Source: Gemmatimonadota bacterium (GTDB lineage Bacteria; Gemmatimonadota; Gemmatimonadetes; Longimicrobiales; Gaopeijiaceae). Taken from it: DNA of 64,000 nucleotides. The notes under the pieces were generated by a model. The model did no database searches. It was not told where the DNA came from and worked only from the letters and a program-made list of their open reading frames with translations. A program made the translations under genes and the position numbers. Below, piece by piece: positions 1 to 64,000 of this stretch. The number at the start of each line of letters is the position of its first letter. Within the stretch, counting starts at the first letter, position 1. Where the stretch lies: NCBI GenBank assembly GCA_034521595.1, contig JAXHMG010000002.1:160001-224000 (forward strand), in the 5' to 3' direction.

Positions 1-701
1 ACAGAAAGGCCGAACTTGCCGCGCAGGCCGGACGACGTCGCCCACCGACCGATGCCCCCGGCCCCGAGGCGGACCCGGATCCCGATCCGCGGCTGGACAT
101 CGTGGGCCTTGGCCTGCTTGGCGATGAGCTCGAGCTCGTGGAACTGCTCGACCACGGGGATCACGTTCCGGCCCATCTTGGCCGCCAGGATCACCGTCTC
201 GATGAACTCGTCGTCCTTGAAGCCGTTGCAGACGAGCGGCATCGAGTTGCGTCCCACCGTGAGGGCGAGCCCGGCCAACAGCTCGGGCTTCGAGCCCACC
301 TCGATCCCGAAATCGAGCTCCTCGGCGACGTCACAGACGGCCTCGCAGAGCTGCCGCTGCTGGTTCACCTTGATGGGATACACGCACGAGTAGCGGGCAC
401 CGTATCCCACCTCTTCGATGGCGGCAGCGAAAGCGTCCCGGAGCTTCGTCATGCGGTGGCGGAGCAGGTCCGGAAAGCGGAGCACCACCGGCGGAGTGAG
501 GCCCCGCGTCTCGAGCCCTTCGACGATCTCGAGCAGATCCATCGAATGCTCGGGCGAACCCGTCGGGTGGACGACGAGGGTTCCCTGCTCGGAGATGCCG
601 AGGTATCCGTCGCCCCATTCCTCGAATCGATAGGTGTCGGCGGCGTGTTGCGTCGACCACTCGGTTTCTCGCTCGGACTCGGTCGTGGCTGCTTCGCTCA
701 T
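1..701 (-). CDS. speA: Biosynthetic arginine decarboxylase, N-terminal part (runs off the window edge)
   Basis: Not in the ORF track; manual translation gives MSEAATT...WSTQHAADTYRFEEWGDGYL...YPIKVNQQR...EVGSKPEL...CNGFKD...RGKFGL, all SpeA motifs. AAGGA lies upstream of ATG 701; ATG 707 is an alternative start. Confidence 0.95.
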   Translation of the reverse strand, partial: MSEAATTESERETEWSTQHAADTYRFEEWGDGYLGISEQGTLVVHPTGSPEHSMDLLEIVEGLETRGLTPPVVLRFPDLLRHRMTKLRDAFAAAIEEVGYGARYSCVYPIKVNQQRQLCEAVCDVAEELDFGIEVGSKPELLAGLALTVGRNSMPLVCNGFKDDEFIETVILAAKMGRNVIPVVEQFHELELIAKQAKAHDVQPRIGIRVRLGAGGIGRWATSSGLRGKFGLS

Positions 702-838
702 GGGCATGCATCCTTGGACGGCTGGGGCGTCACTGCGCCCGACCGGCGCGCGGCCCGGCGGCGGTGCCTTTCCGGTTCAGGGTGGCGAGGGGCTGCAATA
801 TGGCACGCTACCGACAGGCGTGTAATGGCACGTCCCGC

Positions 839-1595
839 TCACACCTCCCCCGACACCACCCGCCGGAAGACCTCCAGCGCGGCCTCCAGCTTCTCGCGGC
901 TCGTTCCGACCCACTCCCGCCACTCCTCGGAGTCCTCGTCGACCCGCTCCAGCAGCGCCTCCACGACGCGCTCGACCAGATCCAGCACCTCGGGTGCGGC
1001 CAGATTCAACTTCGGCCACATACCGGCGACGATGGTCATGGTCTCGCGGCTCCGGCGGAAGAGGTCTCCCAACTCCTGGTCGGTAAAGAAGGGGCCCCGC
1101 GCCGCGGCGTCGAGACACGCGCCCAACAGCTCGACCACGTCGTCGTCGAGCTTGCGCAACAGCACCTTCTCGGACCGGAACTCGAGCACGCGGCCCAGGA
1201 AGGTCATGAGCGGATACACGGCTTCGCCGAGGTGCTCGAGGGTGACGGGCGGCGCTTCTCGCGTGATAGAGATAGAGCCGGTCCCAGTGCTCGTCCTTCT
1301 GGCCGACCTTCTTGGACATCTCGGGCGAGATCCAGTCGTATCCGACGAGGTCCTCGAAGCGCACCAGATCCACTCCCTCACCGTCGAGCGCCCGTTGGAT
1401 GCGGCGTGGCGTGACGACGAGCACCGCGCCGTCGGTCTTCTCGATCCGCACGGCCGCGCCGGCGCCCGCCAGCACGTCCTCTTCACCCAGGGGGCTCCGC
1501 GCGACCAGCGTCGCATTGAGCCCCGTGCGCGTCTCCACCGCTTCCTGAAAGATCTCCGCCAGCTGCTCCGTGAGGAGCCAGTCCACCATCGTCAT
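839..1595 (-). pseudogene. Hypothetical protein (~251 aa) split by a one-base frameshift near 1255-1266
   Basis: Protein-like N-half in the 777..1595 frame (to ...HWDRLYLY) and C-half in the 839..1516 frame (EAPPVTLEHLGEAVYPL...). May be a sequencing indel. Confidence 0.65.
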
Positions 1596-1702
1596 GCGTC
1601 GTGGGCTCCCGCCTTCTCGGCGTCACATTCGCAGGGCGTCGTTCGTCCCCTCTGATACGACGGAGTGATCGACACGCCGTCCTACGCAAGGGAGACACGA
1701 TC

Positions 1703-2368
1703 ATGACGAAACTAATCGCTCGCGGACTCCTGAGAACGCTCCCCGGGCGCACGCTTCTCCTGACCGTCGCCCTGGGGTCGGCCTCCTTCGTCACGGAGAC
1801 GCGAGCTCAGGCTATCGATCTCGACTTCGCGGTGGAACAGGCGTTGACGTCCGTCGACGACATGGCGAGCCCGACGGGCTACCGGGCGGGCCTCACCCTC
1901 CCGTGGATGCTCGGCCCGGTCGGGCTCGAGCTGGGCTACCGGAGCGTCTCCGAATATCTGGGCGAGCGTCCCGAGCGCTGCGGCATGGACGTCTGTACCC
2001 CCGGGCCGTTCGACGCCGTGATGCGGATGCGCTCGGCCGCGCTCGGCGTCAGCGTCTCGCGCATGCTGAACCCGTTCGTGGAGTTCTCAGTGGGAGGCAC
2101 CGCGACACTGACGTGGCACGATTCGGAGTACGGCCCGGCCGACGGCGCCACCGAAGCGGTGACGCCGTCGACCGAGACCGCCGGACCGGACCCGGGCGTC
2201 GGCGCCTTCGTGAGCTGGCGCTTTCCCCCGTTGGTCTCCGTGCTTCGCCCGTTCCTCTACGCCCGAGCCGAGTGGATCGGACGTGGCTCGTGCGCCGCGG
2301 ACGCGCTCTGTTTCGGCACGCGCTACTTCGGGAGCGCCGGCATCGGAATGTACGCCCGCTTCCCGTGA
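1703..2368 (+). CDS. Exported protein, possible small outer-membrane beta-barrel
   Basis: AAGGGAG SD before ATG 1703; signal peptide ending ...TRAQA; amphipathic strands; C-terminus GIGMYARFP. Confidence 0.6.
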   Translation: MTKLIARGLLRTLPGRTLLLTVALGSASFVTETRAQAIDLDFAVEQALTSVDDMASPTGYRAGLTLPWMLGPVGLELGYRSVSEYLGERPERCGMDVCTPGPFDAVMRMRSAALGVSVSRMLNPFVEFSVGGTATLTWHDSEYGPADGATEAVTPSTETAGPDPGVGAFVSWRFPPLVSVLRPFLYARAEWIGRGSCAADALCFGTRYFGSAGIGMYARFP

Positions 2369-2414
2369 GCGGGCCGGCGCCGGCGCCGCTGCCGAGCTCA
2401 CCGGCCGAGGGCCA

Positions 2415-2810
2415 TCAGCCCTGTACGGCCCGGTCGGTTCCTTCCGCACGCTCGAACACGCCGGAAAGCACCAACGCCCCACCGGCGAGCGCCGTGTCCT
2501 TGAGCATGCTGCTCATGGAGGCCTGCATCGCCGCCGGGTCCTGCGCGTTCATCACGCCCACGAGGTGGATGGTCAAGGCGAAGATGAGAAGCATGAGCCC
2601 CAGGAGACGCGTCGCGAGGACCGCATGCTTTCCGACGCCGATGCTCACCGCGGCGGCGAGAAGCGCGAGTCCGGTCAGGTAGATCCAGAATACACCTCCA
2701 GGGATCGGCACCATCCCCGCCATCGAGCTCGCGTTCATGAAGTGGAACAGACCGAAAATGGCCATGGGAATGGCGTACAGGTATCGGCCTACCGTGGGCA
2801 ATGCGGACAT
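2415..2810 (-). CDS. DoxX-family membrane protein
   Basis: MSALPTVGRYLYAIPMAIFGLFHF...LTIHL...LKDTALAGGAL; four hydrophobic helices; AGGAG SD. Confidence 0.8.
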   Translation of the reverse strand: MSALPTVGRYLYAIPMAIFGLFHFMNASSMAGMVPIPGGVFWIYLTGLALLAAAVSIGVGKHAVLATRLLGLMLLIFALTIHLVGVMNAQDPAAMQASMSSMLKDTALAGGALVLSGVFERAEGTDRAVQG

Positions 2811-3057
2811 ATCGGTGTCTCCTGCTCGAGTGGTGATGCACTCACGAGGAATCGTCGAGTCTGGAAATACGTTCCCGAGCGGCCACCGGAAACCCCCCGC
2901 GGACGTGCGAGCGTGCGAGCCCCGTGGAGCCCCCGACCCCAAACGCAGGGTCGAGTGACTCCACGAAGCCCCGCTCGTGGTTCTTCTCGTAGTTCTTCAT
3001 GAACGACCGTCCCGCCCCGTGAGGGGCCGGTCGGGAACCACCGCGATGGGCGACGGC

Positions 3058-3534
3058 TCAGTTCACGTGCACGTGCACCGCCGTCGTCTCGAAATCGGCA
3101 TGCCCGCTGCCGACGTCGCCGTGCATGAGCTTGAACACGGCGTCGGTCTCGCCCGCGGCCAAGCCGTGGAGGTGCCCGCCGAACTCTCCGGGCGTGTCCT
3201 GCTCCCACTCCGCGATCGTCTCGTCCCCGATGTCGACCTCGAGGTAAGTATCGTCCTCGGGCGACACCTGGGTCCCGTCGTGATCGACGAAGCGCACGGT
3301 GATGTGTGCCGTCTCCTGGCCTTCCCCCACATCGAGCTCACCGGTCCAGGTGCGGCTGTCACCGTCGAACGAGGCGAGGACCTGCCCGTTCAGAACGAGC
3401 TCGACCCCTTCCACATCCTCTTCATGATCGTCGTCATCGATGCCGACGGGGTCGTCGCTGCACGCCCCGAGTCCTACCGCTCCCGCTACGGCCAGAGCCA
3501 ACAGCGGGGTCTTGTACGCATGCTTGGTCTTCAA
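3058..3534 (-). CDS. His/Asp-rich lipoprotein, putative metal-binding partner of the TonB receptor
   Basis: TTG start with AGAGGAG SD; lipobox LGAC; DDDDHEED, GHLHG, MHG..GHAD and VHVHV motifs. Confidence 0.75.
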   Translation of the reverse strand: MKTKHAYKTPLLALAVAGAVGLGACSDDPVGIDDDDHEEDVEGVELVLNGQVLASFDGDSRTWTGELDVGEGQETAHITVRFVDHDGTQVSPEDDTYLEVDIGDETIAEWEQDTPGEFGGHLHGLAAGETDAVFKLMHGDVGSGHADFETTAVHVHVN

Positions 3535-3604
3535 CGTTGTTCTCCTCTTCGATGGATTCGGGCCGCCTCCGGAGGGGTCGCGTCGAGCCCCGGGTGGCCA
3601 CGGT

Positions 3605-5899
3605 TCAGAACACGACGCGATACGTGATGCTCAGCCCTCTCCCGGCCTCCGGCATGATCTCCTTCACCCGGGAGAGGTGGTTGCGGTACTCCGCGTCGGT
3701 GACGTTGTCGGCGCTAACGGTGAGAACGTGCAGACGGCCCGACACCGTCAGCCGCAGCCCGGCGGACGCGTCGAAGACCGCGTAACCCGGTGTGACCGTC
3801 TCGAACTCGCCGATCCGATCCTGGCGCGCCGCCAGATTCGTTTCTCCGCGAACGAACCAGTCCGGCCGGTCGTACTCGAGGCCGAGGGTTCCCTGCAGCG
3901 GTGGGATCAGCGGGAGCGGTGCGTCCTCTTCGTCGCGCGTGCCTTCCACGTAGGAAGCGGTGCCGTGCAGCGTGAGGTCGCCGACGGCATTCCAATCGAC
4001 CCCGCCTTCGAACCCGAGCAGTAAGGCATCGTCTCCCCGGAACTGGTAGATCGGAAGATTGGTCCGGCTCGTGTCGGCGGTCTCGGCAGGGTAGATGTAG
4101 CCCGAGATGTCGTTCCTGAAGCCGGTCAGCTCGGCCGACACGTCCTCTCGCTCCAGGCGCACGAATACGTCCAACCCCGTGCCGACCTCGTTCTCGAGCG
4201 AAGGATTCCCGACCTCGAACGCGTAGGCCGCCAGGTGCGGTCCCTCGGAGTAGAGCTCGTTCACGTCCGGCGTGCGGAAGGCGCGCGCCATGCTCGTGCC
4301 TACCGTGAAGCCCCCGGCGAGGTTGTACAACACCCCCAAGGAGCCCGATGCCGCGTGGAACGTCCGCTCCCGGATCGCCCCGATGGGCGAATCGGGATCC
4401 GGCTCACGCGGCTCCGCGCGCGCCCAGTCGTAGCGGAGCCCGGCTTCGATGCGGAGCGGCTCGAGATCGATCTCCTCGAAAACGTATGCGGCGAGAGTGC
4501 TCCGCTTCGTATCCGGCGTGGACAGCCCCCCCGCGAAGTTGAAATCCTCCATCGACGCGCGCGCACCCACGGCACCGTTCGAAAACGGACCCCACACCTC
4601 GTGCCGGGCCAGAACGTCGGCGCTGGTCATCTGGCGCTTGAAAAAGGTTCCGATGATGTCCGGCGGCTCGATCTCGAGGTGGCGATACCACGTGTACTGG
4701 CCGTCGAGCTCGAGCGAGCGGAACGGCCCCCACTCACCTTCCACGCGGCCGTCCACCTTCGTGGCCATCCGCTCCATCTCGATGGTCACCCCTTCCTCGT
4801 GGCCGCCCACGAAACCCCCGGGGATGCCGTAGTCATTCTTGTGCGCCCGGAACGCGGCACCGAAGTGTCCGTTCTCCTCGACCCAGGCAGCCCCGGCCCC
4901 CGCGTTCCAGCTATTCGTTCCGGTATTCTCGAGCGTCCCTACCGGCGTCTGTAGATCCCCCGAAGAGCGTCCCCCGACCTCGACCCGCACCGGGATCCGA
5001 TCCGTTACGGCGGCACGCATGTGTCCGTTTCCCCCGAGCGTTCCGGTGACCGTTTGACCCTGAAGGGTCACGGCACCCGTCGGATGGTGAGGCACGTCGG
5101 AAGGCACCTCGTCGCGGATGACGTTGATGACGCCGCCGAGCGCGTTACTCCCGTAGAGGATGGCCGCCGGCCCCCGGACGACCTCGATCCTGCGAGCGGA
5201 CGACGGATCGAGCGCCGAGGCGTGGTCCGATCCCGTGCTGGACATGTCGCCGCTCCGGGATCCGTCCTCGAGCATGAGGACACGATCGCCGCTCAGGCCC
5301 CGGATGACCGGCTGGGCCGTCGCCGGTCCCATGCCCGTGACCGACACGCCGGGCTCGGACGACAGCGTCGCGGCCACCGTGCCCTCCAGGCGTGCCTGCA
5401 GGTCCTGGCCGCTCAAGACGTTCACGGGGCGTAAGGCTTCGGACGCGTCCCGCTCGCTCAACGAACCGGTCACCACCAACCCACCCACATCGAGCGGGGA
5501 CGATTCCAGCTCGATGACCACGACCGTGCCCTCGTCTCCCGTCGTGACGTCCACGGTCCGAGTTCGGTAGCCGAGCCGTTCCACCCTCAGGGTGTGCTGC
5601 CCTGCTGGCAAACCTCCAATGTGGAAGGAGCCGTCTCCGTGCGTGGTGGCCGCGGGACGAGCGCCGACGACCGACACCAGGACGCCGGCCAGCGGGTTCC
5701 CGGTGTCCGCGTCCCGGACCACGCCTTCGATCTCGCCCTCGTGCTCGGGGGCTTGTGCACTCGTGTCGACCGCCGAGACGAGCCCGACGAAAAGCACGGG
5801 CCCAACGAAGGACAGGCACGTGCGGACGAAAGTCTGCAGATGGGGAATAGTCATGATACCACAGGGCGGAGGTTGCTCCGATGCCACGGCCTCCGACAC
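3605..5899 (-). CDS. TonB-dependent receptor, ZnuD-like (divalent-metal uptake)
   Basis: N-terminal carboxypeptidase-regulatory-like domain; plug motifs QPVIRGL and RIEVVRGPAAILYGSNALGGVIN; GGHEEG, ELYSEGPH, GNPSLENE, YRNHLS; C-terminal Phe. Start is GTG 5899 or ATG 5854. Confidence 0.9.
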   Translation of the reverse strand: MSEAVASEQPPPCGIMTIPHLQTFVRTCLSFVGPVLFVGLVSAVDTSAQAPEHEGEIEGVVRDADTGNPLAGVLVSVVGARPAATTHGDGSFHIGGLPAGQHTLRVERLGYRTRTVDVTTGDEGTVVVIELESSPLDVGGLVVTGSLSERDASEALRPVNVLSGQDLQARLEGTVAATLSSEPGVSVTGMGPATAQPVIRGLSGDRVLMLEDGSRSGDMSSTGSDHASALDPSSARRIEVVRGPAAILYGSNALGGVINVIRDEVPSDVPHHPTGAVTLQGQTVTGTLGGNGHMRAAVTDRIPVRVEVGGRSSGDLQTPVGTLENTGTNSWNAGAGAAWVEENGHFGAAFRAHKNDYGIPGGFVGGHEEGVTIEMERMATKVDGRVEGEWGPFRSLELDGQYTWYRHLEIEPPDIIGTFFKRQMTSADVLARHEVWGPFSNGAVGARASMEDFNFAGGLSTPDTKRSTLAAYVFEEIDLEPLRIEAGLRYDWARAEPREPDPDSPIGAIRERTFHAASGSLGVLYNLAGGFTVGTSMARAFRTPDVNELYSEGPHLAAYAFEVGNPSLENEVGTGLDVFVRLEREDVSAELTGFRNDISGYIYPAETADTSRTNLPIYQFRGDDALLLGFEGGVDWNAVGDLTLHGTASYVEGTRDEEDAPLPLIPPLQGTLGLEYDRPDWFVRGETNLAARQDRIGEFETVTPGYAVFDASAGLRLTVSGRLHVLTVSADNVTDAEYRNHLSRVKEIMPEAGRGLSITYRVVF

Positions 5900-6013
5900 G
5901 GCTCACACTCCGAATAGAGTGCGACGCCTGGCCGGGACCCGACCGGCCGCAGAGCGGCCGGACATCGGGACCAATTGAAAGGAGCTGTCGGGCGGACGCC
6001 CGCAGCGGGTGTG

Positions 6014-6382
6014 TTATCGGGCGGGAGGCGCCCGGGGGCCGGATGAGCCCTTCAGGACCGGCTCGACGACGTCGGCGGCATCCACCACCCGAATACCGGG
6101 CAGCAGCCGCGGTACCGCGTCCGCCTCGACATGGACGGCCGGCCGGGCCGGGGTCGCCAGCGCAGTGGTCCGGACGAGCTGACAGAAGGCGTGATCGTGG
6201 TGCGGGGTGCAGTCGTCACGTCCTTCGGACTCCACGTGCACGGGCGTGCCGAGCTGCTCCACGTCCAACTGTCCGTCGGCCGCGGGAAGCGCGACGGCTC
6301 CCGTGAGATGGAAGAGCGCCAGAACGAGCGCGCCGAGGCGGCGCGCGAGCCGACGTTCGTTCGGAAGGATCCTGGAGTCCAT
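6014..6382 (-). CDS. DUF2946/CruR-like upstream leader protein with C-terminal RAPP arrest motif
   Basis: Signal/TM segment, central HVESEGRDDCTPHHDHAFCQ, C-terminus GPRAPPAR*; directly upstream of the receptor. Confidence 0.75.
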   Translation of the reverse strand: MDSRILPNERRLARRLGALVLALFHLTGAVALPAADGQLDVEQLGTPVHVESEGRDDCTPHHDHAFCQLVRTTALATPARPAVHVEADAVPRLLPGIRVVDAADVVEPVLKGSSGPRAPPAR

Positions 6383-6435
6383 GCCTTCCTGCTACAGAAA
6401 GCGGCTCAGGATGGTTCCCTACCCTGGGCTCCCCG

Positions 6436-7467
6436 TCAATCGATCTCGAACACCGCATCGTCGACGAGCTCGAGGTACGAAAGCGACGCGTTCGCCCGGT
6501 CCACGTTGCACGAGTGATAGCGGATCGTGCCCTGCACCTCGATCTCGTCGTACGGCTCCGTGCCGGAGAAGCCCCCCACCAACATCCCGTCGATCGAGCC
6601 CCTCACGCGGTCGTCGACCCAACCGGCCAGAACGATGCCCTCCCAGGAGAAGCTCGGAACCGCTCGAAACTCCTCCGTGACGATCAGCACGCCCCGCCCG
6701 CTCCAGGACGGATTGAGCATCGGACTCCCGTTCAGCCGGACGACCGGGAACGAGTCCGCCGGTAGCGTGGAAAAGGGCGGGCGCACATCCTCGAAGTCCA
6801 CCGGGAACGACGGGTCCGTCAGGATGTCCCAACGGAGCGCCACCTGGTTCATGAACTGGGCGTAGCCGCCCGGCCAGAGCTCGTATTCGGGGCTCCCCTC
6901 CAGCGTCCCGTCCTCCGCCACCCCTTCGCGCGCGATCGCACCGGTGATACTCGGCTGGGCACCACCGGGGCACACCGCCCCACCCGCGTCGTCCCCCGAG
7001 ACCTCCGCCGGATTCTCCACGCTGATGTCGGCCACGCTGAGCACCAGGGCACCGTGCAACGGCAGCGGGCGCCTCCGGTGGTACGCGTATGCACCCACGA
7101 CCCGCCGGGAGGGGCTGCCTTGCGCCAGCGGATCCGGGACGGTGGCGGCCGAACGGACGAAGTACATGTGCGTGAATTCGTCCACCTCCGCGACCCGTCT
7201 CGCGCTGACCGCCGCTTCGCCGTTCCCCATCGCGTACCGAGCCGAGTCCGCGACCACCCCGAGCTGCTCCGACACGAAGCGGTTGAGTCCGCCGCGCGCG
7301 ATCGCCAGCGCCTCCTCGCTCTCGCCCGAGTGCCGCGCCATGCGCGACTCGGCGCTGACCACCAGGTAGCCGGCGCCGCTCGCCATGGCGATCGCGAAGA
7401 GCATGAGCACCACCAGCGCCAGCACGAAGCCGCCCTCCCGCTCCCGCCCCCCCACCGGCGGCGTCAC
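6436..7467 (-). CDS. PilX-like minor pilin
   Basis: Prepilin-like REGG-FVLALVVLML without Glu5; GTG start overlaps the upstream TGA. Confidence 0.75.
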   Translation of the reverse strand: MTPPVGGREREGGFVLALVVLMLFAIAMASGAGYLVVSAESRMARHSGESEEALAIARGGLNRFVSEQLGVVADSARYAMGNGEAAVSARRVAEVDEFTHMYFVRSAATVPDPLAQGSPSRRVVGAYAYHRRRPLPLHGALVLSVADISVENPAEVSGDDAGGAVCPGGAQPSITGAIAREGVAEDGTLEGSPEYELWPGGYAQFMNQVALRWDILTDPSFPVDFEDVRPPFSTLPADSFPVVRLNGSPMLNPSWSGRGVLIVTEEFRAVPSFSWEGIVLAGWVDDRVRGSIDGMLVGGFSGTEPYDEIEVQGTIRYHSCNVDRANASLSYLELVDDAVFEID

Positions 7468-8327
7468 GGCGCGTTCCTCAAGAGCAGGTTCGTGCTCCAC
7501 CCGAACGTGACGTCCTCTTCCTCGGCGCTTTCGGACAGCCGGCGGGCGTCGAGCTGCAGCTGCACCGCGTCGATGTCGTCCAGATCGCCCTCCGGGATCG
7601 TGTCCCGGTAACTCGACTCCCCGCTCAGGCGGTACCCGAAGCGTGCCGTCGAATCGATTCCGGAAGCGAACTCGACCGGATCCTCCAAGTACGGCTGCCT
7701 GAACAGCGCGAGCATGGGAGGCTCGAGATCGGAAGGCTCGATCGTGAACGTCGTCTCGCGGAACAGCATGACGAGCTCGCCGACGTCCGGCGCATCCGAG
7801 CCCAGCGCCAGGGCCAGGAGCCTCAGAGTATGGAAATCCTCGGACGCATCCGTCGTGTCGGCCGCGGTCGCGGTGGCACAACGCGCCGCGCTGGCGCTGC
7901 TGCCCCCGTCCATGATGAACCACGGCCACAGCTGGTACTCCCAGGCGCCGTCCGCGGGATCGTGAGCCGCCACCCCGGCGATCTCCTCCGTGGCCATGCG
8001 GGCCGCGCCCCCGTCGAAGTGCACGTCCCGGTCGGCCAGGAATCCGCTGCCCCGCTCGCAGACGCTCCCGACGGCGACGGGTGAGCGCACGGTGAGCGTT
8101 CGCGCACCCGCCACGACGATGCCCCCTCTCATGGAGGAGCGCAGCTCCCGCGAGATGAGGTCGGTGGCCGAGCGCACGTTGTCGTGCGCGGCCGCCCGAA
8201 GAACCTGGTTCGCCTGGTATCTGTTCTGCACCAGGAACGTCGTGCTGACCAGGATCAGGACGAGGGAGGAGAGCACGAGCGCAATGAGCGCTTCGACCAG
8301 AGTGAACCCGTGGATCCTGTTCACCAC
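7464..8327 (-). CDS. PilW-like minor pilin
   Basis: G-FTLVEALIAL type IV prepilin N-methylation motif. Confidence 0.85.
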   Translation of the reverse strand: MVNRIHGFTLVEALIALVLSSLVLILVSTTFLVQNRYQANQVLRAAAHDNVRSATDLISRELRSSMRGGIVVAGARTLTVRSPVAVGSVCERGSGFLADRDVHFDGGAARMATEEIAGVAAHDPADGAWEYQLWPWFIMDGGSSASAARCATATAADTTDASEDFHTLRLLALALGSDAPDVGELVMLFRETTFTIEPSDLEPPMLALFRQPYLEDPVEFASGIDSTARFGYRLSGESSYRDTIPEGDLDDIDAVQLQLDARRLSESAEEEDVTFGWSTNLLLRNAP

Positions 8328-8719
8328 GCCTCCGCCACGTACGACGTGGTCCTGAAGGTGGGACCGTCACCTCCGACGGGTGTGATCTCGATCTCCACGC
8401 GCGCGAGGAGCGGCGTGACCCGGGTGAGCGTCACGCTCCGCTCGTAGGCGAGCCCCATGATCGTGAGCGTGTCCGCGTCGGCGCCCATCGTCAGCGAAGC
8501 GGACGGCTGGGCGTCGAGCGAGTCCAGACGCTCGGCCGCGCGCACCGCGAGCTCCGACCTGATCCCCGCATAGCGCATCTGCGTACCCGTCGCGGTGCTC
8601 AAGCGAACCACCATGAGCACGCCGACCGAGAAGATGACGAAAGCGCCGATGACCTCGATGAGAGTGAACCCTTCCCGTGCGAGCGCGGCGCGCCGCGAAA
8701 CACCCCGGTCAACCTTCAC
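8321..8719 (-). CDS. PilV-like minor pilin
   Basis: EG-FTLIEVIGAFVIFSVG; GTGA overlap with the upstream gene. Confidence 0.85.
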   Translation of the reverse strand: MKVDRGVSRRAALAREGFTLIEVIGAFVIFSVGVLMVVRLSTATGTQMRYAGIRSELAVRAAERLDSLDAQPSASLTMGADADTLTIMGLAYERSVTLTRVTPLLARVEIEITPVGGDGPTFRTTSYVAEAW

Positions 8720-9195
8720 GACGCCCCGATTCGCGAAGCCCCGAGCCCGTTGAACGAGACCGCGTACGACCACTCGCCCGACCGGAAGGTCGCCACGCCG
8801 AGCGTTCCCGGCGCGCCCGAGAGGTCCGCGAAACCCCGCCGGTCGAACACCAGGGAGTCGCCGTCGAGATCCAGCTCGATATCCGACAGGTCGACCCCGT
8901 CCGAGTTCGAGAACCGGCGCCGTACGATCTCGGTGGTCCCGTCCAGGGTCACGATCTCGTACTCACGCGCGCCCTCATCGAACCGCAGCACGACGGGCTC
9001 CCGCGTCCGCACGGCGAAGCCGCGGGCCCGGGTCAGATCCTGGGCGAAGACCTGGGCCGCCCGTCGAACCGTGGTTCTACCGAAGTAACGTCCCACCGTG
9101 AGACCCGCGTAACCCAACATGACCGCGCTCAGCGTGAGCACCACGAGCAGCTCGATCAAGGTGAAGCCGTCGCGGAAGCCCCGTCGTCCGGTCAT
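8716..9195 (-). CDS. FimT/GspH-like minor pilin
   Basis: DG-FTLIELLVVL; ARGFAVRTREPV and LVFDRRG motifs; ATGA overlap with the gdh stop. Confidence 0.85.
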   Translation of the reverse strand: MTGRRGFRDGFTLIELLVVLTLSAVMLGYAGLTVGRYFGRTTVRRAAQVFAQDLTRARGFAVRTREPVVLRFDEGAREYEIVTLDGTTEIVRRRFSNSDGVDLSDIELDLDGDSLVFDRRGFADLSGAPGTLGVATFRSGEWSYAVSFNGLGASRIGAS

Positions 9196-12100
9196 GCCCG
9201 GCGATCCGCCAGGGCCGCGAGCTCCCGCGCCACGACGGAGACCGCCGCGAATCCGACGGCGCTCTCGGCCTTCAGATCCGCCACGACCCCGCGGAATCGC
9301 TCGATCTCGCGAGCGCGCGTCCGGAGGAGCCGGTCGATCGCCACGGAGACGTCGTCCGTGGAACCGGTACGCCCGAGCACGTGCACCACCAACTTCCGGT
9401 GGGCGCGCGACAGGTCCTCGGAAAGGGCTTGGGCCGCCCGGTGCTCCCACTGATCGTCACCGACCGACGCGAAGGCCGACCGACGCAACCAGGGAATCTC
9501 GAACAGCTCGGAGGTCCGGTAATACGCATGCGCGGTCGCCACGGGATCGGATTCCGTATCCCGGGCGATATCGAGCACCTCCAGGAGCTGGTCGAGGAAG
9601 CGCAGCGTGATGAGGCGCCGTGAGAAGACTTCGTCCGCGCCCACCTTGCGGATCTCTTCCACCCTCGCCTCGAAGAGGGTTCGCTCCTCACCGGTGACGA
9701 ACGACCCGAAATTGTCCCGCAGCACGGCCAATCCCGGCACGCTCTCCGCCACGACCGTCGCGGGGGAAGTCTCCGGCTCCACGTTCTGGAGCACCCACCG
9801 AGTGGTCCGCTCCAGCACGCGCTGGAGACCCAGGATCCAGCGATAAGCGGCCCGGGTGTTGATCCGGTCCTGCTGCTCGGCGATCTGGGCCACGAGGGCA
9901 CGGTGATCGGCAAGCCGGGAGGCGACCAGCCAGGCACGGGCGACTTCTTCGACCCGCGAGCCCGTGTCACGGGCCACCCGCGTGATGAAGGTCGCGCCCA
10001 TCACGTCGACCAGATCGTTCGTGAGCTGACTGGCGATGATCTCGCGCCTCAGTCGATGCCCCTCGAGGCGCTCCCGCCCCGCGGCGGCGATGGCGGCCGA
10101 CGGGAAGTAGCCGAGGAGGTAACTCTCGGTGACCGGGTCGTCCGGCAAACCACCAGCCAGCAAGCGCGTCTTCAGGGCGAGCTTCGCATAGGAGAGCAAC
10201 ACGCAGAGCTCCGGACGCACCAGCGTTCTGCCTCCTTCCCGTCGCTCGCCCAAAACGTCGAGCGACGGAAGTCCTTCACCGGCCCGATCGAGCTCGCCCG
10301 TCTTCTCGAGCGCGAACATCAGGTCCCGGAAATCGTCGAAGCTCTCCCGCACCCGCTGCTCGTCGAGCGACACCGCGAGGCTCTGGCTCCGGTTGTCCTC
10401 GAGGACCAGATGGGCGATCGACTCGGTCAGCTCCTCCAGGAGCTCATTGCGCTCGTCCACCGACATGCGACCCTCCGCGACGGTCGGCTGCAGGAGGATC
10501 TTGAGGTTGACCTCGTGATCGGACATGTCGACGCCGCCCGAGTTGTCGAGCGCGTCCGTGTTGATGCGTCCACCCCGCAACGCGTACTCCACCCGAGCGG
10601 CCTGCGTGAAGCCCAGGTTACCCCCCTCTCCGACCACCTCGCACCGCAGCTCGGAGGCATCGATGCGGACCGAGTCGTTCGCGGGGTCCCCGGCATCGGC
10701 ATGGGTCTCCGAATCCGCCTTCACGTACGTCCCGATGCCTCCGTTCCAGAGGAGCTCCACCGGAGCCCTCAGCACGCACCGGATCAGCGTCTCGCCATCC
10801 ATCACTCCCGGCTCGTCGTCCGAAAGGCCGAGCGCCCGCCGTGCTTCGGGGGTGAGCTCGACCTCCTTCGCTCCCCGGGGAACCACCATCCCGCCGGGGC
10901 TGAGGAGGTCGGTGTCGTAATCTTCCCAGCTAGACCTCCCGAGCTCGAACACGCGCTTGCGCTCGGCGAAGGAAGTCGCGGGATCGGGGTCCGGATCGAT
11001 GAACACGTGCCGGTGGTCGAAGGCGGCCACCAAGCGAATCTGTTCGGACAGGAGCATCCCGTTGCCGAACACGTCGCCGCTCATGTCACCGATGCCCGCG
11101 ACCGTGAAGGGCTCCGTCTGGACATCCTTACCCTTCTCACGGAAGTGTCGCCTCACGCACTCCCACGCGCCGCGGGCGGTGATCCCCACCATCTTGTGGT
11201 CGTAGCCGTGCGACCCCCCGGAAGCGAACGCGTCATCGAGCCAGAAGCCGTATTCCGCGGCCACGGCGTTGGCGATGTCCGAGAAGGTGGCGGTCCCTTT
11301 ATCGGCCGCCACGACCAGATACGGGTCGGGAGGGTCGTACGCGACGATCCCTTCGGGCGTTACCGTGTCCCCTTGCACGTAGTTGTCCGTGATGTCGAGA
11401 AGGCCACGGATCAAGGTGCGGTACTGCCGCCGGCCCTCCTCCATGCGCGCGTCGGGCTCGGAGGGGACCCGGCGGGTGATGAAGCCTCCCTTCGAGCCCC
11501 CGGGAACGATCACCGCGTTCTTGACGACCTGTGTCCGCACCAGCCCGAGCACCTCGATCCGGAAATCGTCCGGGCGGTCGCTCCAGCGGATGCCGCCGCG
11601 GGCCACTCGCGCGCCGCGCAGATGCACTCCCTCCATCCGGGCCGAGTGGACCCATACCTCGTAGAGGAGGCTGGTCCTCCGTCCGAAGTCGAGCTCGTTG
11701 CTGTCGAACTTGAAGGAGACGTAGGGGGCGCCACCCGACCGCGCCTCGGGCCTCGCCCCACCGGTCCGATAGTAGTTCGTGCGCACGGTGGCGGAGATCA
11801 ACTCCGCCAGACGCCGAAGCGCTCGGTCGGCCGAGAGAAGCGCGACGCCCCGCAGCGACGCCTGAAAGGCCGCCCGGATGTCGGCCACGGCCCGGTCCCG
11901 CTCTTCCACCCCGAGGGAGCGTGACGGGTCGAAGCGGGTCTCGAAGAGCTCGAAGAGCTCCCGAGCGATGCCGGGGTGGGCTACCAGTGCGGAGGGCAGC
12001 GCCAGCCGGCTCGGGACCGCTCCGACCTGGAAGGCGAAGCCCGCGTATGCGCGGAGGGCGTCGACCTCCCTCCACCGCAGCCCGGCCGTGACGACGAGCG

Positions 12101-14090
12101 CGTTCAACCGGTCGCTCAACGCATCCCCGGAACGCACGGCCAGAATCGTCTCCGAGAGGAGCTCACCGCAGCGGTCGACGTCGAGCCTCCCACCCGAGGC
12201 ATCGAGCACCGCGAACAGATAAATCGTAGCCTCCGGGACCCCGTCGTCCTCGACGTCGAACGGCTTCACGCCCAACACGGTCAGCCCCGCGTCTTCGAGC
12301 ACCGGCATGAAGTCCGACAGGACGAGCCGCTCGCCACGGAGAAACACCTTGAGCTCGGTCACGCCCTCCGCACCCGCCACGGGCCCTTCCCGGTTCGCGA
12401 ACGCGATCGACGTGGTGCGTCCGTCGGCCTTCATCGCTTCGAGCGTTTCGATGTCCGACACCGCGACCGCGGGATCGATGACGGCCTGATACTCCCGGCT
12501 CATGGTGCGGGCGTAGTCGCGTGCGAGGCGCCGCGCGTCGTCCGAGCTCCACCGGCCCGCGAGCCCTTCGTGAATCCGATCTTCCCAGGTCCGGATGAGG
12601 CGGCCGACGACCTGCTCGAGCTCCTTCGCGTGGGCCTCGCGCCCCACCTCTGCGCGCGTGCCCATGTGGAAGTGCAGCCGCGCCTGATCGCCCGAACCGA
12701 GGGCCAGGTGGTAGTTGAGCACGTCCCCGTCGAAGATCCGGACCAGCGCTGCTTCGATCTCCTTCCGCACGGCGCCCGAGAACCGGTCCTTGGGCAGGAT
12801 CACCATGACCGAGAGCCCCCGCTCCAGCGGGTCCTCGCGCAGCGCCACCCGGACGTCGTCGGTGTTGTAGGCGGTGAGCACCGTGCGCACGTCGGCGCCG
12901 ATCTCCTCGGCCGAGGTGAGGAAGAGCTCCTCCTTCGGCATCGAGTTGAAGATCGTGATGATCTCCTTGTAGTCGTGCGATCCCGGACGGACGTGCTCGG
13001 CCTCGAGGATGTCCGCGAGCTTCTGCCGCAGGATCGGGATGTTCTCCGCCGCTTCCGAGAAGGTACGGGACGTGAAAAGCCCCACGAACCGGTGCTCGCC
13101 GACGGATCGTCCCTCCTCGTCGAGCTTCTTGATCCCGATGTAGTCCATCCGGGCGCGCCGGTGGACGGTCGACTCGGCGTTCGTCTTGCTGATGATGAGA
13201 ACGGGCCCGCGCTCCGCGAGTCGGCGCATGCCTTCGTCGAGCTCGGAGAGAGGCACGCCCGCCGCGAAGCGGGACTCGGCTTCGTTGCGGAGGACGCCCA
13301 GTCCGGATCCGGGCTCCACGATGACCACCCGGTCCCCGTCCTCTCGCGGGACGAAATCGTAGGCCCGGTATCCGAGGAAGACGAAGCCGTCGTCACGCAG
13401 CCATTTCAGAAAGTCCCGGATCTCGGCGAGCTCGGAGGAGCGCTCTTCCACCGCGTCCCGATGCCGCTCCAAATCCGCGACCACCCGGTCGAGGGCCCCG
13501 ATCATCGGCTCGAAGTCATCGGTTGCCCGTACGACATCCTGGAGGCGGCGCCGGAGCTCGCCACGGATGTGCTCGAGGCGCCCGGGGTCGGTCACCCGGT
13601 CGATCTCCAAGTGGACCAGCGATTCCTTGTTGCCGGTATCGCTCGGGGGCGCGACCGCGGTTACCCGGCCTTCCGCGTCCCGGCTCACGTCGAGAATCGG
13701 ATAAACCATCCAGGCGACCGGGAGGTCCTCCGCGTGCAGGAACTCGCGAATCGTATCGATGATGAACGGCCGCTCGCTGACGTTCGTCCTGATCACCGTG
13801 GTCCCCGCATCCCACCCTTCTTGCTCGACCGTCGGGGTGCCCACATCCACCCGATCGGGACTCGAAGCCGCGAGGAAGCGGTAGGCACCGAGCGTCATAC
13901 CGGCGACGTCCTCACCGCTTCGACCCCGAAGCAGCTCCTCCGGAGCACGCTCGAGAAACGCGCGGGCGAAATCGACCGCGAGATCGGCTTCCTCCTCGGG
14001 CACGAGGCCGCGGACATGGTCGCAGACCGATTCCACGTTCTCGGCAGGTTCTAAGATTCGGCGCGGTGCCGATTCCGTGGTTTCGCCCAT
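9192..14090 (-). CDS. gdhB: Large NAD-specific glutamate dehydrogenase
   Basis: ~1630 aa; ARGGIRWSDR, VKNAVIVPGGSKGGF, YLVVAADKGTATFSD, GIGDMSGDVFGNGML, DNSGGVDMSDHEVN. Confidence 0.97.
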   Translation of the reverse strand: MGETTESAPRRILEPAENVESVCDHVRGLVPEEEADLAVDFARAFLERAPEELLRGRSGEDVAGMTLGAYRFLAASSPDRVDVGTPTVEQEGWDAGTTVIRTNVSERPFIIDTIREFLHAEDLPVAWMVYPILDVSRDAEGRVTAVAPPSDTGNKESLVHLEIDRVTDPGRLEHIRGELRRRLQDVVRATDDFEPMIGALDRVVADLERHRDAVEERSSELAEIRDFLKWLRDDGFVFLGYRAYDFVPREDGDRVVIVEPGSGLGVLRNEAESRFAAGVPLSELDEGMRRLAERGPVLIISKTNAESTVHRRARMDYIGIKKLDEEGRSVGEHRFVGLFTSRTFSEAAENIPILRQKLADILEAEHVRPGSHDYKEIITIFNSMPKEELFLTSAEEIGADVRTVLTAYNTDDVRVALREDPLERGLSVMVILPKDRFSGAVRKEIEAALVRIFDGDVLNYHLALGSGDQARLHFHMGTRAEVGREAHAKELEQVVGRLIRTWEDRIHEGLAGRWSSDDARRLARDYARTMSREYQAVIDPAVAVSDIETLEAMKADGRTTSIAFANREGPVAGAEGVTELKVFLRGERLVLSDFMPVLEDAGLTVLGVKPFDVEDDGVPEATIYLFAVLDASGGRLDVDRCGELLSETILAVRSGDALSDRLNALVVTAGLRWREVDALRAYAGFAFQVGAVPSRLALPSALVAHPGIARELFELFETRFDPSRSLGVEERDRAVADIRAAFQASLRGVALLSADRALRRLAELISATVRTNYYRTGGARPEARSGGAPYVSFKFDSNELDFGRRTSLLYEVWVHSARMEGVHLRGARVARGGIRWSDRPDDFRIEVLGLVRTQVVKNAVIVPGGSKGGFITRRVPSEPDARMEEGRRQYRTLIRGLLDITDNYVQGDTVTPEGIVAYDPPDPYLVVAADKGTATFSDIANAVAAEYGFWLDDAFASGGSHGYDHKMVGITARGAWECVRRHFREKGKDVQTEPFTVAGIGDMSGDVFGNGMLLSEQIRLVAAFDHRHVFIDPDPDPATSFAERKRVFELGRSSWEDYDTDLLSPGGMVVPRGAKEVELTPEARRALGLSDDEPGVMDGETLIRCVLRAPVELLWNGGIGTYVKADSETHADAGDPANDSVRIDASELRCEVVGEGGNLGFTQAARVEYALRGGRINTDALDNSGGVDMSDHEVNLKILLQPTVAEGRMSVDERNELLEELTESIAHLVLEDNRSQSLAVSLDEQRVRESFDDFRDLMFALEKTGELDRAGEGLPSLDVLGERREGGRTLVRPELCVLLSYAKLALKTRLLAGGLPDDPVTESYLLGYFPSAAIAAAGRERLEGHRLRREIIASQLTNDLVDVMGATFITRVARDTGSRVEEVARAWLVASRLADHRALVAQIAEQQDRINTRAAYRWILGLQRVLERTTRWVLQNVEPETSPATVVAESVPGLAVLRDNFGSFVTGEERTLFEARVEEIRKVGADEVFSRRLITLRFLDQLLEVLDIARDTESDPVATAHAYYRTSELFEIPWLRRSAFASVGDDQWEHRAAQALSEDLSRAHRKLVVHVLGRTGSTDDVSVAIDRLLRTRAREIERFRGVVADLKAESAVGFAAVSVVARELAALADRRA

Positions 14091-14241
14091 GGGATAATCG
14101 CGGCTCGGGGGACCGTCGTCGGAGCGAGGGATGGATGCTCGCACAACATTATCTGAGATCGCCGTGGCGGGAAACCCGAACGTGGCGGTGGAGACCCCGC
14201 TTGCGAATTTCCCGGCCCCGCCCTTTCATCTACCTTGCTGC

Positions 14242-15498
14242 ATGCGCTTCCTCCACCTGGCAGACGTCCACCTCGACACCTCCTTCTCCGGTCGGTCCGA
14301 GAAGGTCCGCCGGCGCCTCCGCGACGCGTCCCGGGAAGCGTTCCGCCGCGCGGTGGACCTGGCGCTGGAGGAGGATGTCGACGCGGTGCTGATCGCCGGG
14401 GATCTGTTCGACGGAGACCGGCTCTCGTTCCAGACCGAGCGCTTCCTTCTGGAACAGGTGGGCCGGCTGGGGGACCAGGGGATCTCCGTGATCTACGCGA
14501 CGGGCAACCACGATCCGGGCTCGGCCGCGGGGGGACCACGCACCCTCCAGTGGCCGCCCAACGTGGTCACGGCCACCGACGCCACGCCGAAGCGCATCGG
14601 CGTCGCCGCCCGGGCGGGAGGCACCGCCGGGTACGTGAGCACGATCGGCCACGAAAGCGCCGGCGAGGAGCGGGACCTCGCCCGCATGATCCCCGCCCCC
14701 GAGGGCGAGTTGCCGGAGGTCGGTCTGCTCCACACGCAGGTGCGGACATCGGCCGGCGCGGAACAGCACGGGTCCTACGCGCCTTCGGAGCTTTCCTACC
14801 TGCGCCGGGCCGGATTCGACTACTGGGCGTTGGGGCACATCCACGTGCCACAGGAGCTCTCCCCCGACCCGCCGATCTGGTACTCCGGCAGCCTACAGGG
14901 CCGGAGTCACGGCGAGCAGGGCGCACACGGCGCGCTTCTCGTCGATCTGAGGGACCGGGACGCGCCCGTCGTCGCGTTCCGTGCGCTCGCGAGCGTCCGG
15001 TGGGAAACCGTGACCGTTCCGCGACTCGACGGGATCGCGTCCTTCGACGCGCTCCTCAGCCACCTCGGCGCCGTCTGGGACGACGCCCGTGCGTCGGATC
15101 CCGGCGTTCCGGGCACCGAGTGGATGGTACGGGTCGTGCTCCGAGGTCCAAGTCCCCTTTGGGCCGAGCTCCAGAGCGACGAGGACCGGGAAACCCTGTC
15201 CGCGGAGCTGCGCGACCTCCTCGGGGTGCTCGACGCCACGGTGATCACCGACGGGGTCCATCCCGTCATCCCGATCGACGAGCATCGGACGCGTACCGAC
15301 GTGCTGGGCGAAGCGTTGCGGCTCGCCGCGGACGTGCGTGCCGGCCGGGCGGTGCTCGCCGACATCGGAGCGGACGAGCTGGCCGGCGCGCCCGGCACGG
15401 CCGGCGATGCCGTCGCCGACTACGTCCGGGAGCTTCTCCATGGCATTGACGGAGAGCTCGCCGCCCGACTCCTCGACGACGCCGGAAGCGCCTCGTGA
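14242..15498 (+). CDS. YhaO/Mre11-like metallophosphoesterase (DNA repair exonuclease)
   Basis: Intact motifs DVHLD, AGDLFD, GNHD, GLLH, ALGHIH. Confidence 0.92.
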   Translation: MRFLHLADVHLDTSFSGRSEKVRRRLRDASREAFRRAVDLALEEDVDAVLIAGDLFDGDRLSFQTERFLLEQVGRLGDQGISVIYATGNHDPGSAAGGPRTLQWPPNVVTATDATPKRIGVAARAGGTAGYVSTIGHESAGEERDLARMIPAPEGELPEVGLLHTQVRTSAGAEQHGSYAPSELSYLRRAGFDYWALGHIHVPQELSPDPPIWYSGSLQGRSHGEQGAHGALLVDLRDRDAPVVAFRALASVRWETVTVPRLDGIASFDALLSHLGAVWDDARASDPGVPGTEWMVRVVLRGPSPLWAELQSDEDRETLSAELRDLLGVLDATVITDGVHPVIPIDEHRTRTDVLGEALRLAADVRAGRAVLADIGADELAGAPGTAGDAVADYVRELLHGIDGELAARLLDDAGSAS

Positions 15499-18188
15499 GG
15501 ATCGAGCGTCTGGACATCGAAGGCTTCGGACGTCTGTCGGGTTTCGATAGCGGCGAGGAGGCGCTCCCCTCGCTGGTCGTCGTGCTCGGACCGAACGAGG
15601 CCGGCAAGTCGACGCTGTTCGAGTTCCTCACCACCATGCTGCACGGCTTCCTCCCCGCGTCCCGCGACCTGAACCCCTTCGTTCCATGGGGAACCGACGA
15701 GGCCCGGGGATCGCTCGATCTGAGGCTCGAGGACGGACAGGCGGCCACCGTGACCCGTCGCCTCCGTTCCCAGCCGGCGGGGCAGCTCTCCCTGGACGGG
15801 GCCGTGACGGATCTCCGTAACCATCCCCTTCCCTGGGCGGAGCACGTGCCGAGGCGCGTCTTCCGCCAGGTGTTCGCCATCACGTTGGGGGAGCTGGCCA
15901 GTCTCGATGACGAAACCTGGGCGCGCATCCAGGATCGTGTGGTCGGGTCCATGGGGGCCGCCGACCTCGAGCCCGTACGGAGCGTGGCCTCCGAGCTGGA
16001 GCGAGAAGCCGGTGAGCTCTGGCGTCCCAACCGGAGGGGGAACCAGAAGGTGCGCGCGGCCCGGGACCGCATCCGCGAGCTGCGCGGCCGCCGACGCGAA
16101 GCGAGCGAGCGTGACCGGGAGCTGCGGCGAAAGGTCGAGGAGCTCGAACGAGTCCGTCACAACCTCCACGCCCTCCGTGAGCGGCGAGCCAGGGACGAGG
16201 TGGTCCTCGAGCGCGCGCAGGTGCTCGTCCCGATCCGGGCGCAGCTCGAGCGGATCGACGGGTTACGTGCCGAAGGAGGCCCCATGGAGCTCCTCGCCGA
16301 CCTTCCCCCGTCACCACACGATCGGCTGCGGAAGCTCCAGGAAGAGGCACGCGCCGTGGAGCAGCGGCTGTCGGACCTCGAGGCGGAGCGTGCGACGCCG
16401 GAAGAGCAGGTGGCCATGCTGACGCCCGACGTCCGCACGCTCCTCGATCGGCGGGACGAGGTCACCCGGTTCGTCTCGTCGGCCGCGCGGGTCGCCGCGG
16501 ACCGGGATCGAGTCGTGGAGATCGGAGCCGAGATCACGGCGCTCGAGGAAGGGCTGGATCGGTTGACCCGCGAGCTGGTCGGGACGTCCTGGTCGGAAGC
16601 GCCCAGGGACGAACTCCTGGACCTCACGCCCAGCCGGGTCCGGGACCTCGTCGAGCGGATCGAGCGTGCACGACGACGCACCGCGGTCGGGGAGAGGGAG
16701 CTGGAATCCGGAGACGGGGTGAGCGGTGGCGCCGGACTCGCCGGCGCCATGGGGCTCACGGCCGCCGGGCTGGTCCTGGCCGTCTGGGGCCTCGCCTCGG
16801 CCGCGATGCTCCCGGCCACCCTGGGGGTCGCCCTGACGACCACGGGTGCGGCGCTCGCCTGGCTCACGCTCCGTGAGCGCCGGGCTCGGGCCGTCGCACG
16901 GGCGGAACGGCGGCGAGAAGCAGAGGAGGCCCACGTCGAGCTACGGGACGCGACGGCCGAGTTCCGAGAGATGGTGGAGTCACTCGCGGTCGCGTCCCGG
17001 CACGTGGACGAGCCCGGACCCTCGTTCGTCACCGCGGTGGAGCGCCTCCACGATCTCGCCGGCCAGCGCCACGGGAAGCTACGGGCGCAGGAGGAAGCCA
17101 CCGGCCGTATCGAAGCGATCGCGGCGGAAGGACGGGCCCTGGCCGCCCGGGTCTCCGTCGAATGCGGTCCGGACGAAGCACCGGAGGAAGTCGCCGCGCT
17201 CCTATCCGACCGTCTCCGGCGCGCGGAGCGCATCGAGCAAGCCGCGGACACCGCGAGCCGGGAGTTGGAGCGACTCGACCGGGAAGAGGGGGAGACCCGG
17301 AAGACGCTCGAAGACGTTCAGGCTCGAATCACCGCGCTGAGGGAGGCGGCGAAGCGGTTCGGGGAAGACGCTCCGAGCAAGGCCCTCGAGCACGCTTCTG
17401 GCCGCATGAAGGCCCACGAGCGGGCACGGCAGCTCGAAGAGGAGCTCGAACGTGGCCATCCCGACCTTCCGAGGCTTCGCAAGCGGATCGAAGAGGCCCA
17501 CCGCGAAGGCGCGACATGGCTCACGGACGAAGGGGAGATCGCCGACCGAAAGGCCCGCATTCAGCAAGTCACCGAGGAGATCGAAGAGCTCAAAGGCCGA
17601 ACGGACGCGCTGACGACCGAGATCGAACACGCCCGCACCCAGGAAACGGCCGACTGGGTCGACGGACAGATCGCGACCCTGGAAGCGGAGATCGGGAGCC
17701 TCGTGCGAGAGAGGGACCGCAAGTGGGTCCTGGCCCGACTCCTCCGCGAAGCCGACCGCCGGTTCCGGGAAGCGCACCAGCCGGACTTGATGCGCAGAGC
17801 CGGAGCCCACCTGGCGCACCTCACGGGCGGCCGGTACGACAGGTTTCTCGTCGAGGAGGCCGACGACGGAGACCTCTTCAAGATCACCGGCGCCGGCGTA
17901 GCGGGCCCCATCCCGCTCAGGCACCCGATCTCGACGGGAACGCTCGAGCAGGCTTACATGAGCCTTCGGCTCGCGATCGTGGACCATCTCGACTCGGGCG
18001 AGGAATCACTGCCGCTCTTCATCGACGAGGTGTTCGTGAACTGGGATGCGGAGCGAAGGGCCCGCGGGCTCGAGGTCGTGGCGAGCATGGCGGACGAGCG
18101 ACAGATCTTCGTCTTCACCTGCCACCCCTACCTCGCCGGCGAGCTCCGCGACCGGGGAGCGGGGCTCATCGAGCTGGAGGGCGCGTGA
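15495..18188 (+). CDS. YhaN-like SMC/Rad50-type ATPase with internal TM hairpin
   Basis: Walker A GPNEAGKST, long coiled coil, two TM helices mid-protein, ISTGTLEQ signature, Walker B LFIDEVFVNWD, FTCH. Confidence 0.92.
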   Translation: MRIERLDIEGFGRLSGFDSGEEALPSLVVVLGPNEAGKSTLFEFLTTMLHGFLPASRDLNPFVPWGTDEARGSLDLRLEDGQAATVTRRLRSQPAGQLSLDGAVTDLRNHPLPWAEHVPRRVFRQVFAITLGELASLDDETWARIQDRVVGSMGAADLEPVRSVASELEREAGELWRPNRRGNQKVRAARDRIRELRGRRREASERDRELRRKVEELERVRHNLHALRERRARDEVVLERAQVLVPIRAQLERIDGLRAEGGPMELLADLPPSPHDRLRKLQEEARAVEQRLSDLEAERATPEEQVAMLTPDVRTLLDRRDEVTRFVSSAARVAADRDRVVEIGAEITALEEGLDRLTRELVGTSWSEAPRDELLDLTPSRVRDLVERIERARRRTAVGERELESGDGVSGGAGLAGAMGLTAAGLVLAVWGLASAAMLPATLGVALTTTGAALAWLTLRERRARAVARAERRREAEEAHVELRDATAEFREMVESLAVASRHVDEPGPSFVTAVERLHDLAGQRHGKLRAQEEATGRIEAIAAEGRALAARVSVECGPDEAPEEVAALLSDRLRRAERIEQAADTASRELERLDREEGETRKTLEDVQARITALREAAKRFGEDAPSKALEHASGRMKAHERARQLEEELERGHPDLPRLRKRIEEAHREGATWLTDEGEIADRKARIQQVTEEIEELKGRTDALTTEIEHARTQETADWVDGQIATLEAEIGSLVRERDRKWVLARLLREADRRFREAHQPDLMRRAGAHLAHLTGGRYDRFLVEEADDGDLFKITGAGVAGPIPLRHPISTGTLEQAYMSLRLAIVDHLDSGEESLPLFIDEVFVNWDAERRARGLEVVASMADERQIFVFTCHPYLAGELRDRGAGLIELEGA

Positions 18189-18207
18189 ACCAGCCCGGAG
18201 CGGTCCG

Positions 18208-19029
18208 ATGAGCACCCGACCACGCCTCCACGTGACGCGGAGTGGACGCCCGCTCCACCCGGACGGGGAGACGTTTCTCCTCCTCCACGGCTTCGGCGGC
18301 TCTTCGTTCAGCTGGCGCTGGTGGACCCCCGCGCTGGAGCATCGGGGCCACGTCGTCCAGGTGGACCTCCTGGGCTTCGGACGGTCACCCATGCCGGTCG
18401 AGGGCCCATACGACCCCGAGGGCCAGGCGGGTCTCGTGCTGGACGTGCTCGACGGGATCGATCCGGCTCGACTCACCATCGTCGGCCACTCCTTCGGCGG
18501 AGCGATCTCCCTTCTGCTCGCCCTCGAGCTCCAGGAGCGCGGACGCGCGCCCGAGCGGCTGGTCCTGGTAGCGGGCGTCGCGTACCGACAGCGAATCCCT
18601 CCGTTCGTGCGGATCGCCCGTTACCCGCGCCTCGGTCAGGCCCTCTCCGAGCTGGTAGGTGTGCGGACCATCATGGCACAGGCGCTTCGCTCCGTCGTCT
18701 TCGACACGACCTCCGTCACCTCCGAGCTCGTCACCGGATACGCCCGCCCCTTCACGCGCGAAGGCGCCATACGAGCGGTCCTCACCTGCGCCACCCGAAT
18801 CCAGCCCCCGCGGATGGACGCCATCACGGCGCTCTATCCCCGGCTGTCGATGCCCACGCTCCTCCTCTGGGGACGACACGACCCCGTCGTGCCGCCCTGG
18901 GTCGGTGCACGCCTCGCCCACGATCTCCCCAACGCTCGGCTCCGCACCCTCGAACGGTGTGGCCATCTCCCCCAGGAAGAGCTACCGGAAGCGTCGCTGG
19001 CGGAAGTCGAAGCGTTTCTCGATTCCTGA
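18208..19029 (+). CDS. Alpha/beta hydrolase
   Basis: LLHGFGG, GHSFGG nucleophile elbow, WGRHD, CGHLPQEE. Confidence 0.9.
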   Translation: MSTRPRLHVTRSGRPLHPDGETFLLLHGFGGSSFSWRWWTPALEHRGHVVQVDLLGFGRSPMPVEGPYDPEGQAGLVLDVLDGIDPARLTIVGHSFGGAISLLLALELQERGRAPERLVLVAGVAYRQRIPPFVRIARYPRLGQALSELVGVRTIMAQALRSVVFDTTSVTSELVTGYARPFTREGAIRAVLTCATRIQPPRMDAITALYPRLSMPTLLLWGRHDPVVPPWVGARLAHDLPNARLRTLERCGHLPQEELPEASLAEVEAFLDS

Positions 19030-19080
19030 CGGGCATGCCCGCGCTCGGCGAATCGGAAGCACCAGGGACATCGCGGACCG

Positions 19081-20169
19081 TCAACGAGTGAACCTCAGCC
19101 TGGCCGCGACCCCCTCGGCCTCGTCATCCAAGCGGTCGGCGCTCTCTTCGGCCAACTCTTCCACGGCGGCTCCCTGCTCGAAGGCGGTGCCTACGAAGTG
19201 GTCCGCGAGATCCGGATGCGCTTCCCGGAACGCCCGGGTGAGAAGCAGGGTCTCCACGCGCGCCCCCCGCAACGCGTCTTCGGTCGCCTCGATGCCGAGG
19301 GAGCCCTTGCCGCCCGAGCGTGCCTGGTCGAAGACCGCTTGTAGAAGCTCGCCCTGCCGCCGCGCGCTCACTTCCGAAGCAGCCCTCTCGACCACGGCGC
19401 GCACTTCGGCATCGCTCATCGCCAGATGCAGGGAGGGCTCGGTGCTCAGCCGGTCCGAGAGTCCGGCGAGTTGGTGCTCGACCGCCGATTCGGCTTCCTT
19501 GGTCCCCCCGAGCACGACGAAGCCATCCGATCCAGCGAGATCGCGGACCACCTCGATAAGCCGACCGTGAAGACGGGAGGCGCTCACCTCCAACGCCCGG
19601 TGAGCAGCGTCGGTGCCGGTTTCGCCGCGCGCCCCGGAATGCGTGGCGGCCCGCTTCGACATGCCGGCCTCCCCGTAGTCCCCGATATCCGCGTCCGCGA
19701 GCAGATCTGCTCGCTCCCGGAGCTCTCCGCCCCGGTACGTGAACACGCGGGCCTTCCGATTGTCGACGAGCGCGGCGACCACGGTGCGATCCTGCTTGAG
19801 CGCCCGCACGTAGGGAGCCGCGCGCAATCCCTTCTCCCATCGGACCAGGTGCGGCATCGGGACGGGGACCTCTTCCGCATAAGCCAACTCGTCGGGCGTG
19901 GCGAAGCCGACCCAACCCTTGGCCGGCAGGAACGCGCCGAACCGTCCAAGACGATCCTCGACCTGGGCGCGCGCCCGATCGAACGCTGCGACTTCCGCGG
20001 GTGCTTCGGCTTCGAGGCGCGCCCGCTCCTTCGCCAACCCCTGCTCGAGCTCCAGGGCCCACGCACGGCGCTCGGCCGGATCATGGCCGTCGCCGTCCAC
20101 GTACACGCTGAGCACGTTCTGGTCGCGGTGGGTTCTGTACAGGTCGATCAGTCGGTCCCGATTCAGCAT
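19081..20169 (-). CDS. Bacterial aeRF1-like (baeRF) protein lacking GGQ
   Basis: VLSVYVD N-domain, ALVDNRKARVF middle domain, L7Ae-like C-domain VETLLL...GVAARLRF. Confidence 0.8.
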   Translation of the reverse strand: MLNRDRLIDLYRTHRDQNVLSVYVDGDGHDPAERRAWALELEQGLAKERARLEAEAPAEVAAFDRARAQVEDRLGRFGAFLPAKGWVGFATPDELAYAEEVPVPMPHLVRWEKGLRAAPYVRALKQDRTVVAALVDNRKARVFTYRGGELRERADLLADADIGDYGEAGMSKRAATHSGARGETGTDAAHRALEVSASRLHGRLIEVVRDLAGSDGFVVLGGTKEAESAVEHQLAGLSDRLSTEPSLHLAMSDAEVRAVVERAASEVSARRQGELLQAVFDQARSGGKGSLGIEATEDALRGARVETLLLTRAFREAHPDLADHFVGTAFEQGAAVEELAEESADRLDDEAEGVAARLRFTR

Positions 20170-20530
20170 GAAGTCGTCTCCTCCGAATGGACGTGGCAGG
20201 GCGTGCGCGATCGAAGATCGCCACCCGCTACGCGGTCATTGCCGTCAAAAGTTGGTATCCCCCCGTGAACGTCATCGTTGCATCGCAGGAGCGGCTCCGG
20301 CTCCGAGCCCTGCTCCGCGGAGGTGCGCACGCGATGCGTCGAGCTTCCCTCCCGTGTCCATGGGGTCACGATACGGTTCGGGACCGCGCTGAACAACACG
20401 ACGGAGCCGCGGCCCAAAAGAGCCGGCCTCGACCGGACGCCGGAACGGCTCGGATGGCCGGACGTCAGCACCCGGTGGCGGGAACCCTGCCCGCCGGAGG
20501 CCTCACGACGGACGACACGTGCGACTCGAT

Positions 20531-20998
20531 TCAGCCCTCTTCGATGATGTCGGCGGTCCAGACCACCTCGACCGCACCTTCGAGACTCTTCGCCGTCGGA
20601 CACTTCGCGACATGGGTTTCAAGCGCTCGATCGACCTTGTCCCTGGGCGCGCCCGCCGGGAGCCGGAGGGTGTAGTGGACGTGAATCCGCGTCAGGACCA
20701 CGACCTTGTCGACCACTTCGTTCATGCCTTCGGCCCGAACCTGAATCGCATCGGGCTCCATCGGAATCCCGCGCACCTCCAGTGCGCCATTGAGGGTTCC
20801 GAGTAGTCACCCGGCCGCCGCCGCGACCAGGTAGTCGACCGGAAGCGGACGATCCGGCTCGTCGTCGAGCCCGTAGGCCGATTTGACCGGACCGTGCACG
20901 CCGAACTCGAGAGTCGTTCCATCGTGCAGCGTCGCACGCCGATGCACACCGGCGATCTTCTCGACCTTCGACCGTGACACGTATACGGGATCGCTCAT
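20531..20998 (-). CDS. OsmC-family probable selenoprotein (155 aa, UGA at codon 64)
   Basis: ORFs 20807..20998 and 20531..20776 are in one frame: PVDYLVAAAAG-U-LLGTLNGALEVRG...KCPTAKSL; AGGAG SD. Confidence 0.85.
20761..20802 (-). promoter_or_regulatory. Candidate bacterial SECIS element
   Basis: UCGGAA-CCC-ucaaug-GCGCAC-uggag-GUGCGC-GGG-a-UUCCGA begins 5 nt after the UGA; apical loop G at +27. Confidence 0.7.
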
Positions 20999-21072
20999 CG
21001 ATCATCTCCTCGAGCCGTGTTCGTGATGACTGCGGTGCCGCTCGAACGATAACAAAAGAAGCCGATGGGACT

Positions 21073-21102
21073 TAACAGCCCGTCGTAGCTCACGGGCGGC
21101 TA
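21073..21102. repeat. Short palindrome related to the ends of the 37523-37795 element
   Basis: TAACAGCCCGTCGTAG matches the left end 14/16; CACGGGCGGCTA matches the right end 11/12. Confidence 0.6.
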
Positions 21103-21306
21103 TGCATCCCGGTCCGCCTCCGGCTCGTAGCCCGAGCAACGCAGCACGGGGAGCGGGGGGTATTTGCTGAAGCGGTCGTCCGTGAGCGACCGTTCGCACA
21201 TGTAGAAGCGCGAGCCCCGTCGGTTCTCGACGACTCGCCGGTGGCGACACGACGCGCAAAGCCCCGCGAACGCCACGGCAGGGTCGGGCCCCGATGCCAC
21301 CGTCAC
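21100..21306 (-). CDS. Small four-Cys protein (putative metal-binding)
   Basis: GLCASCRH...FYMC...KYPPLPVLRC; GTGA overlap with pgeF. Confidence 0.7.
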   Translation of the reverse strand: MTVASGPDPAVAFAGLCASCRHRRVVENRRGSRFYMCERSLTDDRFSKYPPLPVLRCSGYEPEADRDA

Positions 21307-22082
21307 TGGCGGATGCCTAGGAACGCGACCTGCCGGCCCGTGTCACCGCCACGGTGCGAGAAGAAGCGCCCGTCCCCGCACCGGGTGCAGTGTCCCGACA
21401 CGGAGATCTTGCCGGCGTCGATCCCCGCCGTCACTGCCCGGCGGGCGAGCACCAGCCGGAGGTCGACGGGCTCGGGCCCGGGTGGGACCGGGAGCCCGAG
21501 GGCCTCGAACACCTCTCCCCCGACCTCGTAGCAGGCCCCGCATATCGACGGCCCCATATGGACGTACAAGCCACCGCGACGCTCCTCGGGGAAGGCCCTG
21601 ATCCCTCGCTCCAACACGCCGGCCGCGGTCCCTCTCCAACCCGCGTGCAACAGCCCGACCTCGCGCTCCTCCGGCTCCACGAGGGAGACGGGCACGCAGT
21701 CGGCGACCGAGACGGCGAGCACCACGCCCGGCACCTTCGTGACGTGACCGTCGCAATCCGGCGGCAGAATCAAGCCGGGGCCGGTCTGCCGGTGGCGCCG
21801 GACCGTCGCGCCGTGCACCTGCTTCGCGTGGACGACCGATCGCGTGCCCAGGCGGCGACGGAACAGCCTCCACCGTTCCCGGGCACCGACGGCTTCCACG
21901 GCACCGCCGAACAAGCGGAGGTCGAATTGCCCGTCTCCCGCCTCGCTTCCCCGCGTCGTCGTCCCCTGTAGCAACCACGGAAACGCCCGCGACCAAGCCG
22001 CGTGCGTCACCGCCGGAACCTCGTCCCACGGCTCCTCGTACACCACGGATACGTCGGGCCACTCCGTTGTCTCGGTGCCCAC
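21303..22082 (-). CDS. pgeF: YfiH/PgeF laccase-domain protein
   Basis: QVHG, ADCVP, HAGWRG, GPSICGACYEVG, CTRC..FFSHR; GGAGG SD before GTG 22082. Confidence 0.9.
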   Translation of the reverse strand: MGTETTEWPDVSVVYEEPWDEVPAVTHAAWSRAFPWLLQGTTTRGSEAGDGQFDLRLFGGAVEAVGARERWRLFRRRLGTRSVVHAKQVHGATVRRHRQTGPGLILPPDCDGHVTKVPGVVLAVSVADCVPVSLVEPEEREVGLLHAGWRGTAAGVLERGIRAFPEERRGGLYVHMGPSICGACYEVGGEVFEALGLPVPPGPEPVDLRLVLARRAVTAGIDAGKISVSGHCTRCGDGRFFSHRGGDTGRQVAFLGIRQ

Positions 22083-22236
22083 GAAAGGGAACCTCCATCG
22101 GTATCGAAGTCGGTCGATCCCCAGAAAGTAACGAGCCTCGCCGAAATTCACCCTCCAACAGGCGGACCGATTGCGGTACCTTTGTCGGATACTTCGAAGC
22201 TCTGCTTTTCGTTGACGGCTCATCGGCCGCACCAGG

Positions 22237-25110
22237 ATGATGGACGACACGCTTTTCGACAGTTTCAACGCCGCGTACGCGCAGGCGATGTACGAGCAGT
22301 TCGCCCGCAACCCCGACGCCGTCCCGGCCGAGTGGCGCCGGCTCTTCGCCGACGGGGGGTCCCAGGCGATCGCCGAGGGACTCTTCCTTCCCGACCAGCT
22401 GAACGGACACCGCGCTGCCCCGCCCGAGGCGAGCACCGTGCCGGCGCCGACGGCCCCGGAAGAGGAGATCTCGGACGAGTCGGCCGAGATGCTACGGCGG
22501 TCCCTGCCCGCGATCTCCCGTGCGACCGCCCTCGTGCAAGCGTTCCGTGACCACGGACACCAACTCGCTCGAATCGACCCGTTGGGGACCGAACCGCCCG
22601 GACACCCACAACTCTCTCCGGCGTTCTTCGGCACCTCCATGGAGGAGCTCGCGGAGGTTCCCGCCTCCTTCATCCTGGACAACCTGGAGAATGCCGGAGA
22701 GGGTGCGTCCGTGGCCGACGCCCTCCAGCAGCTGAGCGAGATCTACGCGGGCAGCATCGGGTACGAGTTCGAGCATCTCGACGACCACAAGAAGGTTTCG
22801 TGGCTGTGGACTCAGGTCGAAGGCGGCACACATACGCCTTCCCTCTCCGCGCAGGAAAAGAAGGAGCTCCTTCGGCGCCTGACCCAAGTCGAGGGTCTCG
22901 AGCAGTTCATACACAAAGCCTACCTCGGCCAGAAGCGGTTCTCCCTGGAAGGCAACGACACGCTCATTCCCATGCTGGACCTCGCGATCCACATGTCTGC
23001 TCGCGGAGGCGGGAGCGAAGTCGTCATCGGCGCGGCGCACCGGGGACGATTGAATGTCCTGACCCACACGGTCGGCGTGTCGTACGGCGAGCTTCTGGCG
23101 GAGTTCGAAGGCCCGTCATACAAGGGCGGGCAACTCGACATCGGTGGAACCGGGGACGTCAAGTACCACCACGGCGGACGCGGCAAGCGGGTGTTCAGCC
23201 AGGGGGAGTCCATCGACGTGTCGCTAGCGCCCAATCCCAGCCACCTGGAGTTCGTGAACCCGGTGGTGATGGGCATGGCGCGCGCCCGCCAACTCGACGG
23301 CCCTTCAAAGAGCCTGAAGCCGGACACACAGAGCGTACTTCCTATTCTGATGCACGGCGACGCCGCATTCGCGGCGGAAGGCGTGGTCGCGGAAACGCTC
23401 AACATGGCCCGGCTCGAAGGCTACAACGTCGGCGGAACGATCCACGTCATCGTCAACAACCAGGTCGGATTCACGACGGACCCGAAAGACGGCCGGTCGA
23501 CGCACTACGCGAGCGATCTCGCGAAGGGCTACGGAATCCCCGTGGTGCACGTGAACGCCGACGACCCGGAAGCTTGCCTCGCTGCCATGCGCCTGGCGAT
23601 GGCCTACCGGAGCGAGTTCGGGGACGACTTCGTGATCGACCTGCTCGGCTACCGCAGATACGGGCACAACGAGGGGGACGAGCCGGCCTACACACAGCCG
23701 ATCCTGTACCGTAAGATCGCCGAGCACCCGACCGTCCGCGCGTTGTACACCGAGCGCCTCGTGGGTGAGGACGTGTTGACGGAGGACGACGCTTCGGCCT
23801 ACCAGGACGAGGTTTCCGAGGTACTCAGAACCGCCCAAGACCACGTACGGGAGGAGCTCGCGTCCGGAAACGGGGCCGAGGGCGAGCCCGAGATCGAGCC
23901 GGACGACCCCCATCCGGAAGTCGAGCCCGAGAGCACGGCCGTGGCTTTCGACGTGCTGGCGCACATCAACGAGACCAGCCTCACGGTTCCCGAGGGGTTC
24001 AAGCCGCACGACAAGCTCTGGCGGCAGCTCTCCCGCCGGGCCAAGGACTTCTCGCCCGAGCGGTCCCTCGATTGGGGACATGCCGAGTCACTGGCCTTCG
24101 GGAGCCTGTTGATCGACGAGATTCCGGTGCGTCTCACCGGCCAGGATGCGGAGCGCGGCACATTCAGCCATCGGCACCTCGTGCTCCATGACTCCGAGAC
24201 CGGTCAGGAGATCCTCCCGCTCCAAGCAGTGGCGGACGCGCGACTGGAGGTCTTCAACTCGCCGCTCACCGAGACCGCGGTCATCGGCTTCGAGTACGGC
24301 TACTCGGTCGGAGCGGACGAGGACGTGGTGCTCTGGGAGGCGCAGTTCGGCGATTTCGTGAATGTCGCGCAGGTGATGATCGATCAGTTCCTGTCCTCGG
24401 GCCTGACCAAGTGGGGGCAGCACTCGCGTCTCATGCTGCTCTTGCCCCACGGACACGAGGGTCAGGGGCCGGAGCACTCCAGCGCGCGACTCGAACGCTT
24501 CCTTCAGCTCTGCGCCGAAGGGAACATGCGGGTCACCTACCCGACGACGCCGGCCCAGTATTTCCACATGCTGCGCCGTCAGGCGTTCCGTCGCCCCGAG
24601 CGGCCGATGATCGTGATGACGCCGAAGAGCCTTCTCCGCCACCCGATGGCGACGTCGACGGTGCAGGACCTGACGGAAGGAGGGTTCCAGCCCGTGCTCC
24701 GGGACCCGAACGAACCCGACCCGGACAAGGTCACGCGGCTCGTGCTCTGCACGGGTAAGATCTACTACGACATCGCGGGGCACGATCGCAGGTCCGAAGC
24801 AGAGGAAGTCGCGATCGCGCGGATGGAGCTCCTCTATCCGTTCCCGGCCGAAGCGCTGGAAGCGCTCCTGGGCTCGTATCCCAACCTCCGTGAGGTCGTG
24901 TGGACCCAGGAAGAGCCGCGGAACATGGGGGCCCTCACCTACGTGGGCCCGCGGCTTCGCCCGGTGGTGCCGCGAGAGGTCGCACTCTCGTATACGGCGC
25001 GGCCCGAGCGCGCGAGCCCCGCCGAAGGGAAGAGCCGAGACCACGTCAAGCAGCAGAATCGACTCGTGCTGGAGGCGCTGGGGCTGGAAGGAGCTTCGGA
25101 AGAGAGCTAG
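22237..25110 (+). CDS. sucA: 2-oxoglutarate dehydrogenase E1
   Basis: GQKRFSLEG, GDVKYHHG, NPSHLE, HGDAAF, WEAQFGDF, GQGPEHSSARLERFLQ. Confidence 0.97.
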   Translation: MMDDTLFDSFNAAYAQAMYEQFARNPDAVPAEWRRLFADGGSQAIAEGLFLPDQLNGHRAAPPEASTVPAPTAPEEEISDESAEMLRRSLPAISRATALVQAFRDHGHQLARIDPLGTEPPGHPQLSPAFFGTSMEELAEVPASFILDNLENAGEGASVADALQQLSEIYAGSIGYEFEHLDDHKKVSWLWTQVEGGTHTPSLSAQEKKELLRRLTQVEGLEQFIHKAYLGQKRFSLEGNDTLIPMLDLAIHMSARGGGSEVVIGAAHRGRLNVLTHTVGVSYGELLAEFEGPSYKGGQLDIGGTGDVKYHHGGRGKRVFSQGESIDVSLAPNPSHLEFVNPVVMGMARARQLDGPSKSLKPDTQSVLPILMHGDAAFAAEGVVAETLNMARLEGYNVGGTIHVIVNNQVGFTTDPKDGRSTHYASDLAKGYGIPVVHVNADDPEACLAAMRLAMAYRSEFGDDFVIDLLGYRRYGHNEGDEPAYTQPILYRKIAEHPTVRALYTERLVGEDVLTEDDASAYQDEVSEVLRTAQDHVREELASGNGAEGEPEIEPDDPHPEVEPESTAVAFDVLAHINETSLTVPEGFKPHDKLWRQLSRRAKDFSPERSLDWGHAESLAFGSLLIDEIPVRLTGQDAERGTFSHRHLVLHDSETGQEILPLQAVADARLEVFNSPLTETAVIGFEYGYSVGADEDVVLWEAQFGDFVNVAQVMIDQFLSSGLTKWGQHSRLMLLLPHGHEGQGPEHSSARLERFLQLCAEGNMRVTYPTTPAQYFHMLRRQAFRRPERPMIVMTPKSLLRHPMATSTVQDLTEGGFQPVLRDPNEPDPDKVTRLVLCTGKIYYDIAGHDRRSEAEEVAIARMELLYPFPAEALEALLGSYPNLREVVWTQEEPRNMGALTYVGPRLRPVVPREVALSYTARPERASPAEGKSRDHVKQQNRLVLEALGLEGASEES

Positions 25111-25116
25111 CGACCC

Positions 25117-26106
25117 TCACCAGCTGAGCAGGATCTTCCCGAAGTTGCGGTTCTCCTCCATATAGTGATGCGCGGCGGGCGCGTCGCGGGCCTCGAACGC
25201 TCGGTCGACGACGGGGGTCAGGGCACCGTCCGAAAACCCCGGGAGCACGTCTTCCTCGAAAGCCCGAGCCAGCTCGATCTTCTCCGAGAGCGGCCGGGAC
25301 CGGAGCACGGTGCCGCGGAGCGTCGCGCGCCTGCGCATGAGGGTGCCCAGGTTTACGGAAGCCCGGGCGCCACCGGGTATCCCCACCACGATGTGCCGCC
25401 CTCCGTGCCCCAACACGCGCTGATTCCCTTCCAGGTACGCGCCTCCCACGAGGTCGAGCACAACGTCGGCCTGCCGCCCCCCGGTGGCATCGAGCATGGC
25501 GTCCGCCCAGTCATCACCGCCTTCGATCCCGGTCTTCAGGCCGAGCTCGGTTGCGGCCTCGAGCTTCTCGGACGTCCGGGACGTACCCACGACCTCCGCC
25601 CCGAGCCGAAGCCCGAGCTGGAGCGCGGCGGTGCCGACGCCGCTGCCCACGGCGTGCACGAGGAGAAGCTCGTCCCGATTCAATCGGGCCTGCAACAAGA
25701 CTGCGTCGTAGGCGGTCATGAACGCCTCGGGAATCGCCGCGGCGGTCACGAGGTCCATCGACGCGGGGACGAGGAGGAGCTCGTCGGGGAAAGCGATCAC
25801 GTACTCGGCATAGCCGCCGCCCCCCGTGATCCCCATGACGCTCCGGCCGGTCCACGCCTCCGACACTCCGTCCCCCACGCGGTCGACGACGCCGGAGAAC
25901 TCCATGCCGGGAATGTCCTGGGGATAGCCGTCCGGCGCGGGGTACCGGCCGAGCCTCTGAACCAGATCGGCCCGATTCACGCCGGAGGCGGCAACCCGCA
26001 CCCGCACCGTTCCGGACGCCGGCTCGGGTCTGGGGACCGAGGCCGGCTCCAACACGTCCGGGGGGCCGGGCTCGCGAATTCGAATTACCTGCATACGCTC
26101 GCTCAT
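25117..26106 (-). CDS. NAD(P)H-quinone oxidoreductase (PIG3/MDR family)
   Basis: GVNRADLVQRLG.YP, HAVGSGVG, NRNFGKI. Confidence 0.92.
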   Translation of the reverse strand: MSERMQVIRIREPGPPDVLEPASVPRPEPASGTVRVRVAASGVNRADLVQRLGRYPAPDGYPQDIPGMEFSGVVDRVGDGVSEAWTGRSVMGITGGGGYAEYVIAFPDELLLVPASMDLVTAAAIPEAFMTAYDAVLLQARLNRDELLLVHAVGSGVGTAALQLGLRLGAEVVGTSRTSEKLEAATELGLKTGIEGGDDWADAMLDATGGRQADVVLDLVGGAYLEGNQRVLGHGGRHIVVGIPGGARASVNLGTLMRRRATLRGTVLRSRPLSEKIELARAFEEDVLPGFSDGALTPVVDRAFEARDAPAAHHYMEENRNFGKILLSW

Positions 26107-26209
26107 CCTCGGACGCTACCCACCGCCCGGACCGCTGTCCACGCCGTGCTGCATGGCGCTCCGCCCGTCGCTACCTTCTTTTCCCCTTCGAGCCTCCGAC
26201 CCCTACACG

Positions 26210-27115
26210 ATGAACCTACCGTTCCAGCTCGACCGACCGCTCGTCTTCTTCGACCTCGAGACGACAGGCCTCGACGTCAAACGGGATCGGATCGTGGAGA
26301 TGGCGCTCATCAAGATGACGCCCCACGGCGACGTCCTCGAGCGTGTCCGGCGCTTCGACCCCGAGATGTCGATTCCACCGGAGGCCACCGCGGTGCACGG
26401 GATCGCGGACGCGGACGTGGCGGACGAGGAGCCGTTCTGCCGGCGAGCCCGCGGGCTCGCAGAAATCCTGGAAGGATGCGACCTCTGCGGCTTCAATATC
26501 CGCGGTTACGACCTGCCCATGCTCCTCCAGGAGTTCAAGCGCTGCGGCGTTCGGTTCTCCCTCGAAGGCAGGAGGGTGATCGACGTGCAGAACATCTTCC
26601 ACCGTGAAGAGCCGCGCGATCTTTCGGCGGCCGCGCGGTTCTACCTGGAGCGGGAACACGAAGAGGCGCATACCGCCCTCGGCGATATCCGCACGTCGGC
26701 GGCGGTCTTGGGAGCCCAACTCGAACGCTACGAATCGCTACCGCGGGACCTCGACGGCTTGCACGAGTACTGCGAGGAGTACGCTCCCATCCGCACCGAG
26801 CTGAGTCGCTGGTTCTCCGGTCCCGAAGGCGGCCGCGCATTCCGTCGGGGCAAGCACAACGGCCGCCCTCTCGACGAGGTCGCGAGATCGGATCCGGGCT
26901 ACCTGGAGTGGATGCTCGGAGCCGACGACATGGACGACGATGTCCTGGCCGTGGTCCGCGACGCGCTCGAGCGTGCACGTGACGGACGTGATGAAGCCGA
27001 GCCCGGATCGAATTCCGGACCGTCGGGCACATCGAGTCATGGTTCGGGGTTTACACCCCGCGACGGAGATTCGGAGCCCGCGACCCGCTCGACCCAACCG
27101 GACCCACCCACATGA
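26210..27115 (+). CDS. DnaQ-like DEDDh 3'-5' exonuclease
   Basis: FFDLETTG, GFNIRGYDL, HTALGD; C-terminal GKHNG...DPGYLEW extension. Confidence 0.9.
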   Translation: MNLPFQLDRPLVFFDLETTGLDVKRDRIVEMALIKMTPHGDVLERVRRFDPEMSIPPEATAVHGIADADVADEEPFCRRARGLAEILEGCDLCGFNIRGYDLPMLLQEFKRCGVRFSLEGRRVIDVQNIFHREEPRDLSAAARFYLEREHEEAHTALGDIRTSAAVLGAQLERYESLPRDLDGLHEYCEEYAPIRTELSRWFSGPEGGRAFRRGKHNGRPLDEVARSDPGYLEWMLGADDMDDDVLAVVRDALERARDGRDEAEPGSNSGPSGTSSHGSGFTPRDGDSEPATRSTQPDPPT

Positions 27116-27498
27116 TCCTGTTCTACGCACACTCCGGCTTCCGCTACCTCGTGCTGCTCGTCGGCCTGCTCGTCATCGCCTACGCGGCATACGGCCTGGC
27201 GACCAAGCGACCGTACGACCGCACGATGCGGATCCTCGCAGTGACCTTCACCGGCTCGGTCGACCTGACCGCGCTACTCGGCGTCTCGTACCTCTTCGTG
27301 GGCACGTTCTACCCGCAGCTCGGCGGCCACATCGTGACCATGATCCTGGCCGTGGTCGTGGCCCACGTCGTCTCCGGCGTCATGAAGCGACGGCCTTGGG
27401 AGGAACGGACTTACGCACCCCACCTCGTCGGCACGGTGATCGTGCTCGCGCTGGTCGCGACGGGCATCCTTGCGATCGGGCGTCCCATCGTAGGCTGA
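27112..27498 (+). CDS. Four-TM membrane protein
   Basis: AHSGFRYLVLL and HIVTM; four hydrophobic segments; ATGA coupling. Confidence 0.75.
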   Translation: MILFYAHSGFRYLVLLVGLLVIAYAAYGLATKRPYDRTMRILAVTFTGSVDLTALLGVSYLFVGTFYPQLGGHIVTMILAVVVAHVVSGVMKRRPWEERTYAPHLVGTVIVLALVATGILAIGRPIVG

Positions 27499-27520
27499 CG
27501 AGCCGTACGAGGCCATTTCC

Positions 27521-28742
27521 ATGACGTTCGACCCACCACCGCTTCCACCGCTCGAACCGGTCGTGGAACGCTCTCCCTGTCCCCGACCCGAGGACCTCGG
27601 GATCGTCATGGGTGGGGGCGGAGCGCGGGCCGCGTACCAGGTGGGCGTCCTCCGGTTCATGGCCCGTCGGTTTCCGGAGCTCGGCGTTCCGTACATCACA
27701 GGGAGTATCCGCGGGCGCCATCAACGCGGCTCTGCTCGCTTCTCATCACGGGAGCTTCCTCCAAGCCGTCGACGAGCTCAACCACCTGTGGGGACACCTC
27801 ACCCTGGAGAACGTCTTTCGGGTCGATACACGCACCCTGCTCACGAATGTCTTCCGGTGGCTTCGTCAGCTTGCCTCCGGAGGTTTGGGAACGACCGATC
27901 CCGCGCGGGGCCTCGTGGATACGCAACCGCTCCGTGAGTACCTGACCGAGGTTCTGCACGCGGTCGACGGAGAGCTGACCGGCATCCGCTACAATCTGGA
28001 GCACGGCCGGCTGCAGGCGTTAGCCATCAGCACGTCGAGCTATTCGACCGGGGAGTCGGTCACGTGGGTTCAAGGCGCCGACATCAGGGAGTGGGAGCGC
28101 CCGGGACGGACCGCGCGCAAGACGACCATGGGTGTGGAGCACATCATGGCCTCGGCGGCTCTTCCCCTGTTCTTTCCGGCCGTCCGGGTGGGGAGCGAAT
28201 GGTACGGGGATGGCGGAGTGCGCCTCACGGCACCACTCGCGCCGGCGCTGCATCTCGGAGCGCGCCGGGTCCTGGCGATCTCCACGCGGTACGAGGACCC
28301 GAATCCCGACGGGGCTACTCCGACGGCCCACGGCTACCCACCGCCGGCACAGGTCGTGGGTGTGCTCATGAACTCCATCTTCCTCGATCTGCTCGACCAG
28401 GACGCGGTGCGACTCCAACGCCTCAATCGCCTCCTCGCGCAGCTCCCCGAAGCACATCGTGAAGGCTTGGAGCCGGTGCGGCTCTTGACCCTCCGACCCT
28501 CCCGCGACCTGGGGAAGCTCGCCGGGGACTACGAAGCACGGCTCCCGAGGGCGTTCCGGTTCCTCACGCGGGGCCTCGGAACCAAGCAGACCCGCAGCCC
28601 GGACGCCCTGAGCTTGATCCTGTTCCAGCCCGATTACTTGCGCGCGTTGATGGATATCGGAGAGGAGGACGCCGAGACCCGAGCAGAGGAGATCGAGGAG
28701 TTTCTCTGCGCCGGACCGGCGAGCGCGGCACGGCCGGTATGA
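27521..28742 (+). pseudogene. Patatin-like phospholipase with one extra G at 27701-27703
   Basis: GGGARAAYQVG in one frame, VSAG and DGG in the next; removing one G restores TGVSAG. Possibly a sequencing error. Confidence 0.85.
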
Positions 28743-28838
28743 GCTGGGCGTGCGTAATCCCGCGATCTCCGGTCGACCTGTTAGATTTCGCTGCGGTCCC
28801 TCGGAGACGCGCGACCCCTTCCGACCGAAGGAGAGGCC

Positions 28839-30770
28839 ATGACTGAGACGAACAAGCCGGCGTCGGAGCTCGAATCCCGGGAAGTCGCGGAAGGCGCGCG
28901 CGAGCAGGATTGGGAGAAGAAGAGCTTCGCACGCGCCCTCTTCGAAGGGCGCTTCGATCTCGATCTCGTTCACCCGCACCCCGAGCCCGATCCGGACGAG
29001 CAGGCACGCGCGGCAGAGTTCCTGGAGCGGCTCGAAGCGTTCGCGCGCGATCACATCGACGGGGACACGATCGACCGCGACGGATGGGTTCCGCAGGAGG
29101 TCCTCGACGGCCTCGCGGAGCTCGGGGCGTTCGGCATCAAGATCTCCCGGGAGCACGGCGGACTGGGATTCTCGCAGCTCACGTACAACCGAGCCCTCGA
29201 GATCGTGGCCTCCCGCTGTGGGTCGACGGGGGCGTTCCTCTCGGCCCACCAGAGCATCGGCGTTCCGGGACCCATCCAGAAGTTCGGGACGCCCGAGCAG
29301 AAGGAACGGTACCTCCCTCGGTTGGCGAAAGGAGCGCTCTCGGCGTTCGCCCTCACCGAACCCGACGTGGGCTCGGACCCCGCGAACATGTCGACCACGG
29401 CGGAGCTCTCCGAAGACGGTTCCCACTGGATCTTGAACGGGGAGAAGCTCTGGACGACGAACGGTCCGCGGGCCGAGATCATCATCGTGATGGCCCGCAC
29501 CCCGGCCCCCGATGACTCGAAGGGCAAGCCGATCACGGCTTTCGTGGTGGAGACCGAGTGGGAAGGTGTCGAAACCGTCCAGGAATGCCAGTTCATGGGG
29601 CTCCGAGGGATCTCGAACGGGATCATCCGGTTCACCGACGTCAAGGTCCCGCGCGAGAACGTGGTGTGGGGCGAGGGCAAGGGCCTGAAGCTGGCGCTCA
29701 TCACGTTGAACGTGGGCCGCCTGGCGCTGCCCGCCTTCGCCGCAGCGTGCGGTAAGGGCTCGCTCGAGATGTGCCGCGACTGGGCGTCGTCGCGCGTGCA
29801 ATGGGGTCGTCCCATCGGACACCACGACGCGATCGCGCAGATGCTCGGCAAGATGGCGGCCGACACCTTCGCGCTCGAAGCCGTCGTCGAGCTCACCGCG
29901 TTGATGGCCGACTCCGACCGGTACGACATCCGGCTCGAGGCCGCCATCGCCAAGATGTGGGGCACCGAAACCGGATGGGACATCGTCAACGACGCCCTGC
30001 AGATCCGGGGCGGCCGCGGGTACGAGACGCACGACTCGCTCGCCGCGCGCGGCGAGGTCCCGTACCCCGTCGAGCGCTACCTCCGCGACATGCGGATCAA
30101 CACGATCTTCGAAGGATCCTCGGAGATCATGCGGCTCTTCATCGCGCGGGAGGCGGTGGACACCCACCTGCGTGTCGCCGGCGACCTCGTGGACCCGAAA
30201 GCGTCGACGGGGGCCAAGCTCAAGGCGTTGGTCCGGGCGGGCGCGCACTACGCGTGGTGGTACCCGACGCGCTTCCTGGGATGGAGCCATTGGCCGCGCT
30301 ACAGCGAGTTCGGGCCACTCGCCACGCACCTCCGGTTCGTGGAGCGCACCGCCCGTAAGCTGGCCCGGGCGACCTTCCACGCCATGCTGCGCTTCGGACC
30401 CGCTTTGGAAAAGCGCCAGTCCGTGCTCGGACGGATCGTGGACGTGGGCGCCGAGCTCATGGTGATGACCGCCGTGGTGATCCGCGCGGACATGCTCATG
30501 AAGAAGGGCGACGACGCGCCCGGCGCGAACGCGCTTGCCGATCTCTATTGCCGCCAGGCGAGAGCGCGCATAAAGGATCGCTTCCGCACGCTCTTCAGGA
30601 ACGACGACAAGCGAGGGTATTCGGTCGCGCGACGCTTCCTCGCCGACGAGTTCGATTGGCTCGAAGCGGGCGTCGTCTCCCTGGAAGGGTATCGCCGAAT
30701 GGTCGAGAACGGCCCGGTTGAAGTCCCCGAGCCGGCGGACCGGCGAGGTGATCCCGTGACCGCTGGATGA
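28839..30770 (+). CDS. Acyl-CoA dehydrogenase (ACAD9/FadE10-like)
   Basis: AFALTEPDVGSD, LNGEKLWTTNG, QIRGGRGYE, IFEGSSEIM. Confidence 0.93.
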   Translation: MTETNKPASELESREVAEGAREQDWEKKSFARALFEGRFDLDLVHPHPEPDPDEQARAAEFLERLEAFARDHIDGDTIDRDGWVPQEVLDGLAELGAFGIKISREHGGLGFSQLTYNRALEIVASRCGSTGAFLSAHQSIGVPGPIQKFGTPEQKERYLPRLAKGALSAFALTEPDVGSDPANMSTTAELSEDGSHWILNGEKLWTTNGPRAEIIIVMARTPAPDDSKGKPITAFVVETEWEGVETVQECQFMGLRGISNGIIRFTDVKVPRENVVWGEGKGLKLALITLNVGRLALPAFAAACGKGSLEMCRDWASSRVQWGRPIGHHDAIAQMLGKMAADTFALEAVVELTALMADSDRYDIRLEAAIAKMWGTETGWDIVNDALQIRGGRGYETHDSLAARGEVPYPVERYLRDMRINTIFEGSSEIMRLFIAREAVDTHLRVAGDLVDPKASTGAKLKALVRAGAHYAWWYPTRFLGWSHWPRYSEFGPLATHLRFVERTARKLARATFHAMLRFGPALEKRQSVLGRIVDVGAELMVMTAVVIRADMLMKKGDDAPGANALADLYCRQARARIKDRFRTLFRNDDKRGYSVARRFLADEFDWLEAGVVSLEGYRRMVENGPVEVPEPADRRGDPVTAG

Positions 30771-30774
30771 AGCG

Positions 30775-31728
30775 ATGAGCCTATCGCTGAATCCAGGGGA
30801 CGGGGAGCGGCCCCTGCACCCGCGAGCATTCGCGGTCACGGTCTTCTGGACCCTCGCGCTGCTCTTCCTCGGCAGCATCGTGCACGCCACCGAATCGAGT
30901 CTCGCGTGCCCGGACTGGCCCACGTGCTTCGGTTCGATGGTGCCGGAGATGACGGGAGGCGTGTTCTGGGAGCACCTCCACCGGTTGGTGGCGGGCGGCC
31001 TGGTGCTGATGTTCGGGCTCGCGACATGGCTCGCTCGACGGGAAGCCACCGACCGCCCCTGGATGTTTCGCACGGGAATGGCCGGCCTCGGCCTTCTCCT
31101 CGTGCAGTCCGTGTTCGGCGGCATCACCGTCATTTATGAGCTTCCGAGCCTGGTGTCGACCACGCATCTCGCACTCGCGTTCGCGTTCGTCGCTTTGGCC
31201 ACGGTCCTGACCTCGTCCACCGCGTGGCGGCCGCGAACCAGAGCCGCCAACCCGGAGGTCGCCCGGCGTCTCCGCAATCTCGCGGGTGCCTCCGCGGGGC
31301 TGGTGTTCGCCCAATCCGTCACCGGAGGCCTCGTGCGGCACCTCGACGCGGGCATGTCGTGCCCGGATGCGCCGCTCTGTCTCGGGCAGGTCGTCCCCCC
31401 CCTCGTGAACCCTCTCATCACGGTGCACTTCGGTCACCGGGTCCTCGGATTTCTGACCGCGGCGGCCGTGGTCGCCCTGGCCGTCTGGGCATCCCGCGTG
31501 GACCTTCCGCCGCGCCTCCGTCGCTGGACGACGTTCGCGGCATGGCTCGTCGTGGCCCAGGTGCTTCTGGGCTTCGCCTCGGTCTTGACCGTCCTCGCCG
31601 TGGTTCCGGTGTCGTTCCACACGCTCGTCGCCGCGACGCTCATCGTCGTGCTCGTGCACGTAGCGACGTCGGGCGCCGCGCTAGCGGCTCGTCTCCCCAC
31701 CGCCATGGCCGGGCATGGATTGGAGTAG
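30775..31728 (+). CDS. ctaA: Heme A synthase (COX15/CtaA)
   Basis: ACPDWPTC, EHLHR, second CPDAPLC, HFGHR; eight TM segments. Confidence 0.9.
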   Translation: MSLSLNPGDGERPLHPRAFAVTVFWTLALLFLGSIVHATESSLACPDWPTCFGSMVPEMTGGVFWEHLHRLVAGGLVLMFGLATWLARREATDRPWMFRTGMAGLGLLLVQSVFGGITVIYELPSLVSTTHLALAFAFVALATVLTSSTAWRPRTRAANPEVARRLRNLAGASAGLVFAQSVTGGLVRHLDAGMSCPDAPLCLGQVVPPLVNPLITVHFGHRVLGFLTAAAVVALAVWASRVDLPPRLRRWTTFAAWLVVAQVLLGFASVLTVLAVVPVSFHTLVAATLIVVLVHVATSGAALAARLPTAMAGHGLE

Positions 31729-32152
31729 CGTCGGGGACACGCTGGCGGCGGTGAACGCGGCGCTCAACGCCACCAGCGCCGTGGCCCTCTTCACGGGCTT
31801 CTACTTCATCCGCAGGAAGGACAGGGTAAGGCACCGTGCCGCCATGCTGACGGCTGTCGGCGCTTCCGCGCTCTTCCTCGTCTTCTACGTGACCCGCGTC
31901 GTGCTGACGGGCACCCACGAGTTCGCGGGAAGCGGTACGGCCAAGGTGGTGTATCTGGCCATCCTCCTCTCCCACATGCTCCTGGCCATCGTCGTCGTCC
32001 CGCTCGTGCTCCGTCTCCTCTACCTGGCAAGCGGGGAACGCTTTCGGGAGCATGCCCGCCTGGCCCGTTGGACGTTCCCGATCTGGGCGTACGTGTCCGT
32101 GACCGGACTGGTCGTCTACCTGCTGCTCTACCAGGTGTACGGGTACGTGTGA
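31715..32152 (+). CDS. DUF420 (CtaM-like) membrane protein
   Basis: NAALNA, HRAAM, ILLSH, HARLARWTFPIWAYVSVTG. Confidence 0.9.
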   Translation: MDWSSVGDTLAAVNAALNATSAVALFTGFYFIRRKDRVRHRAAMLTAVGASALFLVFYVTRVVLTGTHEFAGSGTAKVVYLAILLSHMLLAIVVVPLVLRLLYLASGERFREHARLARWTFPIWAYVSVTGLVVYLLLYQVYGYV

Positions 32153-33114
32153 GCCCGCCGGGAGAGCGGCGGATCCTCGGATACGCGGAAGCGCTTCTCG
32201 CAGCGGTTCTGTGGGGCTCGTCGGGGATCTTCAGCGTATACCTCTTCGAGCTCGGCGTGCCGCCGCAGAGCCTGGCGCTCCTCCGTCCGGTGCTCGGAAT
32301 CCTCATGTTGGCGGCCGTCGTCGCCGGGATCCACGGCTCGGGCGCGCTCCGGACGGACGCGAAGGGCCTCCTCGCTCTGGGTGTGGGCGGCGGAAGCGCC
32401 GTCGGCCTGTTCCAGCTCTCGTACCAGATGTCGACGGATGCCGTGGGGGTACCCTCGACAGTAGCGCTCGTGTACCTCGCACCCGCCACCGTGGTGGCCG
32501 TGTCCGGCCCGCTCCTCGGAGAGTGGCCGACGGCGCGGAGGGTCGTCCTCGCCGTCGTGACGCTGGCGGGCGTATGGCTCACCGTCCTGGGCGCGGAGCA
32601 GGTCACTCCCGAGTTCGGGAAGCCGGGAGTCGTATGGGGCGTCTTGGCCGGCCTGAGCTATGCGGCGTATACCTTGTTCGGCCGTTGGGGGGCGGAACGC
32701 TACGGCGCCGGGCCCACCGTGCTCTACAGCCTGATCGGAGCCTGCGTCTGGCTCGCGGCTACGCTCCCGCTCGTGAGTGACGGCCTCGTCCTGCCCGCGC
32801 GGGGAGCCGTCTGGGCGCTCATCGCCCTCTTCGCGTTGGTCACGATCGCCGGCGCGCAGTTCCTGTTCTTCGACGCGCTCGGCCGCATCGAAGCGGGGCG
32901 GGCTTCGATCACGTCCGCGGCGGAACCCGTCGTCGCGGCCTTGCTCGCCACCGTGCTACTGGCCCAACACCTCACCGGCATGGGGTGGACAGGCGTCGTG
33001 CTCGTCGTGATCGGCGTCGCGGGCGTCGGGTTCGACCGCGCTCGGGCCTCCACCCGGCGCGCCGTGAAGCGACCACCTTCGCGCGCTCGACGCCCCCCGA
33101 CTTCAGGCCGGTAG
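32149..33114 (+). CDS. EamA/DMT transporter
   Basis: About ten TM segments; LWGSSG, LVYLAP, AEPVVA; GTGA overlap. Confidence 0.88.
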   Translation: MSPPGERRILGYAEALLAAVLWGSSGIFSVYLFELGVPPQSLALLRPVLGILMLAAVVAGIHGSGALRTDAKGLLALGVGGGSAVGLFQLSYQMSTDAVGVPSTVALVYLAPATVVAVSGPLLGEWPTARRVVLAVVTLAGVWLTVLGAEQVTPEFGKPGVVWGVLAGLSYAAYTLFGRWGAERYGAGPTVLYSLIGACVWLAATLPLVSDGLVLPARGAVWALIALFALVTIAGAQFLFFDALGRIEAGRASITSAAEPVVAALLATVLLAQHLTGMGWTGVVLVVIGVAGVGFDRARASTRRAVKRPPSRARRPPTSGR

Positions 33115-33948
33115 GGAAACCTCCACCTCGGCACCGCCGTCCGGCACGTTCCGGAGGGTGATCTCACCCCCCATGGCTTCCACCGTCTTCCTCGCGTGGG
33201 GCAGACCCAGCCCCAAGCCGTCCTCGGTCTCCGAATAGAACGGGTCGAACGCACGCTTGAACGCGGCCTCGGTGAACCCCGGACCCCGGTCGCGCACGCG
33301 AATCGTGGGTCGACCGTTCTCGGCGACGACGGTCATGTCGATGGTCTCTCCACCCCCGAAGCGGGCCGCGTTGTGCAGGATCAGATAGAGCGCGTCCATG
33401 AGCTGGTCGGGCTCCACGGTGGCTCGCAGGGAGGAAGCCCCGAGCTGCAGTCGCACCGTGGCCTCGTGGTCGGCCGCGAACTCACGGGACACCTGCTGGG
33501 AGAGCTGGACGACGTCGGTTCCCTGGGTCTCTCCCCCGGCTTCCCTCAGGAAGAAGTCCACGTCCGCCAAAGCCCCCAGCGCGCGCTCGATCCGCTCCCG
33601 GAGCTCCGCCTCGTCGGCTTCCGCGGAAACACCGGCGAGCGGAGCACGCACCTGCCGATCGAGGAAACGGCTCACTCTGCCCACGGCGTCGGAAAGGGCG
33701 GCGTGCCGCTCCGCGTCGCGAGGCGCCCAGCTCTTCTCCAACGCCTGCACGAGCTCGGCCGTCGCTCCATCCGGCGAGACGTCGTCGGGTAGTCGGCCGT
33801 GCCCGACGGCTTCGACGACACCGCGAAGCTCTCGCTCGAGTTCGTCCCGAGCGTTCCGTCGTTCCTTGGCACGCACCGCGTTCCTGCCGAACCCGACCAC
33901 CGCCAAGGCCACGACCACGGCCACCACCAGCCCAATCACGATCTCCAT
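33103..33948 (-). CDS. Membrane-anchored histidine-kinase-like ATPase lacking the H-box His
   Basis: N-terminal TM; NAA, DRGPG, FDPFYS, GLGLGL boxes; H-box region reads DRQVRAPL. Confidence 0.8.
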   Translation of the reverse strand: MEIVIGLVVAVVVALAVVGFGRNAVRAKERRNARDELERELRGVVEAVGHGRLPDDVSPDGATAELVQALEKSWAPRDAERHAALSDAVGRVSRFLDRQVRAPLAGVSAEADEAELRERIERALGALADVDFFLREAGGETQGTDVVQLSQQVSREFAADHEATVRLQLGASSLRATVEPDQLMDALYLILHNAARFGGGETIDMTVVAENGRPTIRVRDRGPGFTEAAFKRAFDPFYSETEDGLGLGLPHARKTVEAMGGEITLRNVPDGGAEVEVSLPA

Positions 33949-33957
33949 GTTACTCCG

Positions 33958-34422
33958 TCAGTTGGAAGAGTCGACATCCTCGACGTGTCTCTTGAGCGTC
34001 TCGGCGTGGCCTTCCGGGTCCACGCCGCGCCAAACGCCCTGGACGATGCCGTCGCCGTCGATCAGGAACGTGCTGCGCTCGATCGACATCCCGTAGACCG
34101 GATGCTCCTTCCAGACGCCGTACGCCTCGAGCATCTCGTGGCCCTCGTCCGAAAGCAGGGGGAAGTTCAAGCCGTGCTTGGCGCGGAACGCACGGTGCGA
34201 TTCCACCGAATCGGCCGACACCCCCAACACCACCGCGTCCAACTCCTCGAAGTCCGGAAGCGCGTCCCGAAAGTCGCACGCCTGGACCGTGCATCCCGGC
34301 GTGTCGTCCTTCGGGTAGAAGTACAGGATCACGGTCCGACCACGTAGGTCGGAGAGACTGATCTCGCCATCCCGATCGCTCGGGAGGGTGAAGTCGGGGG
34401 CTGAAGATCCCTTCTCGATCAT
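33958..34422 (-). CDS. bcp: Peroxiredoxin BCP
   Basis: YFYPKDDTPGCTVQAC, ERSTFLID. Confidence 0.93.
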   Translation of the reverse strand: MIEKGSSAPDFTLPSDRDGEISLSDLRGRTVILYFYPKDDTPGCTVQACDFRDALPDFEELDAVVLGVSADSVESHRAFRAKHGLNFPLLSDEGHEMLEAYGVWKEHPVYGMSIERSTFLIDGDGIVQGVWRGVDPEGHAETLKRHVEDVDSSN

Positions 34423-34523
34423 GGCGTGCTCATCGGGAGAAAGCGGGCGCCGCAGGGGCAACTTCGGAACGTCCGACGGCTACACCGGCGGTGCATCCGG
34501 GTTTCCTCGATTCGAGACCCCGA

Positions 34524-35195
34524 TCAAGCCGAGCGGGCCGTGGGCGTCTCTTCACCCGCAGCCTCGATCATCCGTGCTTCCCAGCGGCACACCGCGTCGC
34601 CCCGGGCCTGGCACAGGGTGTGCTCGACCCGAGCCGGCTCGCGGCTCACCTGTTCGAGCACCGCCTCGCACAACCCGGCGAGCAGGTAACAGGCGTCCCC
34701 TCCCGGATCGTGCTCCACGAAAAGCAGCGAGCGCCCCTCGATGATGAAGGGCCCCTTGGCGAATCCCCCGAGTTGGCGACCGAACAGCCTACGCAGGCGC
34801 TTGCGCACCCGGGACCTCGCCACGCCGTAGCGCGCCACCGACGGCAGGACGCGGACCCATCCGGGCGCCCGCCCCGGCTCGACGAGCGAGCGACCCACCT
34901 GCTGGAAGACCCTCCGGCCATCCGGACGCCGGATGACGAAGCGGAAGAGGTCGCCCACCTGCTCGTCCGTAAGGCGAGCCCCCTTGCGGGCTTCCTGTTG
35001 AAAGCTTCGGATCTGGCGCTGAACCACGTCGCTCAAGCCGAAGCGCCGGGGCATGGTCCGGCTGGGGTTCTCGTCTTCCATGAGATCCCCCGGAAGGTCC
35101 TGGTCCCTCAGGACCTCGAGTATCCGGAGCGCGACCAGGGCATGGATGCGCTGCGGTTCCTCGGGGGCGGGCAAGCTACTGGACGACTCGGTCAC
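34524..35195 (-). CDS. Stand-alone V4R-domain protein
   Basis: C-terminal ACYLLAG...VEHTLCQARGDAVCRW; start estimated at GTG 35195. Confidence 0.7.
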   Translation of the reverse strand: MTESSSSLPAPEEPQRIHALVALRILEVLRDQDLPGDLMEDENPSRTMPRRFGLSDVVQRQIRSFQQEARKGARLTDEQVGDLFRFVIRRPDGRRVFQQVGRSLVEPGRAPGWVRVLPSVARYGVARSRVRKRLRRLFGRQLGGFAKGPFIIEGRSLLFVEHDPGGDACYLLAGLCEAVLEQVSREPARVEHTLCQARGDAVCRWEARMIEAAGEETPTARSA

Positions 35196-35404
35196 CGGAG
35201 TACAGTTCACGAAAAGGGGAGGCGGTCCTCGCCACGGCGCGCGGCCCACCCAAGTTCTACCACAGGCTGCTTGAGCCCGACAGCATCGGGTCGACGGGGT
35301 AATGTCGACGCGCGAGGTGGCGAAGGCAACGTGGAACCGCGCCGAATTCCCGCAACGTACCGATTTGAGCGTGACGACCGAGCGCCCACCCCCTATATAC
35401 AGTG

Positions 35405-35528
35405 CGAGACACGAAGGCGGCGCCCGGATACGGGTGCTGCGGCGGGCGGAGTCGTGTGCGTTTCGGGCCACCACCCTTGGGGGGGTGGGTGTCACTGCCA
35501 CGGGCGTCTCGGCTCCCCCGCCTTTTTT
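35405..35528 (+). ncRNA. Candidate structured small RNA ending in a U6 tract
   Basis: 10-bp hairpin 35417-35440; 35441-35454 pairs with 35510-35522, followed by TTTTTT; AT-rich TATATACAGT just upstream. The 5' end is an estimate. Confidence 0.4.
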
Positions 35529-35608
35529 CGTGTCACCCTCCCAGCCACGAACGGTCCGGCTCGGGCCAACGTGTTTGTGCCACGTGGCCCATGGCGTATC
35601 TTGGCGTC

Positions 35609-36733
35609 ATGAAACGCTATCCTGCCTTCGACCCGCCGGAGTATCTGGAGTGGGAGCCCGATCCCGAGCTCCTACGAGCCTACGCCGAGACCGTCGAGCG
35701 CGATCCCGATCGTTCGGAGGTCCTGCACAGCCTGGGCGAGCCCGACCTGCTCTCGCTCTACCGGGATCTGCTGCGGACCCGCCTACACGACATCGGGCTG
35801 AAGCGGTGGGTGCGCACGGGGGTGATCTCGAAGGCGTGGCTGGGGACGGGTGAGGAAGCAGCCACCGTCGGCACCGTGCGCGCTCTCGATCCCGAGCGCG
35901 ACGTCGTCAGCCCGATGATCCGCAACGCCGGCGCTCTCCACATGATGGGCATGTCGCTCGCGGACATGTTCCGGGGCTACCTGGCGACCTCCGACTCGCC
36001 GAGTCAGGGGCGCGACCTGCACATCGGGGATCTCGAGCGCGGGGTGATCCAGCCCATCAGTCACATGGGAACGAGCGTCACCGTGGTGACCGGAGCAGCC
36101 CTCGCGTTCCAAAGCCGGGGCGAGCCACGGGTGGCGATGACCTGGGTCGGAGACGGCGCGACGAAGACGGCGGCCTGTCACGAGGGACTCAACCTGGCCG
36201 CGGTCCTGAACCTCCCTGCCGTCTTCGTCATCCAGAACAATCAGGTCGCCCTGGGCACCAAGCTCGAGGACCATCACGTCGGCGACCTGCACGCGTGGCC
36301 GGCGATGTACGGGATCGACTCCTGGTCCTGTGACGGGAACAACGTCCTGGACGTATACGCGGCCACCCGCTTGGCCGTCGCTCGCTGCCGGGTGGGACGC
36401 GGCCCCGCCGCGATCGTGGTCGACACGTTCCGGATGGGCGGGCATGCCACCCATGACGAGCGGGAGGCGCGCGAAACCTTTCCAGGCGAGCTCTTCGAGC
36501 ACTGGGGACGCCGGGATCCGGTCGGGCTCTTCGAAGCCTATCTGGAAGGGCGCGGCCTGGCGCCCGAGACGCTCATCGAGATCGAGCGGGAGGTCACCGA
36601 CGAGATGGACCGCGCGGCTGACGAAGCCCTGGCCTCACGGGATCGCATTCCGCCGCCGGAGCAGGCGCTGTACGAAGGCTTCTCGGAAGGCGACCCCCTC
36701 GTCGGCCTCCGGCGGCGTCCGACTATGACCTGA
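35609..36733 (+). CDS. TPP-dependent 2-oxoacid dehydrogenase E1 alpha subunit
   Basis: GDGATK...IQNNQ TPP motif, CDGNN, RMGGHATHD. Confidence 0.9.
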   Translation: MKRYPAFDPPEYLEWEPDPELLRAYAETVERDPDRSEVLHSLGEPDLLSLYRDLLRTRLHDIGLKRWVRTGVISKAWLGTGEEAATVGTVRALDPERDVVSPMIRNAGALHMMGMSLADMFRGYLATSDSPSQGRDLHIGDLERGVIQPISHMGTSVTVVTGAALAFQSRGEPRVAMTWVGDGATKTAACHEGLNLAAVLNLPAVFVIQNNQVALGTKLEDHHVGDLHAWPAMYGIDSWSCDGNNVLDVYAATRLAVARCRVGRGPAAIVVDTFRMGGHATHDEREARETFPGELFEHWGRRDPVGLFEAYLEGRGLAPETLIEIEREVTDEMDRAADEALASRDRIPPPEQALYEGFSEGDPLVGLRRRPTMT

Positions 36734-36834
36734 CCGCTTGATACGGCGCCATACGGGGCTTTCACGCCCTTCAGGCTTGAACCGGAAGCCGTCTTCGGGC
36801 ATCTTAACGGCACGCAGTAGCAGTACCTCCAACG

Positions 36835-36855
36835 CGTGAAACACGTCGTTTCACG
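36835..36855. promoter_or_regulatory. Perfect 8-5-8 palindrome upstream of the ECF sigma gene
   Basis: CGTGAAAC-acgtc-GTTTCACG ends 10 nt before ATG 36865. Confidence 0.45.
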
Positions 36856-36864
36856 ACGACACAT

Positions 36865-37494
36865 ATGGTCAACCTGAATCCGGACGAGCTGGAGAAGCTC
36901 CTCGGGGAAACCCCCCTCCAGGAGTTAACCGACGAACAGCTCGTGAGCGCGCACCTGCAGGGACGCCCTGAAGCCTTTCAGGAGCTCTACGACCGTTATC
37001 GTGAACGGCTGATCCATTTCGTCACCCGCAAGACCGGGGATCCGGACCGCGCGCAGGACCTGGTCCAGGAAGCATTCATCAGGGTCACGCGTCACCTTCA
37101 CCGGTTCGACACGTCGAAGAAGTTCTCGACGTGGATCTATACGATCGCGAGCAATCTGTCGAAGAACGAGCTCCGGAACCGGTCACGAAGCCCGCTCGTG
37201 CTGTTCCAACGGCTCACGAGCAACTGGGACGACGATCACCGGCCGCTGCAGTTCGAAGACTACTCGATGCAGCCGGACGACCTGTACCGGAAGCGCTACC
37301 TGCGCCGCCTGGTCGAGGACATGGTCAAGGAGCTACCCGAGCACCACCGCCTGGTGTTTCGACTGCGAGAGGTCGAAGGGAAGAGCTACGAGGAGATCGC
37401 CGAGATCACGGGCGTGAACCTCGGTACCGTCAAGAGCAGGCTCCATCGCGCCCGCAACTCGTTCGCTCAACGCATCGAGCCGTTTCTGAACTGA
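36865..37494 (+). CDS. ECF sigma factor (RpoE/SigW-like)
   Basis: AQDLVQEAF, FSTWIYTIA, SYEEIAEITGVNLGTVKSRLHRAR. Confidence 0.95.
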   Translation: MVNLNPDELEKLLGETPLQELTDEQLVSAHLQGRPEAFQELYDRYRERLIHFVTRKTGDPDRAQDLVQEAFIRVTRHLHRFDTSKKFSTWIYTIASNLSKNELRNRSRSPLVLFQRLTSNWDDDHRPLQFEDYSMQPDDLYRKRYLRRLVEDMVKELPEHHRLVFRLREVEGKSYEEIAEITGVNLGTVKSRLHRARNSFAQRIEPFLN

Positions 37495-37522
37495 GCTGAA
37501 GCAGGCTCCCGGGGAGACCAAC

Positions 37523-37795
37523 TAGCAGCCCGTGGTAGAAGTCTGGTGGGTCGCGCACGAGGGTCTTGCGGATATCGTACAAGGAAGAGCGACGAATGCG
37601 ATGCCCAAGCATCGGAGGAGCGTGATGCCGCGACCGACGCGATAGCGTTGGTCCCCTCGTGCCCTTCGGGTTGGCGGCACGGCCCCATCTCCGTCGTTGC
37701 CACTCCTCGACGTAGCTCGAGGGCTAGGTCTGGCCGTGGCGCCCGGGACCCGGCGCAGCGGGTCCGGCCCACCAGACTTCTACCACGGGCTGCTA
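37523..37795. mobile_element. 273-bp MITE-like element with perfect 28-bp terminal inverted repeats
   Basis: TAGCAGCCCGTGGTAGAAGTCTGGTGGG (37523-37550) and its exact reverse complement (37768-37795); ends read CTAG and CTAA; no transposase. Confidence 0.75.
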
Positions 37796-37798
37796 AGG

Positions 37799-38485
37799 AT
37801 GTTCGAGGAACTCCGGGCCGCATTCCGGCAGGCGATCGAGAACTTCAATCGGGAGTTGCACCGCGATGAGGTTCCCGAAACGATCGACGAGCTTCTCAAG
37901 AGCATGCAGCGCGAGCTCGTCGATGTCCGGACCCAACTCTCGGAGCTCGAGGAACAGATCCAGCGAGCTCGCACGGAAGCCGATCACGAGGCCGAGCAGG
38001 CGGAGGCGTGCCGTCGCCGAGAAAAGATGGCCCGCCGGATCGAGGACTCCGAGACCGCCGACCTCGCCGCCGAATACGGAGAGCGGCACACGAAGCGGCA
38101 CACTCTGTTGGAGAAGAAGATCACCGCGCTCGAAGAAGAGCTCTCCTTCCGGCGGAAGGACGCCGAAGAGATGCTGGAGAAGATCCAGGATGCCCGCTCG
38201 GAGCGGGACGGCTTGGCTGCCGCCACCGGCCGCGCGCAGGCCCGCCGGACCTTCACGGAAGCGGACGACCTTTTCTCCGAGCTCGATCGCATGTCCGAAA
38301 AGATCGAAGGCGACCGCCGCGCCGTCGAAGCGGCCGACGCCGTGGAAGGTGTCGATTCGGACCGCTCGTCGGACTTCCACGTGGAGTTCGACCGGAAAGC
38401 CGACGCCCCTCCGGACCTCGACGCCGCGTTGGCCGAGCTGAAACGTCGCATGCGCGAGCGCGACGAAGGCGGCGGCGGTACGTGA
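37799..38485 (+). CDS. PspA/IM30-like coiled-coil protein
   Basis: MFEELRAAFRQAIENF; long heptad region; FSELDRMSEKIE; C-terminal LDAALAELKRRM. Confidence 0.7.
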   Translation: MFEELRAAFRQAIENFNRELHRDEVPETIDELLKSMQRELVDVRTQLSELEEQIQRARTEADHEAEQAEACRRREKMARRIEDSETADLAAEYGERHTKRHTLLEKKITALEEELSFRRKDAEEMLEKIQDARSERDGLAAATGRAQARRTFTEADDLFSELDRMSEKIEGDRRAVEAADAVEGVDSDRSSDFHVEFDRKADAPPDLDAALAELKRRMRERDEGGGGT

Positions 38486-38503
38486 CCCGGCCCGGCGCGC
38501 GCG

Positions 38504-38995
38504 TTACTCCTCGAGGCGCGCGAGGTCTCTGAAGAAGAGGAGCCCCGCACACTCGCCCGAGAGAAAGAGGATGTCCTCCTTGAAGCGCGCGGCGACGGAA
38601 GTCGTGCGCTCCTCCGTCCCATCGACGACCAGATGCCAGTTCCGACCGGCGCTCTCCCCGAGGAAGACGGTCAGCCCTTCCTTCCCCCGGTCAACCAGCT
38701 CGGGGTTGCCGTCCGGTCCGGGCTCGAGCCCGACGAACGAAGTGAAGTCGAGGCGCGCCGGGTCCGCGCGGAGATCCAGCACGATCAGGGGCTCCGGCTC
38801 CGCACTCCGCTCGGTCCTTCGGGAGGGGCTGCTGAGGATCGCACCGCGATCCCCTTCCGCCAGATAGATGATCCTCCACAAGGGTAGCGCGAAGCGTGAG
38901 CGCTCTCCCTCGCCGCCCCAGAGCGCGAACGCGTCTTGAGCGTCGTCGTCCTCGTCGTCGAGGTACGGGCGAATGTCGATGATGCCGTCGGCCAT
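38504..38995 (-). CDS. Hypothetical protein
   Basis: Protein-like composition (FALWGGEGERSRFALPLWR...FLSGECAGLL). Confidence 0.65.
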   Translation of the reverse strand: MADGIIDIRPYLDDEDDDAQDAFALWGGEGERSRFALPLWRIIYLAEGDRGAILSSPSRRTERSAEPEPLIVLDLRADPARLDFTSFVGLEPGPDGNPELVDRGKEGLTVFLGESAGRNWHLVVDGTEERTTSVAARFKEDILFLSGECAGLLFFRDLARLEE

Positions 38996-39140
38996 ATCCC
39001 GAATCAACACCCGTGCGCTCGGCGCGTCAAATCATTGCTCGCCCGCCGTGCCGTCTGGCTCTGTCCAAGCCCTTCGAATACATTCCCTGCGTTGAGCATC
39101 CCTCCATCTCAGGTAACCGGGAAGAGGTTCGGGACCCGAA

Positions 39141-39419
39141 ATGCAGAATTGGATCGGTATCGCGATCTGGATCGTCATGGGCTCGGTCGTCGGGCTCGCC
39201 ATGAAGGCGTTCATCCAGCGCCCCGAGGAGACTCCGGGCCATACGCCCGTCCTGATGGCCCTGGGCGCCTTCGCGGCCGTCATCGGGGGCATGCTCGGCG
39301 TCGGCATCGCCCACCTCCACGAGCCTCTCGCGATCAGCCCGGGGGGGATGGTGGGCGCCGCGGTCTTCTCGGTCATGATGACCTTCGTCTACCGGTGGGG
39401 CCTCCGCACCCTCATCTGA
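39141..39419 (+). CDS. GlsB/YeaQ/YmgE-like small membrane protein
   Basis: WIVMGSVVGLAMK..PG...GAFAAVIGGMLG; three TM segments. Confidence 0.75.
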   Translation: MQNWIGIAIWIVMGSVVGLAMKAFIQRPEETPGHTPVLMALGAFAAVIGGMLGVGIAHLHEPLAISPGGMVGAAVFSVMMTFVYRWGLRTLI

Positions 39420-39483
39420 CGCCGCACTTCGCCGCTCCGCGTTCTCGAGGGAACCGAGCGGGCACCTCCGTCGTCGCCCGAGC

Positions 39484-40851
39484 ATGATGTCCGAACCCTC
39501 GCGATTCATCCGCGAGCGACTCGCTCGCTTCCGGTCCGAGCTCGACGATTTCCTGCGTATCCCCTCCGTGAGCGCGAAGGCGGAGCACGACCCGGACACG
39601 CGCCGCGCTGCGGAGTGGCTCCGAGATCGTCTCTCCGCTGCCGGACTCGAGGCCGAAGTCGTCGAGACGGACCGGCACCCCGTGGTCCTCGGCGAATGGA
39701 GGGGCGCCGGCCCGGACGCTCCGACCGTTCTCGTCTACGGCCACTACGACGTGCAGCCACCGGAGCCGCTCGACGAGTGGACGTCACCGCCGTTCGAGCC
39801 GACGGAGCAGGACGGGCGCATCTACGCACGGGGCTCGGCGGATGACAAGGGCCAGCTCTACATGCACGTCAAGGCGCTCGAGACGCTCCTCGCGACACGG
39901 GGCACGCTCCCGGTGAACGTCGTGGTGCTCGCGGAAGGGGAAGAAGAGATCGGCTCGCCGAGCCTCGTACCGTTCGTGGAGCGGCACATGGACCGACTCG
40001 CGTGCGACCTCGTGCTCATCTCCGACACCGGCATGTTCGCGGAAGGGCTCCCGTCTCTCCTGTTCTCGCTGCGTGGCCTCGCGTACTTCGAGCTCCACGT
40101 GCGCGCTGCGAGCTCCGACCTGCACTCGGGCGAGTATGGAGGAGCCGTGGCGAATCCCGGAAATGCTCTAGCCCGAATCATCGCGTCACTCCACGACGCG
40201 GACGGTCGCGTCGCCATCGAGGGCTTCTACGACGACGTCCTGGACTGGGACGAGGAAACACGCGCGGGCATCGCCGCTCTCCCCCACGACGACGAGGACT
40301 TTCGGCGGCACCTCGACGTCCCGGAGCTCACGGGCGAGCGAGGATACGGGACATTGGAGCGTCTCTGGATCCGCCCGACCTGTGACGTCCACGGTCTCCT
40401 GTGCGGCTACACGGGGGAGGGAGCGAAAACGGTCCTCCCGAACCGCGCGATGGCGAAGCTCAGCTTCCGGCTCGTCCCGGCCCAGAACGATCGCCGGGTC
40501 GGAGAGCTCCTGAGGGCGCACGTGCGCCGGGTCACGCCTCCGGGCGTCGAGGTCGAGGTCCGCGCCCTACACGGAGCCCGACCGTGGCGCGCGAACGTCG
40601 AGGGGCCCGCCTTCGAAGCGGCGGGCGAGGCGCTCGAGGAGGCATTCGGTACCCGACCGGTGGCGACGGGGGGCGGCGGATCGATTCCCATCGTGGTCGA
40701 GCTCGAGGAGCGGCTCGGTGCTCGCGCCCTGCTTGTCGGGTTTTCCCTTCCGGGATGCAACATTCACGCACCGAACGAGTGGCTCTCCGTCGAGAACTTC
40801 GAGCGCGGGATCGAAGCTCTGGTTCGGCTCTACGGGAAGCTGGGCCGCTAG
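39484..40851 (+). CDS. M20 family dipeptidase
   Basis: YGHYDVQP, ARGSADDKGQ, EGEEEIGS, DLHSG, HAPNE. Confidence 0.94.
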   Translation: MMSEPSRFIRERLARFRSELDDFLRIPSVSAKAEHDPDTRRAAEWLRDRLSAAGLEAEVVETDRHPVVLGEWRGAGPDAPTVLVYGHYDVQPPEPLDEWTSPPFEPTEQDGRIYARGSADDKGQLYMHVKALETLLATRGTLPVNVVVLAEGEEEIGSPSLVPFVERHMDRLACDLVLISDTGMFAEGLPSLLFSLRGLAYFELHVRAASSDLHSGEYGGAVANPGNALARIIASLHDADGRVAIEGFYDDVLDWDEETRAGIAALPHDDEDFRRHLDVPELTGERGYGTLERLWIRPTCDVHGLLCGYTGEGAKTVLPNRAMAKLSFRLVPAQNDRRVGELLRAHVRRVTPPGVEVEVRALHGARPWRANVEGPAFEAAGEALEEAFGTRPVATGGGGSIPIVVELEERLGARALLVGFSLPGCNIHAPNEWLSVENFERGIEALVRLYGKLGR

Positions 40852-40864
40852 GGCTGCCGAGCGC

Positions 40865-42367
<1,503 letters not shown>

Positions 42368-42430
42368 GAGGCCGACGGATCCGAGGAGCGGCGGGATGAC
42401 TGATGGGAGCACGCACGCGTGAGCGCTGCA

Positions 42431-44422
42431 ATGTCCGAAGCCTCGGCGGGGGCGTCAACGGCGCTCCTCGCCGTCGACACCGGCGGGACGTTCACCGACC
42501 TGATCATGCGGGTCGGCGACGCGCTCCATACCCTGAAGGTGCCATCCACCCCGGCGGATCCGGCCGAAGCCGTGCTGGAGGGGATCCGCGAGCTCGCCGG
42601 AGAGGGCACGGATTTCGTGCTTCTCCACGGCTCGACCGTGGCCACCAACGCGCTGCTCGAACGGACAGGGGCGCGGGTGGCCCTCGTCACGAACCGGGGC
42701 TTCGAGGACGTCATCGAGATCGGGCGTCAGAACCGGCCACAGCTCTACGCGCTGGTCGGCCGACGCCTCCCACCCCTGGTCGCGCGCGACGATCGTCTGG
42801 GCATCACGGGACGGATCGGTCCGGACGGCACGGAGATCGAGGCCCCGGACCCGGAGGAGCTCGCCGCATTGGCCGACCGAGTGCAGGGGCGCGAAGCGGA
42901 GGCCGTCGCGGTTTCACTGCTCCATGCCTACGCGAGCCCGGAGCACGAGCGGAAGGTCGCCGCGGCCTTCGAGGAGCTTGGCTTGCCGGTTTCGATCTCG
43001 AGCGTCGTGCTTCCCGAGTTCCGGGAATACGAACGCACCGCCACCACCGTCGTGAATGCGTACGTGGCTCCCGTCATGGACCGTTACCTCGGACGTCTCG
43101 AAGCGGAATCGGGCGCGCGACGCACCACCGTCATGGCCTCCAACGGCGGCACCCTCCCCGTGTCCCGAGCACGCCACGAGCCCGTCCACACCGTGCTCTC
43201 CGGGCCGGCGGGCGGCGTGATGGGCGCGCTCGCCTGGGGCCGCCGCTCCGGCCACGAGCACATCCTGACATTCGACATGGGCGGCACGTCGACCGACGTG
43301 TCCCTCTGTCCGGCGCGCCCCCTTCGCACACGGGAGTTCGAGATCGCCGGGCAGCCGGTAGCGGTGCCGGTCATCGACATCCACACCGTCGGAGCGGGAG
43401 GCGGCTCCATCGCGAGGGTCGACGCCGGAGGCGCGCTCCGCGTGGGTCCGGAGAGCGCCGGCGCGGACCCCGGACCGATCTGTTACGGGCGCGGCGGTCA
43501 AGAAGTCACCGTGACCGACGCGCACGTCCGCCTGGGCACGCTTCCGGGCGACGGGTTCCTGGGCGGGTCCCGCGACCTGGATGCGCGCGCGGTCGAAGCT
43601 CCCCTCTCGGCGCTCGCCTCCGCCCTCGGCGCGTCTCCGGCGGAAGCCGCCGAGGGGATCCTGACCGTGGCCAACACCGCGATGGAGCGAGCGCTCCGCG
43701 TCATCTCGGTGGAGCGCGGCTATGACCCGATCGATTTCGCGATCGTGGCGTTCGGCGGAGCGGGCGGCCTGCACGTGGCGGAGCTCACGCGCCGCCTGGG
43801 CGCCGGTCGCGCGATCGTTCCCCCCGATCCCGGGTTGCTGTCGGCGTACGGCATGCTCGCGGCGCCCGTGACCCACGAGCGCTCCCGGACGGTGCTGATC
43901 CGCGAGGACGACCCGGACGCCGAGGTCGGGATCGAGTCCGCGCTGGAGGCGCTCGAGACCGAAGCCGCGTCCGCGATGGCGGCGGACGGCTTCGCGCCCG
44001 ACACACTCTCGGCCGAGCGCTGGATCGACGCGCGATACCACGGTCAGAGCTTCGAGCTCGCGGTTCCGTCCGAGGACTGGGCCGGACGCTTCCACCGAGC
44101 GCACGAGGAGCGCTACGGCTACCGCCGCGACGACGTTCCGGCCGAAGCCGTCACCGTCCGAGTAGTCGTCACCACCCCCCCGCCGGCGCTCGACCCTCCC
44201 GAGCTGGCACCGGCGACCGCACCACCCCCGACCTCCACCACGGAGGTGTATCACCGCGGCGACATGATTCCCGCGGCGCGGGTGCGTCGCGCCGACCTCG
44301 GGGCGGGACACCGCCTGGTCGGGCCCCTCGTCGTCCAGGAGTACAGCGGCACCACGTGGGTGCCTCCCGACTGGACCGTCGAGGTGGACCTTGGAGGATG
44401 CTTACATTTAACTCCCGCTTGA
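42431..44422 (+). CDS. Hydantoinase A / 5-oxoprolinase ATPase subunit
   Basis: DTGGTFTD, HGSTVATNALLE, DMGGTSTD, GAGGGS, SAGADPGP. Confidence 0.94.
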   Translation: MSEASAGASTALLAVDTGGTFTDLIMRVGDALHTLKVPSTPADPAEAVLEGIRELAGEGTDFVLLHGSTVATNALLERTGARVALVTNRGFEDVIEIGRQNRPQLYALVGRRLPPLVARDDRLGITGRIGPDGTEIEAPDPEELAALADRVQGREAEAVAVSLLHAYASPEHERKVAAAFEELGLPVSISSVVLPEFREYERTATTVVNAYVAPVMDRYLGRLEAESGARRTTVMASNGGTLPVSRARHEPVHTVLSGPAGGVMGALAWGRRSGHEHILTFDMGGTSTDVSLCPARPLRTREFEIAGQPVAVPVIDIHTVGAGGGSIARVDAGGALRVGPESAGADPGPICYGRGGQEVTVTDAHVRLGTLPGDGFLGGSRDLDARAVEAPLSALASALGASPAEAAEGILTVANTAMERALRVISVERGYDPIDFAIVAFGGAGGLHVAELTRRLGAGRAIVPPDPGLLSAYGMLAAPVTHERSRTVLIREDDPDAEVGIESALEALETEAASAMAADGFAPDTLSAERWIDARYHGQSFELAVPSEDWAGRFHRAHEERYGYRRDDVPAEAVTVRVVVTTPPPALDPPELAPATAPPPTSTTEVYHRGDMIPAARVRRADLGAGHRLVGPLVVQEYSGTTWVPPDWTVEVDLGGCLHLTPA

Positions 44423-44480
44423 GCCCGCCACTCGGGTTATCTTTTCAACTTCTTCGCCACCTCCCGCAGCGACGTTCACG

Positions 44481-46796
44481 GTGACCGAACCGCGCATGGC
44501 CGCTTCAGAGACGACCCAAGCTCCACTCCCCTCCGCGCCGGAGCTCCGGCCGCCCTACGGCGCCGCGGCGCTCATCGCGGGGGCCGTATTCTTGCTGTAC
44601 ATCGTGACCCTCGCGCCCACGACGGCGTTCTGGGACACGAGCGAGTACATCGCGACCGGGCACATACTCGGGATTCCACACCCGCCCGGGAATCCTCTCT
44701 TCGTCGTGTTGGCGAAGGCGTGGTCCCTCCTGCTCGCACCGCTCGGGCTGGACGTGGCGGTGCGCATCAACCTCTTCAGCTCGTTCATGAGCGCGGCCAC
44801 GCACGGTCTCTGGTTCCTCGTGATCCACCACGTCCTGCGTTACTTCTCGGATGACCGCCGCTTCCGCATGATCGGCGCGACCACGGCGGTGCTCGTCAGC
44901 GCGACGGCGTTCACGGTATGGAGTCAGTCCAACGTGAACGAGAAGGTCTACACGGTCTCGCTCTTCACGATCGCGCTGCTCACGTGGCTCATCTTCCGCT
45001 GGCAGGAGAACCTGGGAAAGGGCAAGGACGACAACCTGCTCGTCTTGATGGTCTTCATCCTCGCGCTGAGCGTGGGCAACCACCTCATGGCGTTCCTGGC
45101 CGCTCCGGCGATCGGGATCTTCATTCTGGCGGTGCACCCGCGTACGCTCCTCAACTGGAAGCTCTATCCGTGGGCGGTCGCCGCGGTCCTCGCCGGGCTG
45201 AGCATCCACCTCTTTCTTCCCATCCGGTCGGCGCTCGGTCCCATCATCAACGAAGCCGCACCGACCTGTCCGGACATCGGCTCGGCCATCGGCGCCGTCG
45301 TCACCTACGGCAATGCAGGGTGCGAAGCGCTCTCGGAGGCCCTCAACCGGACCCAGTACGACAAGCCTCCGCTCATCCCGCGCCAGGCTCCCCTCTGGGA
45401 CCAGCTCGTCAACTACCTGCAGTACTTCGATTGGCAGTGGTCGCGCTCGCTGGACGGAGCGCAATCCGTTTTCGCGGGGGCCCGCATCCCGTTCACCATG
45501 CTCTTCACCGGGCTCGGCGTGTGGGGCGCGTACGAGCACCTGCGCCGCGATCGAGTCAGCTTTTATTACATGGGCGTGCTCTTCGTGACGCTTTCGTTCG
45601 GGCTCGTCTACTACCTCAACTTCAAGCACGGCTACTCGCTGGAAGCGCCCAGGCCCGACCGTAGCCTCCACGAGGTTCGCGAGCGGGACTACTTCTTCAT
45701 CGCGAGCTTCTCGGTCTGGGGACTCTGGGCCGGCATGGGCATCGTGACGCTCTGGCGGGAGGCGGCGTCCGAGTTCAAGACCACGATGGCCAAGGCGAGC
45801 CCCGTGCTCGCCCTCGCGCTCATTCCGCTGATGCTCAACTGGGGTTGGGCGGACCGCAGCTACGACTACTCCGCGCGAGACTGGGCCCACAACCTCCTCA
45901 TGAGCGTGGAACCGTACGGCGTCATCTTCACGAACGGGGACAACGACACCTTCCCGCTCTGGTACCTCCAAGAGGTGGAAGGCGTCCGGAGGGACGTCAC
46001 GGTCATCGTCACGTCCTACCTGAACACGGAGTGGTACACACTCCAACTCAAGGCGCTCACGCGTCCGTGCCCGGAGGGTGTCGACCCGTCGTCGGACTGG
46101 ACCGTCATCCAATGCCAGCGCCCCTACACGGCGGAGAACACCAACGCGGCATACGTGGCCGAGCCCGAAGCGTCGGGCGAGAAGACGCCGCTTCTGCTCG
46201 ACGAGCCGGTCTCTCCGCCGAGCGGCCCCGTGCTCTCCCTCAGCGACGAGCAGATCGGGCGGGTGGCCGCCTCGTACACGCCCATCGAGGAGACGCAGCA
46301 TCTGCAGCTCGGCGAGGTCGTGGCCAGGATCGAAGCGGGCTCCTACCTCGCGCCCTGGCAGCAATTCGCCCTCAACCTCGTCAACGAGTCGATCGGGGAA
46401 CGCCCCATCTATTTCGCTTCCAGCGGCAACGCCGCCGGCTCCCTGGGGCTTCAACCATACCTCGTACGGCACGGGCTGGCGTTCAAGCTGCACAACGGGG
46501 CACTCGAAGAAGCCGGCCAAGATGTCGTGGAGCTGGAGCAGTCGCCGTACACGTCAGTGACGGGCAACTGGGTGGACGTCCCGCGGACCCGGAAGTTGTT
46601 CGAGGACGTGTTCGTACACCGCTCGGGGATCCCCGACGAATGGTCTCACTGGCCCGATCTGGCCACGATCGGCATTCCGAACTACTACTCGTGGGGATAC
46701 CTGGCGTTGACCCAGGCAGCCGTGCAGGCCGAAGATTCGGACCTCGTCGACCACTATCGAGCGCGCGCCGAGGCCTGGGCCGAGCTGGGCAGCTGA
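44481..46796 (+). CDS. DUF2723 / TMEM260-like GT-C glycosyltransferase
   Basis: FWDTSEY, GIPHPPG, EVRERDYFF, TNGDNDTFPLWYLQEVEG; multiple TM segments. Confidence 0.88.
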   Translation: MTEPRMAASETTQAPLPSAPELRPPYGAAALIAGAVFLLYIVTLAPTTAFWDTSEYIATGHILGIPHPPGNPLFVVLAKAWSLLLAPLGLDVAVRINLFSSFMSAATHGLWFLVIHHVLRYFSDDRRFRMIGATTAVLVSATAFTVWSQSNVNEKVYTVSLFTIALLTWLIFRWQENLGKGKDDNLLVLMVFILALSVGNHLMAFLAAPAIGIFILAVHPRTLLNWKLYPWAVAAVLAGLSIHLFLPIRSALGPIINEAAPTCPDIGSAIGAVVTYGNAGCEALSEALNRTQYDKPPLIPRQAPLWDQLVNYLQYFDWQWSRSLDGAQSVFAGARIPFTMLFTGLGVWGAYEHLRRDRVSFYYMGVLFVTLSFGLVYYLNFKHGYSLEAPRPDRSLHEVRERDYFFIASFSVWGLWAGMGIVTLWREAASEFKTTMAKASPVLALALIPLMLNWGWADRSYDYSARDWAHNLLMSVEPYGVIFTNGDNDTFPLWYLQEVEGVRRDVTVIVTSYLNTEWYTLQLKALTRPCPEGVDPSSDWTVIQCQRPYTAENTNAAYVAEPEASGEKTPLLLDEPVSPPSGPVLSLSDEQIGRVAASYTPIEETQHLQLGEVVARIEAGSYLAPWQQFALNLVNESIGERPIYFASSGNAAGSLGLQPYLVRHGLAFKLHNGALEEAGQDVVELEQSPYTSVTGNWVDVPRTRKLFEDVFVHRSGIPDEWSHWPDLATIGIPNYYSWGYLALTQAAVQAEDSDLVDHYRARAEAWAELGS

Positions 46797-46847
46797 GCCG
46801 GCCGGCCCACTCCCCGTGACGCGCTCATTCCTCGGACCCCGACACTC

Positions 46848-47228
46848 ATGCGCACGATCTCGACCCCCGACGCACCCGAGCCCAAGGGGCACTACAGCCA
46901 GGCCATCGTGCATGGTGGCCTCGTTTACGTGGCAGGCCAGCTCGCGACCGACCCGAGTGACCCCGACGCGGACCCCGGTGATGCCGGTGAGCAGACCCGG
47001 CTCATCTTCCGGAACATCGAAGCGATCCTGGGCGCCGCGGGCTCCAGCCTGGATCGGCTGCTCCAGGTCACCATCTACGTCTCGGACATCGGGGCCTGGG
47101 CGACGGTGAACGACGCCTTCGCCGACGCGCTGGGCGACCACCGCCCCACTCGAGCCATCGTGCCGGTCGCGACCCTCCCACCGGGACGGGAGGTGGAAGT
47201 CGTCGCCATCGCCGCCGTGGACGAATAG
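46848..47228 (+). CDS. RidA/YjgF family protein
   Basis: GHYSQA, YVAGQL, RPTRAIVPVATLP, VEVVAIA. Confidence 0.92.
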   Translation: MRTISTPDAPEPKGHYSQAIVHGGLVYVAGQLATDPSDPDADPGDAGEQTRLIFRNIEAILGAAGSSLDRLLQVTIYVSDIGAWATVNDAFADALGDHRPTRAIVPVATLPPGREVEVVAIAAVDE

Positions 47229-47274
47229 AGGAAACGGAGGCGTCGGCTCGGCCGCTCCGTGCTCGGCGTGGTGC

Positions 47275-47601
47275 TCAGCCTTTGCGCGGCAAGGTCATGT
47301 TGTCCAGGAAGCGCCGGTCCTTGCTCGAGAGCGCCTGGACGCCTTCCTCGTCGATACGGTGGAGGAGGCGCTCGACCTCCTCCCGGTTCAGCGGGTGCAA
47401 CCGCTCGACCTCGATAGCTCCCCACCGCTCGCGATCTTCCTGCTCCCGTACTGCCGGCGCCGCGTAGTGGGAGTTCGGCGCCTCCACTCGCCTCGCCTCC
47501 GCAATCCGCCGACGGCGCCGGGCCACGTACGCCCGGCGCAGCGCATATCCGCCCATCACCACGGCCATGGCCATGGCCAGGCCCATCATCCACACATCCA
47601 T
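47275..47601 (-). CDS. Small membrane-anchored protein with DUF6576-like C-terminus
   Basis: N-terminal TM; VERLLHRIDEEGVQALSSKDRRFLD. Confidence 0.65.
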   Translation of the reverse strand: MDVWMMGLAMAMAVVMGGYALRRAYVARRRRRIAEARRVEAPNSHYAAPAVREQEDRERWGAIEVERLHPLNREEVERLLHRIDEEGVQALSSKDRRFLDNMTLPRKG

Positions 47602-47735
47602 AAGCGCTTGCAACCGTGTACCTCGTCCTGCCCCGCTGCATTCGCGGGGACGCCGCCCTCAACATGATGCGACGGGGACGGCGGACGAAAGGTTGCGTGA
47701 CACGACCCGCGGGCGGGCCGGGAACGCAAGGACCC

Positions 47736-50207
47736 TCAGACGGTCGGACGGAGCTCGATCCACCCCGGGCCGGACGGGACCGGACGCACCACGGGTCCTC
47801 CGGGAACGCCGTCGGCTCTGGCTTCGAGGAGGTAATTGAACAGCTCGGGTCGGGCGTCCACGGCAGCGCCCCGGGTGATCAGGATCATCCTCGGGATCTC
47901 CTGCGTCAGCGCTTTCAGGAGCGACAACGTCCGGCTCCGGGTTTCGGAGTCCAAGCGGTCGAACGGCTCCTCGACGGGGAAGGAGGCCAGGACCCGGCCC
48001 GATCCCGCCGTCAGCGAAGCCGCCGCGAGACGCAACGCGAGTCGTGCAGCCGCGAGATCCTCCTCGGAAAGCGGATGGAGCACGCCCATGGTCCCCTGCA
48101 GGTGAGCTCGCCCACCGGATTCGGTCACGGCGAGGATCCGGCCTCCGGAGATGCGGCAGAGGAAGCGCGACGCTCGATCCAGGAGCTGATCCAGCGCACG
48201 TTGGAGTCGCGCGGCCCGCACCCGGCCGAGCGCCTCCACCACGGGCTTGTCGGGCCCTGCCAGCGCTCCCGCCAACTCCCCGTGCGAAGCCCCACCACCG
48301 CCCCGCTCCGCCAGCCGGTTGCGAAGGATCTCCACACGCTCCGATCCGGCCTCGATGGCCGCGTGGAGCCGCACGGCGCGGCCTTCGAGGTCCCGTAGGT
48401 GCTCGGGCTTCAGCTCGAGCTGCGCCCACCGACTCCGCCACCAGCTGCCGTCCTGCACCACCGCCTCCCATTCCTCCTTGAGCTCGGCGAGCACCGCTTC
48501 GTAGTGCGCGGCCAGCACACGGCCGCACGTCGGGCAAGGAGCGTCCGGACCGGCGGACTCCATCCTGCGAAGCCTCGCCCGCAGCTCCCGTGCCCGGTCG
48601 CGGTACGCCTGCAACGTGGTCTCGGCGTCCTGGCGCTCACGAAGCCAATCCATCGTGGCCGCTTCGAGGTCGCCGTCCACTTCCGCGGCGTCCGCCCGCA
48701 CCTGCTTGAGCTCCCGCTCGGCGGCATCCAGCTCTTCGGCGAGCGCCCGGCTCTCGGCCGAGCCGCTGGCCATCGCGTCCCCCCGATCGTCCGACGCCGG
48801 CCCCGGACGGTGGTCCGGATCGACCCCGGCCCGGTCCAGGGCAGCATCCAGGACGGTCAAACCCCTGCTGGCCGCGACCGCCTCGACGGCCAGCCTCAGC
48901 GCCGAATCGAGGGTTTCGGCCTCGATGCCCTGCCAGAGCCTGCCGAGCGGACTCGCGTCGCCGATCCGGCCACGGACGAACTCGGCCACGGCGCGACGGG
49001 TGCGTGAGCCCCCGCCGAACACCGCGGTGAGCCCTTCCGGAATGGACGTGCTGATCCGCCCGAGCCCCGGGACCGTTCCCTCGAGCACTTCCATGCGCCC
49101 CACCGGATGGGAGCCGAGGTCTTCCTCTTCGGGGAGCCACGCCGCAAGCCGATCGAGGGCCTCCGCCGAGCTCGAGCCTTCTCGCATCAGCTCCGCCTCC
49201 ACGGCGTCGCGGAGCCGTCGCACGGCCTCGGTCGGCAACCAGGCTTCCGCGGGCACGCGCGGCTCACGGCCGACTTCCACGGCGAGGTGGAGCGCCCGGT
49301 CCCGTAGCTCTTCGATCGGGGTCCCCTGGAGCGCGAGCAGGTCCGAGGGAACCGCGCCTTCGAGCCGTACCCGCACGATCTTGCCCTCGATGCCGCCCGG
49401 GACCTCGTCGGCGACCTCCCGCACCCGCCGCCGGACCCGGTCGGGGTCACCCGAGCCCACCTTGATGGGGGCGAGGGCCACGACCGGCCTCCCGCGAACC
49501 CGATGAAACGTCGCTTCCCCCCGTTCGACATCGACGGTCACGAACCCCTTTTCGTCCGCCGCTTCGTCCCACGGATCGAGGGCGACGCGCTCGAGCGAGC
49601 CGGCGTACCGCACTCCTCTCGTCACCTCCCGGGCTCGGTGCTCCCCCCCGAGCGCGACGTAGTCCCATTCGTCCGGTTCCACGTGCACGCCGCGCACCGG
49701 CCCTCCCGAAGCGGTGTGTGCATGCAGCACGAGGAGATTCCAACGGCGAGTCGGGTCGGGCTCCGGCACCACCGGTGGTTCCCGGACCGCCGCGCGATGG
49801 GGGACGAGACACGCATGCAGGTCGAGCCGGTCGATCAGGATGGACCGGGTGAGCCCGGTCGCGGCCTCCACGTTCGAGAACGTGTCCAACACGGCGAGGG
49901 CGCCCGGATCCCCCGAGCGGCGGGGGGTGTCTCTGGGCCCCGCCACCATCAGGACGGGAGCTCCGGACAGCGAGGAACGCAGCAGCTCGAGCCCCCGGGC
50001 GAGCGCGACCACGGCTCCGGCCGGCGGGTCCGGCCGGTCGAACACGTCCCCGGCCACGACCACCACGTCAGGCCCGATTCGTACGAGCTCCCCCACGGCA
50101 CGCTCGAACGCGGCCGATACGTCCCGCTCCCGGATGTTCATCTCGCTCTCGACGCGGCCGTACGCCCGAAATCCGAGATGGAGATCCGAGAGATGGGCGA
50201 CGATCAC
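47736..50207 (-). CDS. SbcD(Mre11)-SbcC(Rad50) fusion protein with degenerate catalytic motifs
   Basis: N-terminal HLSDLHLG and AGDVFD; C-half has coiled coil, CPTC hook and EEPFDRLD. Confidence 0.8.
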   Translation of the reverse strand: MIVAHLSDLHLGFRAYGRVESEMNIRERDVSAAFERAVGELVRIGPDVVVVAGDVFDRPDPPAGAVVALARGLELLRSSLSGAPVLMVAGPRDTPRRSGDPGALAVLDTFSNVEAATGLTRSILIDRLDLHACLVPHRAAVREPPVVPEPDPTRRWNLLVLHAHTASGGPVRGVHVEPDEWDYVALGGEHRAREVTRGVRYAGSLERVALDPWDEAADEKGFVTVDVERGEATFHRVRGRPVVALAPIKVGSGDPDRVRRRVREVADEVPGGIEGKIVRVRLEGAVPSDLLALQGTPIEELRDRALHLAVEVGREPRVPAEAWLPTEAVRRLRDAVEAELMREGSSSAEALDRLAAWLPEEEDLGSHPVGRMEVLEGTVPGLGRISTSIPEGLTAVFGGGSRTRRAVAEFVRGRIGDASPLGRLWQGIEAETLDSALRLAVEAVAASRGLTVLDAALDRAGVDPDHRPGPASDDRGDAMASGSAESRALAEELDAAERELKQVRADAAEVDGDLEAATMDWLRERQDAETTLQAYRDRARELRARLRRMESAGPDAPCPTCGRVLAAHYEAVLAELKEEWEAVVQDGSWWRSRWAQLELKPEHLRDLEGRAVRLHAAIEAGSERVEILRNRLAERGGGGASHGELAGALAGPDKPVVEALGRVRAARLQRALDQLLDRASRFLCRISGGRILAVTESGGRAHLQGTMGVLHPLSEEDLAAARLALRLAAASLTAGSGRVLASFPVEEPFDRLDSETRSRTLSLLKALTQEIPRMILITRGAAVDARPELFNYLLEARADGVPGGPVVRPVPSGPGWIELRPTV

Positions 50208-51592
50208 GAGGGCTGGCGGCTGCCGCCGAGAGGACGCCCGGCCGCCTCCGTCGGAGGCGGAGCACGTCGTGCCACGAGCACCTCGTCGCGAGTCTCGGAT
50301 CGATCCCGCCGCTCGGTCTCCCAGTCGGGCGGCCCGAACCCCCTTGGATGGTGCGCGGCCTTCGGGCCCCAGACCATGACGCCCTCGGGTGCCAGGAGCT
50401 CACCGAGACGCCGCTGCGCCGCCTTGGACACCGCCTCCAGACCGCCGACCGCGTCGAAGGCCCGGCCATCGACCAGGACGAGATCGAACGGGCCCTCGAG
50501 CTCCGAGAGCCGGTCGGCGAGGTTGCCGGTCAGAACCCGCCGCCTGGACCGGTCGAAACCCTCACCCTCCTCGGCCTGTTCTTCGACCTGCTCCCACTCC
50601 GGCACCGTGCCGAAGTGGCTGAGGCCGAGCTCCACGACGCAGTGCGCCCGCTCCAGAACGGTCACCTCGGCCCGCTCGTGCCGTGCCAGAACTTCGGAGG
50701 GAGCGTGCGACGCGCCACCCCCGACGTGGAGGACGCGGGGCGCCTCAGGGGCATCGGAGGATGCGAGGATCTCCCTCGCCGTGGCCACGTCCCAGGCGAT
50801 CTCGCTTCCGGACGCCCACGTCCCATCCCCGACGCTCCGGCCATCCCCGCCACGCTCCGCCCGCTGAACCGTCCGGACGACGTCACCTTCGAGCAACAGC
50901 CATTCGATCACGTCCCCACCCGCGTGCACCCGCTCCTCCACTCGAACCGGTGGCGGGCCCACACACCCCTTCGCCACCTCGCGCCGGCGAGGCGTACCGG
51001 ATCGGACCACTCCGTACGTCATGCCACCGAGCGACACGAGGACGAGACAGAGGACGAGCAACGACGCCGGGGTCGGCGCCTGGGGGAGCAGAAAACCCGT
51101 GAGCGCGAAACCCGCGGCCGCCCCGAAGGCCCCCACCGAGGCATGCCGGGGTGGGACGGCGCCGGCATTGCGATACGCCTCGAACACCAGTCCGCTCAGG
51201 AGCGCTCCGCACGCGTAGAGGGGGAGCCCGACCAAAACGGCCAGCCCCAGCCCCTGCCCGACCCGACCACTCCCGATCGTGGGCACCATCGTCCAAACCG
51301 TCCCGAACACCGTCGCCGCCAGGAACGCGACCAAGGTGAAGATCCACCTTCGGCGTATGCCGTCGACCGGCTCCGGCTTGGGGTACGGAGTCCACAGTCC
51401 GACCGCGAGCGCCGTCGCTTCGACGGTCAGAACGGTGGTCAGGGAGCGAGTGAAGCCCGGACCGCTGTAGAGAAGCAGACCCATGCCCACCTCGGCGGCC
51501 ACGGCGCTCGCGAATCCGACCACGAACACGGGCACCCACCCGAGGGGATGCCGGGCCTCGCCGGGCGGTCGACCCGCCGGACCTGCGCTCAC
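50204..51592 (-). CDS. Membrane-fused spermidine-synthase-like methyltransferase-fold protein
   Basis: About six N-terminal TM segments; RVLHVGGG, VTVLE, FDLVLVD, LAPEGV. Confidence 0.7.
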   Translation of the reverse strand: MSAGPAGRPPGEARHPLGWVPVFVVGFASAVAAEVGMGLLLYSGPGFTRSLTTVLTVEATALAVGLWTPYPKPEPVDGIRRRWIFTLVAFLAATVFGTVWTMVPTIGSGRVGQGLGLAVLVGLPLYACGALLSGLVFEAYRNAGAVPPRHASVGAFGAAAGFALTGFLLPQAPTPASLLVLCLVLVSLGGMTYGVVRSGTPRRREVAKGCVGPPPVRVEERVHAGGDVIEWLLLEGDVVRTVQRAERGGDGRSVGDGTWASGSEIAWDVATAREILASSDAPEAPRVLHVGGGASHAPSEVLARHERAEVTVLERAHCVVELGLSHFGTVPEWEQVEEQAEEGEGFDRSRRRVLTGNLADRLSELEGPFDLVLVDGRAFDAVGGLEAVSKAAQRRLGELLAPEGVMVWGPKAAHHPRGFGPPDWETERRDRSETRDEVLVARRAPPPTEAAGRPLGGSRQPS

Positions 51593-52098
51593 GAGGCGAC
51601 CGACCCGAAGGCCCCTTCGTGGTAGACCATGGACGGCTGCTCACTCACGCCCGTGGCACGCACTTCGCCCACGATGATCGTGTGATCACCCCCCGGATGC
51701 GCTTCGTGGAGCGTGCACTGAAGCCACGCGGAAGCCCCCCTTATGACCGGATGCCCGTCCGGCCCCACGAACCACTCCACCTCGTCGAAGCGACCCTCCG
51801 AGGGATCGACCGCGAAGCGACTCGCGACCGAAGCCTGCGCTTCGGAGAGGACGCTGATACCGAACCCTTCGGCCTCGAGGATCCGATCATGGGTATCCGA
51901 CGACCGATCGATGCAAACCAGGACGAGGGGCGGCTCGAGCGAGACCGACGTGAAGGCGCTCACGGTCAATCCCCACGGATAGCCGGAAGCATCGGTAACG
52001 GCCACGACGGTCACCCCGGTGGGAAAGCGTCGCATGGCTTGCCGGAAGTCGCCCGTGCTCACTGGTGAAACCATTGGCTCGTCATCCTCGGGAGGCAC
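51589..52098 (-). CDS. Flavin reductase (HpaC-like)
   Basis: FPTGVTVV, FTSVSLEPPLV, GGDHTIIVGEV; start may be a downstream ATG/GTG. Confidence 0.92.
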   Translation of the reverse strand: MPPEDDEPMVSPVSTGDFRQAMRRFPTGVTVVAVTDASGYPWGLTVSAFTSVSLEPPLVLVCIDRSSDTHDRILEAEGFGISVLSEAQASVASRFAVDPSEGRFDEVEWFVGPDGHPVIRGASAWLQCTLHEAHPGGDHTIIVGEVRATGVSEQPSMVYHEGAFGSVAS

Positions 52099-52200
52099 GA
52101 TGGAGTCGCCGGGGCGTGCTTGCTCGTCGGTGCCTCACCGCTAGGTTTCGAAGCCCGAGCCGAGGCGGTGCCGGACAGCGAAACTGGACTGAAGGCCCTG

Positions 52201-53190
52201 ATGCGACGCCATTTCCTAACGATTGCGGTGATCTTAACCGTGGCCAGCGGCTGCGACAACGTGGCGTGGGGTGGAATCGACGTCACGATCGAGTCGCCCT
52301 CGACGCTCGCGGACACCGGCCGGGACTCCGCGAGCGTCGAGGAGCCCGAAGCGCCCCAACCCCGCCTGGGACCCGCGCTCTTGGCTGGTAGACGCCAAGG
52401 TTCCGAGGTGCGGCTGTCTCCGGTGGGCATGCTCCTCGACGACTCCCTCGCCCCGCTCCCCGGCCCGGCCGACAGCGCCGCGCACGCCGAGGCGCTAGCC
52501 ATGCTCGACAGCGGCTCGGAGTGGGTGCTCTTCGGCGCCGGCGCGAGAATCGGGACGCTGCGCGTCACCGAAACGGCGCAGGACCCGGAGCTGTGCGGCC
52601 TCGACCGCGTGCTCGTGGGCCCGCCGGAGCTGTTGCCGGATGCGGCGAACCAGGAACGCTTCCTCGCCCTCTCCGCCGACTACGCCGAGGCCTGGTCGGC
52701 AGGTGAATACGCGCCGCTCGCGCACAACTATAACCAACGGGTGGCTTCACTCGAGCTGGGTGGGGCCGCGCTTCCCCGTGTCGGAGCGCGCTGGCCGGCC
52801 GAGGGCATGCTCGGCTCGAGGCAGGACATCCAGGCGTTCCGGCCCGCCGAGGACGCCACACCTTCGATCGCCGCGACGTTCGTCGTCGGAGACGCGCTCG
52901 ACACTTCGGCGCCCTCCACCGACGCGTACGCGCTCTTTCTGATGGCCCGCGAGAGCCCCGAAGGATTCGAGGAGACGTACCTCTGGTACCGGCCGGCGGC
53001 CGAGGGCAAAGCGGTGCCCCGCCTGGTCGAGCACCTCGACTGGGATCGAGACGGACGCGCCGAAGCGCTGTTGGAGGTGCTGGGAGAGGGCCGCCGAGGG
53101 TACGTCGGCTTGGAACGGGACGACGACGGAGCCTGGAGCGAGGCCTACCGGAGTCCCTGCGCCCATACGTCGGGGACCACGGAGCGTTGA
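52201..53190 (+). CDS. Lipoprotein of unknown function
   Basis: Lipobox ASGC; C-terminal LDWDRDGRAE motif. Confidence 0.7.
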   Translation: MRRHFLTIAVILTVASGCDNVAWGGIDVTIESPSTLADTGRDSASVEEPEAPQPRLGPALLAGRRQGSEVRLSPVGMLLDDSLAPLPGPADSAAHAEALAMLDSGSEWVLFGAGARIGTLRVTETAQDPELCGLDRVLVGPPELLPDAANQERFLALSADYAEAWSAGEYAPLAHNYNQRVASLELGGAALPRVGARWPAEGMLGSRQDIQAFRPAEDATPSIAATFVVGDALDTSAPSTDAYALFLMARESPEGFEETYLWYRPAAEGKAVPRLVEHLDWDRDGRAEALLEVLGEGRRGYVGLERDDDGAWSEAYRSPCAHTSGTTER

Positions 53191-54107
53191 CGCGCCCTTC
53201 ATCGGCGCCACGCCGCGTCGCGCGGCCGCGGCTCCGCTTTTGGGCGTGCCTCTGCGCTTGCGTTGCGGGGCTGGCGGCGGCGTGCGATGCGCCGGAGCAG
53301 GACGCGAGCCAGTCGTCGATGTCCGGCGCGATCGAAGTCCGGGATGCGAGCGGCCGCACCGTGCGGCTCGCTGACCCAGCCACCCGCGTCATCTCCCTCG
53401 TGCCTTCCGCCACGCTCACCCTCCGGGCGATTGGCGCCGCGGACCATCTGGTGGGACGCACCGACTTCGACGAGGGAGTGGGCCTCGACTCCCTGCCTTC
53501 GGTCGGTGCCGGCCTGGAGCCGAGCCTCGAGGCCATCGTCTCGTTGCGCCCGGATCTGGTCGTACGCTTCGCCGGCGACCAGGACCGCCGCACCCCGTCA
53601 CGGCTCGACGACCTGGGCATTCCGCACCTCGCCGTCCGGCCCGACAGGATCGAGGACGTCCTCGCGAGCATCGACATGCTCGGACGGGTGACGGGGCGCT
53701 CGGCGGCCGCCGATTCGCTCGTCGACCAAATCCGCGCCGATCTGGATCGGGTCGGGGAGCTGGTCGCGTCCCGACCGCCCCTCGAGGTCGCCTACGTGCT
53801 CGGCGGCACACCCCCGTGGGTCGCGGGTCCCGGCACGTACATCCACGAGCTCATCGAGCTCGCCGGAGGGGAGAACGTCTTCGCCGACCTCGACAACCTC
53901 TACCAGGCGGTGAGTCCGGAGGAGATCCGGTCCCGTGCCATCGATGTCGTGCTCGTGTCCGGCACCGACGTCTTCGACCGGACATTGGCACCCGACGCGC
54001 GCATCGAGACGGTCGACGAGAGCCTCGAGATTCCCGGTCCGAGCCTCGCGAGCTCGGCACGCCGCATGGCCGAGCTGCTACACGGTCCGCTTCCCTCCGG
54101 GCCATGA
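53187..54107 (+). CDS. BtuF/HmuT-type substrate-binding lipoprotein
   Basis: LAAAC; RVISLVPSAT, EAIVSLRPDLV, ELIELAGGEN, SPEEI. Confidence 0.88.
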   Translation: MTRPSSAPRRVARPRLRFWACLCACVAGLAAACDAPEQDASQSSMSGAIEVRDASGRTVRLADPATRVISLVPSATLTLRAIGAADHLVGRTDFDEGVGLDSLPSVGAGLEPSLEAIVSLRPDLVVRFAGDQDRRTPSRLDDLGIPHLAVRPDRIEDVLASIDMLGRVTGRSAAADSLVDQIRADLDRVGELVASRPPLEVAYVLGGTPPWVAGPGTYIHELIELAGGENVFADLDNLYQAVSPEEIRSRAIDVVLVSGTDVFDRTLAPDARIETVDESLEIPGPSLASSARRMAELLHGPLPSGP

Positions 54108-55096
54108 GCCGCTGGGCCTTGGGCGTCGGCCTGACGGTCGCCACCCTCGCCTCCGTCCTTCTCGGCGTGCGCCTCGGCTCGGTTCCGCTCTCGACGGCCG
54201 AGGTGCTCGGCGCGCTCGGCGGAGGCGGAGATCCGGTGGCCCGGGATATCGTGGTCCGGCTGCGGCTTCCCCGGGTCCTGCTCGGGTTGCTCGTGGGGGG
54301 TGGGCTCGCGATCTCGGGGGCCACCTTCCAGGCGCTGCTTCGAAACCCGCTCGCCGAGCCCTACATCCTCGGTATCTCGGGTGGGGCATCCGTCGGCGCG
54401 GTGCTCGTGCTCGCGTTCGGTTGGATCGCGGCCGGATCCTGGGCCCTCCCCCTCGCGGCATTCATCGGCGCGCTCGTCGCCATCGGGCTCGTCTTCCGGG
54501 TCGCCACGGCGACGGGGCGAGCGATGGACGTACGCGTGCTCCTCCTCGCCGGCGTCGTCGTGGCGGCATTCTTCTCGGCATGCATCGCCTTCATTCTCTC
54601 CATCTCGCCCGCGCGCACGGTGCAGAGCGCCGTCCTCTGGATCATGGGCAGCTTGGCCGGCGCCACCTGGCGTGGGGTCCTCCTGACCGCCGTTTACACC
54701 ACGCCCGCCGTGCTCCTGTTGATCGGGTTGGCCCGACCGCTCAATCTCCTCTCCATCGGCGAGGAAACCGCCCACCACCTCGGAGCCGACGTGGAGCGCG
54801 TCAAGCGCGCGTCCCTCGCGGTGGCGGCGCTCATCACCGCCTCCGGGGTCGCGGTCGCCGGCGTCATCGGGTTCGTCGGGCTGATCGTTCCACACGCGGT
54901 CCGACTCCTCGTCGGCTCCGACCACCGGGCTCTGCTTCCGCTCTCGTTCTTGGCGGGTGCCGCATTCCTCACCCTCGCGGACCTCGCGGCCAGGCTGACG
55001 CTCGCTCCCACCGAGATCCCCATCGGGGTGATCACGGCCTTCATCGGCGTCCCGTTCTTCCTCGTGCTCCTCCGGCGTAGCGTGACGGGTCGATGA
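54104..55096 (+). CDS. BtuC/FecCD-type ABC permease
   Basis: RLPR, LRNPLAEPYILG, IGFVGLIVPH, EIPIG. Confidence 0.95.
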   Translation: MSRWALGVGLTVATLASVLLGVRLGSVPLSTAEVLGALGGGGDPVARDIVVRLRLPRVLLGLLVGGGLAISGATFQALLRNPLAEPYILGISGGASVGAVLVLAFGWIAAGSWALPLAAFIGALVAIGLVFRVATATGRAMDVRVLLLAGVVVAAFFSACIAFILSISPARTVQSAVLWIMGSLAGATWRGVLLTAVYTTPAVLLLIGLARPLNLLSIGEETAHHLGADVERVKRASLAVAALITASGVAVAGVIGFVGLIVPHAVRLLVGSDHRALLPLSFLAGAAFLTLADLAARLTLAPTEIPIGVITAFIGVPFFLVLLRRSVTGR

Positions 55097-55872
55097 AGAT
55101 CGCGGCGGAGGGCATCGTCGTGCGGTACCCCGGGAGCAGCGCTCCGGCCTTGGACGACGTCTCCATGAACGTGCCGTCGGGCTCGCTCTACGCGGTGCTG
55201 GGACCGAACGGCTCCGGAAAGTCGTCGCTCATGCGCGCGTTGCTCGGCATACGGCCGCTGGAGCGAGGGCGTGCGCTCCTGGAGGACCGTCGCGTCGAAG
55301 ATTGGGACCGGCGCGCGCTCGCCCGTGCGGTAGGCGCGGTGACCCAGAGCGAAGCGATCTCGTTCCCGCTCACCACACGCGAGATGGTGGCCATGGGCCG
55401 CTACCCCTACCTCGGCCCCCTCGAAAGGGAGCGCGACACCGACCGGAACGCCATCGAGCGCGCTCTGTCCTCATGCGATCTCCTGGAGCTCGCCCGACGC
55501 GACGTGACCACGCTCTCGGGCGGAGAATTCCAGCGAGCGCGCCTCGCCCGCGCACTGGCGCAGGAGCCACGGGCCCTGGTTCTCGACGAGCCGACCGCCA
55601 GCCTCGACGTGGGTCACGAGATGACGATCCTCGAGCTCCTCAGATCCTCGGCGGACGCCGGAATCACCGTGCTCCTGATCACCCACGGCCTCGATATGGC
55701 GTCCCGCTTCGCCGATCGCCTGCTCCTCCTGTCTCGCGGGATCGTGGCCGCGGAAGGGACGCCCCAGGAGGTCGTGCGCGAGGAAATCCTGCGCGAAGTG
55801 TACGGGTGGCCGCTCGCGGTGCACGAAGATCCCACCACGGGGGCTCCGAGGGTCACACCTCTTTCTTCCTGA
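55093..55872 (+). CDS. BtuD/FecE-type ABC ATPase
   Basis: GPNGSGKS, LSGGE, LDEPT. Confidence 0.95.
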   Translation: MKIAAEGIVVRYPGSSAPALDDVSMNVPSGSLYAVLGPNGSGKSSLMRALLGIRPLERGRALLEDRRVEDWDRRALARAVGAVTQSEAISFPLTTREMVAMGRYPYLGPLERERDTDRNAIERALSSCDLLELARRDVTTLSGGEFQRARLARALAQEPRALVLDEPTASLDVGHEMTILELLRSSADAGITVLLITHGLDMASRFADRLLLLSRGIVAAEGTPQEVVREEILREVYGWPLAVHEDPTTGAPRVTPLSS

Positions 55873-55913
55873 TCGCTCCTCGCGCCCGGCGGTGGCGACC
55901 GGCCACGCACTGC

Positions 55914-56903
55914 TCAGTACTCCGCCATGCCTTCGGCGTCTTCGCGAAGGGTGACATAGCTTCCGTACCGAGACTCCGGAATCCGCCCCTCCTCGACGGC
56001 CTCTAGCACGGCACAGTCCGGCTCGTGCCGGTGGGTGCACGACCGAAACCGACATGCCGCGCCCATTGCGTGGATCTCGGGAAAGCAGATCTCCACGTCT
56101 TCCGGTGCGATACCCCAGAGCGCGACGTCACTGAACCCCGGCGTATCCGCGACCAGCCCGCCGCTCGCGAGGCGGATGAGCCTGGAGCCGACGGTCGTGT
56201 GTCGGCCCGTCGACGTCTTTCCGGACAGGGCTCCGACCTTCAAGGAGAGTCCGGGCTCGAGTGTGTTCAGGAGGGACGATTTGCCGACACCGGACGGGCC
56301 CACGAGCGCCGAAGCTCCCGAAGCGCACAGCGCGCGGAGCGTATCCATGCTCTCGCCGGTCACGGCGCTCACCGCGAGCACATCGTAGCCGAGCCCACCG
56401 TACAGCTCCGTCAAAGCACCGACGTCAGCCGCATCCTTCGCGAGATCCACCTTGTTGACCACCAGGACCGGACGCATGCCGCTGGCCTCGACGAGGGCCA
56501 GCAGGCGGTCGATCAGCTCGGGCGTGGCCTCCGGCTCGCCGAACGCGACCACGGCCAGGACCCGGTCGAGGTTCGCGGCCAACACCTTTCCGCTCCGCCC
56601 GCCCCGCCCGCGTCGGACCAAGGCGGTGCGCCTGGGCTCCACCCCCTCCACGGTCCACGCTTCATCCGAAGGAGCCACACGGACTCGGTCGCCGATGACC
56701 GCCTGGGCTGCTTCGTCGGGACGCCGCTTCAACCGACCCCGGAGCGTCGCCTCCACCCGCCGACCGTCATCCAGCTCGACCACGTACGCTCCACCCGCGC
56801 TGGCATGCACGGTACCGAAAAGCGCCCCCTGCGGGAGCGTGTCGTCACTCCCACGGGGGGCGCCTCGGGACCTTCCCGGCCGCCTTCGCGGCCCGGCCGT
56901 CAC
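55914..56903 (-). CDS. rsgA: Small ribosomal subunit biogenesis GTPase
   Basis: NKVD, GPSGVGKS, GRHTT, DTPG, CRFRSCTHRHEPDC. Confidence 0.96.
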   Translation of the reverse strand: MTAGPRRRPGRSRGAPRGSDDTLPQGALFGTVHASAGGAYVVELDDGRRVEATLRGRLKRRPDEAAQAVIGDRVRVAPSDEAWTVEGVEPRRTALVRRGRGGRSGKVLAANLDRVLAVVAFGEPEATPELIDRLLALVEASGMRPVLVVNKVDLAKDAADVGALTELYGGLGYDVLAVSAVTGESMDTLRALCASGASALVGPSGVGKSSLLNTLEPGLSLKVGALSGKTSTGRHTTVGSRLIRLASGGLVADTPGFSDVALWGIAPEDVEICFPEIHAMGAACRFRSCTHRHEPDCAVLEAVEEGRIPESRYGSYVTLREDAEGMAEY

Positions 56904-57805
56904 GCCGCGAAGGACTCCAGAGCGTTGCCCTTGTCGCCTTCACGGAGACGCCGCAGGGCACGATCACGGAGCTGGCGGATCCGCTCGCGCGTCACGCCGA
57001 GCAGGTTGCCGATCTCTTCGAGGGTGTGCTCACGCTCACCTTCCAAACCGAAGTACAGTCGCAGCACCTTGGCGTCGCGCGCCTCGAGCGTGGACAGCGC
57101 CTCGGTGATCATCTCCGTGAGCAGGCGACCTTCGACCTCGATCTCCGGCTCCGCGGCCTCCTCGGTGATGAACCGTTCGACGAGCTGAGAGTCCTCCGAG
57201 TCACCGATCGGCGCGTCGAGTCGGATCTCGGCCGCGTTCAGCGTCTGCAGCGACTCGACGAGCTCCGGCGTGAGCGCGGTGGCTTCGGCCAGCTCGTCGG
57301 TCGACGGGTCGCGCCCTTTCTCCTGCTTGAGACGCTCCTTTTCCCGGAAGATCCGAGCCAGATCGCTCGCGCGGTTCAGCGGCACGCGCACGGCACGGCC
57401 GTGATTGGCCAGCGAGGCGAGAATGGCCTGACGGATCCACCACACGGCGTAGCTGATGAACTTCACGCCCTGCTCGGGATCGAACTTCCGCGCGGCCGTC
57501 ACGAGCCCGACATTTCCTTCCTGGATCAGGTCCGTGAGGGAGACGCCACGATTCTGGTACTTCTTCGCGACGCTGATCACGAAGCGCAGGTTCGCGCGAG
57601 CGAGCTCCTGAATCGCATCCTGATCACCCTTCTGGGCAAGCGCGCCGAGCTCCTTCTCACGCTCGGGCGTGATGAGCTCATGACGGCTCACGTCGCGCAG
57701 ATACTGGTCGAGGGCGCTCTGCTCCTCCACGCTGGCGTCGAAGCCGGAGAGCAGGTTGCCTTTACCACGACGTTGCTGACGCTTTCCAGTCGGGGCAGCT
57801 GCCAT
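56900..57805 (-). CDS. Sigma-70 family factor (RpoD/RpoS-like, no region 1.1)
   Basis: NLRFVISVAKKY, DLIQEGNVGL, KFISYAVWWIRQ, TLEEIG..TRERIRQ. Confidence 0.95.
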   Translation of the reverse strand: MAAAPTGKRQQRRGKGNLLSGFDASVEEQSALDQYLRDVSRHELITPEREKELGALAQKGDQDAIQELARANLRFVISVAKKYQNRGVSLTDLIQEGNVGLVTAARKFDPEQGVKFISYAVWWIRQAILASLANHGRAVRVPLNRASDLARIFREKERLKQEKGRDPSTDELAEATALTPELVESLQTLNAAEIRLDAPIGDSEDSQLVERFITEEAAEPEIEVEGRLLTEMITEALSTLEARDAKVLRLYFGLEGEREHTLEEIGNLLGVTRERIRQLRDRALRRLREGDKGNALESFAA

Positions 57806-58085
57806 TGTGTTCTATTCTCCTTCGAGTCTTCTCCCGCGCCAAGACGGTTGAAAAACGGACCGTCCCGCAGACCGGAAGAGCATAGACATCATAAACTCCT
57901 AAGCCGTTTAAGGTGCCGGGGCCGGCCAGGAGTGTCAACGTTACTTGAGCGGCACTCTTACTCTGTGCCTCCCGTGAGGTTCCGCCCTCCAACCTCCATA
58001 TAGCGCCTCGCACGCCGTGCTGCAAAATCGGAGGCCGGGCATCCGGTTGCTCCGCGGATGAACACTCCCCTAGCTTGGCGTTCTC

Positions 58086-58916
58086 ATGACCTCGACCCCA
58101 CCCTGCATCGTGGTCGGTGCAACCGACCGTGGCCTTCGGCGCGCCCGTAACGAGGACAGCTTCACGGTCTTCCCCGAGCACGGCGTCGCTGTCGTCGCCG
58201 ACGGCATGGGTGGCCACCCCGGAGGTGACGTAGCAAGCGAGATCGCGGCCCGAACCACGGCCGACCGCCTCCGGCGCGTCTTCCCACACGGCTCGGAAAC
58301 GAACGACCCGGGAGCCGACCCCGCCACGTCTCCGTCCACGGACCACATTACACGGAAGACCCGGGAAAGAGCCATGAGACAATCGGTCCTCGACGCGCAC
58401 CAGGCGGTGCTGTCCCGTGGCCGCGCCGAGCCGTCGCTGACCGGCATGGGGACGACCACGACCGCGCTCGTCGTGGACGCGGATGCTGCCCGCTACACCG
58501 TCGGCAACGTGGGGGACTCGCGCGCGTACCTTCTGCGAGACGGGCGGCTCGAGCAACTCACTCGGGACGACACCCGACTCCAAGAGCTGATCGAAGCCGG
58601 CGCCGTCCGCCCTGAAGACGCCATGGGCCACCCGGAATCGCACATGCTCACGCAGTGCGTCGGGTTGGCGCCCGCGCCCGTGCCCCGGGTCGTCGAGGAT
58701 CGCACTCGCCCGGGCGACGTGTTCCTTCTCTGCTCGGACGGACTCATCGCGTGCCTCCGCGACACGGAGATCCGGGCGATTCTCACCCGGTCGCTCGACG
58801 GCACCGCGGCCGGAGCCGAACGTGCCGTGGCGCGCCTCATCGAGGAGACGAACGCCGCCGGTGGCGTGGACAACGTCACGGTCGTGGTGATCTCGATTCC
58901 GGAACACGACGCGTGA
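58086..58916 (+). CDS. PP2C/PPM Ser/Thr phosphatase
   Basis: RNED, VADGMGG, GMGTT, GDSRAY, LCSDGL, GGVDNVT. Confidence 0.95.
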   Translation: MTSTPPCIVVGATDRGLRRARNEDSFTVFPEHGVAVVADGMGGHPGGDVASEIAARTTADRLRRVFPHGSETNDPGADPATSPSTDHITRKTRERAMRQSVLDAHQAVLSRGRAEPSLTGMGTTTTALVVDADAARYTVGNVGDSRAYLLRDGRLEQLTRDDTRLQELIEAGAVRPEDAMGHPESHMLTQCVGLAPAPVPRVVEDRTRPGDVFLLCSDGLIACLRDTEIRAILTRSLDGTAAGAERAVARLIEETNAAGGVDNVTVVVISIPEHDA

Positions 58917-60189
58917 TGCGCTCCAAGACCCACTCCGGGGCGACCTCGCGCCGTTCGAAGGTGAACACGCGGAGAACCCGGGTCGTGGTGTAGAGCTCGC
59001 GCGTGACCTTGGGAAGGTCGAACAGCCCCGGCACACCGTCCGGGCCCGACCGCTCGACACCTCCGCCCCGCCGCTCGATCAACAGGTCGAGCTGAAACAT
59101 CGCCGCCTTCGCGGGGAAGTCCACCATGACCTCGCCGGACTCGAGACCGAGCTCCGTGGCGAGATCGTCCTCGATCGCCCGTTTCCAGGGCGAGGCGCCC
59201 ACGGCCCAGTCCTCGACCCGGCGTCCCTGGAGGTCGGCCGCGGTCAGCTCCACCGCCCGCTTCGGCAGGCGCCGGTGCCGGAGCGCGGGGAGCCACCGGG
59301 ACGCGATCCGCCCGGCCACCTCACCGTCGTCTTCGAGAGCCCGCCGTCCGATCTCGTACAGGAGCTCCTCATCGGTCGGCCCCACCAGCTCTTCCGGATC
59401 GAGCAATCCAGCGCTCACCGAATCCTCCACGATCCGCTTGTACAGCGCCGTCGCCGCGCGCACCGCGTGATGCCAGTACACGTTCCGGAACATCTGGTAT
59501 TTCGCGAACAGGAGTGATTCGAGCGCCGCGACTCCCTTCTCGTGAACGCCGACCTCGTACGCCCCCGACTCCGGGTCCCGGACGAGCACGAGCGCCTGGA
59601 GCAAGCGGGGCACGTCGACCTCACCGTACGGGACCCCGCAGAACCGGGCGTCCCGGCGCAGATACTCCATCTTGTCCAGATCCAGGCTGCCGCTGATCAG
59701 GCCCCGCAACGGCACCGTGCTCTGCCCGCTGATGAGCTGGTGGATGCGGTCGGCGGCCGCCAGACCGAGCGGGGCCAATGCGTCACGAAGGGCCGGAGCT
59801 CCGAAGAAGCGGCGTCCCGCCTCCTCGTGGTCACCGGGCACGTGATCGGCGTCGAGCTCCTCGAGCGCGTGTGAAAAGGGATAGTGGCCGATGTCGTGCA
59901 GGAGGGCGGCGTACGGCACCAGCTCCTCGTCCTCCCATGCTTCCGGCGGCACCCCACCTCGGTCCCTGAGCCGCTGCAGCGCCTGCACGGTCAGGTGGTA
60001 CACGCCGAGCGCGTGATCGAAGCGGGTGTGTGTCGCGCCCGGGTAGACGAGGTGGGTCCACCCGAGCTGACGGATGTAGCGGAGACGCTGAAACTCCGCT
60101 GTATCCACGATCCGCCGGGCCGTCGCGTCGAGCCGGATCGTGTTCCACAGCGGGTCACGAATGATCTTGCCTCGAGGTGTCGTGCTCAT
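58876..60189 (-). CDS. HD-domain phosphohydrolase (SAMHD1/dNTPase-like)
   Basis: FQRLRYIRQLG, HTRFDHALG, LLHDIGHYPFSH, DLDKMEYLRRD. Confidence 0.92.
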   Translation of the reverse strand: MSTTPRGKIIRDPLWNTIRLDATARRIVDTAEFQRLRYIRQLGWTHLVYPGATHTRFDHALGVYHLTVQALQRLRDRGGVPPEAWEDEELVPYAALLHDIGHYPFSHALEELDADHVPGDHEEAGRRFFGAPALRDALAPLGLAAADRIHQLISGQSTVPLRGLISGSLDLDKMEYLRRDARFCGVPYGEVDVPRLLQALVLVRDPESGAYEVGVHEKGVAALESLLFAKYQMFRNVYWHHAVRAATALYKRIVEDSVSAGLLDPEELVGPTDEELLYEIGRRALEDDGEVAGRIASRWLPALRHRRLPKRAVELTAADLQGRRVEDWAVGASPWKRAIEDDLATELGLESGEVMVDFPAKAAMFQLDLLIERRGGGVERSGPDGVPGLFDLPKVTRELYTTTRVLRVFTFERREVAPEWVLERITRRVPESRSPRP

Positions 60190-60415
60190 CGTGCTCTTCC
60201 GAGCTCGAAGGATGCCGCGGCCCGGATGCGCGTGGGTGCGTCCGCGGCGAAATAATCCACCTTCACCCCGGGAGTGGGGTCGGTCGATGGCATGGCGAGC
60301 CGGTGGCCGCCAGGCCCGCGACCCTCTATCTTCCCGAAGAAACCGCGAAAGCGCCAGCCCCCGTCTTCGGGCCCGTTGCCGCTCCGCATCCCACGCAGCC
60401 GATCCATCACGAACC

Positions 60416-61105
60416 GTGCACCCGAACCCGACGCTCCGCGAGCACGTCCATGCACTGGCGGAGAATCGTCCCGGCGTCTACCGGATGACGGCGCCCGACG
60501 GTCGACTCCTGTACGTCGGGAAGTCCGTACGGATTCGGAGCCGCCTCCTCTCCTACTTCACCGCGCCGCGCGGGGAAAAGGCATGGGAGCTGGTGCGCGA
60601 GATGCGGCAGATCCGTCGCGCCCAGCCGCGGTTCAACGTGCAACATCGGCGCAAGAAGATCTATGCTTTCGTGAAGATCACCCAGGAGTCGGCGCCGCGG
60701 CTCCTCCCGGTCTCCCGCATCGCGGCCGACGGCGCGAGCTATCTCGGCCCATTCCCCCGCATCGGAGCGGTGGCGCGAGCCGTGCGGGAGCTCGCGCACA
60801 CCCTGGGGCTCAGGGACTGTCCCGGCGACACGCCCGTCCGCTACCGAGACCAGCTCGAGCTCTTCCAGGGAGCCGGGTCCGTGCCGCGGTGCTTGCGTGC
60901 CGAGCTCCATACCTGCCTCGCGCCCTGTCGCGGCCGGCCCACGTTCGCCGAGTACCGGGATGCGGTCTCGCTTGCGGCGTTTCCGGGGCGAGCTCCCCTC
61001 GCCGAAGAGCGGGGTGGAGCGGGAGCGAGCCTCCGCCGCCGTCACCGAGGTCTACGGAGCGCCCGATCCCGGACCCGAAGCGCTCCCGACGGGGGCGGGC
61101 GGCAC
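60416..61105 (+). pseudogene. UvrC/Cho-like GIY-YIG nuclease, internally deleted and frameshifted
   Basis: PGVY...LYVGKS...RLLSYF, PRFN, YLGPF, Cys cluster; then a frame change near 60975, no UVR domain and no clean C-terminus. Confidence 0.7.
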
Positions 61106-62404
61106 TCAGCGGCTGACGCGCGCGCAGGCCCGTACCATCCGCTCCACGCCCTCCGCCACCTCGCCCGCCGAGATCAAGAGGGACGGGCCGATGCGGATCA
61201 CGTTCCCGTGCAGGCCGCCGGCCCCCACGAGCAGCCCCTCCTCGCGCGCCGCGTCGACCAGGGCCGCGGTCCGATCGGGATCGGGATCTCGTGACTCGCG
61301 GTCGCGGACCACCTCCATCCCGACCATCAGGCCCTTGCCACGGACCTCTCCGATCCACGGATGCTCCGCACGGAGCGCCTCGAGTCCGCTCCAGAGCTCA
61401 CGGCCACGCGCTTCGGCATTCGTCGGGGCGTCGTGCTCGACCAGCACGTCGAGCGTCGCCGACAGCGCGGCCATGGCCACGGGATTGCCTCCGAACGTGG
61501 AAATCGTGTTGCCGGACCACGCCTGCGCGATCTCGTCCGTGGTGGTCGTCGAGCCCGCCGGAAATCCTCCCGCCAGGCCCTTGGCCATCACCAGGATGTC
61601 GGGGACGACCCCGTCGTGCTCGACGCCGAACCAGTGCGAGCCGGTCCGGCCGAGACCGGCCTGCACCTCGTCCGCGATGAAAAGCCCCCCGTAGGAACGG
61701 ACGAGCTCGGCCGCCCGTCTCAGGTAGCCCTGCGGGGGAACGATGTATCCGGATACGCCCTGGATCGTCTCGGCGAGCAGCGCCGCGGGCCGCCCGTCCG
61801 TCGTGGTCACGATGACCTCCTCGAGCTCCTCCACGAGACGATCCACGCACGTCTCGTCGCACGGACGCCGGAACGGGCAGCGGTACGGATACGGGGCGCG
61901 GGCGTGCACCACGCCGTTCGCCGGTGCCGGAAGCGACCGGAAGGTCGGGTGCGCCGTGAGTCCCATTCCGAGCGCGGAGCGCCCGTGATAGCCTCCCCGG
62001 AGCGCCACGACCTCACGGCGCCCGGTGACCGCCCGAGCCAGAAACACCGCCGTCTCGATCGCCTCGGTGCCGGAGTTCGTGAAGAACGTGCGTTCCAGCC
62101 CGCCCGGAGCCAGATCGGCCACCCGTCGGGCCGCTTCCACGTGGGGCTCGGTCTCGTACAGCGTGGACACGTGCCCGAGTCGGCGCGCCTGCCCCTCGAC
62201 GGCCTCGATGAGGCGGGGATGGCAGTGCCCCAGAGAGGTCGTGAGGATCCCCGCGTACAGGTCGAGGTACTCGCGCCCATCCGTGTCCCACACCCACACG
62301 CCCTCCCCCCGGTCGAGGGTGAGCGGCTCGGCGTACAGGTGACGCATCGAAGGCCAGAGGTACTTCGCGCGTCCCTCCCGGATCCGTTCCGTCGTTCTCG
62401 TCAT
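61106..62404 (-). CDS. Class III PLP aminotransferase
   Basis: NSGTEA, YHG, FIADEVQAGLGRTG, MAKGLAGG, STFGGNP. Confidence 0.95.
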   Translation of the reverse strand: MTRTTERIREGRAKYLWPSMRHLYAEPLTLDRGEGVWVWDTDGREYLDLYAGILTTSLGHCHPRLIEAVEGQARRLGHVSTLYETEPHVEAARRVADLAPGGLERTFFTNSGTEAIETAVFLARAVTGRREVVALRGGYHGRSALGMGLTAHPTFRSLPAPANGVVHARAPYPYRCPFRRPCDETCVDRLVEELEEVIVTTTDGRPAALLAETIQGVSGYIVPPQGYLRRAAELVRSYGGLFIADEVQAGLGRTGSHWFGVEHDGVVPDILVMAKGLAGGFPAGSTTTTDEIAQAWSGNTISTFGGNPVAMAALSATLDVLVEHDAPTNAEARGRELWSGLEALRAEHPWIGEVRGKGLMVGMEVVRDRESRDPDPDRTAALVDAAREEGLLVGAGGLHGNVIRIGPSLLISAGEVAEGVERMVRACARVSR

Positions 62405-62429
62405 CCCTGGCCTCTCCCGACTCGCCCAC

Positions 62430-62888
62430 TCACAGCCCGGCCATCTCCTTCACCCGCTCGAACTCATCCGCTTCGACGGATTGCACGGAGAGCCGGCTGT
62501 AGCGCACCAGCTCCATGTCGGAGAGCCGCGGGTCGCCCTTGACGTCGGCCAGAGGCACGAAGTTGGGCGCCTTCGCCACGAACTCGATGTCCACCATGAA
62601 CCACCGCGGGTCGTCCTCGTCGGACTTCGGATCGTGGTAGGCGTGCTTCGGGTCGAACGCGAAATGGTCGGGGTACGCCTCTTTGCACACGCGGGCGAGT
62701 CCGGCCACCCCCGGAGGCTTGGCGTTGGAATGGTAGAAGAAGACTTCGTCTCCGACCTTCATCTTTTTCATGTTGTTGCGGGCCGCGTAGTTCCGCACTC
62801 CCTCCCAACACGTGGAGCCGTCGCGCTCCAGGTCGTCGATGGAATACACGTTCGGCTCCGACTTCATCAACCAGTACTGCTTCGCCAC
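62430..62888 (-). CDS. EVE domain protein
   Basis: YWLMKSEP, WEGVRNYAARN, FFYHS, SRLSVQ. Confidence 0.95.
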   Translation of the reverse strand: MAKQYWLMKSEPNVYSIDDLERDGSTCWEGVRNYAARNNMKKMKVGDEVFFYHSNAKPPGVAGLARVCKEAYPDHFAFDPKHAYHDPKSDEDDPRWFMVDIEFVAKAPNFVPLADVKGDPRLSDMELVRYSRLSVQSVEADEFERVKEMAGL

Positions 62889-63033
62889 GCTCCAACCTCC
62901 CGCATCCAGGGATCGCTTCCGTCACGACGCCCCCGATTACTCGAGCGCGTCGAGGCTGCCCAACGCCGCGTCGAGCGCGACGGAGCCCACCCAGACCGCC
63001 GCGGCCCTGGTCCACCGCGACCCGACCGGGCGA

Positions 63034-63223
63034 GGCCCGGAGGAACACGCTCCCGGAGAAGCGAGCGCCGCGCCCACGAATGGCCCGGGCCCACCCGGCT
63101 GACTCAACCCACCGCGCCTCCCCCGGGCCGCCCCACGACGCCCCGGCAGAACACGACGACCACGTAGCCCGACGACAACCCCCGCCGTCGCGCGAGCGCC
63201 GAGGGAGCGTGTTCCTCCGGGCC
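63034..63223. repeat. 190-bp segment bounded by perfect 21-bp inverted repeats
   Basis: GGCCCGGAGGAACACGCTCCC (63034-63054) and GGGAGCGTGTTCCTCCGGGCC (63203-63223). Confidence 0.85.
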
Positions 63224-63241
63224 ACCACCAAACCGGTAGGG

Positions 63242-64000
63242 TCAGACCCGCGCCGGCCCGATATCCACTTCGATATCCCGCCACCGCTCCCGCCGGAACA
63301 CCACCACGCTGAGCACGGCTCGCGAGCAGTGCCCCAGGACGATCGCCAGCCAGATGTGGTGGGCCTCCAGGGTACCGAAGCTCTGGATGGAGAAGCACAT
63401 GCCCAGGGGAAGGACGACCTGCGACAAGATGGAGATGTACATCGGACTCCTGGTGTCGCCCGTGCCCTGCAGCCCGCCCGTGTACGCGAGCGCCACGGTG
63501 ATGAAGAGTCCGGACACCGCGAGGTACCGGAGCAGCTCGACGCTGAGCGCGAGGACCACCTCGTCCTCCATGCCGAAGATGCTCAGCAGGACCTCGGGCA
63601 CCAACACGAAAGCCATGCCGATCGCGGCGGCGAGCATCAGCCCGAAGCCGGCCGCGGTCTGAACCGCGCGGCTGGCCCGCGCCGGCTGTCTCGCTCCCAG
63701 GTTCTGGCCGGCCACCGCCGCGGTGGCTCCCATGATCCCCACGGAGGTCCACGTGATGAAGGAGAAGAGCTGCGTGTAGCTCACCACGTACGCGGCCTGG
63801 GCCTGCGCGCTCACGGCGAGCGAGCCGACGAAGGCGAGAAGAAACACGCCGCCGATGTTCATCGCGACGCCCTGGATGCCGGTCGGAAGGCCGAACCGGA
63901 AGATCTCCCGGATGATGGCCCAGTCGGGACGGAGCCCCATGTCCCGGTGAAAGGCCACGACCCAACGCCCTTCGACGAGCCGCACGAAGGCGTATACCGT
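63242..64000 (-). CDS. MATE family efflux transporter, C-terminal part
   Basis: IFRFGLP, AGQNLGA, GGLQGTGDTRSPM; start lies beyond the window. Confidence 0.92.
   Translation of the reverse strand, partial: TVYAFVRLVEGRWVVAFHRDMGLRPDWAIIREIFRFGLPTGIQGVAMNIGGVFLLAFVGSLAVSAQAQAAYVVSYTQLFSFITWTSVGIMGATAAVAGQNLGARQPARASRAVQTAAGFGLMLAAAIGMAFVLVPEVLLSIFGMEDEVVLALSVELLRYLAVSGLFITVALAYTGGLQGTGDTRSPMYISILSQVVLPLGMCFSIQSFGTLEAHHIWLAIVLGHCSRAVLSVVVFRRERWRDIEVDIGPARV

Follow-up and report, generated by a model that had tools for sequence, protein, structure and literature searches.

A remote CruR/DUF2946 relative with an altered Cys/His cluster ahead of a TonB-dependent receptor gene in Gemmatimonadota: a candidate metal-sensing arrest peptide

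In a Gemmatimonadota bacterium, a small open reading frame (ORF) that ends in an RAPP motif lies immediately ahead of a gene for a TonB-dependent receptor. The question raised by this locus is whether the small protein acts as a nascent-chain metal sensor for the receptor gene, and how it is related to the sensors already described. To our knowledge, CruR and CutF are the only proteins in which metal sensing by a nascent chain has been proven, and in each case the metal is copper. The locus was analyzed in a stretch of 64,000 nucleotides (contig JAXHMG010000002.1, positions 160,001 to 224,000, assembly GCA_034521595.1), referred to below as the window, and all coordinates are those of the window.

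The leader ORF and its conserved elements

The leader ORF of 122 aa was located at 6014..6382 on the minus strand, from ATG 6382 to the TAA stop at 6016-6014, and was classified as a remote relative of CruR/DUF2946 and as a candidate arrest peptide that senses metal. Its position, length and amino acid sequence were as given in the original prediction, and the elements listed there were all present, including the signal-like N-terminus, the His/Cys cluster, the low-complexity spacer, the terminal PRAPP and the 114-nt gap to the receptor. A Shine-Dalgarno-like AGGAAGG (6384..6390, minus strand) was found one base ahead of the ATG, and AAGG(C/T)GG occupied the same place in related loci. A TTGAC hexamer stood about 70-85 nt ahead of the leader start in most of 30 related loci, which suggested that the leader has a promoter of its own with TTGACG (6434..6439, minus strand) as a candidate -35 element; in the window this hexamer shares bases with the stop codon of the pilin-cluster gene upstream. 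A consensus sigma-70 scan gave no full promoter upstream of the leader, and visual inspection of the 30 upstream regions showed no Fur/Zur-type AT-rich operator.

The GC content by codon position of the leader (0.82/0.50/0.81) was coding-like when set beside that of the receptor (0.69/0.50/0.84). In the organism's own genome, R[AG]PP-x1-4-stop ended 56 of the 32,284 stop-to-stop frames of at least 60 aa, and coding-like GC3 together with a hydrophobic segment was found in only two of these 56, the leader ORF and one paralogue, which precedes another TonB receptor in the same genome. A total of 27 close homologues were detected at 50-81% identity. Since nearly all of them were exactly 122 aa long and PRAPP was invariant in 28/28 aligned sequences, the leader ORF is a real gene, beyond chance. 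Family matches were obtained in 233 representative clusters at E <= 0.001, and protein-level homologues, some with as little as 25% identity, shared its motifs, length and synteny. Within the phylum Gemmatimonadota, the family profile found the leader in 68 of 401 genomes, at 69 places, and 44 of the 69 genomes from the same taxonomic family carried it. DNA of the leader locus also occurs in salt-pan and sediment metagenomes, and no RNA run with the locus was listed.

Residues 12-35 (6278..6349, minus strand) comprise an Arg-rich n-region and a hydrophobic segment with a mean Kyte-Doolittle hydropathy of 2.21 over 15 residues, and represent a candidate export signal or N-in membrane anchor, in which R15 and L19 were conserved in the alignment. 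In the AlphaFold2 model of the leader, a helix covered residues 7-44 (pLDDT 87-97) and a second helix residues 64-75, and no globular fold was formed beyond these two. The putative sensor, aligned over residues 47-71 (6170..6244, minus strand), reads P-x-H49-V-E51-S...C58-x3-H62-D-H64-x2-C67-Q-L-V70-R71. P47, H49, E51, S52, C58, H62, D63, H64, C67, Q68 and R71 were invariant in 28/28 sequences; among 102 diverse members H62 was still invariant, and H49, E51, C58, C67 and R71 were kept in at least 90%. The linker of residues 72-115 (6038..6169, minus strand) was variable in sequence, nearly fixed in length, and modelled as coil (pLDDT 65-71). From C67 to the Arg of the motif the distance was 46-51 residues, and 89 of 158 sequences had exactly 50.

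Behind the linker follows the RAPP arrest motif, P116-R117-A118-P119-P120 (6023..6037, minus strand), which was assigned by conservation. Of the 148 representatives, 142 had R[AG]PP among their final 16 residues (RAPP 125, RGPP 17), and the 30 loci contained RAPP in 19, RGPP in 10 and RASP in one. In 145 of 158 sequences the RAPP/RGPP motif was followed by exactly two residues before the stop, as in the leader itself, where A-R-stop comes after R117-A-P-P120. Loss of RAPP or of the His/Cys residues among relatives would have spoken against the original prediction, and both were conserved throughout the 28 aligned sequences. Among arrest cores, RAPP and RGPP are described as the two strongest, and CruR, ApdA and ApdP stall with the motif's third and fourth codons occupying the P and A sites (Fujiwara et al., EMBO J 2025, PMC12992588). 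When the position is carried over from CruR toeprinting (PMC12992588), a ribosome stalled on the leader would be expected to have the P119 codon (6028-6026) in its P site, with the A site taken by the P120 codon (6025-6023).

Ancestry of the leader and the altered CxxC

CruR (Bp2923) of Bordetella pertussis is the prototype of DUF2946/PF11162 (Roy et al. 2022, PMC9426467). An HMM search against DUF2946, proposed earlier as a check, did not assign the leader to this family, as the leader protein matched no Pfam family at E <= 1, DUF2946 included, and stayed below the DUF2946 gathering cut-off of 23.7 bits. The model touched 6/28 close homologues (best E 0.068), matched 14 of the 148 representatives at E <= 0.01, one of them above the cut-off, and found 0 of the 69 family-profile places in the 401 genomes. 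By hhalign, the full profile of the leader family was aligned with the phylum's DUF2946 hits at a probability of 98% (E 2.5e-13), and with only those hits above the Pfam cut-off at 97.9%. The core alone, with signal peptide and RAPP tail removed, still gave 91.9% (E 6.9e-7). These profile alignments indicate a remote but significant common ancestry of the leader family and DUF2946-type leaders.

The DUF2946-defining CxxC is not present in the leader, which has C67-Q-L-V70 instead. Transitional members carry H-D-x3-C-Q-L-C-R in place of the leader's C67-Q-L-V70-R71, and deeper branches of the same leader-receptor-lipoprotein lineage retain CxxC. The hhalign register of C67 against CxxC was ambiguous, and was settled by the transitional sequences and by the spacing, which is 47 residues from V70 to R117 and 50 from C67 to R117, compared with 44-47 in the phylum's DUF2946 set. 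Accordingly, C67 represents the first of the two Cys in the ancestral CxxC and Val70 has taken the place of the second, and C58 is an older conserved upstream Cys; the second CxxC Cys was lost inside one leader-receptor-lipoprotein lineage. The original prediction had described a C-x8-C arrangement replacing CxxC. It was right that CxxC is absent, but this was no simple replacement, C67 being a remnant of CxxC and C58 the older Cys.

Several likenesses to CruR as described in PMC9426467 were found. The leader, like CruR, is a small first gene of its operon without a predicted stable fold, and its N-terminus is a candidate counterpart of the CruR export signal; its putative Cys-containing sensor stands about 46-50 residues before RAPP (46 from C93 to R139 in CruR); two to three residues separate RAPP from the stop; and a long intergenic region, 162 nt in CruR, precedes the TonB-dependent transporter. 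Unlike CruR, the leader lies below Pfam detection, and its CxxC is down to the single Cys C67 accompanied by the invariant H49, E51, C58 and H62. The third gene encodes a His-rich lipoprotein, whereas that of the CruR operon encodes a PepSY_TM-type membrane protein (PMC9426467). The phylum also differs. The reading as an arrest-peptide-type uORF of the CruR/DUF2946 kind at the head of a TonB-receptor operon, put forward originally, is supported by the invariant RAPP/RGPP with its constant distance to the stop, the fixed sensor-to-RAPP spacing, the variable linker, the synteny and the profile-profile homology.

The receptor, the lipoprotein and their neighbours

The downstream gene (3605..5899, minus strand) encodes a TonB-dependent receptor of 764 aa with the Pfam domains CarboxypepD_reg, Plug and barrel, counted from GTG 5899. 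This GTG is the first start of the receptor ORF and leaves a gap of 114 nt to the leader; the alternative ATG 5854 opens a signal-peptide-like stretch and would extend the gap to 159 nt. The survey of loci of leader homologues that had been suggested with the original prediction gave a consistent picture, with an orthologue of the receptor (52-63% identity) directly downstream of the leader in 28/30 loci. The description of the receptor as ZnuD-like, in contrast, was not upheld. For the receptor, the model NF038289 of the zinc-piracy receptor ZnuD scored highest among named models, yet at 187.7 bits, with a cut-off of 950, it did no better than heme-receptor models (184.8), and ZnuD (PDB 4rdr), although the best PDB sequence match, covered only residues 160-361. 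On the evidence of a score so far below the cut-off and only a partial PDB match, membership of the receptor in the ZnuD family is not supported; with regard to its substrate, NCBIfam and PDB sequence matches were not decisive.

The third gene of the cassette (3058..3534, minus strand) encodes a lipoprotein of 158 aa. In the alignment H37, H77, M137-H138 and H145 were invariant, and H85, H121 and H123 near-invariant. A total of 404 homologues were found, and none of the 120 matches listed had a Pfam domain on record. AlphaFold2 predicted an Ig-like beta-sandwich (pLDDT 84), for which Foldseek found only generic Ig-like, S-layer and Rib domains, and no function could be derived from the fold. 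The order leader-receptor-lipoprotein was kept in 7/10 larger loci. Among the neighbouring genes, a multicopper oxidase and CopC are of copper type, and a Fur-family regulator, COG0523 and FolE are of zinc type. As these neighbours point to both Cu and Zn, the leader may sense copper or, as originally suggested, a different metal.

Proposed arrest, intergenic RNA and alternative readings

We consider it probable that the leader, in the manner of CruR, senses metal as a nascent chain and that its arrest at RAPP gates the expression of the receptor. The gene itself, its conserved motif and spacing, its synteny and its remote DUF2946-type homology are established, as is the presence of rho in the genome (637.5 bits, above the family cut-off); from these we infer that the ribosome stalls, that a metal is bound and which one it may be, which way the switch turns, and the part played by Rho. 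The leader would be a regulatory peptide of the CruR/CutF (extended DUF2946) kind, and the ribosome would arrest when P119 and P120 of RAPP fill the P and A sites. At this point the Cys/His/Glu cluster (residues 49-71) would be 48-70 residues from the peptidyl-transferase centre and therefore just out of the exit tunnel, or inside the Sec translocon, should the hydrophobic segment at the N-terminus have targeted the chain there. A metal ion bound by the cluster would alter the duration of the arrest, and the ribosome, arrested or released at the end of the ORF, would decide whether the intergenic RNA of 114-159 nt permits expression of the receptor and the lipoprotein. By analogy with CruR, the likeliest logic is that the stall persists in the metal-free state, shielding the transcript from Rho and keeping the receptor ON, and that metal releases the stall, upon which Rho would terminate and the receptor would be OFF. 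Against this reading it may be said that the conserved sensor residues could have another role, for instance in a disulfide.

The leader-receptor intergenic region (5900..6013, minus strand) is structured and contains more C than G. The fold of 6040-5840 gave z = -3.76 against shuffles, and intergenic lengths across related loci were 52-194 nt. The sense-strand C/G ratio was 1.12 in the window's own intergenic region, a small excess, with a median of 1.31 over 24 loci; it exceeded 1 in 23/24 loci, compared with a median of 0.86 in the 5' coding part of the receptor. No intrinsic terminator passed the scan of this region. A GC-rich hairpin (5984..6006, minus strand; -17.5 kcal/mol, z = -2.43) begins 8 nt past the leader stop. 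A conserved hairpin right after the stop was rejected as a general feature: hairpins were visible in many loci, yet among the 20 of 30 loci that were folded, the first 50 nt reached z <= -1.8 in only 3/20 and had z > 0 in 6/20.

A second hairpin (5900..5928, minus strand), present in both the MFE and the centroid structures, holds in its 3' arm the GGAG ahead of GTG 5899. This brings in CutF, the leader of Rhodobacter capsulatus, in which a stem-loop right after the ORF hides the ribosome-binding site that lies downstream and is melted by the stalled ribosome (Ozturk et al. 2023, PMC9973294). The same stall in our leader might be read out in translation as in CutF, with the intergenic RNA remodelled and the receptor's ribosome-binding site exposed, and metal could then induce the stall. 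A strongly structured intergenic RNA, the GGAG placed within the 3' arm of a stable hairpin and the precedent of CutF itself are in keeping with this, but we judge such a read-out unlikely. With about 90 nt between the masking hairpin and the stall site, direct melting by a stalled ribosome is not possible. The stall region was not seen to pair with the start region here or in most relatives: pairing of the stall codons or stop with the receptor's ribosome-binding site was rejected, as it amounted to 0.03 and 0.52 pair-probability units where shuffles gave 1.7 and 5.1, and stall-region/start-region pairing exceeded shuffles in only 3/25 tests. The relevance of the hairpin would further depend on the start codon of the receptor, which is uncertain between GTG 5899 and ATG 5854 and was assigned by eye in related loci, and metal-induced expression would be an odd logic for an uptake receptor. 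CutF also differs from the leader in having CxxxC, in preceding a multicopper oxidase and in a stall that copper induces (PMC9973294).

The conserved candidate export signal and Cys/His cluster, with a receptor and a His-rich lipoprotein as partners, would also suit a leader that works mainly after export, as a small protein that binds metal or has a redox function and serves these two as accessory or chaperone; RAPP would then slow translation or time export and would not be a regulatory switch. This is improbable, as the confident fold is limited to two helices, and a 44-residue linker fixed in length and free in sequence, with the motif two residues from the stop in nearly all members, is hard to reconcile with a mature protein. 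The homologues CruR and CutF were not detected as stable proteins either (PMC9426467, PMC9973294). Monitoring of export or oxidative folding instead of metal, through a Sec/YidC pulling force or a periplasmic C58-C67 disulfide, is very improbable. The first RAPP arrest peptides to be found were secretion monitors, RAPP uORFs also occur upstream of DsbA and thioredoxin genes (PMC12992588), and the leader has two conserved Cys and a candidate export signal; on the other hand, the genes downstream encode a TonB receptor and a His-rich lipoprotein and no Sec or Dsb components, the invariant H49, E51 and H62 have no role in a disulfide, and the leader is homologous to metal-sensing leaders. That the leader is a chance frame in GC-rich DNA, the other strand of which has overlapping ORFs of 128-157 aa in the same region, can safely be dismissed in view of its homologues, its conserved motifs, length and synteny and its coding-like codon-position GC.

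A metal-sensing leader arrested at RAPP, the preferred reading, has published counterparts. The work on CutF and CutF-like proteins (PMC9973294; bioRxiv 10.1101/2025.02.05.636593) describes 29 sequence clusters whose sensors contain Cys, His or both, with TonB-like genes among the commonest neighbours and other metals suggested for some clusters. The leader falls within its filters, which ask for fewer than 150 aa, PP among the final 15 residues, a signal at the N-terminus (here a candidate one) and a gene downstream on the same strand no more than 1000 nt away. Gemmatimonadota are unnamed in its text and in three small supplements of PMC9973294. RAPP/RGPP uORFs upstream of TonB receptors have been surveyed in 52,895 GTDB genomes, and small exported RAPP/RGPP proteins before TonB receptors occur throughout Gram-negative bacteria (PMC12992588). 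With its C-terminal motif, small exported-type protein and position upstream of a TonB receptor, the leader matches this class. The text and 9/10 supplements of PMC12992588 do not contain "Gemmatimonad", and the survey, as presented there, sorts by motif and downstream annotation, without the leader's sensor family, the lipoprotein partner or the CxxC loss. The suggestion of a possibly undescribed variant therefore holds for the leader's subfamily only, because the general class of RAPP/RGPP uORFs is already in print. Distantly related to CruR, unannotated and altered in its putative Cys/His sensor, the leader would be a known kind of switch.

A further step can be offered only tentatively. 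Loss of the second Cys of CxxC, together with the invariant H49, E51, C58, H62 and C67, may have retuned a copper-type sensor to, for example, Zn(II). In that case leader, receptor and lipoprotein might form an undescribed metal-piracy system of Gemmatimonadota under a co-translational sensor, with the second, Cys-poorer paralogous leader-receptor pair serving another ligand.

Since both the principle and the association with TonB receptors have been published, what is gained is breadth and a good test case, not a new mechanism. Approximately 230 sequence clusters that Pfam leaves unannotated are flagged, as is a widespread His-rich lipoprotein partner with no assigned function. The natural series from CxxC through C-Q-L-C-R to C-Q-L-V-R, inside one conserved cassette, makes it possible to test directly which residues determine metal specificity and the release of arrest.

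Conserved features of the leader peptide

The leader ORF (122 aa) was located on the minus strand at 6014..6382, from ATG 6382 to TAA 6016-6014, and translation of the window matched the originally predicted coordinates and peptide sequence exactly. A Shine-Dalgarno-like AGGAAGG was found 1 base ahead of the ATG. The peptide started with an Arg-rich n-region and a hydrophobic stretch, followed by the sensor cluster P47-V-H49-V-E51-S-E-G-R-D-D-C58-T-P-H-H62-D-H64-A-F-C67-Q-L-V70-R71, a linker of about 44 residues and the C-terminal end G-P-R117-A-P-P120-A-R-stop. The GC content by codon position (0.82/0.50/0.81, versus 0.69/0.50/0.84 in the receptor) indicated that the leader was coding-like. 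Only helices 7-44 and 64-75 were predicted by AlphaFold2, without a globular fold. A run of type IV pilin/pseudopilin-like genes (N-terminal methylation motif, GspH domain; 6436-9450, minus strand) ended 53 nt before the leader, and TTGACG, the candidate -35 element of the leader, shared bases with the stop codon that closes this run. In L004, L006, L009, L012, L018, L023 and L025, loci from related Gemmatimonadota genomes, the sequence directly ahead of the leader promoter region ended with GGTTCAAGTCCCTCTGGGCCCA. It resembles a tRNA gene at its 3' end, so the leader-receptor-lipoprotein cassette would often stand directly after a tRNA.

A word-indexed search returned 27 homologues with 50-81% identity, nearly all of exactly 122 aa, and the named ones were Gemmatimonadota MAGs. 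In the 28-sequence alignment P116-R-A-P-P120 was invariant, as were P47, H49, E51, S52, C58, H62, D63, H64, C67, Q68 and R71, and residues 80-112 kept their length while their sequence varied freely. When 1.84 billion representatives were searched with the profile, 233 clusters matched at E <= 0.001, 83 of them at E <= 1e-10. Among the 148 listed representatives (two already-known ones left out), RAPP was found in 125, RGPP in 17 and neither within the last 16 residues in 6, and the strict H-x-E...C...H-x-H...C pattern was matched by 100. The Cys-to-Arg spacing was 46-51 over the 158 measurable leaders among 206 pooled sequences (50 in 89 of them), and exactly 2 residues followed the motif in 145/158. 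Down to 25% identity, the 102-sequence alignment kept H62, R117, P119 and P120 invariant, with D36, H49, E51, C58, C67, R71 and A118 kept in at least 90%.

Kinship with DUF2946 and the change in the sensor

No match of Pfam DUF2946, the family of the copper-sensing leader CruR, to the window leader was found at E <= 1. The model touched 6/28 close homologues (best E 0.068) and matched 14/148 representatives, one of them above the 23.7-bit cut-off. In 401 sampled genomes of the phylum, DUF2946 matched 30 genomes, 13 above cut-off, always at sites different from the 69 matched by the leader family, whose profile was found in 68/401 genomes and in 44/69 of the window's own family. On two tests by the definition of DUF2946 itself, the window leader falls outside it. 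The hhalign comparison of the leader family with 24 of these DUF2946 matches gave 98% probability (E 2.5e-13, 120 columns), with only the 12 above-cut-off matches 97.9%, and after trimming both sides of the RAPP tail and of residues 1-35 still 91.9% (E 6.9e-7). These profile alignments show that the kinship with DUF2946 is real.

Around the cysteines, hhalign left the register ambiguous. Lower-scoring family members settled it, as they carried H-D-x-x-x-C-Q-L-C-R at the position of H62-D-H-A-F-C67-Q-L-V70-R71; C67 therefore corresponds to the leading Cys of the ancestral CxxC, whose other Cys was changed to Val70. The predicted exchange of CxxC for C-x8-C was right in that CxxC is absent, but C67 is itself a remnant of that motif. 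The distance from V70 to R117 was 47 residues, compared with 44-47 from the second Cys in the DUF2946 set of the phylum and 46 in CruR (PMC9426467). C58 is probably the "semiconserved" third Cys of Roy et al. (PMC9426467), an equivalence that we infer. The view that the peptide is an arrest leader like CruR, but with an unusual sensor, was right in kind, given the conserved RAPP, the spacing, the synteny and the high hhalign probability.

Sensor and receptor were compared in 14 lower-scoring genome matches. Where the leader had an intact CxxC (L067, L076, L078 and one of two in L079), the receptors were only 32-34% identical to that of the window; leaders with C-Q-[LI]-C-R (L083-L085) had receptors with 42-52% identity, and a lipoprotein in two, and those with C-x-x-[V/T/A]-R had receptors with 53-63% identity, plus the lipoprotein. 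The loss of the second Cys therefore took place within a single leader-receptor-lipoprotein lineage, and CxxC is still present in the deeper branches of that lineage. Such a single-lineage loss argues against a simple "new sensor for new receptor" story, but the sensor may still have been retuned.

The receptor-lipoprotein cassette and its metal

The next ORF after the leader was a TonB-dependent receptor on the minus strand (764 aa, CarboxypepD_reg, Plug and barrel), 114 nt from the leader stop to its first possible start, GTG 5899, and 159 nt to ATG 5854, which opens a signal-peptide-like stretch. A lipoprotein gene (158 aa, 3534..3058, minus strand) lay 3' of it. In 28/30 loci the leader was immediately followed, in the same orientation, by an orthologous receptor (52-63% identity over the compared part); in L026 (PRASP) and L028 (SRAPP, short contig) a lipoprotein homologue took its place. 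The C-terminal core was RAPP in 19, RGPP in 10 and RASP in 1 of the 30 loci, and RAPP was followed by a 12-residue extension in L020. The order leader-receptor-lipoprotein was found in 7/10 larger loci, the others being one leader-lipoprotein-receptor, one leader-lipoprotein only, and a distant one with a leader and a receptor of 33% identity. Judged by these ten loci, the conserved unit includes neither the upstream pilin-like genes of the window nor the membrane-protein ORF behind its lipoprotein gene (131 aa with several hydrophobic segments, 2415-2810, minus strand, without Pfam match). The lipoprotein family had 404 matches, and no Pfam domain or informative name was found among the 120 listed. 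H37, H77, M137-H138 and H145 were invariant and H85, H121 and H123 near-invariant in its alignment; the protein was confidently modelled as an Ig-like beta-sandwich (pLDDT 84), with only generic structural neighbours.

Outside the window, contig C3 of the same genome carried a second RAPP leader (139 aa, plus strand, L090:1160-1579). It contained 12 His and one Cys (H-D-H-A-G-C), ended P-R-A-P-P-R-I-S-stop, matched the leader-family profile with 90% probability (hhalign) and stood 96 nt ahead of another CarboxypepD_reg-Plug-barrel TonB receptor, 27% identical to that of the window. R[AG]PP-x1-4-stop ended 56 of the 32,284 frames of at least 60 aa in the genome, and only these two leaders among the 56 were coding-like with a hydrophobic segment. 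A third relative on the same contig was a true Pfam match to DUF2946 (29.3 bits, L001:1501-1848, minus strand), very His-rich, with one Cys and the end H-P-P-R-A, without RAPP. From inspection by eye, the ORF directly downstream would be an outer-membrane efflux (TolC-like) gene, and this pairing resembles a CzcI-like arrangement.

The description of the receptor as "ZnuD-like" did not hold: its best named models were ZnuD, at 187.7 bits against a cut-off of 950, and heme receptors, at 184.8, with OprC-type copper receptor models lower, and the PDB ZnuD match covered residues 160-361 only. By translation, Cys occurred only within the first 30 positions, leaving the mature receptor without cysteine. 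The neighbour genes in related loci point both ways. On the copper side, L066 had a divergent CopC gene, and L068 (1882-4355, plus strand) a leader with the degenerate core P-R-A-S-P, then a lipoprotein homologue and directly after it a multicopper oxidase. No receptor lay within 7 kb of this L068 set, and the cassette may here have been rewired to a copper enzyme. On the zinc side, a Fur-family regulator, a COG0523-type CobW GTPase and GTP cyclohydrolase I adjoined the cassette in L070 (3514-4806, 6334-6705, 10614-11204), a neighbourhood characteristic of zinc (Zur) regulons. In L066 (4532-6547, minus) and L069 (5432-7444, plus), two genomes of one genus, the lipoprotein was followed in the same orientation by a PQQ-dependent dehydrogenase and a CarboxypepD_reg-domain protein. 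A "different metal" for the leader sensor is thus unproven.

Proposed mechanism and place among known leaders

In CruR, RAPP is required for expression of the downstream transporter, and copper, via CxxC, relieves arrest and permits Rho-dependent termination in the 162-nt intergenic region (PMC9426467); in vitro, the arrested ribosome holds the third RAPP codon in the P site and the fourth in the A site, RAPP and RGPP being the most context-independent arrest cores (PMC12992588). In CutF, a copper-sensing leader of Rhodobacter capsulatus, copper binding causes the stall and unmasks the ribosome-binding site (PMC9973294; bioRxiv 10.1101/2025.02.05.636593). At the predicted stall of the present leader, residues 49-71 would be 48-70 residues from the P site and therefore outside the tunnel; in an exported chain they could sit in the translocon.

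A CruR-like Rho mechanism was compatible with the rho gene of the genome, the long intergenic regions (52-194 nt) and the C/G medians of 1.15 in the leader, 1.31 in the intergenic region and 0.86 in the 5' coding part of the receptor (1.14, 1.12 and 0.90 in the window). The intergenic RNA of the window was strongly structured (z = -3.76), with a hairpin containing GGAG ahead of GTG 5899. As a conserved element, a hairpin just past the leader stop was no better than shuffles across loci, and anti-ribosome-binding-site pairing was absent at the window locus. We therefore favour arrest at RAPP, a stall that would be tuned by a metal ion bound to the Cys/His cluster of the nascent chain. A Rho-type read-out would be the most likely output; we infer both this step and the sign of the switch.

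TonB-transporter operons headed by DUF2946 leaders have been described (PMC9426467), as have 29 CutF-like clusters with Cys, His or mixed sensors, TonB-like genes among the most frequent neighbours and proposed nickel or cobalt sensing in some (PMC9973294; bioRxiv 10.1101/2025.02.05.636593), and RAPP/RGPP uORFs are enriched ahead of TonB receptors throughout Gram-negative bacteria (PMC12992588). Gemmatimonadota is not named in these texts and their searchable supplements, and the surveys' large lists, outside this search, may include the leader family. Our work adds a subfamily of more than 200 clusters below Pfam detection, a documented case in which a conserved cassette lost one cysteine of CxxC, a His-rich lipoprotein as a partner not characterised before, and another leader-receptor pair of the same genome, paralogous to that of the window.

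Follow-up and report, generated by a model that had tools for sequence, protein, structure and literature searches.

A probable selenocysteine codon within an OsmC gene

A gene on the minus strand of the window (the whole stretch of 64,000 nucleotides that was analysed), at 20531..20998, very probably encodes a selenoprotein of the OsmC superfamily. The frame of this gene, here called OsmC-Sec, contains an internal UGA that would be decoded as selenocysteine (Sec) at residue 64, and we put the probability that it is a genuine selenoprotein gene at about 0.93. Incorporation of Sec at this residue we infer from the recoding signal, the decoding machinery of the genome, the family and fold of the protein, and the positions of its redox residues.

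The coding sequence runs from 20998 to 20531 as a single frame of 155 codons followed by a terminal TGA. It begins with an ATG at 20998-20996, 7 nt downstream of a GGAG (21006..21009, minus strand) that resembles a Shine-Dalgarno sequence and may function as one, and closes with the TGA at 20533-20531, after which no comparable hairpin is found. The in-frame TGA occupies 20809-20807 on the same strand. When it is read through, the product is a protein of 155 aa with the sequence ...PLPVDYLVAAAAG-U64-LLGTLNGALEVRG...HVAK-C133-PTAKSL..., in which U64 stands in the context DYLVAAAAG-U-LLGTL and the peptide across the site is VAAAAG-U-LLGTLNGALEVR. The TGT codon of Cys133, the presumed resolving Cys, is located at 20600..20602 (minus strand). 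That the coding sequence is complete, with both U64 and C133, is indicated by the read-through translation, the Pfam OsmC match, the AF2 model and its Foldseek comparison, and the orthologues. The original prediction, made from the letters of the window, had given the coordinates and the interruption of the frame correctly, and we add the strand (minus), which it left unstated; the translation also agrees with it on the TGA in DYLVAAAAG*LLGTL and on the second Cys in KCPTAKSL, at residue 133. Under translation table 11 the frame breaks into two pieces, a 63-aa ORF (20998..20807) and an 81-aa ORF that starts from a GTG at 20776.

Conservation of the UGA among relatives

Of 148 related loci, orthologous or paralogous, that could be read at the residue-64 column, 143 have TGA and 5 have TGC (L079, L122, L124, L125 and L148); the 148 exclude six loci whose match falls short of the column, locus L171, in which the segment is truncated, and locus L047, which is frameshifted. 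Cys-form proteins were used as queries to enrich for Cys genes, and gave 44 loci from genome contigs and 54 from metagenome contigs. Cys also occupies the column in eight database proteins (P0004-P0010 and P0015), so that the alignment of homologues that had been proposed as a check of the original prediction finds both UGA and Cys at the site. Identity with orthologues is 56-89% and extends through the TGA along the whole length of the protein. The named records belong to Gemmatimonadota (Longimicrobiales and Gemmatimonadaceae), Candidatus Eisenbacteria and, in a few cases, Acidobacteriota.

The same picture is obtained from genome searches. A match was found in 37 genomes when 61 relatives were searched; at E <= 5e-18 there are 43 matches, each of them with the TGA, and the one in genome G033 (locus L047) has two TGA codons and a frameshift. 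The stop-free matches (n = 10) are all weak, with E >= 1.5e-9. An even sampling of the phylum (301 genomes) yielded 76 genomes with a match at E <= 1e-20, and among the matches listed from this sample (n = 87) every one has one TGA. The host genome contains a second copy of the gene outside the window, at C2:120535-120999, the product of which is 41% identical and has U at the same column. One unpublished genome (G056, locus L046) contributes one row to the alignments, counts and tree, and another (G037) gave weak stop-free matches only; leaving out both alters no result.

In a quick maximum-likelihood tree, built from 133 distinct full-length rows, the Cys forms are nested within Sec clades. 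One Cys clade lies inside Eisenbacteria-type sequences, L148 stands beside a Gemmatimonadota Sec form, and L122 groups with the paralogue. At least four changes between the Sec and Cys states are required on this tree, which suggests, with the rooting uncertain, that Sec is the ancestral state.

This distribution makes it very improbable that the gene is a nonsense-mutated pseudogene, or a pair of small genes, with translation ending at 20807. Such a history would account for the two ORFs of 63 and 81 aa under table 11, for the presence of C-terminal pieces only in public databases, and for a relative as damaged as L047; but the same TGA recurs in 143 of 148 loci from at least three phyla, the protein is strongly conserved on both sides of it, and a covarying hairpin has been retained. 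A separate downstream gene, moreover, would have its GTG start at codon 75, inside a long helix (residues 53-75 of the model), and would lose the first active-site residue. Exceedingly improbable is a sequencing or assembly error that turned TGC or TGT into TGA, because the same codon is found at 142 other independent loci and no other letter occurs at 20807-20809 in the contigs of three public runs (X1, X2 and X3) from two studies. X1 and X2 probably derive from the source sample and so are not independent, X3 covers 20670-20889 only and represents divergent relatives, and the comparison is one of contigs. The original prediction had counted TGC, TGT or TGG at this site as evidence against itself, and the run contigs show no such alternative.

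A conserved hairpin downstream of the UGA

The hairpin GCGCAC-UGGAG-GUGCGC is 17 nt long (20771..20787, minus strand) and begins 19 nt 3' of the UGA. Its arms, 20787-20782 and 20776-20771, form a 6-bp stem (GCGCAC/GUGCGC) that closes the loop UGGAG (20781-20777), in which the G residues are located 27-28 nt past the A of the UGA. The element is intragenic and is superimposed on the G-A-L-E-V-R codons. In the general bacterial SECIS model the distance from the UGA to the loop ranges from 16 to 37 nt, and in Escherichia coli fdhF the UGA and the hairpin are spaced by about 11 nt. The 19-nt spacing found here exceeds that of fdhF, and the UGA-to-loop distance of 25 nt is inside the range of the model.

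RNAfold extends the structure by a lower stem, in which UCGGAA (20802-20797) pairs with UUCCGA (20766-20761) around the upper hairpin, giving a stem-loop at 20761..20802 on the minus strand. The segment 20815..20740 folds with a free energy of -34.7 kcal/mol (z = -3.35), and 1 of 200 shuffled sequences folds equally well.

Covariation was assessed on 129 distinct 75-nt Sec segments. The six pairs of the upper stem are complete in 127 of the 129 genes, and 99.4% of the cells at these six named pairs are paired, against 4.8-66.8% when the 3' partner is slid by 1-3 columns; the observed covariation score was attained by none of 500 shuffles. Compensatory double changes are present at three stem pairs and amount to 41 cells. 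The first of these pairs is A-U in 87 segments, G-C in 33 and G-U in 7, the second is C-G in 125 and U-A in 2, and the third is G-C in 110, C-G in 5 and G-U in 13. The chief covariation ties a synonymous choice to a residue change, such that GCA (Ala) goes with GUG (Val) and GCG (Ala) with GCG (Ala). GCA, a rare Ala codon, accounts for 63 of 88 cases and covaries with GTG (Val) on the opposite arm.

Codon usage over the stem is constrained in a similar manner. Third-position entropy, computed on 90 distinct Sec segments, is 1.86 bit at Gly+3 and 1.89 bit at Thr+4, outside the stem; within the stem it is 0.39 bit at Gly+7, 0.15 bit at Leu+9, 0.09 bit at Val/Ala+11 and 0.67 bit at Arg+12. The loop starts with UGG in 127 of the 129 Sec genes versus none of the five Cys genes. 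The GALEVR peptide is preserved in three of the Cys genes, but Leu is there encoded by CUC, which makes the loop UCGAG, and the stem is either weakened or disrupted. The two Sec genes with a different loop, L093 and L094, both have UCGCC, and the two with incomplete pairing are L109, with five of the six pairs, and L121, with two of six, which by eye appears to form a shifted hairpin of its own. Because the Cys forms L079 and L125 still have the potential to form a weakened stem, peptide and GC constraints could explain part of the stem conservation. Pairing, covariation and codon entropy together argue that the upper hairpin is under selection as RNA, and the recurrence of the TGA and this hairpin among related loci, with compensatory changes, goes well beyond what chance would give.

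The SECIS-like stem-loop of the original prediction stands as regards this upper hairpin and its loop G at 27 nt, which are conserved, and has to be narrowed as regards the lower stem, which is lineage-specific. Conservation of the lower stem, with a switch from A-U to G-C, does not extend beyond the genus and its close relatives; as it is not retained family-wide, the lower stem was rejected as part of the conserved SECIS. An Rfam scan of 20500-21050 at E <= 10 returned no SECIS family, and its only match, to cow-rumen-1 at 13.8 bits, is a chance one.

Selenium machinery and stop codon usage of the host

The host assembly (3.49 Mb, 93% complete) contains genes for selA (542 bits), selB (313.5 bits, or 333.9 bits with a C-terminal piece) and selD (375 bits), each above its curated cut-off. 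The selD gene itself carries an in-frame TGA, giving SHGAG-U-ACK, and the U of SHGAGUACK is at what we take to be the usual Sec/Cys position of SelD. A single tRNA-Sec with the anticodon tca is located on contig C3, where it was detected by ARAGORN and by Rfam model RF01852 (68.9 bits); ARAGORN found no tRNA in the 64-kb window. The supposition in the original prediction that the genome encodes selA, selB, selC and selD is borne out by the search it had proposed, with all four components of the machinery detected in the same genome above curated cut-offs.

The host also encodes RF2 (525 bits), and 1684 of its 2386 ORFs of at least 400 codons stop at TGA. TGA is therefore the normal terminator of this organism. 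It is also the terminal codon of the window gene and of 18 of 29 relatives' genes.

Reading of the UGA through a reassigned code (TGA = Trp or Gly), or its suppression by a near-cognate tRNA, could be proposed from database proteins that have W (P0003) or G (P0002) at the column; most likely, these letters reflect the use of other codes by gene callers. Decoding of this kind, without Sec, is highly improbable in a host whose long ORFs end mainly in TGA and which encodes RF2, in which OsmC-Sec itself terminates in TGA, and which possesses a full Sec machinery together with a Sec-containing SelD; the natural alternative at the column, furthermore, is Cys and not Trp or Gly. The pseudogene, the alternative code and the sequencing error were rejected on conservation, hairpin, stop usage and run contigs.

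Family, fold and conserved residues

The protein matches the Pfam family OsmC (PF02566) over residues 49-146 with 53.7 bits against a cut-off of 27.5 (E 2.9e-14). A sequence search of solved structures gave a single match, OsmC from Thermus thermophilus (PDB code 1UKK; E 8.4e-7), and both Cys of chain 1ukk_A align to the presumed redox residues of the window protein, that in 'ahagCf' to U64 and that in 'egCPv' to C133. An AlphaFold (AF2) model calculated from a 34-row alignment has a pLDDT of 95.8 and a pTM of 0.87. Foldseek relates the model to OsmC/Ohr chains with a probability of 1.00 and TM values of 0.68-0.78; the matches include E. coli OsmC, OhrB and the dihydrolipoamide-bound Ohr C60S. 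The assignment to OsmC/Ohr made in the original prediction is thus confirmed by the PF02566 match and the fold, and its claim that the TGA replaces the active-site Cys while the second Cys is kept agrees with the alignment of U64 and C133 to the two Cys of 1UKK.

The motif VDY.VAA..[GA]-U-[LM]LGTLNGALE is conserved around the UGA. Invariant residues comprise Y6, R20, G33, H35, D55, U/C64, G67, T68, G71, A72, L73 and R76 in the first half of the protein, and G91, Y109, R124, H129, C133 and P134 further on; C133, in the invariant C-P motif, is the same in 34 of 34 aligned rows, and E74 is nearly invariant in that alignment. In OsmC/Ohr proteins, the peroxidatic Cys is the first one, on a long helix, and the resolving Cys is part of a C-terminal C-P motif. 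The invariant R20 is found in an N-terminal strand region that presumably corresponds to the site of the catalytic Arg of OsmC/Ohr. In these proteins an Arg and a Glu complete the active site, and R20 and E74 are the candidates for them here.

A comparison with the two-Cys hydroperoxide reductases of the OsmC/Ohr type (1QWI/1NYE, 1UKK, 6EB4 and 6EBG) reveals the same fold, the same redox positions and a similar size. By contrast, the first redox residue is Cys in these structures and Sec in the window protein, which is 11-24% identical to the solved structures and has in addition a conserved N-terminal segment (Y6, R20 and GVHG at 33-36).

Relation to known OsmC-like selenoproteins and SECIS elements

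Selenoproteins of the OsmC kind are already in print, as the original prediction had stated. Three sequences from the Sargasso Sea were reported in 2005 by Zhang, Fomenko and Gladyshev under COG1765, with the motif UxxT and a SECIS displayed (PMC1088965), and an OsmC-like selenoprotein with the motif UxxT is tabulated in reviews of 2022 and 2026 (PMC9312934 and PMC13188914). The term 'Gemmatimonad' occurs 0 times in these two reviews. Among the literature matches listed for selenoproteins together with Gemmatimonad*, no title deals with a UxxGT OsmC family. The family of the 2005 report and the window protein share PF02566, Sec in place of the first redox Cys, a downstream SECIS with a loop G, and Cys homologues (PMC1088965). 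The published motif, however, is UxxT, whereas the window protein has U-[LM]-L-G-T (UxxGT), with the Thr at +4; and the sequences of 2005, as described there, are marine, whereas the window clade comprises Gemmatimonadota, Candidatus Eisenbacteria and Acidobacteriota.

The NCBIfam model NF041052 (OsmC_like_Se, 'OsmC-related (seleno)protein') has a cut-off of 95 bits; the window protein scores 35.7 bits, the paralogue 17.4 bits and the Cys forms 23.8-26.8 bits. We take this model to represent the published family of OsmC-like selenoproteins. Neither the host genome nor 151 genomes of the phylum contain a member above the cut-off. Membership of the window protein or its paralogue in the curated family was rejected on these scores. 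OsmC-Sec is placed as a protein of a known kind, the Sec-for-Cys members of the OsmC superfamily, but, with its low score and UxxGT motif, on a branch outside the curated model.

The hairpin compares in a similar way with the bacterial SECIS of the fdhF type and with the bSECIS model. It is likewise an intragenic stem-loop directly 3' of the UGA with a G in the apical loop; it differs in being a 17-nt minihelix after a 19-nt spacer, with no evident bulged U and no Rfam match. The finding leaves knowledge of Sec decoding unchanged and would not surprise a specialist.

Annotation of the gene in public databases

Among database proteins, the best matches with more than 57% identity are without exception C-terminal fragments of 86-103 aa, some of them named 'OsmC family protein'. 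An ATG follows directly after the TGA in many species and thereby offers a false start to gene callers. The splitting of the gene by standard callers had been anticipated by the original prediction, and the closest database proteins are indeed such C-terminal pieces. Since the closest entries are fragments, the number of selenoproteins in Gemmatimonadota and Eisenbacteria is underestimated.

Recognition of OsmC-Sec corrects a systematic annotation error, and NF041052, the curated model for rescuing OsmC-like selenoproteins, does not extend to the UxxGT clade. The gene family is also a natural and clear-cut case of a SECIS laid over a conserved peptide with compensation at the codon level, and those Cys forms that have the same peptide without the UGG loop provide a built-in control. 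In addition, it would be well suited to testing whether peroxidases of the OsmC/Ohr type gain kinetically from Sec.

Possible function, mechanism and genomic neighbourhood

By analogy with the superfamily, OsmC-Sec is probably a two-residue (Sec/Cys) hydroperoxide reductase. The protein falls below the cut-offs of TIGR03562 OsmC (21.3 against 85.8) and TIGR03563 (SACOL1771; 21.4 against 166.15), and the Ohr subfamily models are absent from its NCBIfam matches. Because every curated peroxiredoxin subfamily cut-off is missed, the peroxidase activity is an extrapolation from the superfamily.

In the mechanism that we envisage, the UGA at 20809-20807 would be decoded as Sec by Sec-tRNA(Sec) during translation, SelB binding to GCGCAC-UGGAG-GUGCGC on the codons of the GALEVR helix and delivering the Sec-tRNA(Sec). 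In the protein, attack on a hydroperoxide would come from U64, at the N-terminus of the long helix, and would convert it to a selenenic acid. Reaction of this intermediate with C133 of the invariant CP motif would yield a selenenylsulfide, to be reduced in turn by a dithiol, for which a lipoylated protein or thioredoxin is a plausible candidate. The SelB-dependent insertion, the cycle between Se and the S of C133 on hydroperoxides, and the reductant are all proposed from analogy with characterised systems.

Although doubtful, a different redox role for a genuine selenoprotein, as a thiol-disulfide oxidoreductase, a persulfide- or lipoyl-related oxidoreductase or a redox sensor, deserves consideration. 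Roles of this kind are suspected for uncharacterised OsmC/YhfA-like branches. They would be in line with the wide margins by which the curated peroxiredoxin subfamily models are all missed, with a gene neighbourhood that offers no classical peroxide-stress context, and with the invariant residues Y6, H35, D55 and H129, which we could not map to the known catalytic set of OsmC/Ohr. On the other hand, the protein shares its fold and the positions of both redox residues with OsmC/Ohr, the invariant R20 is presumably in the region of the catalytic Arg, and Sec at the peroxidatic position is the usual pattern of peroxidase selenoproteins. Hydroperoxide reduction remains our preferred function.

The neighbourhood in question is a conserved gene string, PgeF - 68-aa Cys-rich ORF - OsmC-Sec, on the minus strand. 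Its first gene (21303..22130) is of the PgeF/YfiH type (Cu-oxidase_4; PF02578, E 4.9e-46) and is syntenic in 33 of 101 related loci. The second, at 21100..21306, encodes a Cys-rich protein of 68 aa with no Pfam or NCBIfam match; it is directly upstream of OsmC-Sec in 34 of the 101 loci by tblastn and is a probable operon partner.

A broader reading, for which we see the chances as evenly divided, joins these elements. OsmC-Sec would belong to an uncurated UxxGT clade of Sec-containing OsmC proteins, with two paralogous lineages per genome, in which Sec is ancestral and almost exclusive (143:5). The SECIS would be embedded in codons of a conserved helix, a Val/Ala change being offset by a synonymous Ala codon; with PgeF and the 68-aa Cys-rich protein, the selenoprotein would form a redox module that depends on selenium and typifies Gemmatimonadota and Eisenbacteria, and public annotations of it would be systematically truncated.

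A gene for the E1 component of 2-oxoglutarate dehydrogenase is divergently placed nearby, at 22237-25110, and is a weak hint of lipoyl proteins.

Additional selenoprotein genes in the genome

A second gene of the OsmC-Sec type lies elsewhere in the same genome (G000), on the minus strand of contig C2 (120535–120999, corresponding to 1536–2000 of the fetched locus L123) and outside the window. The paralogue encodes an OsmC-family selenoprotein of 154 amino acids with selenocysteine at position 65 (U65) and TGA as the terminal codon, and shares 41% identity with the window gene. Many relatives also possess this paralogue, with one TGA per copy, and its hairpin, GCGCGC-UGGAG-GCGCGC, is common to their copies, as observed in loci L048–L050. 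The selD gene, also located outside the window (contig C3, 3027242–3028168, minus strand), contains an in-frame TGA that yields SHGAG-U-ACK, and selenophosphate synthetase is therefore also a selenoprotein in this organism.

Variation among homologues

The Sec-form loci L093, L094 and L121 deviate from the standard hairpin, which starts 19 nt after the UGA and consists of a 6-bp stem with a UGGAG loop. The loop reads UCGCC in the Gemmatimonadota records L093 and L094, and the hairpin of L121 is shifted (GCCGCCA...UGGCGGC); these may represent variant SECIS solutions. The orthologue in L047 (relative genome G033, contig C49) carries two TGA codons and a frameshift near residue 117, and is either a copy in decay or the product of an assembly error. 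In two full-length database homologues, P0002 and P0003, the residue at precisely the Sec column is Gly or Trp. Neither is likely to be a true Gly or Trp form; automated gene calling with code 25 or code 4 has probably translated the TGA.

Genomic context

A 68-residue Cys-rich ORF (21100–21306, minus strand; Cys pattern C..C, C, C) has no match in Pfam or NCBIfam. Its position directly upstream of OsmC-Sec is conserved in 34 of the 101 related loci, and a PgeF/Cu-oxidase_4 gene usually precedes it (33/101). The three genes may form one operon. OsmC-Sec is followed directly downstream, on its own strand, by the gene for a 362-residue protein (19081–20169, minus strand) with a baeRF_family10 domain (E = 4.8e-11); this protein also gives a sub-threshold hit to the family of the MSMEG_1130 ribosome hibernation factor (68.6 bits, cut-off 480). 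Upstream of the PgeF–orf68–OsmC string, the gene for the 2-oxoglutarate dehydrogenase E1 component (sucA; 22237–25110, plus strand) is divergently oriented, a layout seen in 14 related loci, though their flanks are short. The proximity of sucA to this string is of interest because lipoylated proteins serve as reductants for Ohr/OsmC enzymes.

Follow-up and report, generated by a model that had tools for sequence, protein, structure and literature searches.

The window analysed here, a stretch of 64,000 nucleotides from a Gemmatimonadota contig, carries on its minus strand a single uninterrupted ORF of 823 aa that begins with GTG and whose end coordinate takes in the stop codon (Table 1). The first-pass annotation had reported this frame without naming its strand; the frame is real, the plus-strand frame over the same interval is full of stops, and all motif strings quoted at that stage are present in the translation, the location of CPTC being exact. 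In DNA of 72% G+C with many overlapping ORFs of 200–450 aa, the length of an ORF is little proof of a gene, and the reality of this one rests on its homologues, on dN/dS values of 0.10–0.20 and on a confidently predicted fold (pLDDT 89.5). The GTG start is backed by orthologues that open with the same M/V-I-V-A-H-L, and by its overlap, as GTGA, with the stop codon of the gene upstream. The stretch is present in three DNA runs, two from one study of a salt pan metagenome (X1 and X2) and, at a small share, a sediment run (X3).

Table 1 Features of the single-chain SbcD–SbcC derivative and of the gene upstream of it
Feature	Coordinates	Strand	Basis or remark
Whole gene, single-chain SbcD–SbcC (Mre11–Rad50) derivative	47736..50207	-	ORF list, translation, homologues, dN/dS
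Mre11/SbcD-like phosphoesterase domain and capping domain, residues 1–315	49263..50207	-	Mre11 and SbcD matches, by sequence and structure
Motif III remnant GPRD, residues 90–93, instead of GNH[DE]	49929..49940	-	Translation, member alignment
Motif V remnant GGEH, residues 187–190, instead of GHxH	49638..49649	-	Translation, member alignment
Fusion joint, residues 321–371: two helices where Mre11/SbcD has its Rad50-binding helix–loop–helix, then a short linker	49095..49247	-	Predicted structure
Shortened Rad50/SbcC N-lobe, residues 372–467	48807..49094	-	Stand-alone C-half proteins of relatives begin here; predicted structure
Former Walker A, GGGSRTRR, residues 398–405	48993..49016	-	Translation, member alignment
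Antiparallel coiled coil, residues 484–635, ~70 residues per arm, hook at tip	48303..48758	-	Predicted structure
Zinc-hook motif CPTC, residues 558–561	48525..48536	-	Between two long helices
Rad50/SbcC C-lobe, residues 653–800	47808..48251	-	Rad50 3qku_A, E 1.5e-4, residues 616–782
Upstream co-directional gene, 462 aa	50204..51592	-	Membrane N-half and weak spermidine-synthase-like C-half; stop overlaps target start; context, not a demonstrated partner

The N-terminal half is, by comparison of its predicted structure, a phosphoesterase fold with an Mre11-type capping domain. Its sequence matches Mre11 (3auz_A, E 2.2e-11), and its model matches 5dny_C in Foldseek (E 7.7e-16), other Mre11 structures with overall Z scores of 24–26 (for 3dsd_A, Z 24.7 and r.m.s.d. 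2.6 over 277, model residues 1..313) and SbcD 7dog_B with a Z score of 24.4. The TIGR00619 score of 40.2 bits lies below the curated cut-off of 77.65, and that of Pfam Metallophos (PF00149; 25.2, cut-off 21.5) just above, covering residues 3–93 only. Motifs I (DxH) and II (GDxxD) are present as DLHLG (residues 8–12) and GDVFD (residues 53–57). Among 58 diverse family members, to which all residue counts given here refer, the ligands of metal site 1 are kept: D8 in 53, H10 and D54 in 56 each, and H190, the second histidine of motif V, in 55. By contrast, the asparagine of motif III is found in none of the 58 and its histidine in two; the pattern GNH[DE] occurs in 0/120 close homologues and AGPRD in 117/120, among the matches listed. 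The substitutions are themselves conserved, with Arg92 in 54/58 members and Asp93 in 58/58. The first histidine of motif V has become glycine in 46/58 and survives in three, this protein reading GGEH for GHxH, and the histidine of motif IV (H162), present in this protein, is kept in just 31/58. The dinuclear metal site is half lost, metal 2 being deprived of two of its four ligands, and the catalytic histidine is replaced by a conserved arginine. The view that the protein retains only the zinc hook was nevertheless overstated, given that the four site-1 ligands persist in 53–56 of the 58 members and that conservation of the Mre11 core equals that of the hook. Beyond the capping domain, the model places the joint helices at residues 325–342 and 348–357, and structural alignments run as far as residue 361 of the model with 3av0_A and residue 364 with E. 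coli SbcD 6s6v_A. The joint is the least conserved part of the protein (conservation 0.28 over the 58 members). A homodimer prediction for two copies of residues 1–320, run without controls, scored 0.03 against a mark of 0.42, a value that carries no weight for or against a dimer.

The C-terminal half is predicted to form a bipartite SMC/Rad50 head with an inserted antiparallel coiled coil, and its head matches reach Z scores of 15–17. The model of this half aligns with 3qku_A (Z 16.8, r.m.s.d. 24.6 over 266, a value in which the coiled coil is counted), with 5f3w_B (Z 15.1, r.m.s.d. 3.4 over 239) and with SbcC 6s6v_C (Z 13.4, r.m.s.d. 5.0 over 244). The stretch between the Rad50-like N-terminus and the hook measures 186 residues, compared with ~405 in canonical SbcC of the same order, and only three strands and accompanying helices precede the coil in the model, in agreement with the truncation of the N-lobe and the shortness of the coiled coil noted at first pass. 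The Walker A region, GLTAVFGGGSRTRR (residues 392–405), does not contain GxxxxGK[ST], its Lys and Ser/Thr both being lost: the site of the lysine is occupied by arginine in 43/58 members and by lysine in none, and the pattern is found in 0/120 close homologues, among the matches listed, and in 0/88 representatives. The C-lobe carries motif remnants, namely RISGGRIL (residues 685–692), LSEED (residues 713–717) in place of the signature and without the GG of canonical ISGGEED, FPVEEPFDRLD (residues 743–753) at Walker B and the D-loop, where VEEP has glutamate for aspartate, and ILITR (residues 775–779) at the H-loop, with arginine for histidine. The signature, Walker B and H-loop sites vary across the family. 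This loss of motifs argues against both ATP-dependent dimerisation of the heads and ATP hydrolysis. The best conserved region of the C-half is the coiled coil with its hook (0.64, 0.81 and 0.64 over the 58 members), which has motifs in common with canonical SbcC of the same order. Its helices span residues 484–555 and 566–635 in the model, and sequence and predicted structure agree in placing the CxxC hook, a putative zinc-binding site, at the apex. As had been noted from the sequence, the hook is kept: Cys558 and Cys561 are each present in all 58 members, and CxxC in 120/120 close homologues among the matches listed.

The gene is widespread in its lineage. At least 120 full-length homologues with 62–100% identity and no stops were found among the matches listed, and the gene occurs, either as the fusion or as two adjacent genes, in 128/151 genomes and 72/81 genera of its own GTDB family, a single family-level group whose MAGs are mostly labelled Gemmatimonadota or Longimicrobiales. 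The remaining 23/151 genomes gave no match, and the gene is therefore dispensable in some lineages. Values of dN/dS are ~0.1–0.2 in every domain; in the least saturated pair (dS 0.39) the Mre11 core stands at 0.055, the hook at 0.075, the C-lobe at 0.068 and the N-lobe at 0.164. Conservation over the 58 members is 0.64 for the Mre11 core, 0.64–0.81 for the hook region, and 0.38 and 0.46 for the ATPase lobes. Purifying selection acts on all domains. The ortholog and dN/dS comparisons proposed in the first-pass annotation thus establish a conserved single-chain derivative with conserved substitutions, and the residue counts together with dN/dS bear out its central observation, the selective loss of catalytic motifs while the frame stays intact and under selection. 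Decay into a pseudogene or an error of assembly, for which the loss of nearly all catalytic motifs might speak, is refuted by the stop-free full-length homologues, the occurrence across the family, the low dN/dS in every domain, the high-confidence fold and the conservation of the substitutions, and we give it virtually no credence. The split, two-gene forms are as degenerate as the fused ones, and motif degeneration therefore preceded fusion. The tree requires at least two changes between the fused and split states, with fusion in at least two sublineages, that of the present gene among them, and separates the degenerate clade from canonical SbcC with an SH-aLRT of 99.

By chromosomal position, this gene is orthologous to the canonical sbcD–sbcC gene pair of other Gemmatimonadota. 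The canonical neighbours from other families comprise eight SbcD proteins with G[ND]HD and GHYH and nine SbcC proteins of 800–1074 aa with GxNGxGK[ST] and CPTC, and in two genomes of the same order (G167 and G106) a canonical sbcD–sbcC pair lies in the same synteny. With these pairs the protein shares its position, an Mre11 fold that includes the capping domain and helix–loop–helix, the Rad50 head, the antiparallel coiled coil, the CPTC hook with its flanks W..D.Q.A.T...YRD and VQDG.W...R..QLE.KP, motifs I and II, and RISGGRIL, which resembles LTxGRY. It differs in being one chain instead of two, in the replacement of GNHD by GPRD, of GHYH by GGEH, of GPNGAGKS by GGGSRTRR and of ISGGEED by LS--EED, in the substitution of Glu for Asp at Walker B and of Arg for His at the H-loop, and in the length of the SbcC part, which is 452 aa as against ~800–825 aa in canonical proteins of the same order, ~350 residues of coiled coil and N-lobe having been shed.

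With canonical SbcC and SbcD as queries, the best match in the gene’s own genome is the fused gene itself. Searches of this genome, which is 93% complete, with TIGR00618/TIGR00619 and canonical SbcC returned no second hook-bearing SbcC, and its two other nuclease/ATPase pairs are without CxxC; 15 genomes of the gene’s own family (f1) that gave no match to the gene showed no canonical copy either. These results bear directly on an earlier suggestion, that the protein regulates a canonical SbcC of the same cell by hook-to-hook pairing. Within the C-half, nothing is better conserved than the hook with its flanks, and the hook region is 33–47% identical to canonical Gemmatimonadota SbcC hooks. However, the gene has replaced canonical SbcCD as its orthologue and is not a paralogue beside a canonical copy, and because the genome yields no other hook-bearing SbcC, its two SbcC-like ATPases lacking CxxC, such a role is unsupported and in our judgement exceedingly improbable. 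We also considered compensation by the other nuclease/ATPase pairs. A YhaN-like (AAA_27) ATPase in the window is present in 4/9 family genomes, and in 0/53 (f4) and 0/28 (f5) genomes with canonical SbcCD; however, G113 and G116 have the degenerate gene and no YhaN-like ATPase, and the remaining pair, encoded on contig C1, occurs sporadically (1/9 in the family and 0 elsewhere). This pattern is suggestive but inconsistent, and compensation is not claimed.

The surrounding region consists of syntenic housekeeping genes, including those for a sigma factor, RsgA, an ABC importer and anthranilate synthase. As it is syntenic across the family, and in part with genomes that have canonical SbcCD, the neighbourhood gives no clue specific to the degenerate form. 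This weighs on the possibility of a role away from DNA, in which the protein might, for instance, be a coiled-coil scaffold acting together with the translationally coupled membrane protein upstream or with a neighbouring envelope glycosyltransferase. The start of the gene overlaps the stop of the membrane/spermidine-synthase-like gene (GTGA), the two adjoin in 13/16 loci, and every catalytic DNA-repair motif is gone, all of which would fit such a role. The upstream gene is missing at 3/16 loci, though, and in G167 the same gene precedes a canonical, motif-intact sbcD, so that the adjacency is older than the degeneration; together with the housekeeping surroundings, this makes a non-DNA role improbable. 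Still further from the evidence is an anti-phage sensor derived from SbcCD. Lamassu LmuB/LmuC are reported to be an exaptation of SbcCD with shortened coiled coils, and they share with the present protein SbcCD descent, short coiled coils, a CxxC hook (in many members) and a new use (PMC12663957); weak PADLOC matches also link its coiled-coil/hook region to LmuB (E 1.1e-5 and 2.1e-4). However, LmuB has a prototypical Walker A that is required for defence (PMC12663957), of which there is none here, and whereas Lamassu has an effector, LmuA, and occurs in defence contexts, no effector gene is adjacent in this case and inheritance is vertical and syntenic across the family, not that of a defence island. 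We therefore regard an anti-phage role as very unlikely. Identification as a defence system was dropped, the LmuB matches being weak and confined to the coiled coil and the neighbours being housekeeping genes.

The residues for ATP binding and most of those for nuclease activity have been lost under strong conservation of the remainder, and this motif-depleted SbcCD orthologue therefore probably holds DNA rather than cuts it. DNA-end binding is its most plausible function. The reading we consider best, and to which we would give about an even chance, is a scaffold that works without catalysis or ATP to bind or tether DNA ends, as suggested by the pattern of features kept and lost. ATP binding and hydrolysis would have disappeared together with the dinuclear nuclease centre, and the protein would bind DNA ends or DNA structures without catalysis or ATP. 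It would dimerise probably through the zinc hook and, judged by homology only, through the Mre11 domain, and so might serve other enzymes by holding, bridging or shielding DNA ends. The conserved pocket of D8, H10, D54 and H190 with Arg92 and Asp93 may hold one metal, a DNA phosphate or both. On this account the sensing and tethering half of Mre11–Rad50 would be retained and the cutting half dropped. In Vps29 and in the B subunits of replicative polymerases, the calcineurin-like phosphoesterase fold has lost metal ligands and persists as a scaffold for binding; these proteins belong to unrelated lineages with unrelated partners, and the present protein, unlike them, still conserves the four ligands of one metal site. 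Since the motif-less ATPase lobes are still under purifying selection (in the sub-clade compared), they do something that the scaffold model leaves unspecified. Further points against that model are that the gene is missing from some family genomes and that no Ku was found in its own genome, which leaves no obvious end-joining partner.

The four metal ligands and the conserved Arg/Asp pair could equally form a residual or altered catalytic site. The corresponding alternative is that the protein is still an enzyme, in which a mononuclear or rebuilt site cleaves DNA or another phosphoester without ATP, Arg92 and Asp93 stand in for the His and Asn, and the dead Rad50 part is a dimerising arm only. 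The retention of the site-1 ligands and of Arg92/Asp93 in nearly all members, the fact that dN/dS is lowest in the Mre11 core, and the presence of LpxH among the fold matches (5b49_A, Z 13.0) all favour it; LpxH is an active enzyme of the same fold and carries GNRD, with an arginine at the position of the histidine. Against it stand the near-universal absence of two metal-2 ligands and the patchy retention of the motif IV histidine, and it conflicts with the established requirements of the Mre11/SbcD nuclease, which needs both metals and the motif III histidine, and in which cleavage of double-stranded DNA needs ATP binding by Rad50. We regard residual catalysis as unlikely, yet with an appreciable chance of being correct.

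A more specific version of a DNA-holding role, which we consider distinctly doubtful, is a nucleotide-free Mre11–Rad50 in which protein contacts replace ATP between the heads and a zinc-hooked, permanently closed clamp binds and shields DNA ends. One candidate contact would pair the arginine-rich former P-loop (GGGxRxRR) with the acidic former signature (S-E-E-D) of the other head. In a bacterium whose genome yielded no Ku, such a clamp, if real, would protect or tether ends in a Ku-like way with a protein derived from SbcCD, and would be a natural separation-of-function allele of Mre11–Rad50 minus ATP and minus cutting.

It has long been asked how much of the work of Mre11–Rad50/SbcCD is structural (sensing, tethering and end protection) and how much depends on ATP and nuclease activity, and the usual approach is by engineered point mutants. 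The family described here amounts to a natural long-term experiment, in which an orthologue stripped of its ATP site and of one half of the nuclease centre, with shorter arms and fused into one chain, is still under purifying selection. Should it bind or bridge DNA without ATP, as the scaffold reading has it, it would provide a compact, one-chain system for studying what Mre11–Rad50 does apart from catalysis, and a clear case of an enzyme turning into a pseudoenzyme in place, at the original locus and not via duplication. If, on the other hand, the protein still cuts DNA, it would represent a new ATP-independent, single-metal Mre11 chemistry.

A literature search, in which supplements were not seen, found no description of a motif-less or Gemmatimonadota SbcCD, nor, among the papers listed, the words ‘pseudoenzyme’ or ‘pseudonuclease’. 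The initial impression that this architecture had not been described therefore holds for the motif-less form, but not for fusion as such: fused Mre11/Rad50 proteins with intact motifs (SbcDC) were described in 2011 from Mimivirus (R555), a Clostridium kluyveri plasmid, a Deferribacter megaplasmid and some eukaryotes (Yoshida, Claverie, Ogata 2011, PMC3175470). These fusions, in a paper that makes no mention of Gemmatimonad*, ‘inactive’ or ‘hook’, likewise have an Mre11-like N-terminus followed by a Rad50-like C-terminus in one chain. They keep Walker A/B, the D-loop and DXH..GDXXD..GNHD/E with the catalytic histidines, and they are long (R555, 1351 aa), sporadic, linked to viruses and plasmids, and found beside canonical copies (PMC3175470). 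By contrast, the protein described here is motif-less, short, vertically inherited and present in place of the canonical copy. The large survey of LmuB/SbcC homologues in the SI tables of PMC12663957 might include members of this protein family.

The translation of the fused SbcD-SbcC (Mre11-Rad50) derivative contains every motif string quoted in the first-pass annotation, at the computed positions tabulated below, and CPTC (residues 558-561) falls, as annotated, at nt 48525-48536. Because the region is ~72% G+C and densely packed with long overlapping ORFs, ORF length alone is no proof of a gene. The start residues are those that open its orthologues, and the plus-strand frame across the same interval has many stops.

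Coordinates of the target, its motifs and other features (window positions unless residues, a contig or a locus are named)
Feature	Position	Strand	Remark
Target ORF	47736..50207	-	823 aa, GTG start
DLHLG	residues 8-12	-	translation of target
GDVFD	residues 53-57	-	translation of target
GPRD	residues 90-93	-	translation of target
GGEH	residues 187-190	-	translation of target
GLTAVFGGGSRTRR	residues 392-405	-	translation of target
LSEED	residues 713-717	-	translation of target
FPVEEPFDRLD	residues 743-753	-	translation of target
ILITR	residues 775-779	-	translation of target
Hook-flanking motifs	48426-48461, 48615-48647	-	WLRERQDAETT before hook, VVQDGSWWRSRW after
Upstream gene	50204-51592	-	its stop and the target's start codon overlap as GTGA; translationally coupled
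Downstream ORF, 196 aa	47075-47665	-	low-complexity, Gly/Arg/Pro/Ala-rich
Metallophos protein, 455 aa	14131-15498	+	intact GNHD/GHIH
AAA_27/YhaN-like ATPase, 897 aa	15495-18188	+	GPNEAGKST
SbcD-like (387 aa), SbcC-like and PD-(D/E)XK trio, locus L142	contig C1 (own genome) 99446-106277	-	
Bacterial NAD-specific glutamate dehydrogenase, 1650 aa	9192-14144	-	full ACT and helical-motif domain set
TAG junction, locus L034 (genome G253)	10655-10670		one TAG, 12 nt with AGGA, TTG start

A word-indexed protein search with the target returned 409 proteins, the best 120 of which are 798-848 aa long and 62-100% identical at query coverage of at least 97%. Among these best 120, CxxC is present in all, LGG.H in 119 and AGPRD in 117, and neither GNH[DE] nor a Walker A pattern occurs (0/120 each). 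An exhaustive search of representatives yielded 1750 hits with E <= 1e-3, of which 170 reached E <= 1e-30. The comparison of orthologues and dN/dS suggested in the first-pass annotation revealed matches at E <= 1e-20 in 128/151 genomes and 72/81 genera of the target's GTDB family, and pairwise Nei-Gojobori dN/dS of 0.10-0.20 overall among ten orthologues (one saturated pair apart, 0.04). For the least saturated pair (dS 0.39), dN/dS is 0.105 overall, 0.055 in the Mre11 core, 0.10 in the capping/linker region, 0.164 in the N-lobe, 0.075 in the hook region and 0.068 in the C-lobe. The target is a conserved gene under purifying selection. A pseudogene is excluded by the lengths of the homologues, their distribution in the family and these ratios. 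Named relatives (best 80 of 261) come from MAGs bearing the label Gemmatimonadota, Longimicrobiales or Gemmatimonadales; the two exceptions are a 4-kb contig given as "Planctomycetota" and an "uncultured bacterium".

Profile matches are faint: Pfam recognises Metallophos in the first 90 residues only (E 2.5e-5), and in NCBIfam the N-half falls below threshold for SbcD/Mre11 (TIGR00619, 40.2 bits, cut-off 77.65), as does the C-half, very weakly, for Rad50/SbcC. Searches against solved structures match residues 3-230 to M. jannaschii Mre11 (E 2.2e-11) and residues 616-782 to P. furiosus Rad50 (E 1.5e-4). The full-length AlphaFold2 model, for which 58 family members were aligned, has high confidence (pLDDT 89.5, pTM 0.77), and its residues 1-315 superimpose on Mre11/SbcD structures (3dsd_A, Z 24.7, rmsd 2.6 over 277; S. 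aureus SbcD 7dog_B, Z 24.4; Foldseek to 5dny_C, E 7.7e-16). Two helices (325-357) occupy the position of the Rad50-binding helix-loop-helix of Mre11/SbcD, with alignments extending to residue 361 (3av0_A) and 364 (E. coli SbcD 6s6v_A). The C-half, modelled separately (pLDDT 87), has the fold of Rad50/SMC heads (3qku_A, Z 16.8; 5h68_B, Z 16.4, rmsd 3.1 over 222; 5f3w_B, Z 15.1, rmsd 3.4 over 239; E. coli SbcC 6s6v_C, Z 13.4), and in the full-length model helices 484-555 and 566-635 pair as a coiled coil whose tip carries CPTC.

Residue counts over 58 fused members, with identity down to 34%, revealed a selective pattern of loss. D8 (53/58, Glu in the remaining 5), H10 (56/58), D54 (56/58) and H190 (55/58) are kept; these we take to be the metal 1 ligands, matching P. 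furiosus Mre11 D8, H10, D49 and H208. G90, D93, G187, C558 and C561 are invariant (58/58). The Asn of GNH is lost (0/58), as is the first His of GHxH (3/58; Gly in 46/58), the motif IV His is found in only 31/58, the catalytic His site is Arg in 54/58, and the Walker A Lys site is Arg in 43/58 and never Lys. Positions of the signature, Walker B, D-loop and H-loop vary across the set. Thus, of the earlier statement that only the zinc hook is retained, retention of the hook holds and "only" does not, since the metal 1 ligands are kept as well. Mean top-residue frequency is 0.81 in the hook, 0.64 in the Mre11 core and in each coiled-coil arm, 0.61 in the capping domain, 0.46 in the C-lobe, 0.38 in the N-lobe and 0.28 in the linker. 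The motifs flanking the hook are conserved as strongly as the hook itself, and canonical SbcC from this phylum has related forms (DG-aromatic-aromatic), which suggests an extended, lineage-specific hook interface.

Canonical same-order SbcC differs from the target in having ISGGEED, where the target reads LS--EED without the GG, and in the distances from N terminus to hook (~405 residues versus 186) and from hook to C terminus (~395 versus 262). Beyond the family, matches to the C-half query are confined to the hook region of ORFs ~800-1000 aa long, each next to an SbcD-like gene of ~395 aa. At nine such loci inspected for canonical motifs, 8 SbcD carry G[ND]HD and GHYH and 9 SbcC carry GxNGxGK[ST] and CPTC near residue 405, the same-order SbcC additionally having LILDEVF and ILITH. 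In two same-order genomes (G167 and G106) the canonical pair lies in the target's synteny, the gene order being flavin reductase, upstream membrane-protein gene, sbcD-sbcC and finally TMEM260-like or anthranilate synthase genes; this synteny was not seen in the three genomes examined from f4 and f5, families that keep canonical SbcCD. Family-wide searches gave 95/96 for f4 and 38/38 for f5, and C-half query searches 93/96 and 38/38; three genomes marked as unpublished (G057, G157 and G182) count in these tallies, and in no other claim, and without them the figures are 93/94 and 37/37, and 91/94 and 37/37, respectively. A search of the target's own genome with canonical SbcD/SbcC has the target itself as top hit and reveals no second hook region. 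In a hook-region tree, 69 degenerate rows stand apart from 9 canonical ones (SH-aLRT 99). Given the synteny, this top hit and the tree, the target is the orthologue of canonical SbcCD.

Family members occur either as a single chain of 740-930 aa or as two adjacent genes (~360-410 aa and ~450-515 aa), the second beginning exactly at query residue ~372, with the same degenerate motifs in both forms. Split-gene junctions are GTGA/ATGA overlaps or, in several genomes, one in-frame TAG, after which the second gene has a ribosome-binding site and a start codon of its own; same-frame halves divided by TAG mark some genera, being found, besides L034, in G293, G317, G252 and G230. Such halves resemble either a fused gene that a nonsense mutation has divided or a fusion still to come, and read-through at the TAG may yield both forms. 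The fused/split state changes 9 times on the tree, at least two changes being forced by well-supported branches, and the fused clade that includes the target has 11 members (support 99) and is distinct from a second of 27; the fine order is uncertain because the tree is a quick search on 160 columns. Degeneration thus occurred once, before fusion, and fusion or splitting more than once.

In Mre11-Rad50, the heads are driven to engage by ATP sandwiched by Walker A and the signature motif, and cleavage depends on two metals together with the motif III His. As Walker A and the signature have degenerated and the motif III His and part of the second metal site are lost, the target would neither bind nor hydrolyse ATP, and would lack a dinuclear nuclease centre. 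Constraint has stayed strongest in the Mre11 core, with its one metal/phosphate pocket, and in the coiled coil next to the hook. The main rival reading, an ATP-independent enzyme rebuilt around a single metal, strikes us as improbable. The simplest interpretation, a non-catalytic binder of DNA ends or DNA structures, has, in our judgement, about an even chance of being correct; such a protein is predicted to dimerise through the zinc hook and to bridge or shield DNA without cutting it. The proposed hook decoy or regulator of canonical SbcCD fails for want of a partner, as searches of the own genome (93% complete) found no other hook-bearing SbcC.

Fused Mre11/Rad50 proteins are already in print, so the earlier claim of an undescribed architecture does not extend to the fusion; those described keep their catalytic motifs and occur sporadically, in association with mobile elements (PMC3175470), whereas the target has lost the motifs. 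Lamassu, likewise derived from SbcCD, is a shortened and repurposed machine that keeps Walker A (PMC12663957), unlike the target. Of a motif-less SbcCD orthologue no description was found in the literature searched, supplementary material aside.

The own genome (3.49 Mb, 93% complete) encodes RecN, and Ku was not found in it. Two further nuclease/ATPase pairs have intact motifs, no CxxC and a patchy distribution. The AAA_27/YhaN-like ATPase has a hydrophobic, membrane-like mid-stretch where a CxxC hook would be expected, and occurs in 4/9 family genomes and in 0/53 and 0/28 of two canonical-SbcCD families. The C1 trio (hookless 901-aa SbcC-like ATPase with SbcC_Walker_B; 984-aa PD-(D/E)XK protein) is sporadic (2/121 genomes of the phylum sample, own genome included) and is possibly an accessory module or one of defence type. 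Housekeeping genes surround the target, and synteny of this region extends across the family. The upstream gene adjoins the target in 13/16 loci and already precedes canonical sbcD in G167; its N-half has several predicted membrane helices and its C-half a weak spermidine-synthase/methyltransferase-like match (NCBIfam E 0.02-0.1). The 196-aa ORF downstream is probably not a gene. Two runs of one salt pan metagenome sample, X1 and X2, contain almost all of the target interval (0.97 and 0.75 of sampled words, respectively), and one of them is possibly the assembly source.
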